From: Perna viridis
Taxonomy: Eukaryota
DNA length: 64,000 nt
Reading direction: 5' to 3'
NCBI GenBank assembly: GCA_037379345.1
Contig: CM074512.1
Location: forward strand, 16,988,001-17,052,000
Under the pieces are notes generated by a model. It was not told the origin of the DNA. It did not search any database and saw nothing but the letters and a program-made list of their open reading frames with translations. A program made the position numbers and the translations under genes. Shown here one piece after another: positions 1 through 64,000 of this stretch (the first letter of the stretch is position 1; the number at the start of each line of letters is the position of its first letter).

Positions 1-232
1 TTGTTTTCTAATTATCATTGGATACTGTGTCAATTAAATATTGAAACTATTCAGTTAAAGGGGTGGGTGTGTTATAATAGTGGATACGATAAAAGCAAAT
101 CAATAGTTGATTCCTGTAAACTGAACATTTGTCCCTAACAAGAATCAAAAATACATCAAAGTTGAGGCAACTAGAGACTGAGAAAACTATGAGATGTTAT
201 ACAGAATACACCTATTGGAGATAAATGCCTAC

Positions 233-430
233 CTAGCGCAACTTCACTCAATAGGTCTCGTAACAGCTCCTGCTTTCCAGCTACTTCCACAGCAGACACC
301 CTCACAGAAAACCTGGCACCAGTTTTGTCTTTTTGTTCATTAATCAAACGAAAAAGCCATGAAATAGCACTTGGTACTATTCCTAAGGTTTGTGCTGATT
401 GGTCTTTTCCCACCATAGTGTAGGATTTAC
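233..430 (-). CDS. KIF26: KIF26-like kinesin, coding exon H (P-loop end and following motor elements); gene continues beyond position 1
   Basis: Acceptor tttcag|GT and donor G|gtaggc; 198 nt, phase 1/1. Translates [10 protein letters not shown]...[35 protein letters not shown]...LRDLLSEVA. Confidence 0.96.
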
Positions 431-3400
431 CTGAAACATTCAAAACAGAGGATGTGCTGAGACTAAAGGACCAGGAAATACTTGAACCTCTTGAGTTTGG
501 AGAGGGAATATCATGTTATAGTGTGATATTGGTATGAGATCTATGCTAATCTTTCTGGTAAAATAACTGATAGGAAGATAATCTAATCCAGTGGTGATAA
601 AATGGACAAGGAATTATGAAACTAAATATATATATTTGTCAAAAGATTATTTGGAACTGCAATGTATTTCATACTTTTCAGGGTCAAATGTTTTATCAAA
701 TGACAATTTAAGTGCATTTTTAAATATGCTAGTTCATTGAAGCAAGAGTCTTCAATGGTCACATCAAATGGACATTTCAACCCATACATATCATTTATAT
801 CCAAAGCCATCAGAAATTGTCTATCTCCCAAATTATGCTTTGGGAGGAAATATACACGTGTTAAGTACCAGTACTCCAAGTGTTACTAGAGATAGAACAT
901 GCAACTTTCTTTATTCACAGAGACATGAAATTTAATGTCTAAATATAGATATATATTTTTCTATGACAAATAATGCTCCTAATTGGAATAACTCTGAACA
1001 CCACTGGTGATATCTCTACATTAATACTGACTAAAAATACCCATCTAACCATTACCACACACCATGAAATATCAAACTGATTTTATACCTCCTACCAAAA
1101 GAAACTGTTCTGATTTCTGACCAGTAACACCAACCAAAACAATCTGATGTGACAGATGGCAGACCATTACCACCAAACCTCCAACCAACATAATCCATCA
1201 AGTAACAAAAGATTCTGACCATTACTGTCCACCAAAAAACCTATTTGATTTCAAAGTCTGATGACCATTATAAAATGGACTAAAAGCTTGGTTGAATGAT
1301 TAAACAAATGAAATTCTAAAATGTAATTAAAAAAGTCAACAAATTGATTTTTCAATATGTTAAAATCTGACGGTTAACAACCCTCCACTTAATTAATGTT
1401 TGACTTCATAATTAGAACAGTTTTATCAGCTAGAGAGGAAGAGACCCTTGGCTTTGATTTGATTACAGTAAGATATGGACATAAACTGGAGTCACTACAT
1501 TCATATTTACTGTCTATATAAGCATTTAATTTGTCATTTAAAAAACAGGATGTTTGACAGGTTTCTGAAGAATCGAAATAAACATCTTTTTGATTCTCAC
1601 GCCATCCTTCACATATTGACAGAACTGTGGCTCCAGAAAGTACGCTTTCAACTGTAATAAAGACTTCTGAAGAATCGAATTATACCAGACTGAGCAGACT
1701 ACTTCTATCTTTAATCTTTTTCCTAGAATTGGTCATATATGAATTCCATACATGATATAATTTTCTGTTCTTGCCTCTATATTTTCAAAGTTATCACAAA
1801 GATAAGAATTTACACATTGTGTTTAGTGTTAAGATAAACCTGAATTAAAAATCCCATCAAATAAAAAGTATAAAATGGTTTCCATAGCATTGAATTGTTA
1901 CATATTCCTAATGCCTTGCATCACTATAACAACAGTTTATTTGAAAAAGATCAACTTTCATCTATGAGTGGAATCTTGAAGGAAGCTGTATGTAAGACAA
2001 GAACAGATGATCCCACTTTCTTATAAAAGTCAAGTTATCTTTGATAAACCAACCTCAAAGACAACAAACGATCACTTCAAAAACAGCTTTTGAAAAAAAA
2101 AAAATAACAACATAGTCTCTGTAATCAAAATTTAAATAAAATTTACAATTTGTTTTAAGTCATAACTGGTGTCTTTTAGAACAGGTGCCTTGTGTATTTA
2201 TTGGTATATCAAAAACATTCTTGTTTGTATAAGTAAAACACACTTAAAAGGATTGTGTTGGGCTAACTTTTATTTCTTCCTGCATTATAGATACTTCAAT
2301 AGTTCTGAAGGGTTCTTATAAAACAAAACAAACAGACCAACCCAGGATAAGGTAAACTAATGTGATAGTAAGCTGTTGTAAGTATCTACTTATACCACCT
2401 AATTAATGACAGTAATGTAGGTACACAACATGGAAGGAAATGGCGGACTCCTTCCTTCAGTAAGTCATTCATTAAACAATGATAAGGAAGTTTTTATGTA
2501 CCGGGCAGATAGGAATGCCAGTACATGTGCATGGTCATAGAAGTACCAGTACATGTACATGGTCATAGGAGTGGCAGTTTCTCCTAGTTGGTGCCTTGAT
2601 AAATCTTTTAGCAATTTTCAGAATTATTTTATGCCATCCACTTCTTGTCATGCATTTTACCCAACAAACTGTTTCTTCACATAACATTAATAACACAATT
2701 ATATTAATAGTTTTAAAAATCCTTGTGCTACTTTTTGAATTAAGAACATTTAAAAAATCACATTTCCAAAGAACAAGCAAATGTAATTGTTGAAACATTT
2801 GGAGCTACATGTATCTAACACAACTTTATATCCACTGTTGACATAGCTAAAACCCTACGAAGACTAACAATAGAACTGAAGGCTACTCTTTATATTATGT
2901 TTAAACAGTGGAGTGAAAATGAATTTAGATAATCTACAGGGACTTGTTAGATATTTGTACTCAATCGATGGACTCAAGTGACCTGTCCCTTATTATACTA
3001 ATGCTTTACTTTAATGCTATAGATTAATTTTATTGCCAAGTTGACTATTGTGGCTTAAATTAATTATTCCCACCAGGAACAACTCAAATAAAGAGGATAA
3101 TTCAATCATTTTCTCCTTTTGATGACAAAGACTGTTTTAAAGCCAGAAATGTTCCTTCATAAAAACACCAGGCTCTTAAGCATGTTCAATTAGATTTAAA
3201 AACAATGTAGTACTGTTGCATCAATATGCATCGTTTGTATTTGGTATTTAACCAATCAAATCTAATTGTTATAACCATATTTCATTTATTTGATACAAAA
3301 GCGTATTGCTGGGTTAGCTGATAATCAAATTTTGACACATTGGAAGCAAGATTGGAAAAATGACTCATTCCAAAAGTCTATAGCCATACAAGGATGTCCG

Positions 3401-5525
3401 TCAGAAATCTACCGTCTCATGTACCGATTAAATCTTCCCTTCATCTGTTGATCTCTTCCGTCCAGTACAATGAAACTAATTTACACCAATCATCAAATTA
3501 TAATGAAAATTGTTCCTAATCAGAATCATTACTTCAAGTGGTATGGAGATGCTATGGAGATGCACAAAACCGTTCAAATTGGTCTAAATCAACTAAACAA
3601 AACCATTGTAATGGCCATTCAATAATTAATTAAATTGCTTTCACAAAAAATTTGCTTAATTTAAGATCTTGACACTTAATGGGTAGAAATAATTGTATAT
3701 GTAAACAAAAGAAGTAAAGAACTAATTCATTCAATTGAAGTTATTGCTGTGACCTGAGCAAGGCATGACTTCTGGCCAAGTAAACTACTTCTCTATAAAC
3801 AAAAACCAAAACACTGCAGACACATAAACCTAACAGCTATTTTACAATGCCAGCTTCACATTAATGAAGCTAGAAAATTTAGAGAATAGGAAAAGTTATT
3901 ACTACACACTACAGGAATAAGTATGGTTAATAGTTTTGATTTTGACTCTCCCTATGGAATGAAGCCTGGGTCTGACCTAATCAGTGGGAATCAAGGCAAG
4001 TTTCCAATGTTAATTGTTTTCTGGGTAGAAGGAAATCACATTCCTATATACTTAGGATCTTTATAAATCTATTTCAGTATACAATGTGAATAATTTTCAT
4101 TATGATGAAAATTAAATAACAATTCTAGACTGTGAAGAAGACAATATTTTCATTTTTTTACATTCTGTTTAATGATTTTGAGAAAATTTCTATCTAGATC
4201 AGTATAGCATAGATTGATTTTAAGAACCATGTAACGATACATAAATCCCAAACAATCAATATAAACTTAAATTCAAAGTTCATTGCTCCAAGATGTTTGA
4301 AGTGCACATACTTAGTAAGTAAAAGTGAGTGTGATTGAAATTCTGCCTCTCCTCAAAGAGAATCAAATGAAATAAATATCTGTAAAACTAATCAGGAATA
4401 CTCCAGATGCATTTAAGCATGTTATTTAAGGCAGAGCAGTTAATGGTACATTTAGAAAATATGGTTTCTGCTGAGATGTCTGGAAATTTCTGGCAGGGAA
4501 GGACAAAAAAATCTTATTCTTAATAGAAACGACATCTTCTATTCAGGATAAGCAAAGATGGGGTAGCTAGTTACAGTGAGAATACAGAAACTTGATAGAT
4601 TTGTAAAATGACATCAACAAAACCAGACCTAAAGCAAGATTAGTTACTATCATGTATGAAAAAAAAAAAGAAAAAAGAGAAAAGTTATTCACAATAAAAT
4701 TTTGAGGAGCTAACATCAAATTCAACTCTACAGGCATAATAATAATAAAATATTCCATGGACACCCCAACAGCCAAAACCTGCCAACAGTTGGGGCAAGA
4801 ATTGACACTATATTCAAGCTTTTGAATTTCTAATTGTAATTTTAATTTGTGACACAGTATAGACTTCTATCACAGATTGAATGAAGTGGTCATAAAATTT
4901 TAATTGGAAATTGGAAAAGATATGGTTAAATTCACCATATCAAAGAGCTTACAGAATGTATTTTTGTTGAAATCAAAGATTTTTTAAATTTCCATCATTC
5001 AATTTTCTTTCAAGAACTCCAAAACAAAACACAAAATAGATAAAAAAGCCTAAAACATGCACAACTTTTGATTTGTCATATCAAGGAATCAGAAAAATTC
5101 TAAACTTTAACTTACCCCATTGATACTAATTAAGAAAAAGCAATTTATACAAAGTTTTAGTCCTCTTAGCTCCTTGTTAAAAAACCCCAAAACAGAAATC
5201 CAAAACTTCCTTTTGGTAGCATGAAAATTTATAAAGGTTCTCAAAGTAATACCTAAGTTACTGCACAAAACAAAAACCAGAAAGTCCTTATGGATGACAA
5301 CAGTGTCCTACCATTATACAGCCACTAAATTTTCAGTTATATTAAAACGTAGAGCATTGCAAATTCATGTACATGTATCCTCAAAAATGGCATATATGAA
5401 AGCTGGTACCCAGTGTTCTATGAGTTCTTTAAGTATAGTTTAGCATAGTGATATAAATTTCAGTCAAAGTTGACATCAGCATGGTGTTATAAATTTCAGT
5501 CAAAGTTGACATGAAAACAACATAC

Positions 5526-5619
5526 CTATTTTAGAGTGACCATAGGTAAAGAGGCAACCATCAGCACCACTGACAACACCTTGTATAATCTCTGTCAAAC
5601 TGCTGGAACATAATTCTGT
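5526..5619 (-). CDS. KIF26: KIF26-like kinesin, coding exon G (up to P-loop)
   Basis: Acceptor tttcag|ACA and donor G|gtatgt; 94 nt, phase 0/1. Translates TELCSSSLTEIIQGVVSGADGCLFTYGHSKI(G). Confidence 0.95.
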
Positions 5620-5765
5620 CTGAAATATGAAAAATATTCTCTGTTTATTATTTATGACCTGTTGATATTTGTAGTGTACCAAACATCTTGGTTTTCATAG
5701 TACATGTAGTAAGAAATCTAATAGTTGCCAAGAATTCAAGTTCATTGACAATTACTTCATTCAAA

Positions 5766-6257
5766 TCACAACTCATACGTTACGCCAGAGCTTGCTGAAA
5801 CTACGCTGACTTTTTGTATTGCGCTAGAACTCTAACAAATAGGCTTCTGGAACAGGGTTATGTCGCTACAAGATTGAAGTCATCACTACAGAAGTTTTAT
5901 GGTCGTCATCATGAACTCGTGGATCGTTATGGTGTATCCATCAGCACCATGAAAACTGATTTATTCAACAGGTCATAGTTTTCCTTTCCTCGTTTGTGTA
6001 CCCCAGACTTGACTTTTTATGAGCAACTCGGCGGGTGTTTCTGGAAAAGCAGAGGACGCTTACCCTACCGGTGCACCTGGTCCATGCTCCCAGTTTATAG
6101 TGGAGTCCGAGTTGCTCATTTACTTTTGTTACTTTGTATGTATGATTTTAGTTACTTTATGTTCTTTGTTGTGTATGTCTGTTTTCCATGTCTGGTCTTT
6201 GTCCCTGGATTACATTCTTTTGATTACCGCTATAACCTTGGTTCCCTTGATTACTCT
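5766..6257 (+). mobile_element. 5'-truncated Penelope-like (probably Naiad-type) retroelement: RT C-terminus plus 3' UTR
   Basis: Frame 5766-5978 reads SQLIRYARAC*NYADFLYCARTLTNRLLEQGYVATRLKSSLQKFYGRHHELVDRYGVSISTMKTDLFNRS*, a typical PLE RT C-terminal (thumb) region with the ORF ending right after RT. CpG-rich relative to the flanks. The 3' part is repeated at 39282-39446. Confidence 0.8.
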
Positions 6258-6393
6258 TTGATAAATGTTGGTTGGTGGCCAGGATTTAAATTCGGAGTTT
6301 TTTAATGTCCAGCCATAAAAAACTCGTATTTTCTAAGAAATCATCTTTAATCATAGGACTAAAAATCATGAAAACCAACAAACTCACGCTTAC

Positions 6394-6591
6394 CTGTGAG
6401 TCATCAGGTGAAAAAACTGCATCGAAGGCAAACATTTTAGGTGCTGAAGTTCTTCTGTGGGAGGAGGTAGGAATTCCACTAGCTGTTGGATCAAAAACTG
6501 TAATCTGTTTTCTACGGGGATCGATGGACAGAAAAGATGTTCCTTGATCACTGTGATGGGTAGACGGACATATCTTCAGCATGACCTTTAC
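6394..6591 (-). CDS. KIF26: KIF26-like kinesin, coding exon F (start of motor domain)
   Basis: Acceptor gtaag|GTA (AAG-type) and donor CAG|gtaagc; 198 nt, phase 0/0. Translates VKVMLKICP...FLSIDPRRKQITVFDP...APKMFAFDAVFSPDDSQ. Confidence 0.95.
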
Positions 6592-9500
6592 CTTACATTA
6601 AGAAACAAGGTTATTGTTAATTATAAGAATACTTCTGGTCATTAATGATAGAATTATAGAAATATGGTCCATGGAAAAATGACAGTATAAGAAAGGCAGC
6701 AAATGTATAAATACCAGTGTTCAAAGAAAAAACAGACTCAGGTCCAAAATCATGTGAACACAAAATACCTTTTCCAATTTAAAAATATACCGCTTAGGGT
6801 GCATTTCTTGTCATTCTGATCATGTTCATGAACATTGATCATTATGATCTTGAAAGCCATTCACTTCTCATCATGAATTTGCAATAAACCATGAACAATA
6901 ATCTTTTTAATTCAAACATGGCTGTCAATCTTTTATTATAAAACTACTGGATGAAAAAAGTTAAAAAATATGCCCTAAAAACATTTATTTGACATTGTTA
7001 TACTGTTATATGGCTCTCCTAACAATGGTCTATTCTATAACAATGAAAATAAAGGATCTACCAGTACATTGATCAGGAATCCACAAATAACATTGTTAGT
7101 TTCTGATGAAGACAATTAATGTTTTTGAAAAGGTAAGATTATTTTTTACCAACATGTTGCATATAATGTCCAAAATGATATATAGTGGTTGGCATATTTT
7201 CTTATTGTGATCATGATAAAAACAGATCAAGTTCAGGATCCAACTACCATATACAAAAAAAAAACCACCCTCAGTAGACTGTTTTTCCATAAGGTAACAC
7301 TACTCAAAACCATAGACTACTCTTTAAACAATTACCAAGATCATAGATTGTAAACATATCAACTAAATGAACATATCATAAAATTATTTATAAAACAACA
7401 AAAAGCAAGAGGCTATCACTGACTGTATTACCAATAATCAATCAGTTCATAAAAAGTTGCATATCCTTAAATTTCAAAGACTGCATCTAAATGAACATCA
7501 TTTCCCCATACCAGAAATTATAGTCACAAATGAAAACTGATAAAATATTGATAGATGGAATGTTCAACAGAACTACACAGCTGAATATAGAGTAATTAGA
7601 GGACAATTATATTTAACAGTCTCCCGGGTATAATTGTATTAATGAGTAAATATGCTGCCTGAAAATATCCTCCAGTACTTGTAAGTTGAAGACATAGAGT
7701 TTTCTATCATCCCATGAGAGCAATATCCTGGCTCCATCTTTTGTTAGCTTTTTATGATACTTGTCTTACCAACTCAATTTTTCCTGTGTTATCTGATTTT
7801 TATGTATGTTCTGGGACAAAAATTTGCATTACAATAGAGAAAATTAATACCAAAACATGAATTTGGCAGATATTGTCTTATTTTTTTTATCTAAAAATGA
7901 TACACAAATGATAAAACTAGTTGTAAAATAATGTACTTCAGGATTCAATAAAGTTTGGGTCATCGTAAGAAAATAGGGCTTAGACATTAAGTAAGGTATT
8001 AAGACCTCTCTTAAATATTAAAACCCAAACAAAATGCAGATATACTTCCAAAGAGGTGTGAAACACAAGGTTTTTTGTACAGATTGGAAATAGGATGACT
8101 TAAAATCATTAATGTTGAATTGTCCACTGTCTACAATTTAAATAATTCCAAACAAATTAGAAACACTTATTAAATAAAAGTCCCATTGACAGATGGATGT
8201 AGATTAAGGTGCATGGTATTTCACAAATCACAAAAAAACTTATAGCCACTTTATATGATGTGTATATAATATTGAACTTACAAAATGATGATGTAGAGAA
8301 AATTGACAGATACTGCAAATATGATAAGGATAAGAAAGGCCTGCTCATAATGTACTTAGTAGTGTTCCTCTTTTAACAATGAGTTCATAAAACATTGTGA
8401 TTTTGAAAATTATGTAATATACATAAGAGTATATGGAAGCAGAGATACAGTATGGCATTAGAAGATTACTATAGTTCAACAATCAAAGCAATAATATATT
8501 ATTTTACAGTCATATTTACAATAATTCTTGGTATGGTACCAGTAATGTAATAATTTCAAAATGTATACAACAAAAAACTATTGTCAGTATGAAAGGTTAC
8601 CTATTATTATATATTAGAAGAACTTCTCAAATAAATGCAAAATTTTCATCAAATACTTAGATGCTGTACTGAAATCCATCAATGCAAAACTCTGTGAACA
8701 AACAAAACTGATATGCAAGGAAAAGTTCCTTCACAGCAAAATCTTTGAATTTTAGAAACCATTTCTTGAATTAAAAAAAACATTAAGATTAAGTTCTACT
8801 TTCTAAAAGCTGTAAATAACATAAGTAAAGTACACATTAAATTCTAAATTCATAGTAATTAAAATATGGAATTCCCTGATAAAAAAAAATGCAATGAAAT
8901 ATTAGAAAGTAAATAGTTTTCATGTGCTATATTTGAAAGAAACATTAAAATGATTCAATAACATTAAAACTAACAGCCTACAATCTAGCATTATGTCCTT
9001 AGTGGGATCCTTTACACAAAACTTTGCCAAAGCAGTGACTCTGATAATATAATGCTAATAAAATAGATTTGATATCTTAATTAACTGGTTTGTTTATAGC
9101 ATTAGTTTTGTATCAAATGACACCAAAACACATTAAATTGATATCATCTGTATTTTAACAATAAACAACAATGCAGTAATGGAAAATTGAAAAAAATGAA
9201 AATGAAACAATCATCAATTTTTATGGAGGCCATGTGACCTGGAGAAACCAAGGAAAAAGGTGAAAAGTATGGATGATTCACAGAGAGTTAGTAGCTATTA
9301 GAAATATATAAAGGAAGGTTTCTAGATACCTTAAGCTTCAAGTAAGAAAATGTGTCAATTAAAATACTTATGCATATGCATCATTTTCTTGCTATCAAAT
9401 ATACTGACAGTATTTTCAAATAAAAGTCAGATTAAAAGACTACAAGGTATCTTCATGTCTTTTGATGATTACTAACATCACCAATAATCAATTTAAAACT

Positions 9501-11523
9501 AACATCTTAGATTTTATCAATTGTGAAAAAAAATCTTTGTCAAGTGTTTTGACTCTACACTCAAGCTAATGAAGTAGACTTAAAAAGTCCATGAAATGTT
9601 TATTCTAAAGACCTAATCTGTAACATTCTCCATGAGTATCATTATAGATCTTAGATCAAATCAACAGACTTGGATGCTTTAGTTAAAGAAGTATGGCCAG
9701 ACACCTATGGATGCTCAATAACATCTATAGCCAATCCATAGATAACGACTTCTGATAATGTTAAATCTATAAATATAAAAATATTTCTGCATCCATAAAT
9801 ACAAATAAAGCTAACTTAATCCTGGAAGGAAAAAAATTAATCATAGATATCTTTATGACTTCAGACACCAAAGATCTAGCATTTTATCTAGCCATCATAC
9901 ACAGCAAGGGCTAAATTAATTCATTTCCACAATAACCCATGTACATAGCCATTTGGTCAGATTCATCCAAGCTTTTCTTCATGCATATTACAGTCTGTAA
10001 CACTAGTTTTATGGCTTGTATTAAGTATGAGATGTTTGGACTTCGTGGTTATTATGTCTCTGTATAAATAAGAGATTTTTACAGTCTACCATTATAGCCT
10101 TTCATGAGACAGTTCTATATTGAAGAGATCCTCATATGAAGTGTAAAAAATGTTTTATCCCAACAGACATAATCACACAAGACCAGAATTATCTTCTTTT
10201 TTTTCAAATGTTGATCATGTATCATTAGGTACTCATTACAGCTTTACAATCCCCCTCTTCAGTCTTGGTTGTAACATCTTGAAGAAAAGTGTTGTACTAA
10301 AACTTGTCCCTTTGGTTTTAAGCAATGACATTAACCCTCAAAATGCCCCTAAATCAGACATAAACCCAAAAAACAATGTAGAAGGTAATGAAAAATAAAA
10401 CTATAATAATGGGTATTCTTTTCAACAAAAAGTAAAGAACAATTTCAATGATACGCATGAATGAAACTTCAATAACCACTGATGGAATCATCACTATGTT
10501 GTTTTAGGAGGAGATACCATTGACCCATTTTACTGTTAATTGTCCTATATCTCAATGTTCAATCTTACATTTTTTCTCAACTTCAAATAAAAATGTTAGA
10601 AATCAGACAGACAAGCAATCATAGAGTCTCTGTTGACATTAGCCTATAGCCTTATTTTACAAATTCTCAGTTTTGAGGTGGAGAAGTTAACAAGCAACAG
10701 AGTTGTTGGTCTCCAGATAGCCTGACTATAACAGGCAGATCAAGGCAGGAGATATCTTATCAGGGGACATAATTATATTAGCATCTTTAATAAAAATGTA
10801 ATAAATATTAGAAATCTGTAGCATCTATTTTGAAAGGCTGATCATTAAAGGGGAACAAATTGATTCATCAATATCTTTGGAGACTGGAAGCTTCTTCTGA
10901 GTTAACTTTACATCTATAGTTTATGTTTATTGTCCAGAATCTAACTGGTGAGACCAATGGTTGAATGGCTCCTGTCAAACAAGGAATGTTTTAACTATAA
11001 ATATTTAGTTAAATCTTTTTGTATTGACCACTTCATGAAAACTAAACGAAAAATGAGCAGCATTCTAAAACATTTAAGATAAAATTACAATAGTATGAAT
11101 GTAATTGCATGGTATTTTACAACAATCGCCGGAGTGTTTCTGGACCTTAGGATAAACTGGTACCAGACATAAGTCTGACAGAGAAGTAGATATATATTCC
11201 CTCTGTGACAAGAAGGTAATTGGGGAGACAAAATGAAAAATAGATCATTAATGCAAGGATAACCACAGACGTAACTTGTCCCAGAGAAGTAATCACTGGA
11301 CATTTCATAGGAAATATAGACATTGTTCTACTAACTTAATACACTTACCATAAACTTTATGTATTGTAACAAAACCAACTATTCAAATATGAAGCATGCC
11401 AGTAAATTCAACTTATGTTCACCAGACAAGAGAAGCATACCACCAGTAAAATTTTGTCGCAGTCAAAAACAGAATGAGGTGTGGTGTAAAATGTTTTTGC
11501 CTTCAAGACAAAATGATTCTCAC

Positions 11524-11689
11524 CTTTCCACATCCTGGATTCTGGTTACGTCCGACAGTTCTTAGTAGACAGGGAGGGGCAGGAGGAGGATTGGTTCTCA
11601 CGACCTCATAGAACTTTGTCGGAAAGGAAGGAGCATCTGGCTGGCTCGTTTGGTGACGTCTTTTCTTCTTTCCCAGCTTCTGAGCAGCT
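11524..11689 (-). CDS. KIF26: KIF26-like kinesin, coding exon E (pre-motor segment; correct frame not in ORF track)
   Basis: Acceptor atttacag|A and donor AAG|gtgaga; 166 nt, phase 2/0. Translates (R)AAQKLGKKKRRHQTSQPDAPSFPTKFYEVVRTNPPPAPPCLLRTVGRNQNPGCGK, matching KIF26 RAAQKL...PPPAPPCLLR...GK. Confidence 0.95.
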
Positions 11690-12594
11690 CTGTAAATAAG
11701 AACAGAATGAAAATGCCATTAAATTGTGTGAAGTTAATTCTGCTGATAATGTTTCCATGTAATGCTAAAATCTGTGCTGAAATCATTACCTCACATCAAA
11801 CTATTACTGAAATTAATCAGCTAACAGCTCTGTGATGTAATTATTATACACATACCAATTTGTTAATATACTCCATATGTTTTGTAAATATTTATACCAA
11901 ACATTAAAAATATATACATACAGCGGAGTTAAAACGATAGTAAAATAACAAGAATTTGATGCCAAAATCTTCTCACAATTTCTACTAGTTTGTAATTAGT
12001 AGCATTTACTACAATATAGCTATCTGAACACCCTAACATCCTCTTAAGTACAGGAAGTTATTTTTTCAGGTAAAAAATAAGAAAAATAAAATATCCTTAA
12101 ATGACTTGCAGCTAATAAAAATGAGGACCATCATATGAATTATATACATTGGACAATTACATGTACCTTTCAGTAAGAGAGTAGCCTTTGTCAATAGCCC
12201 TTTTACCATTATGACAGAATATAAACAAATAAACTTGGTCCTTGTGACTACTGTTGCTTACATAACACCTAAGATAATCCTTCTGACATATAATTTATCA
12301 GCTGGATGACTTTCCAATGCAATATTGATGAGAATGTTACTATCTAAATGGTCTTGGCTTTTAAACATTAATGAGAAGCTTGCTAACTGATTACTTAAAT
12401 GAAGTAACATTGTCCTTATTCACATTAAGCATTGCCATTAAATTTCACTGGTAAGATAAAATTTAGCTGCTACTGCTGACAAATATTGAGTTAAAGCATT
12501 CCTACTGGAGGTTTATGCCATCAGTAAATATTTTCTATTGAGGTTCTGGATTGATTATCTACCTATTTTCTTGTAGTTAATCTACAAAATTTGC

Positions 12595-12738
12595 CAGAGG
12601 TCACATTACACTAGTTAAGTCCTTAGAGAAAGAAGAGTAGCACAGAGGTTACATTACACTAGCTAAGTCCTTAGAGAAAGAAGAGTAGCACAGAGGTCAC
12701 GTTACACTAGCCAAATCCTTAGAGAAAGAAGAGTAGCA
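12595..12738. repeat. Minisatellite, 48-bp unit x3
   Basis: Unit cagaggtcacattacactagttaagtccttagagaaagaagagtagca. Confidence 0.95.
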
Positions 12739-15700
12739 AAAGAACCTCACAATATAAGATTTTAAGAGACCCAGGCAGTTCCTATGATATCGGTGATGGT
12801 ACATGGAAAAAGTTATCCCATGGAATTTTTAGTTTCGAGGTAATGTTTATATAATATATAGTTATGTCAAATAGTACAAAGATTTTTTCAATTGACAATG
12901 AATAGCTCAGAAAATGATTTTAAAGTTCCCTAAGAAAGCAACCAAATTTTGTATAAAATGAAAGAGTTGTCTCCCTTTTTCAAAATAATTTCAGTTCTGT
13001 GCAAGTTATTTCTCTTAATCCATTGCAGTTAATCAAAAACCAACATTCAACTTTGAGAAACAATGCAAAATTTGTTATGTTCCACCCACTGCCTGGTTTT
13101 TGCATGGACATCCCCTTAAAAAGATATGTTTTGTACAGAAAAATAGGTTATACATGTCAACCTTTGAACGTCAAAGCCATTTCATAAGTATAAAACTCAG
13201 ATCAAATAAAGAAACTAAGATTGCATAAGTACATCTTTAATATTAAGATTTTTCAATGAAAGTTAAATTGAAAAGATGACAACTGTGTCCAAGTATAACA
13301 TGCACTTAACAATTACTATTTAGATCTTTGGTATTAAACAGTTATAAGACTATGAGATAAGACCTCCTCCATTCCAGAATGTGGGAAATGAGCACACTTT
13401 TACCCATCAAAGGATGATAATTTTTCCTAGGTTACATGTATACCTCACCTCCTGTTGAACCTAAATATTTTCTTCTCAAGATGTTGTACACCATGTTTTA
13501 AAAACATTGCAATCAATATGAATATTCTACTCATTACACCACAATTTCCACTTGTCAAACAAAATTTACTTCAATATATCTCAGTTCAACTCAACTATTG
13601 CTCAATTTCCTTAAACTATAGCAAAATGCATGCTAAACAGTACATGTATTGATTGACAATATGAAAGTCGTTTTCTCTGATTGATGAAACGCACCCCTGA
13701 TTACCAATCAATCATGGAGACCTTCTTCATCAATTCTTTCTCTTGTATTCAAAGAAGACAGTCCTAAATTCTGACGACTTTTTGATGACATGTTTTAAAT
13801 GATGTTATTGAAAAAATTCTGATGATTTTAATCATACAGCAATGAAACTAGAACTTGTAAAAGGTGACATATAACCAGCACTTGATTTTGTTCAACTAAG
13901 CTACTTTAATACTGTAAACTTATAAATATTATGACAGAGTGAAATAATAACTTCTATAACTTCAGACAATAAGTAAAGAAACATATTAAGGGGGCTAATA
14001 TGGAAACTCCTGCCCAACTCTAACAATAAGCTTGTGATCTTAATCATTTTCCCTCTAACCTCAAGTCACATGGGAAAAGAATTTCCCATGTCAGCACTTT
14101 TGACCATTTCTCTCTTGAGCAACTTTGCAGTTGCTAATTTCAAAATGACTCAGAAAAAAATCTTACAGTTCAGTGGAGCACAGACTTTTTGGTCCTTGTA
14201 GACTAATCTACAGGACCCTATGAGGTTGATACCCTAATAACCATGACATAGATTCATGTTGTTAACAGGACCAAGGTGATATCCTACAGGCCACAATGTA
14301 GATCCATAGATACAGTGTCACTGTTGTATAGTTTTTAGGAAGAGACCACTAGGGGTACCAGTAAACAACAATGACAAATGTAAACAAATTTCATAAAAAA
14401 CCAAAACACCTATGGCTATTAATGCCATTTTAGTGTGTGCACGAGTTTATAAAGAATGAATATGTTTAACTATAGCCTACATTGATTACCATAGTTATGG
14501 AACATCTATTGTTTACAGCTAATCAAGAAAATAAATAGAACAGCTGTTAAAAATCCAGACTGACCACAACTACAAATAACTGAGAAAACATAGTACTCTG
14601 ACAGTACATAACAAAATGTTACAAATTCATGTGACAAAGGAAATACTAAACAGAATGATCTTGTTTGATGTTTTCTCCCTCCCTGGGTCCAACTTAAAAG
14701 TGCTTCTTCTGAAACCATATAGATATGAACTATGGTATGTGGTTTTTGAAACATGATTCAGAAATGCTTGGAACAATAAGAAGTATTTTTTTCATTTGTT
14801 TTGTTGTTGTTGAGCATTTTTGGCCAAGGAATGATGAATTACTATATTGCAGTTAACCATCTATCTATAGATATTTCATCCCACATTTAAAGACAGAATA
14901 AGTAGAACCAATATGTGCTAGATCATTGGAAGCAAACATCCTACAATTCACTTGGACATTTAATTTGTCTAAAGCCATTCAGGCTTTTTACATGACAGAA
15001 AGGTATGTGCTGGTACCTTTTAAATTCTCTTTAAGATTTTGCAGCAGAGACTGCAACTAAAATCTGGGAAACCTTTTGTGGACAAGGGAAAAATAACCTG
15101 AGTAAACATATACATTGAACAAGTTATTTGAAAGGAAATGTTGGAAGAAGTAAAAGTTATCAAGTTTTTGACCACTATTTGTGATAATGTAACATTGCAA
15201 CTACTGAAAATTCAGGTAGGGAGAGGCACATATATCTACAATAACAGCACAGTTTCAAAACAGGATATGAAAACGTGTATAGTATACCACACATCATTAA
15301 TGAAGGGTCATATCTAATACATGTACAAATGTACTCATACTCCCCCTTCTTTTCTATCAAAAATTAAGGATGTCAAAATTACTCTTTAGCATATAAAACT
15401 AACTTTTCATCCCTCAATTCAGTCTTCAAGAATATTCTTTTTTTTTTTTTTTTTTTAAAGTCAAGCACATTCTAAATTTTCAGTTTCTAAACATCTATTG
15501 AAATCCAATGATGGATCTTCAATATCAGGACTTAAAGTGAAGGTAAAACATGAAGGTCCAATGTATAAACTGACAATTTTTTTAAAAATACTGAAGTAAA
15601 ATATGACACACAACTATTGCAATTAATAAGACATACCTGTAATTTCTTGGCAGAGTGTGCATATTTCTCTGAGACATAACGATAAATGAGGTTCTCACAG

Positions 15701-16661
15701 CATCCCTATTTCCCTAGAGTATCTTACAACATCATCAGCCTAATATACCACACAGTAGGCTATCTTCAAACTTATGGCCATTTTTATAGATTTTCTCCAT
15801 CACTTCAAAATTCTATCAACATTGTATTTGTATAAAGTAAACAGTACTAAAGCATTAGAATGGGAGTATTAATTGTCATTCTAATCACCAGTCAAACTAT
15901 TAGACAAATTGTCCCATACTTGGCCTGTAATGAGTCTTTGAGATACTCACAACAGCTGCTGATATGATATTTTCTCCCATTGTATTTCAAAGAATTTTTT
16001 CAATTTGGAGATTTAAAAGCTTTTAAATATAGAATAAGAATGGTTAATAAGTTTTATTCTATGTTATTGATAATTCACTAAAAGAACAACAGAATGAACA
16101 ATAAAATGTAGTCAAATAGTCTACCTATTTAAAACAGTATCATGTTACCCCATATTCTACAAATGAAGAATCCATAACTCTACTTTAATCACTAGAAGAA
16201 TTACAAGTCTTGAAGACAAACCAGAAGCAATGCATATCCTAAAGTTATAAGTGCAAAGATAGATTTTGTTCCCTTTGATTCATACATAAAGAAGGAATGT
16301 TTTGGATTTTTTGCCAGTTTATGCCTAATGCATAAACAATCTTTTATAAAGTTGTTATTCTTAATCTGTAGCAACATCTAACTTAATACATAGAGCCATC
16401 AAGGAGGAAGAGGGAAGAGCCGGAGGCTTTGGTCTGTGGATCACTACATTTCCAGCATACAATATAAGAAATTCTCTCTGAAATCTAGATTATCATTTAT
16501 GTATCCACTTGTTATATGCTTATCATACAATACTCTTAGCTACCCTTGTTTATATGACACCCATAGAGGATGATTTTTTACAACAAACAGATTATATTAC
16601 ATTGGTATACCTTTTCAAACTTTGATCAAACTTAGCAAAAAATTACAAAGCATTAATATGA

Positions 16662-16748
16662 ATGATTGGTGTTTTTTGTATTCAGAAACCACTGGGCTTA
16701 TACCACAGCTGGTAGACCAAGGGTTTCTGAAGGTACGCACCAGCCATT
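16662..16748. repeat. Imperfect palindrome (MITE-like remnant)
   Basis: tgattggtg..ttcagaaacc..tacca cagc tggta..ggtttctgaa..caccagcca. Confidence 0.55.
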
Positions 16749-16900
16749 TAGAAAGACTTGTATATAGTAATATAATAGTTAATTAACTTAAATTTGAAGT
16801 ATAGCAAACTTGAAACTTCTAAAACACTGAGGCTTTATTTCTTGTATTGCATTTCTTAAAGAGCATAACTCAGAAACATTTTCCCTTGCAAAGGACATAT

Positions 16901-17305
16901 GTGCTCTGTATGTGATTACCTTTACTCACAACTGCCACATGCACCCTGTATGTGATTACTTTCACTCACAACTGCCACATGCACTATGTATGTGATTACC
17001 TTCACTCACAACTACCATGTGCACTCTGTATGTGATTACCACTCACAACAGCCACATGCACTCTGTGATTACCTTCACTCACAATGGCTGCATGCATTCT
17101 GTATGTGCATACCTTCACTCACAATGGCCAAATGCACTCAGTTTGTGATCACCTTCACTCACAATGGCCATGTGCACTTTGCATGTGCATAACTTTACTC
17201 ACAATGGCAAAATGCACTCTGTATATGATTACCTTTGCTCACAACAGGCTGCATGCACTCTGAGATTACCTTTGCTAAAAACGGGCTGCATGCACTCTGT
17301 ATGAG
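16901..17305. repeat. Minisatellite, ~40-bp unit x~10, diverged
   Basis: Unit gcactctgtatgtgattaccttcactcacaactgccacat; 40-nt period visible at 16901, 16941 and 16981. Confidence 0.92.
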
Positions 17306-19704
17306 ATTTCCACCAGTTAACAGCTCATTTTTTTATCTGATTTTAAGTTATGACAATCTATGTCCAGCAAATACTGGACAGCACTCACAATCAATACTAA
17401 TTCATTCATAAAACTCATTTATGCAAATGCTAACCCCTTTTCTTCTGAGGAAAGAAGCTTTATTTCATAGCTTTATGTGCCATTTCCACCAGCAGTTGCA
17501 GTTTAATGTAAAGTAACATCTGTACCTATACAACTTTGGGGTAATACTAGAAAATCAAGCCTTTAACTTTTCTGCCATAGCAGGGTTATACAAGTTAAAT
17601 CTCAAAATGCGAAAATGTTCACCAAAGACAGAATCTAGACGCGGCTTAATTAAATAGAAAGAGAAATATTAAGTAGAATCAGAGCTTTGTCATTATAGAC
17701 ATTTGTTTCTTATAAAATGCTAGCAAATTAATAAACTGAGGAATATATTAATATGAAATGGATTACAGTCTATAATGCAAGCAGTGTTGTTGATTCCAGT
17801 AGAAATGTTGCATTTGATAATTAAAGTTTGTTTTATGATAATGGATTGCACAGGGTGTGGATGAAATGTAAGACATTGTGTCATTTGTCTCCACCTTTGA
17901 ACTGATATCTAAAAAAATCTCCTACTTGATAAAAACCTTGTGCTTCCAACAAAGAATTTACCATTTACTGTATAAAATACACTTTTTCAATTAAAAGCTA
18001 AGTGTAAATACATTGAACTGTTATGAAAACAAAGTTATCTATAGAAAAAGTACTCAGGTACACCTCTACATAATTTATCATTACACATATAAGTGATACT
18101 TGTGTAGATATATGATAAAATTATAAATGAAAAAAAAAATAGAGTTAAAGACACTCAGCATAAGGAGCAAACCTCTTCCTTGTATTTTATTATAAAGGCA
18201 TCCAGTTTGCAGATTTGGAGTGCTCTAATAATTAAAATGAAATTCTGTAATGTAATTACTAATCAAGCTGACCTTTATCAGTGCCAATGTTTAGTAATAT
18301 TTCATTACCTATAAGGTCTACTTATCAATCTAAGTTTTCTAAATCTGACATTTTAATCCAATTACATTGCATGTATACAAACCATGTAATACTTAAACAC
18401 AATTTAGTGCAAATCTGCTGGATATAATTTAAAAGTTTGTGGTTATTACATCTAATACAAGTCTTAATCTAATTTTCTTGCTACAGAATTAAATTGTAAG
18501 ATGCACATATTTTACAAGGAGGAAGCTGTAACTTCATCAAATTCTTAAATTCCAATGCAGAATGTTAAACAGACAAGATGCTGTCAGCCTCATTTCCATA
18601 AATGTAGAGCTAACAATACAACTGATAACCATCATGACAGTTCTAAACAACAGTGATCCATAACTCACATTCATCATATTAGATTCACTGCTTATAATCA
18701 AATTCTGAAGCAGTCAACAAAGTTGAATGCCTGTTGAATACATATTTTAGTCAAAGATTTGGAAAATCAAGTGAAACTAAATAACGCAAGTGACATCTCT
18801 TGAGAATAACCAAGAACTTGAAACACTATTCAAGTCTTTTAAGTGTATTCATATTTGGTATCAGTTTTCCCATTTTTTATTTACCTTATCCACAATGAGA
18901 GTAATAGAATAAACAAATAGAAATTTGTATTTACAATTATTTGTATCATCAGTGATTTAGTTTATGTAAAGGTAAAGAAGTTTACAATATTATGTTGAAC
19001 ATCATACATGTTATACACTAGTATTTAGTACTTCTTTTTATGTTTGAAAAATGATTTTGGCTTTACCTTATCACATTGTGAATATCCATTTCAGCCAACC
19101 AGCTCTTGATTTGTACAAATGGACAGCCAACATAGTTGTGTGAAATAAATTAGTCTGATCTGGTTGAATAATTTATAAATATGTAAACAATGATAAGCAA
19201 TGTGTTATTCCATGTTACATTTATCACAGTAGTACTAACTTCATTAGATCATAGTAAAGTGTTAAGAGTTATGGGTCTCAAGATACTTTTAACCCTGTTT
19301 TATAAATATTGGGCTTTTACAATGCATTAGTGTGATAGGAACACTATGGGATATATTTTTCTGTCTGCTATTATGTATAAAACAGTAACAAATACTGATA
19401 CTGCTTTCTTCTAATAATTTCATCCTACAGAAATAATATTTTGGAAGATAACATATTTGAGGAGCTATAAACAATAAGATAACCTAGATCTTCTATCAGT
19501 ATATCTCTAATCTTCCAACACAATTTCCCCTTTCACCCTAAATTTTTAAGTCTTTCGACAATACTTTAACCACATACCTATGACCATATAAGTAGTTTTC
19601 TCCCAGCACCCAAACAATCTACAATAGTAGAATAGAAAAATGAAGAAAAAAATCTTCCACAATATAAAAAAACTTTGGTTCCACAATTTTGCATCTTCTG
19701 TACC

Positions 19705-20275
19705 TACGATATGGCTTCCCACCATGGCCCACTAACTCAACCTTTCCCAAAGCTAGTCCCTATGATATAACCTCCAAACTGGTCTCCTAACTCAACCACT
19801 CCCAAGGCTAGTCCCTATGATATAACCTCCAAACTGGTCTCCTAACTCAACCTCTCACAAAGCTAGTCCCTATGATATAGCTTCCCATCCAGGTCTACTA
19901 ACTCAACCTCTCACAAAGCTAGTCCCTATGATATAGCTTCCCATCCAGGTCTACTAACTCAACCTCTCACAAAGCTAGTCCCTATGATATAGCTTCCCAT
20001 CCAGGTCTACTAACTCAACCTCTCCCAAGGCTAGTCACTATGATATATCTAACCATCCAGGTCTACTAACTCAACCTCTCTCAAGGCTAGTCCCTATGGT
20101 ATAGCGTCCCATCCTGGTCTACTAACAACCTCTCCCAAAGCTAGTCCTTATGATATAGTTTTCCACCCTGGCCCACTAATTGAACCTCTCCAAAGGCTAG
20201 TTCCTATGATATAACCTCCAACCTTATTCTCCCAAGTCTAGCCCCTACTATACAACCTTCCAACCTGGTCTCCTA
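19705..20275. repeat. Minisatellite, 56-bp unit x~10
   Basis: Unit actaactcaacctctcacaaagctagtccctatgatatagcttcccatccaggtct; homogeneous centre with decayed edges. Confidence 0.93.
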
Positions 20276-20647
20276 TGTCAAATTTCTCCAACTTCAGTCT
20301 CCAATCTCTAAAAAACAGCTGTCAATTGCCTGTCCCAAGAACGACGACTTTCCATCAACAGGCCCCTATATCACATGTCACCATGACCTTTATAGAGTGC
20401 CCTATATCATAAACTTCTCCTATTATATGTGACCATGACCTTTGATATATAGTGCCCTATATTATATATTTAAATTAAAATATACTTATTTGTATATGCA
20501 TTATAAGTGTTTGTTTAAACCCTATATTGTTTACCCTATATCACACCTCTAGACTACATTGCATATCTATATCACACCCCTAGACCTATATCGCATACCC
20601 TATATTGCACCCCTTCATGAATTATACTTGAAGTATAGTTAAAATAT

Positions 20648-20808
20648 ATGATATAATGAACATGACATGTCAAAATCTGTATAACATGTAGTATCAACCC
20701 TCGACCTATATCACCCCACGGACCAGTGGCCCTTGGGGTGATATAGGAATCTCAGGTTAATACTGCATATAATTCAGATTTAGACATGTAATATTCAGTA
20801 TATATCAT
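20648..20808. mobile_element. Palindromic MITE-like element (~160 bp)
   Basis: Imperfect inverted repeat with ~75 bp arms; core cctatatcacccca / tggggtgatatagg is perfect, outer gacatgtcaaaatctg / cagatttagacatgt is imperfect. Confidence 0.65.
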
Positions 20809-23800
20809 AACACCTTCTCTACTATCATATATGACCATGACTCCATCTACAGTCCCTTATCATAATTTATTTTCTCCAATCACATGTGACAATGAATTTC
20901 CGTCTCAAGTTTCCCATATTTTAATCTCTTTAATCCTATCAAATGAGATCATAACTTTCCATATCTTTTCTCCTAAATCAAAACTTCTTATCACTATCAC
21001 ATGTGACAAAATCTCCATCTATAGTCCCCTATGTAATAAATTCTTCTCTCCTATGTACCTATAACTTTCTTCTGTGTCCTAAATAACAATCCAACAATGC
21101 CTGTCCAAACATCTTGTTGAAAAGGTAGCTGATGCCAGGTGGACCACAGAACATGGTCAATAGACGAGAGAAGTTAAAAATGAGTGACATTTTTATGTAT
21201 ATAACATAAATATTAGAAATCTACCAACAACATATCTGTACACAAAAAATGTACCTTCTGTCATAAACTATTTACCCCATACTGTAATGAAGAAATGCAT
21301 TGTGGGTACCTTGATGGATGTTAAGTGTCAAAGATCAAATGAATTAACAATGTTTGGCACATATACAGGTCAGAAATTTTCTCCATTATCTAGTGGTATT
21401 TTTTAAATGAAGATGCACAGTAGAATCCAGAAGAGCTGTCAGTTAAATGGTTTGTAAAGTTAAACCATATGCTGCCTACAATTCTCTCCTGTTGTTTACC
21501 AATGCATCATTTTATGAAGGAATTAAGGAGGACAAATCTTTTTTCAGACAGGAGGGTAATGTAAACAGCAACTTACTGCATAACTGAAATGGTTAGAAAA
21601 ATGTGACAGGTAATGACATGATGACTTCTTAAATGTGACACCACAGGCAGACAAACATCTTGAGTGCAAATTACATGCATAAAAACAGCAAGAAAAATAG
21701 AAGAAAAAATGATTGAAAGGAAGAGCATTATGTTAAATCCAGATGGGACTCAAGTGTTAATAAAACTGTCATTCCTTTATTTTCAGTAACAAAGCTTGAA
21801 AATGACAGGTATCTTAATTAAAGTTAAGATATTGCATACAGGAAATAGATTGTTATTCAAATGGGTCATCCATCCCAAGGGTAAACAAAAATATAAGTCA
21901 ACAGGATACTTTTTATTTCTCAGTTCATTTAGATTGAAAATATACATACAAAGTTCATATTCTGATGTTCATGCATACCAAGTTTTATAACAATATGACC
22001 TTAAAACAAGAAAGCTATGCACATTCTACATATGTGTTACTGTCTTACTGACCAAAAAAGCAATGCTGGTAAAAGTCTGCACATGATTAATTCAAATCCA
22101 ACTTGAGCAACAGTTAAACTTGTTGAGGAGCAAGCAACAAAATATTGACATAAGAAGTAACATAAGAACTCATCTACCATTAAAGGAAAATACATCTTCT
22201 CTATTCCACTAGAGAATTCAAAGTCTGATTTTACCAGAATAAAGGCGCCATAACCAACCAAAAATCAGGCTTTGTTGTTTAAGATTGTTTAACAATTAAT
22301 TAAGTTGTCAAAATTACCATTTTCCTTTTAACTTTATTGACAAAAACACCAAAAATCAATTAAAACAGAGGAGTATCAGATTCTGAATGGTAGAAAAGGA
22401 AATGTAACTGTCAGTGAACCCAAGAGTGACCAATTCATTCCAATACTGTCTCCGATTTATATACCAGTTGCTCTTAATGTGCTGAATTGGTTTTTGTCTC
22501 ATTAAGTAGCATGATGAACTCTATTTCTCATCAATGTTTCGGAGAGATATGCAAAACCACATTATGCTTCTACATTTGAAGAAAGTGATTTTTTTAATTG
22601 ATTTTTAATGTGACTAATAAAAAATTGTTTCCACAGCTAAATAAAGTTTATATTGTTTAAAAGTTCCTTCCCAGTTATTCCTGTCTTTTCCCATGTTATA
22701 TTTGATATAAATGAACCAGAATATTCTATAATTTGTTCTTACAAAATGCTACAATTGAAATAGTACCATATCCCTACTTAAAAGCTTTTCTAAAACTATA
22801 AGATCCTGATATAGTTCATTGATTTTTATTTTCCATCATATTTAATAAACAGCTGAGTTTGATGTACCATATTCCCAGCCTGACAACTTCTAACATTAAA
22901 TGGTTCTTCCATGCATACAAAATATCCTACCCTATAATACATAAATGGTCTTCAAAAAATTTATTATCCAATTAAATGGTTTTCAATAAAGTCAACTTTC
23001 TGCATACCTGATTCATGGAATTAAATAGCATGAATAATTGATATTTGTTTGCTTAAATGATTGGAATTAGTCTTTTCATTGCAAATCAGTCACAGCAGTG
23101 TTATAAATTTCTGGATTAGTGGAGGAAATGCTAAAATCAATATATGAATAGTAGTTAAAGGGAGATAACTCTAATTCACAGAAATTTCTAATTATTCTGA
23201 ACTTTTATAGTGCAGACCAATGCACCCTTGAAAGACAACATGTAATTTAGATGCAATTATGTGTTATACATTTCAAATTGCTCTGAACATAAAAGAAGAT
23301 AATTGTTGAGTCTGGAATATCTAGGTTGTCAAACAATTAATAGAATTCTCCCAACCAGAAGTGAACAGGAGTAAAGACATAAGTACAACGTTTTCATCAA
23401 CATTAAATATATGCTGTTTATTTCATCCAAAACACTCCTTTTATATAAATAATAAGAAAAAATGAATAAGGATAGGGTAAATAGGGTTAATATTGTACTT
23501 CTTTAATGGTTATTTAAATGTAATTTTGTCTTTTCCTTGTTTGATGTATGAAGTTTTGACAAATTAAACATGAATTTAATCAATATCTGTTTTTATATTC
23601 TCACTACCAGTAAGTTCATTTAAAAAATATTCTGTCTCTTGACAATATATGTCTTTTTAAAGAGAGAAATAAAATTGACATGAAGTATGATTGGCAATGA
23701 TTACTAACTGTACAGTTTGCAAATTCCCATGTAACATCTGTTTTGTGAAAAATAGACTTAGAATTAATCATTAAACTCACAAGGAACAGTTGTTAAATTA

Positions 23801-25577
23801 GAATTCTTCTGTCATCAGTCAGAAAATGTGTTGTTAATCTTAGTCAGGAGGTAAACTCGGACAAAACAATTAAAAAAATTACAGTACAAAAAAATATCCA
23901 AATGTAACTTGTTTTCTATTTAAGTTGAACCAATAGGGTTTTGGTTTTGCCAATAATAGATTTCCTTATAAAATCAACTAATATGAACCAAAAGTACATT
24001 GCAATGAAATTCTACAGTGCAAAGTATGTTCTTTTCAATAACAGAAGATCAAAATATATAAGAGTGTACGTTTTGATTAATTGTTAAAAACATTATCCAT
24101 AAATCAGCCAACCATCAATCCTTGTTACAACCAGACTTTTCATATTTTTTCTCACTATGTGTCAAAAAAATTTGTGTTTATTCTACTGAATAATTGATTT
24201 TCTTTTAAAAAGACGGAATAATTATTGGAGATTTGTTGGACAGCCTGAAGCTCTAAACAGCACTTATTTGTAGATTAAGGAAACAATGAAATAAAGGTAC
24301 CTTTGAAAACATTGTCAATAAATTAAAAAAATGTGAGTCACAAGACTATTCCCTTAGGGGTCAGATCAACAGGTTAATTAAGCAGAACTATCGTGCTAGT
24401 CGCCAAATCTATGGCTCTGACTACATTATGAAAATTCAATTTTTGGTTACAACACATCTGATTATGATCAACAAAGGAAATAATTAAATTAATTGTCTAA
24501 GGACAAAGAAGTAGACTGATACTCTGGCATCATATGATAGATTAATTAAGACATGTGGGGAGGGATACAGTCTCTGTGCTCCATGATGACAAATTGAACA
24601 CTGTTGTTTTTGGATTGTCTACTAATATCAATGAATAAAGAAAGCAGTTATAACCATTTGTTAGGCAGTTAATGTCATATCAATAATTAAACAGTTAGAT
24701 GAACTTAAAAGGGCAAGAAAAACCAACTTTAACAAATGCTTTGTCCTATCTTTAAATGCAATTAACTGGTATATCTATGATCACATCTTACATGAAGATG
24801 ACATACCATATATCCATTTTGTATTCATAAAGGGAAATAACTCCTAAATAATTAATTTAAACACATTTTATTTCTTCAATTTAAAATCAAAAACAAGTCC
24901 TTTAGAAATGGGTCATAATTTTTTCAACAACAAAAAATAATCAGACAGACAGACTGAAAAATATATTACATCCAGTCATTTTTATGGAGTTATTATTGCT
25001 ATGTAAAGTAAAATGCAACATTACTCCTATTAATGGAAGTATATAGATAAAATGTACACCAGTAATTATTTCCCTTGGGTATAAGACACCCTACATTTGG
25101 CAAATGATATTGTAGGATCAGTGACATTTCTACCAATTGTTTAATGAATAATTTATGTGGTTAGATTAGGGTTGTAAATACTGAGACTGCATAATTGAAA
25201 ATTAAATGTCACATTCTTTTGGACAAGAAAACTTTTATCTCAGTGATAAATATAATGTTCTAAAACCTAACCAATATATAACGAAAGGTTAATTAGTTTA
25301 CAGATCTAGTTCCTGAAGAAAAAATCCGCCTTTCCTAAATTAATATAAAATTTTAAAGAGCAATGACTAGGATTTTGGAAAAAAAAAACAAGGAAATTTT
25401 CGTCAGCGACTTGTCTAGGGTTTCATGCTTCCTACTATATGAAATGCACTAGGCCATAGTCCCTTCTGGCATGGAACCCTTCTTAAATATATAACCCTTA
25501 AAACAATCATCTTCATTTTTTTTTTTTGTTGCCATGACTGGAATTCTTTGATTATTCAACTTCGTATAAAAATTTAC

Positions 25578-26050
25578 CTTGCGAAAAATGAAGCAGCAGC
25601 TGATGGCGGAGGAGATGACATTCTGGATGAGTATCCAGCTGGTGGTGGTGACATCATTCCTTGATACGATCCTGTCGGAGGTGGTGAACCTATTCGTTGG
25701 TTAAAGGGAGGAGGGGAACTGACATGATGACCTAACATATTTGGCTGGTTATACACCATCTGATTATAATTGGAAGACATTCCAATGGGCTGGTTGTAAT
25801 GAGGTATATTTTGTCCACTATTTTGATTCTGTGACATTATTTGATTGTAGTGAGATATGTTAGCTGGATGTCCGTTTTGATTTGGAGGTGGCAAAGTTGG
25901 AGGCTGTTGTTGCACATAGTACTGATTCCTCAGGTAAGGTGGTATTCCTGACCCAGAATAGCTATGTATCATATCCATTTGTCCATAATTCATTCCACTT
26001 TGTTGATGGTCCATGTTTAAATTTGGTTCTTCATAAATATGGTTGTTGTT
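25578..26050 (-). CDS. KIF26: KIF26-like kinesin, coding exon D (P/Q/N-rich low-complexity region ending in AAASFFAR)
   Basis: Acceptor tctttcag|AAC and donor AG|gtaaat; 473 nt, phase 0/2. Ends in the KIF26-type AASFFAR motif. Confidence 0.92.
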
Positions 26051-29000
26051 CTGAAAGAATAAACTAAAACTTAATAAACAGAAAAAAAAGAACATTTTTA
26101 ATAAAATTTTTAAAATTTTTTTTTATTTTACTTAAACTACATGTAAATAATACAACAAAAATATTCAGAATGTAAGTCAATATTGGCCTTTTACAATTTC
26201 ATGGGATATCTACCTTTAAGAGTAAACTAAAAAAATGCACCATCTAAATACAATTCCTTTCCATTCTTTTCTTCCAATTACACCTGTACCCTAGTTACAA
26301 CATATATTTTCGGTAATTAATGGCATTTGGGTCAAAAGTGTTTATTATTCCAATCATAAAATATTTCTTCATTGAAAATATGACTAGATGAACTGACCTA
26401 GATATCTGACTTAATCTCTAACAGACTTATTTAAAAATGTTAATTCAATATTATAATATAATGATAATTTTACAAAAATAGTTTCCATGTATGGATTTAA
26501 CAAAACTGTGACTAATAAAAATCCAAACATAAACACCAAAACAATGACCTGTAAATGAGAAAATGTTACAACTTTGATGGACCAATGTGTAAGTTTCTTA
26601 AAGTCAAGTTTGATGAAAGGAATAATAAATTATCTACAAGTGTCCCAAAGGAAAAATTATTTGTACTGTCTCTATTTACATGCACAAAAACACTTCATTC
26701 TAACTTTAAAATTAGATTACAGATAATTTCAAACTCAGTTGTTCTCACAAGAGACCTGGCAAGCCAGATACTCCAGAGCTGCAAGCTGTAGGAAAATATT
26801 CTATTTAATTACCGTTCTTCATTTAACTCCACAGTTTTTATTTACTTGACATTATCTGTCAATTTTTTTACCAATAATTCTGGCAGAATATCCACAGAGC
26901 CAGAAACAATGCTACTTTTCTTCCAGATAAGAAATTCTAAGAAGTCATATTTAAATAATAGATCACTATCAAATGAATCTCAAACTTTCTTCCATATAAA
27001 AACTTCACAATCAGTAAAATTTGACTTTCAAATTTAGTTAATGCACCATGATAGTAAGTTCTCTGGTTTATATCAGATGTAATATTGACATGTCTATATT
27101 CCCAGGTCTTCATTCCAACATGTTAAACTGATCATAGTGTATATAGAACCAATATTTCTCCTGTCCATGATAAATCACTCCAATGTAATGTTATTAATAC
27201 AACTGTCATAACTAGGATTATCCAGTGTTTTACTTAATTTTCTCATCCTCTCTAATTTCACTGAAGATTAAAGGTCATGTTTCCATCCCAAGACATTTGT
27301 AGTGCAGTAAATAGGTCAGTTCCAAGCCTACTGGTCCACATTAAACATCTGTCCAGAATAATTCATGTAATTCTCAAGTAAATTTTATGTTGACCACCAG
27401 ATGGGGCCTTAAATCATCCATATACTACATATATTGTTATATATAGCACATAAACAATTTTTAATGCCCATAAATTCCATGTTCCCTCCTTTTGATCTTT
27501 CAAACCTTACAAATAGCCTTAACACTATAAAATCACAAATAAATCAAACATTCCTGTAAGTCCTATGTAAGCTTCAAGTACTTAGTTCAATTTTCATATG
27601 GCCAAATTTAAGCTCTGAACAACCAATACAAATTAAAATTATGGCTTTCTACAGAAAACACACGAACACATGGTAAAAGTACCTTCTAAATAAAATACCC
27701 AATAAATTGAAGAAATCTTATACCATCATCTCCCCCTAACCACCTGTGTAAAGCACTACAAACACTTATTATCTAACTCTCAGTAATCAACATGTAACAT
27801 GTACATAATTAACCCCTATCTACTTACTTAGATAACATGCCCATATCACTCACATGAAAGAAATTCAAAACTGATAATCTCAAACAAATTTTATTACTGG
27901 AAAAAACTTTATGAATATAGGCAGATCAGACAACCAACTCTAGACAATGGATAACCATAAAAATTATCTATCCCAAGTATTTGGGAAAATGCAGAAAGGA
28001 TTCAATAAGCATTCACAGGCAATGAAATTCCAGATTCCTACCCAAAAACCTCAATATGAATAATTATATGGTTGACCATGAGGACTGATCCCGCTCCATA
28101 GTATAATTACAGGTTTGTCTATTCCCAAGAGGATAACAGTACTAATTATCTTAACTAATCACCACCACAATTACATCTTGTGAGGTCACACCAACATGAT
28201 AACTATCTACAATGCAATTTGGGGGGCAAATGCTAACACTATATTTTTGTATAACATGGTTATCCTTAGTTCACCCATAAAAACTTTTCAATACTTAGAT
28301 TAAATACTCCATATGTTTTGTTCAAACTGTTCATAAATGTTAAATATGCACCTTTTTAAAAAGATGATTTTAATACTTTGACTGAGTAAGTCTATGGCAA
28401 ATTTCTTGACTTTACTGAAAGTATTTAATTTCCACTTTTTTTTAACAGTTCCATGCCCCTTTTCATTTACATCTATTTTTAAAACATCTTCAAAAATTCA
28501 AAAAAAAAATAAAAATGCAAATATTACCTGAGATGTACAAGCTTCAATCCAAAAGTCGAAAATCCTTCGAAAAACACTTAAGGTAAGAAGATCGCACTTC
28601 GATAAGGTCTCTTACATACAAAAAACCAAATCACTTGAAAATTGTCAATTAAATTCAGCTGTATTCAATTACATGATTTAGCTCTACCTGATAACCCACA
28701 GAATATTGCTACATTTTTCTGTATAACTATACCATTTATTCCTTTTACGACTTCCTCCGAATATAGACAGGATCGTTTAAACTATGTCCCATAAAATTTT
28801 ATCAATGAAAACTTTTCTACCCATGAATCAGTTAGTGAACAAATATAATCACATGAGCACCATAGAATGTACTAATAATCAAACAGGCCAACATGGAAAC
28901 CTGATAGAAGACTGAGTATAAGGTATTCCTAGCATTCCTTATAAAGTTTATGTCCAAATAATAAATGATTCATTTCTATGTTCAATTAATTCACAATAAA

Positions 29001-30455
29001 GTTTTTACTATAGTCCAATGCAACACATGTGTACAAATCATAAAGAGAGTGAAGGATGTCAGATCATCTTCTAACATGATCAATTAATACATTAATTTTT
29101 CATGGCAAATTAGGCTTAGCCTTGAGATAATTAGTTAGCTGTCCTCACACATGCTTTAAGAAAACGATCCATCTCACCAAGCACCTGGTAATATGTCCCA
29201 ATGTTTGACAGAAGCTGTCCCAAGGCTTATGCTAATTTATCACTACTATGTTTACTCCTCCAACTAGATTAATTTGTCCAAACAAGCCCCCACTTTTTAC
29301 CTGTTATAAGAGATTTATCTGTTAAACTTCCGACTCATCAGAACCGATTATCCTCAGGCATCCACTTCATTTAAAGAATTGAATTTATCTCAAAGTATCA
29401 GAAAACCAATTGTATCTTTTGATACTGATATTTCTATCACGTTTTTACAACCTCTGATATGTAGCTTAGAACAGTATGCTTGGTAAAGCAAATCACTGTG
29501 GACTTCACTGATACTTTTCAATGCGGAAAATTGATTTCCACAAATCTAGTATAAAATTCATGACCAAAATAAAAGGAGCAAGAAAGAGAGCCTTGAATCG
29601 ATCAAGCTGTATCTAAACATAAAAATAAGGCTTTCTATCAACACTGTTTAATTTTAATGATTTTTAATTCTAGCTGAAATAATTTGATTTGTGTTACACC
29701 AAACTATCAAAAATACATGAATTTAGCAAGATAACAATGTTATTCATTCATAAAATTCAATTGTATTGTTTACAACTTTGAAGCAGAGACCAATTTGAAG
29801 ACAGCCTACAGGTTTAATTTCTATTTGAGTGTATCTTCCATTTTAAGAATAACCAAAAGCAACATGGTTTTCTGTACAAATCATTCTATGAAGTAAAGTG
29901 TGTAGTTTCGCCAACTTATGACAAAATATTTCAATGTGCAGATATGGAATCCAATATCTTTCAAGCTTTTTAAAGTAATATGTGTTTTGATTAATCAAGT
30001 AATTAGAAAAAAAAATATTGAAAAAAAAATTGATGAAATAAGACCACCAAGTTATTACAAGTGCCATTGTCTGACCATTGTCCATCTGACCAATGTCAAG
30101 TGTTTTAAATAATTACTTTAGGCCCTAGTTATGTTGACTAGGCATTGTTGTTGCCTAAATAAGCATGAGTTGACACCTGGTTCAAGCCTACTCCAAACTG
30201 ATTATAAATACTGATTAACGCTGTCAATTTCCTCCTTAAAAACACCAATTATGGTAACATGTGCAATGGTCCTGCAACATTTATTCACTGCTGAAGGAAT
30301 AATGAAAGGTTTTTGACATGAGAGGAAGCATGCAAGTGGCATTATTCAGGAGCAATTATAGTTTATAAGATTTGCTGTTAATGGTGTGACACATACAATA
30401 CAGTAAGACTGATTCCACTTCTAGATAAAATATATGATTTTATAATTCAGTTCAA

Positions 30456-30647
30456 GGGATCATAGAAATGTCCTAAAGACAATTATAATACAGTACCAGG
30501 AATCATAGAGAAACTGTCATAGAGACAATTATAATGCAGTACCAGGGATCATAGAAAAACTGTCTTAGAGACAATTACAATACAGTACCAGGGATCATAG
30601 AAAAACTGTCATAGAGACAATTATAATACAGTACCAGGGATCATAGA
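30456..30647. repeat. Minisatellite, 46-bp unit x~4
   Basis: Unit gggatcatagaaaaactgtcatagagacaattataatacagtacca. Confidence 0.93.
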
Positions 30648-31364
30648 CACAACTCTATTAAGTGTTTTCCTGTTGACATATTAACATTTTCATAATATTT
30701 TACAAATGTACTGGTATAAGCTAAATAGATTTTTTTCAACAGATGAATTTAACAAAACTACTATGTATGAATCTTGAGGCAAATGATGGTGAGATTATAT
30801 AATCTATCTAAACCAGTCTAATTATACCATAATTTATGAATTTTCCTTGTGGTAATGGTCTCTTAATTTTCAATATTGTTTATAATAACTACCTCTGGCA
30901 TTCAGATTTATTCTTTGATCTTAAACAGTATCTATCGATTCGATTCCTGTAAAGTTTTTGAAAGATTTAAAAATAGCTTTTTGGCAAAAAAAATAAAATA
31001 ATGTTAGATAATGAATAATTTTGAATGAAATTACAAATACTTGAAAGCACACCCATCCAATTAAGTACATCAAAGCTGTATAGATTTACATAAAAAAGTA
31101 AGTACTTGACATAGACTACTATTAAGTTGTTAAATCTGAGTCCTTTTAGATAACCAAGTAAAATAACTGTAACAGACAAAAAGAAAATTCAAACCAGCTG
31201 GGACAAAATAAAGAGGATTACTGCAGGAAACAGAGAATGGTAACTTTATGTTGGTGGCAAGTGGATAAAAATTTGTGTTTATACTTGCAACTCCAGTGAA
31301 ATCAAATATATAGTTAAGCATAGATGTGTTAAACCACTTCCTTTACAAAAAAATAAAATGATTT

Positions 31365-32210
31365 GTGGGGCACAGCTTGATACAGCTTGAAATATGCAAG
31401 TATGGACTCACCATTCAAACTTGATACAGCTTTGATTTTTGATTGTGATTAGACATTCGATACAAGATAAAAATTTTACCTTTTTTTTGCCCCTAATTCA
31501 TGAATAGTTCCAGTGACAACCTCCAAATTAAATCCTAACCTTTCTTTGTGGGTATGGTACTTAGTGGTAGAATTTCAAAGAGATGCATTCCATTTTACTC
31601 AAGTTACCATCCAAGAAAAGAAAAAAAATCTTGTTTCTAGCTGCTTTGTGGCCCCTAACTCTTCATTGGTTCCAGATACAACCCAAAAATATCAATCCAT
31701 GTCTTCTTTTGAGGTATAGCACCTTGTAGTACTATAGAAAAGAAATTCATTCACTTTTACTCAAACTTTTATCTGGACATCATAAAATGCTTAGAATGCT
31801 TGTTTCTGGCCCCTCATAGTTGGTTCATGCAATAGCCACCAAAATCAATCAAAGCAGTTCTTCATTGGTATAGCACCATATGGTGCAAATTTAAAAAGAT
31901 CTAACTACTTATAGTCAAGTTTTTGTCTAGACATCAGAAAATGCTTGATTTTGGCCCTAATTTGGGCCCAAATTCCTAATTGGCTCAATTCTTAACCCCT
32001 AAAATCAATCCCAGCCTGACTTTATCGAAAAGAATATTGTGGAGCAAAGTCATAGACAAAAATATGCTTTTCTGTAGTTATGTAGTTAAATTTGATGAAA
32101 TGCATAATTTTGGTCCTTAATTTTGAAATAGTAAGGACCATAACCCCCAAAGTCCATACCTGGTACTACCAATCTTCCTTTTGTGGTTTGAAACCTTATT
32201 ATATACTGAT
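31365..32210. mobile_element. Degenerate Helitron/Helentron-derived non-autonomous element (HINE-like) with internal ~150-165 bp tandem units
   Basis: About five diverged units anchored by ggcccctaa-like motifs near 31488, 31650, 31808, 31964 and 32112, each followed by ..ccaaaatcaatcc..ccttt..gtgg.. This architecture is typical of bivalve HINE/pearl-like elements. Confidence 0.55.
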
Positions 32211-32340
32211 AATTCTACAAGTGCCAAAGCTCCTTAGACCACAGCCATGGTAAAAAAATGATTAACACATGACCAACATTTCATGCAACACATAGGCTGC
32301 GTCTACTAAAAATGTGCAGAAACTAGTCCTACTAGAATCA

Positions 32341-32497
32341 AAATAAATCATTGAAACTCCATTCTATCATTGTTTTACCACAGGCTGGTCATTTAAATCA
32401 TATTTAACCCCTTGCTATCACTCGGGGTAAAACAATGTCACATAAATGGCCAGCCCATAGTAAAACAATGATAAAATGGAGTTTCCCTGATTCATTT
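32341..32497. mobile_element. Palindromic MITE-like element (~157 bp)
   Basis: Left arm aaataaatcattgaaactccattctatcattgttttaccacaggctggtcattta matches the reverse complement of the right arm (aaatgaatcagggaaactccattttatcattgttttactatgggctggccattta). Confidence 0.7.
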
Positions 32498-33989
32498 CTA
32501 AAAAAATTCTTAAATATTTATGCAATCCCACAGAAAGCAAGTGTCTACAGATAACAACATAGACAGTACTCTACCATTATAGGACTGCAAATTTTCTTTG
32601 GTTGTAGAAATACTATCATGCAGTAACTTGTAAGGCATGTTTTCTTAAAATTTACCAAAAAATTAAGATTAACAAAGTTTCTCAGTGTATAATTGGACAA
32701 AATGTTTCAGTTACATTTTTCAGAGTTCTTTGTGTCATTGTTTGAATACCAAAAAATACAAGAAAACATTTTTCCTACACGTATATACTGATCACAAATC
32801 CATATCATCTTATTTTTCAGAAATAAAAAAATAAAATATTTCAGAATCTATTAACAATACTTAACTTCATAAAAAAATTATTACTCTTGTATTTTTTAAG
32901 TACAGAAAATCAAGTTTTAACAAACAAAGCAATCAACAAATAAATTAACACACTGTAGACTCATAAACTAATGTTGGTTTGGCATAAAAAGAGAGGTCCA
33001 TGAAGATGCATGGATATAGTGAAAATAACCTTTGATATTAAGAAATTCTGAGAAGTAAATAGTTTCTCTTTTCCTCAAGGCCTCAATTCTTCTAGGTCAC
33101 ATGGACTGATAAAACATCTTCAACAAGCAAAAAAGATTAATTTTCCCAACATTTCAGACACAATTACTTTATGGGCAGAGTTTCTCTTAATGGATTTCAG
33201 AACTCTACCAATTTGCATCCATCAAATAAAACTGCTTAACTTTAACACTATAAAAAGCCATTTTAGGGAACAAATTCAATAACAGTTTTATCGACAATCT
33301 GTATATTTTACTGTAAATAGTATGTATATGAGTTACTTCCAGACATTGCTTGCCTGATTTCATTCATTTGTACTTGTAATGTGAATCTCCATTTCATGTA
33401 GCCAAATATGTAAATGGACTGAAAATTGATGAAACACATCTGGCCAAACTGACCACCATATTAAATAAGGACATGAAAATGACACCAATTGTCTGATACA
33501 GTCAGGCCAATTTTGGATAGTGTGTCAAACCTTGACATCTTACTTAAGACCATGATCAAATAGGCTTCCGACACACACTGAGTGTGATTACAAAACTTTC
33601 AACTTTAAAACTGATCAGTTGTTGTTATGGAAACAAAAATACAGAAATATAGAAAATTTAAAAGAACAATTACTCTTTTAACAAAGTTCTTGAAGAAATT
33701 GTTGACACTGAATGAAACTTCTGTAGACACTACGTCATTTGTAAAGGAAAGCAACCTTGTGCATTTTTCATTTTTAAGCACTTAAAGTATGGCAAAAAGA
33801 AAGCTTTCTATTCTATAGACCCAGATGATTATGACTAAGACAACAATGTCAAATCATCATACAACAGAAAATATTGCTTTATGTGTAACTATTCCTAGGT
33901 GAACTTTATGACAATGTTAAGTTTGAGGAAACACAAAAGATATGTATTGAAACTATTAGTTTGATATTACTAGACACAATATAACTTAC

Positions 33990-34071
33990 CTGAAGTGATT
34001 TCCAGGTAGAACCAGGCAACTGTCCATTCACTATAGTACCAGGTAGTGGTGAACTTTTACTTCTAGTGTAC
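33990..34071 (-). CDS. KIF26: KIF26-like kinesin, small coding exon C (not in ORF track)
   Basis: Acceptor atttag|G and consensus donor CAG|gtaagt; 82 nt, phase 2/0. It exactly bridges the phase-2 end of exon B and the phase-0 start of exon D. Open frame (R)YTRSKSSPLPGTIVNGQLPGSTWKSLQ. Confidence 0.75.
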
Positions 34072-37000
34072 CTAAATCATAAATAAAACACCTAGATATG
34101 GGTCTGAGAAAAAACAGACTTCTACATCATCATCAATAACATGACAATGACAAGACATTTTACAAAACAAAGAGTGTATACAGCTTGTATTTTCTCTTAT
34201 TTTTATACTCATCTTTGAAAGGAAAACTTAAAATTATGTAACTAAAGGAACTTTTTTTCCCTGCATTTGAGTAGTAAATATTAGTTTTGACATTGGTCCC
34301 TCATTTCAAATACCTTCTTAACTTTCTACTTGTCTACAGATCAATTTAAAAACAAAAGGTAAAAGAGAATATAAACATTTATAATTCTAGCAAAACAAAG
34401 GCAAAAGACAGGAACACAATACACAAGGAAATAACCAATAACTATTTTGCATTAAAAAACGTTAAGGTAACCTTGATAGAAAAATTAATAAAATGGAAAA
34501 TATTGAATATTTGAAACAAATACATTATCAATGTCACTAACAAAAACATTAGGATCTCTAGGTCAGGTAAAATGGAAGGTAGCTTGCTATCAATAACCCT
34601 CAATTTTGACAGCTTTTATGAAAATAAAATACTAAAATCTATTAATTTGTGAAAAATAACAGCTGTCTTTGAATGTGACTAATTAATTAAATAATGCAAA
34701 CCAATTTATTTCCATGACTATATACTCAACTTTACAGGTAATAATTACAATATCATTTCAATCTATCATGGTATGTTAATAGCTCTTTTGATTCATTCTT
34801 CCTCATTCATACTTTTAACAGTTTCATTTAGAACTTTTGTGCATAAATTGAAGACCAAACAAACTAAATAGAGATCAAAGGACTATTCCAAGGCCTCCTC
34901 TGTTATATAAAAACCATATCTGCATTAATAAAAAAAAAATTACACCTGGCAGAGAAGAAACTATTTAAACTCCAAATTTAATTGTTGGTCTAGGGAATTT
35001 CAAATGCATTTAAAATATGTAAAGAGAAAGAAATGAAATACATGGTTGCAATTCAAACAGAATTACTAAAATATCACCTCATAAACTCAAGATCATGACC
35101 AATGAAAAATAAATCACTGTTTATTGTTCATGAATGTGGCAAAATATGACTGTTAACAAATTCTCATCCCAAATAATGTACACCTGGAAAAATACTAGAA
35201 AATTTGGAATTAGAGTTACTTCCCTTACATTATTTGCCATAAAAATTTCTATAAGATGTAACTTCCCTTGCGAAATGAATCCTGTATTGAGAAGAAAGTC
35301 TATAAGCTATGTCACTATTATAAGGATGGAAAAAAAAGAAAGTTTATGATGAAACACAAAAAATGTGCTAAACAGTAAAAACTTTCACCAGTGTTAATAT
35401 GTGATTTCTATTTTATATTTAAAATTGTTTTAAATATAAAACAGATATCACATATAGGTGTGACATACTTTTGGTCAATGTCAAGTGTTCCTCAGGAAGA
35501 ATTTTATGTGCTTTATTTTAAATAATGACTTGCACTAAGACATAAAATTTTGTTTAATGACAATTTACCTATAATTAAAACAAATATTAGTATTTTGAAA
35601 TTCAAATGAGTTCAAATATGTGATACAGATCATTCAGAAAATTTCTATGTTGACATTATACCTCATAAATATAAAAATTATTACTCATCATTTAAAATTC
35701 AAAATACTGTCATACCACACAAATAATATAACTGTTTTGAAGTTTCTTTAATACCTAAACTTCATTCAACTCTAAACCTAATTTGTGTTATAACATTTCC
35801 ATGTAAACCCACACCCTTTGAAAGGATGGAACTACATAAAAAAAAGGTTAAGAGTATGGATTTACTATAAATACCTATTTGATTTGAACATTCTGTATAA
35901 TAAAATAATCTGTAAGGTGAAACTTGATACCACAACAGAGTCCTGGAATGGGCATGACAGGTACAGACATTCTATCAAAGTTTGATGCAACTCTGAATAT
36001 TAATTGGGCATATAAAAATATAAATCTACACCAGAAGTTTTTCACACAGTAAATAAGTCTGATACTGAGTGTATAAGATTACAGAACTTAACAACTAGAA
36101 ATTCTACATTGACCTTCATGGTCCAAAATCAAGAATAGATTCAGCATATCAAAGAAGTTCTCATAAACTCAATTTTTGTTGAAATCATAACGAAGCTTAA
36201 TCTAGGATCATAGTGTCTACAATTTAGATTCAGTATATCAAAGGACCCCAAGAAGTCAAGATTTTACAGCTAACTTGAATTGCTTAAGAAATACATTTTT
36301 ATACATAGTTTAATTAAATGCTTGTTTGTAGCTCAATTCTGGTGCATAATTTCAAAATTATAGCACAAAAATAAAGTGTTTACAGACAACAGCATAGAAC
36401 TTCAAGCATTCAGCTCAAGAAAATGGTTCAAATGCATTTTAAATGTTAATATCTATTTATGAGAAATCTAAACAACTCTCAAATCAACTTTGAACTTCAC
36501 ATTTAATAATTGAAAAAAAAAAAATTATACGCCATATTTACGCCTATAATGAAAAAAATGTTTCAATTTTCCTGTACCAAGTCAATTTTACTTATACCGG
36601 TAAGTAATGCAGAAATTGTACTTAAATTAACCAAAAAATCTGGAGAAACAAACAAAAAGTTCTAATCTACACAAGATAACTAATAATGTACCTTCCCTGA
36701 GGAATATCTTAAAATTGTATAACTTTGCTTCAATAGAGATGAAACCACAGAGAAAATTAAATACAAATCAGTACCTGATTTTGACTGGATTTTCTAAGTA
36801 ATACCATGGGTCTTCCTGTACATGCTGTATCATTAACATTCAATTAATCTACCTTCAGAATATTTCTACATTTCAATTAAATAAAGGTGATATATGCAAC
36901 ACATACCCGGACAGCTAAGAACATTAAAATCTTCAGGATATATAATCCAACACCAAAAAAGTGATCTTGCTCAAAATCTTTCCAAATAAATACAATGAAA

Positions 37001-38167
37001 ACCCAATACAATTAAAAGAGATGTTTCTTCAACCTTATAAAAATACTGGTGACAAGATAGACGTATCTGATATTCACAAGCACTTCATACAAAATACGCA
37101 ACAGTTTCTACAATGACCCTTGAATTCCTGTCTTCGTTTTTCATTGTCATAATTTTGTTTGATGTCCGTTTAAAATTTCATAAGGAAATGAACACCCTTG
37201 GAGTAAAATATCCCGTTATTATAGATCTTGGCACCCTAACTAAAAAGGTAATTGTCTGAGATATTTAACAGTATTGTTATTAAGTCCAATTACCTAACTG
37301 TTACCTTTAATTTTTTTTTCATTTCATGATAGTTATATTTAAAAATATACTATGTATTATATACCTGGTGTATAGGATATATCCTATGAATAACTGAACC
37401 ATTTTAATACTTATTGCTTTGATCTCTAAGAAAAGCAAAGACACCTTATATAAATAAACATGATATTTAGACACCTTTGCAATAGGTAAAGAGATATTTT
37501 GCAGATAAAAAAAATAAACATTTTATAAGCAAATTTAAAGTTTAAAAAGATTAAAATTTACAATTAGAACACACAAAAAAATGGCTTGTGCTTACAAAGG
37601 GAATTCTCATGAGCAGTCAGGCAATCTGTAGATCAATTCAATTTAGTTTAATGATGATATATAAACATTGAAGCTGTATGATCTACTGAGCTTCCATCTC
37701 CAAGTAGCCATATATATAGTGCAGAAAACTTAAAAACACATTATCAGAGAGTGCATCAACTATAGAACTATTGGAGCGCACCATTGAGATAACCAGGTAA
37801 TCAGTTAAACAGCTGTGTTCACACCTGTCTGTGGTGTCTTAGTCATATACACACTATTTTGGAACCACTTTTCCAAGATTTCATTTATTCTAAATCACAC
37901 GTTAGAACCATGTAAAAACTTTGTCAAGATCAACAGGCTCATATTCATAAAAACCAAGTGTTTACAGGCAATGAAGATAACATTGATGATGACAGCACTG
38001 TAGCATTATAAGATCACAAATATTTGCAATTGTATAAAATCATGCTACAACTGAAAAGGATGAAATACCCAACAGCTGGTATCAATTTTTACAAGTACAA
38101 AACTATTAAAATCAAACCATTCCAATAATTTCTAACTAAAAAGTGTATAAAAATGTTATATACAAAC

Positions 38168-38361
38168 CTAGCGTATGTATTGGGAGGTTTGATTCCTGAC
38201 TTGGGTCCTTCATTCTGGGCCTGTTGTATAAATTGGACCATAGACAGAGCCTCCTGTTTAAGGTAATGAGTACTGGCATCACATGTTGGACAGTGACCAT
38301 TAGTCAGGGCCTTGTTATCTGCTATCTGTAATCTCTCACTGATCTTCTCAATGTCAAGATT
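38168..38361 (-). CDS. KIF26: KIF26-like kinesin, coding exon B (second CxxC-LKQEA motif)
   Basis: Acceptor ttatcacag|AAT and donor AG|gtttgt; 194 nt, phase 0/2. Translates NLDIEKISERLQIAD...HCPTCDASTHYLKQEALSMV...NTYA, resembling KIF26 C..C.T.L..LKQEA..MV. Confidence 0.85.
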
Positions 38362-39281
38362 CTGTGATAAAATACACATCATTTTTAAAACAATCATTTC
38401 AGTCAAACTTATTGAGTATAAGTGATAATAGACAAACCTATCACACTCAGGATCTGGAATAAGACATAAAGCAGCAAGAACAACAACAATCAACCCAAAC
38501 AATTAATCTAAAAACATCAGTGGAAACCAGAAATACTGCGAGCACTCTCAAAATAGAGCTGTGCTTATAAGAGATGTGGACAGCAAATGAACAGATGAAG
38601 ACCGACACATTGATTTCTATATCCTCCAAAAAAATCTGCAGTGGTAAAAAAAAAAATCCAAGTGCAACATCAAATCACTTCATTTCCACAATAACTTTAT
38701 GATGTCTGAGATCTTATAAGGCAATGAAGAAACAATTTTTGACTTGGATGTTCAAATAATTCACTTTTGTTGTTTTTTTTTTATTTGGTTTTGTTTTCGC
38801 ATTAAAATATAACAAACAGTCATCAAGATAGTTGTGATGCTGTAACAGTCGTGATTAGACATGGTCAGAATTCTATAAACACTGTCATATACTGGAGCAT
38901 GTCCTTTCAACATTAAATACTGACCAATATTTCAAAAATGTTAAAGACTTTCACATAGTATGTAATATATCAAGTGTGAACTGCTTATTCTAACTACTCC
39001 ACCTTATTTGCATTTGTAATGAGCTTATAACTGATCATAATAACAAACTAACGATTAAACTAGGAAAATTATCCCCTGACCATGGTTAAAAATATAATTG
39101 TATTGAGTAAAGTCATTAGTATTCAATAAAAAAGGTAACAGTAAAGTAGATCTTAACCTTCCCAAGGTGTTGGCACTTTACACTAAATTATTCTTCAAGT
39201 CTTCAACTTATTCAACATGGTCATAGCAATAGGACTCTATTCGGTCAAATTTCATTGAGTGACTGAGTGAGTGAGTGAGTA

Positions 39282-39446
39282 AGTAATCAAGGGAACCAAG
39301 GTTATAACGGTAATCAAAAGAATGTAATCCAGAGACAAAGACCAGACATGGAAAACAGATATAAACAACAAAGAACATAAAGTAACTAAAATCATACATA
39401 CAAAGTAACAAAAGCAAATGAGCAACTCGGACTCCACTAAAAACTG
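39282..39446 (-). mobile_element. Second, shorter copy of the same retroelement 3' end
   Basis: Reverse complement is nearly identical to ~6091-6255 (shared spurious peptide GVRVAHLLLLLCMYDFSYFMFFVVY in the ORF track). It abuts a (GAGT)n microsatellite at ~39256-39280. Confidence 0.85.
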
Positions 39447-42400
39447 AATGATGAATATCTGAAGGATGGAACATCTGTCTAATGGCATATAAACCCTGAT
39501 ACATGCAAAGATTATTTTGCCTGCAAAGCTTTCCTTTGATTTAAGAACAAAGGATATATGTTTCATACATATAAATTATAAAATACTGAAATACTATTTT
39601 CATATATGTAACTACAACGAAATAACTTTTTAAAAAAACATAAATAAGTCAAATAGAATATTCCTTAAAAGTTTTTCTGAGATTCTATTAAAAACTGACA
39701 TTTTGGAATTTTTTTTATGTCAGATATTTCACATTGTATGTATTCATACATGTCAATTTAGCTGATAATATCTTTGTTTATTGTCTTCTATAGAATGACA
39801 TTTCACTGTTAATTTAACTATTATGTTAATATGATCTATTGTATAATGTACATTAAACACTCCCCTTTTGTATTCTTAAGAAAGGAATTTGTTATGTTGC
39901 ATAAAAATTTGGACTGATTTCTGGAAGGTGCCAGAGAACATGATAAACTTAACTGCATTTTTTCAAGTTCTCTTTTTAGTTGAATTTATCATCCAACATG
40001 GACTGTGCAATATATAGAAAAATAAGCTATACACATAATCATTTTTAGTAGAGATTGGACACAAACATATAAAATGGTTATTATTAATGGCACCATTCAT
40101 TATGTTAAAAGTGTATTCTGTTTCCTTGACCACCCACAAATGGAAGAAAGTATCAAGAGTACCATTCTATTTGGACAACCCTACTCAGACCTCCCACTGA
40201 TGGCCATTTGTTACAGTACTCATCTATTCTACCTTCTTTGTGGTAACTTTAAGCTTCACCCTCACTTTATGTAAACACCAAATGTTATTCCAAAGTCTTA
40301 TGACAAATGCTTTTCAGGTAAATGACCTTAACTTTATTTTTACATACAATAGTCTATGTTTATTTTTGAAATCAGATTTAGACACTATTTCCTGTGTGAT
40401 CTATGGAACGGTATATAAAGTAATCTGTATTTATTTTTACACCATTAACAAATCTGAGTAAGACATTTGGGACCTACACTAAATCATATTCCTACAAGTA
40501 ATTGCAAACAAACTCACAAAGGTAAGGAATTTACAGTGAAAATGTAGGTGTTATATATAAAAAAACAATGAATAAATTGCCTATCCTACACCTTAAGTCC
40601 ATCTCCATAGCCCAAATCCTTACCCCAGATTCTAAGTGTGAATCCTGGATTTCAATAGGGGAAGAATGTATAATGTAGCTTCTAATTAAGTACTAATCCA
40701 CATAAAATTCAGATTCTACCAATAGTAGGGGGACAAATGGTGAAGAAAATTCCACCGACTAAACACCTGTTTTTGTCTGTCTACATAGGTTACAACAGTC
40801 ATTTTTGTATTCATATATGTATTTTTGAGTAAACATCTATCATTTAAATCAACAAAAATGGTTAGTCTTCGAAGTCACTGCAAATTTCTTGCACTCTCTA
40901 TATAATTGCAACAACACAGTGCCAAACTAAGGCCAGTCGGTAATTGTTTCTGATTAGAAATTATTAAAGTCAATTTGGATGGTTTCTGACATGCATATTT
41001 TTTTAAATATTTTTACAGAGATGATTACACTGTTGCACTTTTGTAAACAACATGATTTTGTCCTGTTTATTGTATAAGGCCACTAAAGGGATAAGAGTGT
41101 TCTACATTTTGACACATCATTTTCTTAAAAAAGAGACTTATGATTATTACATTAAGTTTATGCCACTTTCTTTACAGAATGGCTTGCTAGTATTGCAGCT
41201 CCTATGGTCGACTTTATTATTCAAACATTGGAGCTTTACTGATGTTCTATCACATCCCATAATATTGATGGTTGAACATGGTCGCACAATAAAAACATAT
41301 AGACTATTGCTGAAAAAAACCTACAAATTAACATGATCTAAGCAAACTTGAAGCAGACTGACTAGGTAATTTATTTAAATTAATGTCTAGAAACCTTCTT
41401 CAACTCAGTGAATAACTCTTGGGCACATCTCTCTTAATTTTGACATTTCTAACCATCCATTATGTTTCTCTGTTGGTGGACATCCTTATGAAATGATCTA
41501 CCTCCTTATCAACCTAATATAACAATGAGTACAACACCACAACTACAGGACATCCTTAATATTATCAATCTGACTTGTGGAAAAGGTGATATTTCATAAA
41601 CAAGAACAAAAACTAAACTTCAAGTCAGTTCAATCATTATACTTGGAAGGCATGCTGACCAACATCATGCTGACCAACTCTAATGTTCACTGATCTGTAT
41701 TAAACCTTGCTGTATTTTATGTGAAAACTCATTAGTTTTATTTAATTCTTTTAACCAGTCTAATATGTATATATTTACACCATAATTGGCACAAAATCAT
41801 AGATATTTTTCAATTATGAACATTCTTTTTCCCCAGTTTATCTGTAAATCTAGCTTTATGGTAACGTGACACTTTGATTACTGGTATAAAGTGTAAAAGG
41901 TTTGATGAATATCACAGAAAGTGAATGGTTATTGTATAAATTCTCTGCAGCTAAGTTATTAGCATATCCTTATATTAAGTTTTTATTACCTAATAGTTGT
42001 GAAAAAGCCTCAGGATAGTGTTACATTAGTTCATATCAATTCCAGTAAAACCACTATTGCAAATATAAATCTCAGTCCTTCTTCTGTTAGGAATCTGAAT
42101 CAAGTTAAATTTTTAAACAAAATCAAAATTTACAGGATGTCTGTAAAAACTTGCAAATTGTTCCATTAACACTTGATATTAAATTGCCACACTTTAACAC
42201 AGATTTGACAATAAGCCATGATCAGGACTCATTCCTCCTTTGCAATATTGCTTAAGCCAAGATGCCAGATAAAAGAGCCAATTGCAAGTCTGTTAATTAT
42301 ATTTTTGTCCGTTATAAAGGAATTAAAGCTCAACTAATTGTCTATTCTTGGAGAGACAAAGAAAAAGAAAGGTGAGTAATGAACGAACTCAAAGTCATAA

Positions 42401-45400
42401 ATACAATTACAGGCAGATAAAGCACATGGAACGGAAAAAAAAAGGAAAGACACAATGTTCTCATGGTCCTAATTTATGACACTGGCTGAGCCACACTAAT
42501 CGTCAGACAAATAAATTAGTGCATTACTGTAATATTAGGATCACATCTGTCATTTGGGGTTTTAGGGCACAGTTTTTTTCCCAATTTTCCTCTGATCTTA
42601 TCAAAACAATTATTGCATATCAATATTTTTATGGAATATTGCTCCATAATCTTTCATAGGAGTTAATATGGGTTCTGTCATATTAAACCTTATTTATGTA
42701 ATTGAACAAAGGCAAAAGAGTAAAGTAAATAACTTGATCAAATTATAATTTTTAATGCTGTCATGCCATCTGTGCAGGGCTATATTGAAGCAAGATCCCT
42801 CAAAGTTAGACCATTCAGTGAAGTTATCTTGAAACATTTTTACTCTTGGGTAAGGAACAAGCATCTCCTCTCCTGCCAAGTAGTTGTTAAATCAATGATC
42901 GTGATCAAAATCGTCTCAAAATCCAATAAACCATACTGAATTACATCTTATCTGTCCTTAAACCTAAAAACTAAGCACCATTCTTCAAATTGTATAATCC
43001 TAATCAGAATCCCAAGAGAAGTGATGAAGATGGAAACCCAAATTAAAAAGATTCTTTTTTCCCTAAAACATTTGGTAACAATGAGTGTTGAATGAGTCTG
43101 ATAAAAACTTATTTATAACTAAATGATCAATCTTTGTGATAATGAACTTAATTGCCCTTAAAAAATCATCTATGAAAAAGAAGTTGAGAAGTAAACAGTA
43201 AGATATAAAGAGGAGAAGACGATTTTTTCTTGAAGATTGTAAAATCAATTTCATTTTGAATCCTACTGAAAGAAGTCTGACAAAATCTAGGTCTAGAGAA
43301 AAATCTTATCTTCCTAATGCATTACATAAAACGGCACCATGGTTATCTTCAATAAACTGTTCTCATTTCATGCAGATAACATCAAAATAAAGCCATCTAC
43401 AAGTATACAAAATACATTCTACAAAACAACTTCTTCCAAAAGTGCAAGAAATTAAATGAACAGTACAAAATATTTTTGATGCTTCAACCAACCTGGCAAA
43501 AGCTAAATTACATTCAATAGGACAGTTGTGTGACAGTTTACTACAAGATTATTTAGTTGTGTTTTTGGTGTATGCATCTGTCAAGATATGATACACATTT
43601 TTATTATTCACTTAATAACTGTGACTTAATTCCATGAAATGAGTTTATCTAAAATTTCACATTCAAGAAAAATGCAAAAATAAAAAAAGATAGATATATA
43701 TATTGCAAAAAAGTAGTTTTAATCAGATATAGTCCTATTGTGTGACGAGAATACTCTGATTTTTTAAATCACTTTGATGTGATGAAAAGTATTTCCTACA
43801 AACTACATCTTGTATCACAAATATAGAAGATACAACATTTATGTAACATCTAGGTAACATCAAATGGCAAAAAATGGTATTTTACAGATTTAAACAAAAA
43901 ACATTCCCTTCCTTCTTTAACCCATGGGTTATGAGTTATTTTAAGATGAATTCTTTAGTCTAATGTATGAATATCAATATTTTCACATTATTAAGGACCC
44001 TGTTACTTTCTTAATACCAATAAATAGCTGGTATGTTGTGTAGGTGTTGTAGTAAATTATCCTCACATGGATGTTATATTTAATTAATTCTGAACATGTC
44101 CTTGTTGTTGACAGATTGTTCCATTGAAGTTGTTTGACCTGTAAATATTTACAGTATTAAGTTATGTAAATATTACTGTAAGATATGTTCCTACTGTTGG
44201 AATCACCATCTTATATAACATAAGAATTTAACATTATACCAGCAGGTATTTGCTGGTATAATCCATACAAGTTGTCATCAAAAGTGTATTACTGCTATAT
44301 AGAAAGTCAATGTACTATGAATATGTGTAACAAGAGGTAGAACAAGGCCAATGTAAACAGCATCATCACTTCTACCTTGAAGAAGAATGAATCTTTCATT
44401 TCAAAAGTGGATAAGAAACTGACAGACAGGGAGATGCTTCAATAGCTTCTTATCAGATTTATAATAAACTTATTTGACAAAGTGTTGATACATATACAAA
44501 TGCTAAAGCTTGTAACAAACTTAAGTGTTAAGCTTTAGATTTTTCTATCCATAAGCATGACTAATTCACCAAACTTCAGATAAAATTCTTTACCATGAAA
44601 CCATAACATAATAAAATTGATGAAGGATTCTTGAAATTTGCTTTTAATATACCATTTCCAAAATGACCACAAGAAAAGTACCCAAGCTTAATCCCAGGAA
44701 TGTGACTTTACATGCATACTTAACAGCTTATTTGCAGGGGACATGTATTTAGTATTCTGGTCACAAATCAATATGCCCTGGGAGGCTATAACTATTTAAT
44801 CTATAATTAAATGTCTTTTTCTCAGCTGGACATGTTGGTTTAACAATCTCATTACTTGTTCATACATGTATATCAGAACCTGTATCTACATGAGAAATCT
44901 CAGGGAACACATAGTTATGGATTATCATTGGGAAAGAAACCTTTAAAACCACAAGTATTCAATAGTGATAATGTATATAATGACTCAACAACTTAAATTT
45001 CATTCAAGACATTTGCTCAGTTTGGTCAAATTTGCCCTAAGATGAGACAACATTTTCCATTACAAATTCCTCCATGAATTTGTACTCCTTTTTCAAAATC
45101 AGAGACTAATAGAGTAGGTACTCAGTAACTCTCTTACAGCTAATAGAGGACTTCCATACTAGCAACCTTTGTAACTTGTAAATTCCTTAATAACGAACTC
45201 AGATACTCATTAATTCCCCTAAAGTGAAACATTAATTCTCTAACTTAGTAAAATAGCAAATACAAGCAATTATGGAGCTAACTAAGTGACTGTTGAATTC
45301 CCAAAGACTATACTCAGTGATTGCCTAATGAAATTAATTTCAAAGAATATACTAGTACTCAGTGATTCAGATTTGAACAAAAGTGAACAAATTCACCATC

Positions 45401-45850
45401 TAAAGAGTTCACTGACAGTATTATTATTATAAGCACACTCAGTGACTGGTGAATTGCAAAGTAGCCCAATCAATGACCATTAAGGTCCACCTAATGTGAA
45501 CCAATTTACTTAGGCTGATTTAAAAAAAAATTATTGCAGGTGCAGCAGTTACAATATGAGTTGATGAAATGAACTGTGTACAGAATGTCATTTTCCCATT
45601 TGAACCATAAATTAATGCACATCTTTGTACTATCACAACAAACAGACAGAAAGACTAATAGACATAGTGGATCAACTGGACAAGCACACTGGTGTTTCAG
45701 GGCCCTCATTTAAAACATACTCATACATGAACTTTTTTTAAATCAACCACTTATTATTTTAGTACCATTTCAAAAAATATTGCAATGTCAAATTTGCCAA
45801 ATTAAAAAAAATATATCTATTTTTCACTTTAAAATTTCTTATTTCTAAGG

Positions 45851-46187
45851 CCCCGTGCAGGTCCGGGTGTCAAAAGAATAGGCCTGCAGCAGCGCTAAGC
45901 CTGTCGTAAAAGGCGACTAAATAGTGCTCAGAACCCTAGCTGGGGGCTAGGGCACTCTGCCCACAGAGCAACTGGGATGTGTGCCCCAGGTGGTGGAATG
46001 GAGTACCCCTGGTGTGTTACATGCTGGGGTTGTCAGGCTATAATACGGAAAACCTGACCACAAACCATAGTGGTGAACCGTGTTGGGAAAGATGCCACGT
46101 TCCTCGCACGTTAAAGAACCCTACTGTGGTATTCTTCCGGAGTAGGAACCATAAGGCTCTGCCACTGTCAACTAAAGCAGAAAAAAA
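45851..46187 (+). mobile_element. GC-rich structured non-autonomous retroposon-like element (RTE-type 5' head plus Nin/Deu-SINE-core-like motif)
   Basis: Abrupt GC/CpG-rich island with many self-complementary stems. The head cccgtgcaggtccggg...aatagg...gtcgtaaaaggcgactaaa recalls 5' ends of RTE-type retroposons. gcacgttaaagaaccc (46106-46121) recalls the Nin/Deu SINE central domain. A-rich end. Confidence 0.6.
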
Positions 46188-46257
46188 TTTCTACAGTAAG
46201 TTGGACATCAAAGGAAATTATCAGACTTGAATATATAATGCTGGATATGGTTAACAC

Positions 46258-46700
46258 TATGCTCAAGACTTGAACCTCTAAACCGGCAATAAGTTTATGG
46301 CTCAAATTTCTAATATTAGACAGTGCTCAAGTTTCAAATTTTAATTTATGCTCAAGTCTTTAGCCTATAAACTGAGACAATGCTCAAGTCTGTTGCCTCC
46401 GAACAAAATCTTAGTGCAAGTTTTTAGACTTTTAAAGGAAACAGCTCTAGTCTTTAGTCTCTTATGTGAGTTTATGCAAGTCTAAAGTCTCATAAAAGAG
46501 GCTGTGATCAACTTTCAAACTAAGATTTTACTGTAGTCAAGTCTAAGACTACTGAGATTTACCCAAAACTGAACGTGTGCTTAAGTCTCACTTAACTGTC
46601 TTTGCTCAAGTATCAAGTCTCTACGATAAACCTTTCATTAAGATTTTGCTCAATTCTCAGAATGTAGGATATCCTAAAGTCTCAGGTCTTAAAAGGAGAA
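46258..46700. repeat. Highly degenerate ~30-bp periodic array (tgctcaagtct core)
   Basis: About 14 recurrences of a tgctcaagtct-like core, spaced ~25-44 nt apart. Confidence 0.6.
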
Positions 46701-47992
46701 CAGTGTTCCCTATCCCCAATAATAAAAATTCAAATTCCAGATAATGCTCACAACACCAGCCAGAAATAATTGATTTTAAAACTTGTGAAGAAATTCTTGG
46801 AAGTAATCTTTGGTATAAATTTTACATGAATCCATTGCGATATGTAGGTGTGAGAAAGATTACAAGGTGTGGTGACAAGAAGCATGTATGGAGGACAGAC
46901 ATAGCCAGATGCCCAGCATTTTGAACTCCCTGTGTCAAATTCCAGTGAGAGACAAAAAGGAGACTTCGTACTGAGACTATGCTCAACTCTTGTGGGTACC
47001 TTTTGAGCAAATCATACTAACTATTGATATCAACTAATAATACCAGGAGTTAGTAAGAAATTAACCAATATTATACATTTTATTTTTTTTCCTTACAATT
47101 GTGAAATTTTTGTAGTAGCCATTGTAGAGATTTGTATACTTTTGTGTCTACAATAATTGACTGCTCTAAAACACTGTATTTCTATATCATACCAATCATT
47201 TATCATAACTATGCACAATACAGACAGGTTTGATTACCATATAGACAACCATGAAATCTTCACAAATTTACCATCAAATTGGTACTGGTAACCGTCAACC
47301 AGGAACCAGTCATACTTTGTTACTATGGAAATGCATCTGTTCATACACCATCTCTCATTTAAGTTAGAGTTAATTAATCTGACTGGTTGATCAAAGGATT
47401 AGAAACTGGGATAAACAAACTAACAAACTTCCGCACCTTTGAAGTAACTGATGTTTGCTTCCCTAAACTTAACTGCTTGACTGACTGACCTGTGTAGTAA
47501 CCCATCTTAAATATCTTTCATCAACAAGATTCTTCAAATTATTCTTTTATCTCTCCAAATGGCTGTAGAATTCATTTAGTCATAAGTCAATAATCAAAAA
47601 GAGATTTTTACAATTATAAATGGAAGAAAATTATTTAATTGCATACATATACATGTTATTAATCACCTTAAGAGAAGCATTTGTCATTATCATGGATGAA
47701 GCAAATATTTTGGCACTAAAAATAATCTTCACTGAAATACAAACTCAAACGGTCCAATACCCATCCACAGGTAATACCATCAAAACTGTATTCAATATGA
47801 CATAAATTAGCCATGGTATCTACTCTGTGGTAGAGATAGATGGCATAATTGGATGAAGTAATCTCCCCAGCAGGAATTTATTAGTGAGATATCATACCAA
47901 ACACCTTGCTCTACTTCTTACATCTACAGAATGTGAAATCAGAAATTAACAGAAATGCAACTGATTAGCAGGGTTAACTTGCAGGGAATTCT

Positions 47993-48085
47993 CATCAACA
48001 TACACCCTGCTGAACTCAGACATACATAAAGCCATCCACATACACCCTGCTGAACTAAGACATACATAAAGCCATCAACATACAC
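47993..48085. repeat. Tandem duplication, 40-bp unit x~2.3
   Basis: tacaccctgctgaact(c/a)agacatacataaagccatc(c/a)aca at 48001 and 48041. Confidence 0.9.
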
Positions 48086-49755
48086 AGACCCCATGTAACA
48101 AGTACAAGTGTATACAAACATTTTGCAGCTGAATAAAAAGACCATCTTAATTTATATTTTAGAACAGTATTTAAAATGAATGCAATAATCAGCACTTTTT
48201 TTGGATAAAGCATCTGGTCATATTAATATTTTGGGAAAAAAATACTTCCCATCTGAAGGATTCTTGGAAAGTGTACAAAATATTAAACAAGAATAGTATA
48301 AAAATCATCATACATGTAAAACTGACATAAATTTGACCCTTCAGATCCAAGGGAACCATTAAATTGTACAATGCATCAGAGACAAAAACGAATGGTTCTT
48401 AAAGCTAATTACAGAAAAACCTTCAGAGGATTCCTTATTATCTGTAAATAGTCATTACACATATGCAACAATAAACAAAAATGTTCTCGTAAATCTGACA
48501 GGAGAATTATAGGTTAGCAGCGCTGATGGTTACAAACCCTAGATTTCTAGGCGATAAAATAAATGAAGGAATAGAGCAGAACTGATGTATGGCTATACTA
48601 CTGATTATGGGGAGAAATGAGCAGTAATTTGATCAAGCATACTCCAATGTCAAATTTGTCCTGCCTATATAAGCACATTCAACATCGGAAACGTCTTAAT
48701 GGACAAAAAACTTTGTGAGTCACACGGATGTAAAAATTGTAATTGAATTGGGTGAAACGCAACAATTGTTTGTCAAGATGATAGTAATCAAGTTAAGCTT
48801 GTGTGATATTAGACACAGATCTAAATAGCCCTTACACTTATCTTGTTATCTCAATGTCAACCATTATTTGTTGGAGATTGAGCCAATTTGAAATCAATGT
48901 GCAACAAGAGGAGGCTTCCTAGATGTTCACTTCCTTTAATTACTGTATTACAGCTAACATAATAAAACTTAATCAGTCACAATCAACAAGGCAATTGTCA
49001 ACTAAGAAGGAGCTATCTGTCATCATTTGGCTCACAAAGGAAGGTTTGGCCTCAAAGTAAGAAAACAGGCAGACAGACTGGATAATTCATATATATGTAT
49101 TAATATAACTTGTCTTTCAAATAATAATACTATAAATCCTTCTAATCCACAGACAAATAAATTCACCTGTTGTTATGGTGTAATAAGAATTCAAACTTTA
49201 CTAAGATTATAAATTGTCCTATGCATAATGCATCAAAGTGTTATTAGGTCTTTTACAGTTCTTTTTTTTTCTTATTCAAATTTGCACAATTAAAACATCA
49301 CATGCAGATAATTTACACAGCAAGGGTATGCAACTTTTCAATAATACTATTGTTAAGGGCAACTTACTGCAAATTTTATTTCATTCAATTTAATTTAATG
49401 ACTAAATGTGAATAATTTAGGTTAAATTGCATGAAATTAAGTCTTTCACAGACAAATAAGACTTATCAGGTTGTTTAGCAACTCAATGTAAAGTCATGTT
49501 CTGTAATCAAAGCCTAGGTCTCCTCTGAACTTTCACAGACATATAAATCTAAAATTTGCAATTTTAGTGGAGAAGTAAATTGTAATAAAGTATACTTGTA
49601 TCAGGACAGCAGTCAGCTATAATCAATAGGTAAAGCAGAGAAACAGATATAAATTATAACTAAGACAAACAAACCCATATTTGAAACTCTTAATACTAAG
49701 ACAAACTACTTAAAGTCAACGATTTTGACCTAAGAAATATAAATACAATAGTTAC

Positions 49756-50241
49756 CTTATTGGATGAGGATTTCTCCACATTCATTAATCTAACAGCTTG
49801 ACGTTTCAAGTCAATGAGGCAGTTATTACACTGATCACAAATCCCTGCATTTCTAGTGTAAACCCCTGGCTTAGTGCTCCGACTTCCAGGAGGAACATAT
49901 TTGGGAGGCTTCCCATACACATTCCTTCTGTTGGTATCTGGTGTTTTGTGATCTGGAAGAGATTTACTTGGTTGGACATCAATATCAGGTGATGTGGGTC
50001 GGCCAAAAACAAAAGATTGTTGATTTACGGTCTGATCAGACAACGGAGAAATGGTTCCTCTGATTGGATAATCCATCATACCATTCTTTCCTATAATATT
50101 TTGTGACATTTCATTTTTTGAAGCTGTATCGAGTAGCTGTAGTGGTTTTTTGGGAGTCGGAAGTTTTCGTATTTTGGCTTGTCCTACAGATTTGTACTGA
50201 GTAGGCACTACACTAACACTTGAAGCATAGTTTTCTTCTTT
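49756..50241 (-). CDS. KIF26: KIF26-like kinesin, coding exon A (most 5' exon resolved; N-terminal region with first CxxC-LKRQA motif)
   Basis: Acceptor tttttgcag|AAA and donor AAG|gtaact; 486 nt, phase 0/0. Translates KEENYASS...GICDQCNNCLIDLKRQAVRLMNVEKSSSNK, resembling the KIF26 N-terminal C..C...L.ELKRQA motif. Confidence 0.85.
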
Positions 50242-50563
50242 CTGCAAAAATAAAAAAATTCTCATAAAAGTTTTCTAAGTGGTTGAATTGTAGGATATAG
50301 TTTATTCACAGTTCAAATTTTAAAATGATATTGAAATATTTCTTACTGATGATAGAGTTACTATCTCTGTAGTTGGCATAAGTCTAACAAATGAACATTG
50401 TCTTCAGAAGTGGTCAGTGCATCCCTGCAAAAATGGCTTCGAATTTCACCATTGTTTCAGACAGATAAAATTCCACTAAAACTAATATATCTACAACAGG
50501 ATATTCCTCTTGAAATTATCTGTCCATACACAGGATCTCCCATGAAAACTATAAAGGTAATTA

Positions 50564-51473
50564 TCAAAATTGCGGATCACACTAGTTCAGCAGGTAAAGC
50601 AGGTACAAGTCAAAATTGTGGATCACACTAGTTCAGCAGGTAAAGCAGGTACAAGTCAAAATTGTGGATCACACTAGTTCAGCAGGTAAAGCAGGTACAA
50701 GTCAAAATTGTGGATCACACTAGTTCAGCATGTAAAGCAGGTACAAGTCAAAATTGTGGATCACACTAGTTCAGCAGGTAAAGCAGGTACAAGTCAAAAT
50801 TGTGGATCACACTAGTTCAGCAGGTAAAGCAGGTACAAGTCAAAATTGTGGATCACACTAGTTCAGCAGGTAAAGCAGGTACACGTCAAAATTGCGGATC
50901 ACACTAGTTCAGCAGGTAAAGCAGGTACAAGTCAAAATTGTGGATCACACTAGTTCAGCAGGTAAAGCAGGTACAAGTCAAAATTGTGGATCACACTAGT
51001 TCAGCAGGTAAAGCAGGTACAAGTCAAAATTGTGGATCACACTAGTTCAGCAGGTAAAGCAGGTACAAGTCAAAATTGCGGATCACACTAGTTCAGCAGG
51101 TAAAGCAGGTACAAGTCAAAATTGTGGATCACACTAGTTCAGCAGGTAAAGCAGGTACAAGTCAAAATTGTGGATCACACTAGTTCAGCAGGTAAAGCAG
51201 GTACAAGTCAAAATTGTGGATCACACTAGTTCAGCAGGTAAAGCAGGTACAAGTCAAAATTGTGGATCACACTAGTTCAGCAGGTAAAGCAGGTACAAGT
51301 CAAAATTGTGGATCACACTAGTTCAGCAGGTAAAGCAGGTACAAGTCAAAATTGCGGATCACACTAGTTCAGCAGGTAAAGCAGGTACAAGTCAAAATTG
51401 TGGATCACACTAGTTCAGCAGGTAAAGCAGGTACAAGTCAAAATTGTGGATCACACTAGTTCAGCAGGTAAAA
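50564..51473. repeat. Very homogeneous minisatellite, 46-bp unit x~20
   Basis: Unit aaaattgtggatcacactagttcagcaggtaaagcaggtacaagtc; only a handful of substitutions, with the tgcgg variant in four copies. Confidence 0.98.
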
Positions 51474-52707
51474 GTTGGCAAAGGCAAGAAATGAAATGAC
51501 ATAATCAAAAAATATTCGGCAGGTGTTCATAAAAAAAATTTCCTATGGATTGAGGTGCAGACAAGTTGTACAACTGTGCTAGAAATCTGATCAGTTTAAA
51601 AGCAACTCAAATTGGTTAATTAATGATTATTTTCCATGTTAAAAAGTGCATTATAAAGATCTTAGGTTTTTGATTTGACATAAGATATTAAACTACAAAC
51701 CTGCTTGGCTAATTCATGGCTAATTGTATTATGTAAGAAATGTAATGTATGTCTCTGTTACAATACAAGCTAAAGTTCAATAAAAATTCAATCAATTACA
51801 ATGATACAAAACATTTTGGGTATTTACTCCACATAATGTTGGCAGAACAGATCAGAGTTTATAATGCCTAAGGCTGCGTTTCTAATGTGCAGTCTTGGCA
51901 ATATTGCATGGGCTTGGTTGTTAATTCACATACTAGACTAGTATGTTTTCTTCCATCCTTACAGAAACTAACAATTTCTTTAGTTCATGAGGCCAGGCCC
52001 AAAAGAAAAAAAAACATTTTTAAGGGGCCATATTAGCCATATATTTATTAGCCTGTAGGCTGACGGGGCAAGAGAAACAGGAACCCAAGCTTTTCTGTCG
52101 ATACTGGAATATCTTTAAACTTCATTCGCCTATGACACTCTCATGACTAATCCATAGATAATACTAATGTTTAGTGTGGTGCAATCGAAGTCACTTACAT
52201 TAAGATGAATATCTAAATATAAGGATTTTACCATAGATCTAACTGCATGAAATAATTATGAATATCTTACATAAAAATATGACATTTTACCACTGTATCT
52301 ACAAAATTAATATAATGAGAGGTTATATCACATGGAACTATTTATTTTCTGTCTCAATTATGTCTCAAGCAGTTCTGTAAATGATAGAACAATATTAGCA
52401 TGCCATTCAATCTAAGTCTATGATCATTTTGACATTATAAGCATCCAGATATGCCCAGAATAACTCATTATATGCTGTTTATTATCATATGCTGTACTTA
52501 AAAACTTAATGAGTTATCATGTAGAATTAATTCCTTCTGGGTAGGCATTTACCAACAGCTTATGGACTGTAAACCCAGCTCATTGAGGGGGAGGTCTAGA
52601 GGTTTGATCATTTAAATAGTTTCCCACCTTGGAGGTGAAAAATGCAGACTGATTTGTTAATGATAAACTATTATGACTACCTTTCCATTCATTCCTATAG
52701 GTAACTG

Positions 52708-52784
52708 ATGATACTGGACTACCAGGTAGAATGAGACTGGACTACCAGGTAGAATGATACTGGACTACCAGGTAGAATGAGACT
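52708..52784. repeat. Minisatellite, 23-bp unit x~3.3
   Basis: Unit atga(t/g)actggactaccaggtaga. Confidence 0.92.
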
Positions 52785-55700
52785 TCTATTTGATAGATTC
52801 AAATTGGTCACTTTCACTTAATATGAACTTTTTTTCTGAATTTAGACATAAAACATTAGAAATATATATAAGAAATAGGAACAGAATATGGAAAATCTTG
52901 TCTGGTCCTAGGGTTCAGTCTGACAATCCCTATGCAATGTACACAAAAATTGTACTAGTATTTCCCTTATTAAATGTGAACCACAAGCCTTCTAAAATAA
53001 AAGAAAAAATCCTTCCTGTCACCATGACAAGTGATACGCAAAAACCTGGCATATTGAAGCTAATTACAGACATAGTTTCATTAATACTCAAAAGTTGACC
53101 TAAATAAAAATATACATTCAATGTTAAAATAAAAGGAGAACTGCCTACCTAACAGTGTTACAATATCCACCAGAAAACAAACATGTCACACATAATAAAT
53201 GAATGTATCAATTATAGATTAACTTAGTATCACATTGAAATTTTTTTGAACTTTTAACTTCCAATAAATGATGGCCTAAAATTCCTTTTCTCTGGGCAAT
53301 GACTGATATTAATAGGAAGTAATTACTATCCAACAAGAAGATTAGAGTACCTGGACTTGTGCTAGGGTAGACATAGTACCAACTAGTACTCCATATAATA
53401 CCTTAAGTTAAGGTGACAAAGTACCTAGAGAAATCTAGGTAGATTATAACTAAGATTAATCCTTATCTAAAACATCTAACCTTTCAAGTGTCACAGCACC
53501 ACTTAAACAAAATCTTAAAAGTATTTCTACAAATATTGTCTACAAAGGCATAAGGATGTGTAATGTTTTTTTCGTAAACATAATTGACAAAAAAAACAGT
53601 GCCACTTGTATTTTCAGGTTTGATGACAAAAATTTATTTTAAGATTTTTTCTCATCCATGACTAAAAGGAAAATTAATTTTTGTAAAGCCATGTCAGATT
53701 AGTTTCTCATTTTAAAGTCTTTAATGTGGTGTAATAAAAATCTGCATGTTATGACCTTCCATTGCCTTGCCTAAATTGAACCATCTGCCCAAATCTTGGT
53801 GAGAAAGTGTTGTGCAATAATACATAAAGATGTGAGAGAATGATTACTGTACAAACAAAAGAAACAAATGATTATTTCTCTAATCTGGTGTTTAATTTGT
53901 CATTAACTGATGAGTAATTACTCTGACTCCAGTTAAACATTTATCATTTGACGAAAATCTGACAGTTCTCTCATTGTATCCTTCCCTCAAAAAAAGAAGA
54001 CTCGTTGTTCCAGAAACATTAACTAACTAGGAACATAATTTGTCTCCAGTATTTTAATGATCCTACAACCCTGATTTAATGATTAATCAGCTCCTGAGAC
54101 TCTAGATAATCCTCTTGTCTTCTCTAATGGACTTTTAACATTCAAATATGATGCTTAAAAAAGACATTTGGTTGATTAATAAATGAGACAAAGATATTTA
54201 TCAACTAAGTAAACAAAGACAAAAAAAAGAAAACAATATGTTTAGAACAAAATAAACAGAAGGTCAAATAAAAGATGAGTTCTTAACTTCACTTATAAGA
54301 GCATGCAATATTCAAGTTATTGAGATGTTTCTGTTTTGGGCCTTTTCCAGAAAAAATTATGGGAGAAAAAATAATAACTCTTTTAAGAGCATGTCTATCT
54401 ATGGACATTTATTGCCTTTGAAATAAAATTGTTTTATAAATGACATACTGATTGTCAAAGGGTTGGCTTCTCTACTGATCATCTAGTGCTTCAAGGCCAC
54501 CTAGCCCCATTCTTGTATATGTTATAAGTTTCTTACTCATTCATTTGGTGATGCTTTCAAGTCCATGTAAAATTGGCATAACAACAAGAAAAGAGGGTTA
54601 ATGTTCATCCTTTACTACAATGGTTCCATAAAAACATAGAGAAACAAGAACTCATCAGAATTTACAAGTGGAACAATATGAATAGAAAACATCAGCCACT
54701 TAACAGCTGAGGAAATCATTCATTTGTACAGCAAATTAGAGAGATCTGGCCAAAAGAAAAACATACTACAGAAATCCAATGCCTTAAAGTCATTACATCA
54801 TAAATTAAATGGTACATAGAAATGATCAAATTCAGTCTTTTGTTTACTCAAAACAGCTACATCAAAACCTAAAACAATCAAAACAAAACAATGAAAAGAC
54901 AACCAGCAATGATCCTATCATTACATCAGTGGAATTATCTGTACCAGATTATAATTAGATGTACCTGAAATCTATCATAACTATTCATTTTCATGTATAG
55001 ATTTGGCAATAGTCTATACATGACCATTTTCAAGTCGAAACAACTTAGTAGAGAAATTGACAATTCAGCGAAATATCCTATAAGAATGTTTAGCAGAACT
55101 ATTGACCAATAAAATAACATTAACTTTAATTTGCAGAGATGTTCGCAATAGAAACCCCTAACAGTATATTTATTTATACAACCAAGGTACAAGGTTACAC
55201 TTGTCCAAGAATGGAACCACACCATAATTGGTGTACACCTAAAGCTATGATTTAGCAAAACAATTTTTAATTGTACAGTAAAGCAAGGGAGTGAGAGAGC
55301 AGAATTTAATACTGCTATACAAAACCAATTCATCCAGACAAAGCATCCTGTCTTAAATCCTCCCACATCAATTAAATTCCATAAAATACAATTATATTTT
55401 TCTACACCATAAAACCTGTACTCCATACAAAAATTATCAATGATTAAAAAGACATAACCTAACAATGAAAGAAGTCTAACTATTACAGACATGCAATAGT
55501 TGTATAACATGTCATATCTTGACGTAATTGGACTACATCATGTCTACTAACAGCTACCGGTACAATGTCAAAATGAAGTCTAAGCAAAAAAAAAGCATTG
55601 CAATTACAACAAAGTCTAAAATCAAGTAAAATACATATAAAAAAATATTACATATGGTGTGTCTTCATTGTTCATTGGTTATTATGATCAGGTGATGCAA

Positions 55701-56141
55701 AGGATATTCCATATACATGAAGCCTTGTTTCTATTTTCAAATATATTGATGCTATAATTCTAAATTTAGTTCCTAATATAAACCATTCAGTTCCGTAATT
55801 ACTCTCAGCCAATCATGGCAGAAGTGCTGCAGACGAGGCAGAACACTCAAGTCCATATCCAAACTACATTTACTACATGTGTAATATATCAAATAAGGAC
55901 CTTTACTCAGTGAATACGTTATATATGGACCTGTTAGATTATATTGACCTTGGACTTCCTCCTCAGTCGATATAATTTGCACAGGTCAATATATAATGTA
56001 TTAACTTCGTTAAAATTCATAATTGATAAATATCATTTTAAAATTACAGTAATTAACAAAATAACCTGAGAGAATAAAATTCAACACACATACCCTAAAT
56101 AAATGCTGAACTATGAATGTCATCAGTAATAAAGAAACTAA

Positions 56142-57455
56142 ATGGCCAATTACAATGGTATACAACTCAGGATAAATCCCTGGTCTATAACAATCGTATA
56201 CAACTCAGGATACATCACTGGCCAATTACAATGGTAACAACACTGAATAGATCCCTGGTCTATAACAATGGTATACAACTCAGGATACATCACTGGCCAA
56301 TTAAAATGGTATACAACTCAGGATAGATCCCTGGTCTACAACAATGGTATACAACTCGGGATACATCACTGGCCAATTACAATGGTATACAACACTAGAT
56401 AGATCCCTGGTCTATAACAATGGTATACAACTCAGGATAAATCCCTGGCCAATTACAATGGTATACAACTCAGGATACATCACTGGCCAATTACAATGGT
56501 ATACAACACTGGATAGATCCCTGGTCTATAACAATGGTATACAACTCAAGATACATCGCTGGCCAATTACAATGGTAACAACACTGGATAGATCCCTGGT
56601 CTATAACAATGGTATACAACTCATGATACATCACTGGTATACAATAATGGTATACAACTCTGGATACATCCCTGGTCTATAACAGTGGTATATAACTCTG
56701 GATACATCCCTGGTCTATAACAGTGGTATACAACTCTGGATACATCCCTGGTCTATAACAATAATATACAACTCTGGAAACACCCCTGTTCAATAACAAT
56801 GGTATACAACTCAAGGTACATCCCCAGTCTATATAAGTGGTATACAACTCAGGATACATCCCTGGTCTATAACAGTGGTATACAACTCAGGATACATCCC
56901 TGGTATACAATAATGGTATACAACTCTGGATAAATCCCTGGTCTATAACAATGGTATACAACTCTGGATACATCCCTGGTCTATAACAGTGGTATACAAC
57001 TCATGATACATCACTGGTATACAATAATGGTATACAACTCTGGATACATCCCTGGTCTATAACAGTGGTATACAACTCTGGATACAACCCTGGTCTATAA
57101 CAATAGTATACAACTCTGGAAACATCCCTGTTCAATAACAATGGTATACAACTCAAGGTACATCTACAGTCTATATAAGTGGTATACAACTCAGGATACA
57201 TCCCTGGTCTATAACAGTGGTATACAACTCAGGATACATCCCTGGTATACAATAATGGTATACAACTCTGGATACCTCCCTGGTATACAATAATGGTATA
57301 CAACTCTGAATATATCCCTGGTATAAAATAATGGTATACAACTCAGGATACATCCCTGGTATACAATAATGGTATACAACTCAGGACACATCCCTGGTAT
57401 ACAACAATGGTATACAACTCATGATACATCCCTGGTATACAATAATGGTATATAA
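56142..57455. repeat. Minisatellite, 38-bp unit x~34 with higher-order structure
   Basis: Unit tggtatacaactc(a/t)ggatacatccctggtctataaca(a/g); it explains the repetitive ORFs listed at 56117-57391. Confidence 0.97.
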
Positions 57456-60228
57456 ATAAGACTTCTGGTTACAAAACCATAATACACCCAATATGATATC
57501 TTTAATTTTATTGTACCTTTAATATCTTAAGTCATGCAGATTGCATTAATCAAACTTGATATCAGTGCAGATATCTGACAGATCATGTTAACAATGTGGC
57601 CTCTGTAGTTGAACCAAGTTGAAAATTTGACAGATTTTTACTTTAAAGGCACAGGAGGTCAACAGAAAATATTGTGGCCAATGACAAAAGATGACAAAAG
57701 GTAAAAAAACCATGTAGCAGGGCCATTAACAAGGCATATAATTGGTCTATTTATACTAAGCAACCTATCCTGACTGGGGAACAAAAGCTTGAACACAAAC
57801 AGTAGCCAATTGCCCATCATATGTTTTTTACATGAATTGACTTGTAGATCTTATCACTTGATAAACCAGTGTACATAGATCGTACCATTTTACAAATGTT
57901 TGATAAACATAAATGCGGCAGTGACACTGTAACGTGATCTCTCCATAACCATCAAAACTGGTTATGATAATTGTACCCAGTATCACTTCTTATTATAATT
58001 TTTAAACATTTTATCATATAAAAATAAACTTAAAATTTCATGGGATGAAAAATGTCTATATGATTTAATGGTAATCATGCCTTAACTTGAAAATGAAAGA
58101 CAACACAAGATAAAATAAGAAACAGCTTTGTATGTTTCAAGATGAATCCTTAATTTAAGTCTAAAAATACTTAAGAGAATTTAATAGCCCTTTTATTTGT
58201 CTGCAAGATAGATATATTTTAAAGCTGTCTGCAACTTTCAAAACATTTAAATTGCTAAAATTTTAGTATTATTGATAAGATAAGTTTGTCAGAAGTTTAT
58301 TTTATCAATTCTAATTCAGTGCATTTCAATAGTATTGTAACAATTTCAGTTACACTGTAGGAAACACACTGTAATGAAACATTCAACTTAACTTAAATAT
58401 ATCAATGCAAAAAAACTTTGAATTCTAAAGATTTTAGCAAATATTTACATTTAACACTGGAACTGACAAAACCCTCTATAATCCTAGCTTAGATTTCAAA
58501 GCCTGATAATACTAAATAAACCTGCAAGATCCATATACAAAAATATAAAAAATTATTATATAACTAAATTAATCGGAAGGTTTCTTTCATTCTGAACAAA
58601 AAGTCAATAATAGGAAAACTGATCAGCTTTGTACCAAACTCCCAGGAAACATGAAAAAAAAACAAACATGCAAAAAAATAGAAAAATATAAATAAACAAA
58701 AAAGTTATTCAGTGATAAAGCCAACTGTACCTTGATAGAAGTATGATTATGTATGATGGTTACCTGATGTTCAGGTGTTTGATGACATCGGGGTCAGGCC
58801 CCCTTATCTACTGTCATCTATTTCATTTTGTTAAAACATTTAAGTATATTCCTTAAAACACTTTTTAGTGCCATGTGTTCTCTTTCAATGAAATTACACT
58901 TCACATTCATTTTTTTTTCAATTTCAACTCCAATCTTTGATTTAATAGCAAATAGTATAATGTGTCAGATTGTAATTTCAGGTAAAAATCCAGGAATAAT
59001 AACTCAGAGAGAACCACCCAGTAAAACATTCTGCAATATAACACACATTATCATTACTGTTTTATAATTCTTATCATCATAGATTCCTGTGTTTAATTAT
59101 CTCAGACATCTTATAGAAATAAATTGGATATAAAAATCAATTCTTAAACATCTTTCTTACCTTCATAAAACCTATTCTTCTCAAACACAATTATTAAAAA
59201 AAAATCCAGTATCTATAAAGGGAACACTTATAATATCCTTTCACAAAATCATCTTGAATGAAATTTCTGAAATGTTTAAACATCTGTAACTGGTCCACAT
59301 TTAATGTCCACTTTAACCAAGTCATAACAAAGCGTCCTTTGTTCACAATGTCAACAATAAAACTTTGAGAATCCAAATAACAACAGATCGCTACCAGTAA
59401 TAACTGAGCACCAGGAGGCAGCACAAATCTCACCAAACTTAACAAATTTCATTTTTAATCACAAATTAATTCCCAATACAATTTACAATGGGCAGGGTGA
59501 GTGAAGCAGCACAAGGCCCAAGTGTACAGAGCAGAAGCAATAAAAGTCGAAAGCTATAAAAAGTGTGCAGCAGATGCTTTTCTAACTACATACAATAGAA
59601 GACTTTTATCATACCACATAAATCTCTACACATAAACCAGTCAGGCATGTCTATCCCTAATAATGACTTTTCCACCTCTCTACAGTTGAATCACTAGCAC
59701 ATGCTATCACTGTGCCCCTTTTGTCAGTATCTATTGAACACCTTTCATCATGTATCCAATAACAATTTAATGTCAGCTCAAATAAAACAATAAAACTGGA
59801 CAGGTATAGCCCAGGTGAAACTCTGCTATCTCAACAGGCATCAAACCAACCTAATTAATTCCTATTTTCTGATAACAATATGAATAAATCTACACTGACC
59901 AAGTCTATAAACATGCTTTGAGTAAATTGAAAATCTTATCTCAGAAATTGGAATCAAACAGCTTTTGATGATAGCATGATAAAATTTATTTTACACTTTC
60001 TAACTAAAATTAATTCTGTAGAAAAGAACTCTTTGTTTTAATTCTTGTTAACAGTAACCAGACCAAAAGTTCAATTTTTTCATCAATTATACCAATGTTT
60101 ATCAGCATTGTGTGAACACTCCCTTAATTAGAATTTCTACAAGTCTGTTTTTGATTTTTTTTATAATTGTAAGTGAATTTTTTTTAAAAATGGTGCAATA
60201 AGCTAATAAATGAGCATTCAGTAAACTG

Positions 60229-60838
60229 AATCATTCACAATTAATACATAGAGAGGGACTTTAAGCTGAATACATCATTCACAATTGATACATAGAGAGG
60301 GACTTTAAGCTGAATACATCATACACAATTGATACATAGAGAGGGACTTTAAGCTGAATACATCATACACAATTGATACATAGAGAGGGACTTTAAACTG
60401 AATACATCATACACAATTAATACATAGAGAGGGACTTTAAACTGAATACATCATACACAATTAATACATAGAGAGGGACTTTAAACTGAATACATCATAC
60501 ACAATTAATACATAGAGAGGGACTTTAAACTGAATACATCATTCACAATTAATACATAGAGAGGGACTTTAAACTGAATACATCATTCACAATTAATACA
60601 TAGAGAGGGACTTTCAGCTGAACACATCATTCACAATTAATACATAGAGAGGGACTTTCAGCTGAACACATCATTCTCAATTAATACATAGAGAGGGACT
60701 TTCAGCTGAACACATCATTCACAATTAATACATAGAGAGGGACTTTCAGCTGAACACATCATTCACAATTAATACATAGAGAGGGACTTTAAGCTGAACA
60801 CATCATTCACAATTAATACATAGAGAGGGACTTTAAGC
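60229..60838. repeat. Minisatellite, 44-bp unit x~14
   Basis: Unit catcattcacaattaatacatagagagggactttaagctgaata. Confidence 0.97.
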
Positions 60839-61260
60839 AAATATATGGTATATATATCAATCTATGTTCTGACAAAAATGTTTTCAAATTTAGCAGAAAT
60901 GGAAGCATAACATTCAATACAAACGGACTTCTGTCATGAAAAAGCACCATATTTTGAAACTTAGCAATACAAAATTCAAATCAAAGGAGATAAAACAAAG
61001 ATAAGGGATGAGCAAGAATGAACTTCTATCTGTTGTACAATATCTACTCTTCAATTTCTTGTCCCTTTTAAATTCCTAACCTTAGTCTGCTTCAGTAAGC
61101 AGTAGATTCTAAGCTACTACAAAAATAGAATAGATTTCTGTTTACTTATATGTTGTTTTTAGAGTTGTAGTTATGTCACAATATATGACAGTAGTGCCAA
61201 TGTTTTGTCAATTCTGTATAACCACAGCTAAATTTTCTGGAATTGCATGTTTGAACAAGT

Positions 61261-61309
61261 GTTGTTTTTTTTTGTTTTTTTTGTTTTTTTTGTTTTTTTT
61301 TGTTTTTTT
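61261..61309. repeat. Low-complexity T-rich tract with periodic G
   Basis: gttgtttttttttgtttttt...tgtttttt. Confidence 0.85.
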
Positions 61310-64000
61310 ATGCTTAGGCCTGTATTTTATTAAAAATCACAAATTGAGATTCCTTAAATTTGTAAGTTTTTCTTCAATTTCAAACAAGCTAATTGGTCAA
61401 TATGTATGTTCAGGAATGATTTGAGGAAAATATCTAATTTTTTTTATGAAACAGGGTCCAGCATGTACTGGTCAAATTTAAGATCTCTTGTAAACTAGAG
61501 GAAAAAGATTGGTCTTTCCAAGGTTGGTTAAAAAAAAACAATCTCAGCAAGGAGAAAAAAATTCTCTTTAATTGGCCTCTACATGTCCCTACCTAGACCT
61601 GAATTTAAAAAGATTCAACTTTTGAAACAATTTGTCTCGAAGCGTTAATGCTTACAATGTTCATCATGGATCTAAAAAGTACAACATAGAATTTATAGAA
61701 TTGAAAGTAATGTGTGCATGACTGGTGCTACAGCTTCACATGTCACATTAGAGTAAAATCATGGATTAAAACCAGGGTAGATCATACAAAAATAAGGAAC
61801 TATAGAGTGACAACAGTCCAAGGAAAAAAATGTAATTTAAAGCCATTCTGCAATGAGACTAAATACCTGATTTATCAACATCTCTGTAACACTATAATGC
61901 CCAAGTAACAACAATACTTCAAGACAAAAGGAGGCTGTTATACAAATTGCACTATTTACAGGTATAAATATGTTTGTTTACCAACAGCAAGATTATCAGA
62001 TCCTTTCTATTCCAATTTGAGTGTACATGATTCATAAAAATGGAACTTAAGTGATTTTTCCGGACCATGTGTAAATGCAAAACAACCTTTTTAAGATGGA
62101 TCAATAAAAAAGATTGAATCCAAATTTTGCAAGTGTAAACAGAGTCCTAAGTGAAAATAAAAATTGTCTGAAGCAGTTATCCTGCAGCTCTTAGTAATAA
62201 AAAGACAACAATAAATTAAAATTACTAGAAAATAAATAGTCTTTTCAACTGCAAAGAAGTAGATGAATAACTCAAATAAAATAAAAATTTCCCATTAAAC
62301 ATAATAAAAATTTATAATACATTGTAATTCAAGCCTAATTATTGAAACCAGTAATTGAATATCATGTCTAAGAGAAGGTCTCCTTATTGCACATTTCAAT
62401 TTATCCATCCATACAGATAGCCTGAAGACATGAAGTAAATTCAGAATGAGTTTAATTTTCTTCATCATATTGCATTGGTTCCTTTGTTGACCGAACTCTG
62501 CCATTGTATTCTATTGTAGTTGACTTCTCATCTGTCAAACAGATTATTGGTATTGTTGTTTAGTGAAAAATATTTTCATAATGAAGATTAGGAGCAGTTC
62601 ATAATTGAAGAAAATGACTTCAGTGTGAAAGGCATTGTCATTTTGTCAAATAACTGCAGACAAAAGACATCAAATCTCTATCCCGTAATCGGTACGATTA
62701 ATCAAGTCATGATGCAATGTCCGATATCATATGGCGGCGCAATGGAATAACTTGATTGCCACACGAAAAAAAAAAGATGCAATTAGACGGATCTTGTTAA
62801 TTCTGAAAATGATGAAGACAAAAAATGCACAGCAGTGTTTGATAGTAAACAAATACTGATAGGGTCACAGACTTAATTTATAACAAGATTTAAATTAAAT
62901 CTTGCCAGCGACAGGGTGATCATGAAGTGACAGCTTTTTTGGTATCTGACATTCATTCAGTCATAGAAATACTTAAAATGTTCTCTTCAAATAAACCTGC
63001 AAACATTCAAAGTTAATATTTGCAAATATAATTTTCTCTAAAGTGAAAAAAAAAAATTTCATATTTTATCCTACCAAGACCTACACAAGCATGGACATAT
63101 ATATAATTTATAAAATGAATTAGAAAAAGTTTATGTAAATTTTGCACCTACCTCAAGAAAAATAAATCATATAAAATGCTAAGAAGATGTAAATTACAAA
63201 CCAACTTCTTACCTTAATGGTGTACTTACCACAAATATGAAATATTAAAAATAATATCAGGTATTATAGGTAAACAATGACATGACAGATGGGCTTCCAA
63301 TCAGATAGGACAGGTAACTGGGTGCACTCTATTAGTTTGACACTATTATGTAGTGCTGTGTTTTTTTTTTTGGGTGGTACTTAAGTCTATCAGTATCTAT
63401 AGTCTTTTTACTGATTACTATTTTGGGTGGCACTTAAAGGCTAATAAACAAACCAGTGTTATTTTGTATGGACTCGTTATCTTTAGGAATTTTTAATTAA
63501 CATTGTTTTATTCTTAAGTTTAGATAACACTTCAGTTTTAAGTCTTTAATCTAAACTTTGATGAAATGTTTCCGTGTAAAGGAAGTACATTTGTATGTAA
63601 AGTATATATTTTACATTAAAATTTTCAGATGAAAACAAAATAGATATTGTTTTATGTTAAGATCTACAACAATCTTAGTGTAAACAGGACTATCAAGAAA
63701 ACAACTAGACACTGGAAGGATATATGCTGTCTTTAAGTATCAATAATTTCTATTTCTCAATTTGACCTAAAACTCTTGTCAAATGTCAAATGTACAAAAG
63801 CATCCAAGTCCCATAACTCCTCTAAATTTGTTGAATCAAAATAAAAGTAACAGATGAATATCTACATACTTTGTATCCTAATAGTACAACCTAGCAAGTA
63901 CAAAAACTTCTTTTTTTAAATTCAATAATTCCAGCAATCTTAGATGAGCTTTGTCAACCAATTAAAATCCTATATTGTGGACTGCAGAAAACAGTTTAAG

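Follow-up and report, generated by a model that had tools for sequence, protein, structure and literature searches.

The window, that is, the whole stretch of 64,000 nucleotides that was analysed, carries on its forward strand a 3′-truncated copy of an LP-type (non-tRNA) SINE (45850..46165), whose 5′ end is G45850. The full length of the family is about 520 nt; the window copy breaks off near 46165 and has lost the tail (about 200 nt) and the duplication. A tRNA gene search found no tRNA gene at the copy, and a 12-nt stretch of its body (46106..46117, forward strand) matches as text the Lottia_Nin row among the Nin-domain rows of PMC4758252. Just 3′ of the truncated SINE, degenerate repeats of about 30-32 nt with a GCTCAAGT-like core occupy 46261-46680. 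On the minus strand, exon-like frames with a common C-x2-C motif are present at 49696-50274 and 38089-38502, and one minus-strand exon-like frame gives a weak KIF26A/B tri-helical match (E 0.05). These frames probably belong to a host gene surrounding the SINE and, because they lie on both sides of it, the copy is probably an antisense intronic leftover.

The 78-nt head of the element (45851..45928) is a knotted RNA fold. Its first helix, P1 (45852-55 with 45864-67), closes an 8-nt loop. Within this stretch (45852..45867), U45856 constitutes L1, a loop of 1 nt, and the rest of the loop is the first strand of P2, a 7-bp pseudoknot helix (45857-63 with 45881-87). The linker after P1 (45868..45880) ends in a conserved AGAAUA (45875-80), and docking of the linker into the minor groove of P1 is predicted; its length differs among families and is about 60 nt greater in one. 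This longer linker between P1 and AGAAUA, with TAAG repeats, was seen in L069, L087, L152, and L162, and most of the P2 pairing is kept there. P3, a helix of 3-4 bp (45888-90 with 45899-901), follows directly after P2. The invariant core (45902..45920) consists of a U, the hairpin P5 (45903-06 with 45914-17) with its 7-nt loop, and then UAA. The last helix, P4 (45891-97 with 45922-28), is optional; it forms a second pseudoknot with P3 and is variable, being weak or absent in some viruses. All these elements are read on the forward strand, and their order is therefore the P1/P2 pseudoknot, P3, the P5 hairpin, the UAA strand, and P4 where it exists.

A preliminary description, made from the letters alone, had placed P1, the complementarity of P2, the pairing 45891-97/45922-28, the hairpin 45903-17, and the linker 45918-21, all of which are present. 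It had also paired the loop 45856-63 with 45881-88 over eight positions. Seven of these pairs stand, and the eighth, U45856-A45888, is not supported, since A45888 covaries with 45901 as part of P3. In the window copy itself, a C at 45901 breaks this first P3 pair (A-C), and T is found at the same position in 85 of 89 family copies.

Evidence for the fold from its relatives

Single-sequence folding gives z -1.7 against shuffles with a nested-only tool that has pseudoknots outside its model, and such folding is weak overall (z +0.8 to -2.3). As the single-sequence fold is only modestly above shuffles, the case for structure rests on relatives. A search with a 17-letter core yielded at least 122 metagenome stretches, 25 matches in prokaryote genomes (596 Gb), and 9 in viral contigs. 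The matches listed comprise 250 non-redundant occurrences, 198 of them with the upstream GAAU anchor, which fall into 29 clusters. Relaxed scans of viral sequences returned 35, 73, 67, and 21 stretches, none of them a new member. In scoring with a model of the motif, 100 loci from relaxed scans reach at most 28.7 bits, most intact members outside model building reach at least 41, and the held-out L074 reaches 35.

Covariation was evaluated in two sets. The first takes one medoid from each of the 29 clusters, without leaving out decayed ones, and was subjected to a fixed-register test. The first pair of P3 is Watson-Crick in 21 of 29 medoids and takes all four types, as compared to 7.7 ± 2.4 after shuffling (0 of 20,000 shuffles). 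The second pair is Watson-Crick in 22 of 29 (10.9 shuffled) and the fourth in 18 of 27 (7.7 shuffled). The third pair, which is C-G or U-G, has no covariation in the 29 medoids and is uninformative, and the registers adjoining P3 fail the same fixed-register test. P2 scores 5.66 in a swap test, versus 4.74 ± 0.12 (0 of 5,000), and P4 gives a weaker result of 4.05 versus 3.64 ± 0.10 (p 0.0004).

The second set is a sequence-only MAFFT alignment of 20 heads hand-picked as intact. In this set, 85.6% of cells pair versus 71.4 ± 1.3% after shuffling, slid controls giving 35-46%, and the covariation score is 0.416 versus 0.176. The count of pairs changed on both sides is not significant in these 20 heads (49 of 500 shuffles). 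By helix, all 7 pairs of P2 are changed on both sides in the aligned set; P1 is paired in 88% of cells, with little covariation and mostly conserved C-G, and P4 is 61.5% paired. The core is unchanged except for one purine in all 20 aligned rows, a constancy that is partly built in, the core being the search seed. When two near-duplicate rows are removed, the first P3 pair comes out highest among 2,915 column pairs, and each of the seven pairs with the largest Watson-Crick excess belongs to the predicted fold. Against 150 family-wise shuffles, only the top P3 pair exceeds all and the second passes the 95th percentile, in statistics that ignore shared ancestry among metagenome families.

The knotted fold is thus real, and the covariation sets its two pseudoknots in series, not nested. 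The check that the preliminary description had suggested, namely covariation across copies, was applied here to relatives; among the helices proposed there it supports P2 and, more weakly, P4, and it adds P3, which that description had missed.

The head on SINEs, on LINEs, and in viral genomes

The genome, which measures 723 Mb, contains 8,107 exact matches to an 18-letter core and none to its reversed control. A query of 201 bases gave 2,027 candidates with a sharp left edge near 45850 (40 scored). Full SINE copies are about 520 nt long and their 3′ end consists of CAAA-type repeats. The tail is present in 63 of 95 SINE heads, and a TSD of 8-18 bp accompanies 39 of those 63; in 22 of the 39, exactly 'GC' separates the TSD from the P1 strand. 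The first base lies 2 nt 5′ of the CCCG strand in three SINE families, and its purine is family-specific (G in 73/95, A in 17/24, and G in 15/18). With thousands of genomic copies, TSDs, and this fixed 5′ end, in addition to the covariation across relatives, the claim that a structured RNA heads a retroposon is borne out. At L185-L188 (G000:C1:9834484-9839014), copies of the SINE also follow one another head to tail, repeating every 504 bases. No further family was found in this genome, as the fetched loci with variant cores all belong to the same SINE (30 of 134, 30 of 325, and 9 of 9 fetched).

The absence of a tRNA head, the variable TSDs, and the 3′ tandem repeats are the traits of LP-SINEs. 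LP was described by Matetovici et al. 2016 (PMC4758252) as a 5′ domain of about 70 bp in mollusc SINEs and in Nimb-17_LMi, I-3_DR, and RTE-9_CPB, standing in place of a tRNA head or ahead of one. By eye, the finding matches the scallop 'Nimb-17 homology' rows, and the Fig. S2 rows of the pectinoid MESC SINEs share the core, the loop, and the linker and allow P1-P5. As DNA, the finding is the published LP domain. Unlike the present account, the covered parts of PMC4758252 give no secondary structure for the domain and leave viruses unmentioned. In the literature searched, LP terms occur in PMC4758252 alone; exact core strings of 13-14 letters are absent from the main texts searched, and no structure for the domain was found in print, within a search that had subscription papers and Ruminski 2011 (PMC3308841) outside its range. 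The structure and the viral occurrence are new relative to this literature.

The same head is also found on LINEs of the Nimb type. One in G001 starts with the fold and encodes a zinc-knuckle ORF1 (weak match) and an endonuclease-RT-RNase H ORF2; G002 contains a partial one, also headed by the fold. In both, the fold directly precedes a conserved UTR block. These two LINEs sit in bacterial assemblies and most likely are host carry-over. Together with LP on Nimb-17_LMi, I-3_DR, and RTE-9_CPB, they show that the motif recurs on other non-LTR elements, as the preliminary description had suggested for RTE-type ones. The closest LINE family in this genome has 69% RT identity and the same UTR block behind a different structured head, and heads are therefore swappable modules.

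G000 contains an intact Nimb/I-type LINE family of about 6.07 kb with an ORF2 of 1,247 aa (L464:847-6912 and about 130 scored relatives). In the head of this family, a C-run/G-run helix encloses a hairpin of 5 bp whose loop is 8 nt, and another 5-bp helix is present; by eye the head follows an HDV-like strand order without P4. It has no Rfam match and is a candidate for a second 5′-end RNA. None of the 12 Nimb-type LINE loci fetched here has an LP head of its own and their tail is unlike that of the SINE; the partner LINE of the SINE was not found among the Nimb-type LINE loci fetched from this genome.

Of the 25 core matches in prokaryotes, 8 score at least 41 bits. They look like eukaryotic carry-over, with symbiont bins, contig ends, LINE ORFs, and a microsatellite among their settings. 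A phage search gave no match, and a plasmid search gave one chance match of 26 nt. A retroposon family of about 230 nt with an LP-type head and a CCA/CAA-repeat tail was seen at L221:96-340, at L233 (contig end), and at L133; its L221 copy has a 9-bp duplication. In two bacterial MAGs the family neighbours bacterial genes and is separated from a contig end by less than 160 nt. These bacterial copies are probably due to chimeric assembly, and less likely to a real insertion into bacteria. At L231:1946-3130 and in L218, the head is followed by a further stretch that we take to be an RTE 5′ UTR, with a long GAA repeat as well in L231; the element is possibly a short RTE-derived SINE.

Among viruses, the full fold is present in seven of the nine core matches, and the remaining two, one of which is a phage sequence, have the core only. 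Six contigs represent, by their proteins, five RNA-virus lineages: L239 with RdRP_4/RdRP_1, L241 and L243 with RdRP_3, L237/L242 with a Peptidase_A21 capsid, and L236, RdRp-like by atlas features. The motif is in sense in all five and follows the last stop codon found at a distance of 6-101 nt, with 27-119 nt remaining to the end of the contig; the L236 and L243 contigs may be incomplete, and the label of 3′ UTR is uncertain there. L236 has two tandem copies of the motif with a compensatory P2 change from A-U to G-C. One DNA virus also carries the full motif. In its AT-rich contig of 212 kb, the motif is intergenic (L238:1950-2029), about 150 nt before an ORF; an NAD-dependent ligase lies two ORFs upstream of the motif, and a retroposon body is absent.

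The sense fold after the last ORF found in five RNA-virus lineages implies conservation at the RNA level, for which a promoter alone is insufficient. LP, or 'LINE promoter', was given its name on the guess that it serves as a promoter, and PMC4758252 notes the parallel with Pr77, both promoter and ribozyme. On this account, the head would be an internal Pol II promoter at the DNA level (Matetovici 2016), and the RNA fold would be secondary or have a second role, as in trypanosome Pr77. The domain does replace the Pol III head in LP-SINEs, with a purine first and a fixed start (PMC4758252). The excess of TSDs ending in G (about 12 of 39, above the expectation from genome base content) could moreover reflect cap-derived microhomology. 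Nevertheless, an extra G outside the TSD exists in 1 of 39 copies, SINE family A shows no excess of G before its A start (6 of 24), and neither the compensatory pairing nor the presence in RNA viruses is accounted for. A promoter role as the main explanation seems very unlikely.

The long invariant loop with its flanks, the placement behind the final stop codon in RNA viruses, and the one about 150 nt before an ORF in L238 would suit a binding site. The ligand could be a host protein or the ribosome, in cap-independent translation or stability, or the element's own protein, and the 5′ end would be set otherwise. A conserved core of 17 nt is a feature of known 3′ translation enhancers, and several of the RNA-virus lineages with the motif are presumably uncapped. 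Such a site leaves unexplained the retention of the motif by non-coding SINEs, its ability to stand in for a tRNA head (PMC4758252, section 10), and the coincidence of element boundaries with the 5′ edge of the fold. As it fails on the fixed 5′ boundary, a translational or protein-binding role is unlikely to be the primary one.

The origin of the 5′ end

The behaviour of transcripts at the 5′ junction was considered in one raw RNA-seq run, of which 19% was read; it is a standard library, in which 5′ ends are poorly captured, and its strandedness is assumed. SINE coverage in this run is about 2:1 toward the presumed sense strand, and no pile of molecule starts is found in it at +1. Depth at the 5′ edge is about 572, and 504 reads continue there into unlike flank; of about 363 presumed-sense reads, at least about 295 carry the upstream flank uncut. 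The sense drop at the edge is slightly steeper but not significant (p=0.09), and trimmed RNAs therefore make up no more than a small minority in this run. The reads count against efficient cleavage in host transcripts, and trimmed ends were also not seen.

This observation weighs against a new class of self-cleaving ribozyme, whose core would lie wholly 3′ of the cut and which would free the element from read-through transcripts. Such a ribozyme would produce a precise 5′ end at a constant distance from the fold, as is seen here. A C-N-A-A strand, like the HDV J4/2 strand, precedes the last helix in 19 of 20 rows, where it is part of the search seed. The LP head is interchangeable with the head of a related LINE that has HDV-like order when threaded by eye. 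According to PMC5786205, six LINE clades bear 5′ ribozymes, and according to PMC13725137 linear RNA viruses, toti- and tombus-like ones among them, carry ribozymes in their UTRs. HDV-like ribozymes (R2, RTE, Ingi, and L1Tc/Pr77) are indeed similar to the LP fold in size (about 77 nt), in marking an exact non-LTR 5′ end, in being swappable among clades, in having two pseudoknots, and in placing C-N-A-A between the hairpin and the last helix. They differ from it in architecture, since LP P1 closes just an 8-nt loop and not P2/P3/L3, and its pseudoknots are serial, not the nested double pseudoknot of HDV. A motif like the HDV L3 occurs in 2 of 20 rows, and the core motifs of hammerhead, twister, and pistol occur in 0, 1, and 0 of 20. 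The misfit to HDV, pistol, twister, and hammerhead that had been reported from hand-threading is thereby upheld. The suggestion that the motif might already be catalogued in Rfam is not, as cmscan (E<=10) gave no meaningful match, ribozyme families included, at the finding or in 14 related loci.

A ribozyme would fit the RNA-level conservation and the fixed boundary of the SINE, yet in the viruses it would part the genes from the 3′ terminus; a hammerhead in a chrysovirus 3′ UTR is called exceptional in PMC13725137. No base or pair at the putative cut site, moreover, is conserved in the viral copies, and P1 ranges from 3 to 5 bp. With the uncut presumed-sense reads added, under the assumption of a stranded library, self-cleavage seems rather unlikely as the function of the head, but the ribozymes known in viral UTRs and at LINE 5′ ends keep it a serious rival.

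Three facts call for one cause, namely conservation at the RNA level, a SINE 5′ boundary that is fixed without a Pol III head, and a viral site after the last gene. A block to 5′-3′ exonucleases fits all three; a DNA promoter fails on the first and on the viral placement. The reading that we prefer, at a probability of about 0.4, is that the double-pseudoknot head with its invariant hairpin, common to SINEs, Nimb-type LINEs, and RNA-virus 3′ regions, may act as an xrRNA-like block to XRN1/XRN2. The retroposon would be transcribed within a longer host read-through RNA, the upstream portion of which would be degraded 5′ to 3′. The enzyme would stall about 6 nt before L1, leaving a protected and uniformly trimmed template, and the protein of a Nimb/I-type LINE would copy it by target-primed reverse transcription. 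The block would thus do for the SINE what HDV-like ribozymes do for R2 and RTE. In viruses, the same stall would give rise to a non-coding 3′ subgenomic RNA. Being passive, such a block is compatible with sense transcripts that mostly cross the junction intact.

Viral xrRNAs offer a parallel. Flaviviral xrRNAs are positioned at the start of the 3′ UTR (PMC11702639), and tandem xrRNAs have been described (PMC13556198). The flaviviral classes 1a, 1b, and 2, plant-virus class 3, and coremin (PMC11702639, PMC8374639, and PMC10520033) resemble the LP fold in being compact, pseudoknotted (the LP fold has one pseudoknot or more), in sense at the start of the viral 3′ region, as in all five RNA lineages here, and tandem in one virus. 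A related effect has been reported for R2 templates, where a stable HDV-like 5′ fold raises insertion and is related by the authors to 5′-end degradation (PMC11331408).

The differences from xrRNAs are also considerable. The LP fold has no three-way junction and, by the descriptions of these classes, differs from all of them in strand order and sequence; the coremin sequence is not matched. The LP fold, unlike xrRNAs, has an invariant core and heads cellular retroposons. The hallmark of an xrRNA is a ring of 15-16 nt around the 5′ end (PMC8374639), and the linker after P1 appears too variable to form one, which argues against a block. Against it, too, is the failure of ordinary frameshifting H-type pseudoknots to stall Xrn1 (PMC10321173). 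An invariant core of 17-19 nt is unusual for sequence-variable xrRNAs and looks like a catalytic or protein-binding site. The absence of a start pile at +1 and the missing partner LINE count on the same side. Taken as a structure, the fold is outside every ribozyme and xrRNA class compared.

Beyond the choice between an exonuclease block and self-cleavage, it appears fairly probable that the LP head is an undescribed class of RNA fold, exchanged between RNA viruses and several non-LTR clades, which itself creates a defined RNA 5′ end and lets the SINE dispense with a Pol III promoter. It would then be either the first xrRNA of cellular mobile elements, xrRNAs in eukaryotic genomes being treated as still to be found in the covered part of PMC8374639, or a new ribozyme class. 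If XRN1 resistance or self-cleavage is true, either one defines a new RNA class. The finding bears on how a precise, full-length 5′ end is obtained by many LINEs and by SINEs that have no tRNA head, and the common fold suggests that viruses and retrotransposons have exchanged RNA modules. RNA-templated gene insertion, in which 5′ decay appears to be limiting, could also profit from a compact module that guards the 5′ end.
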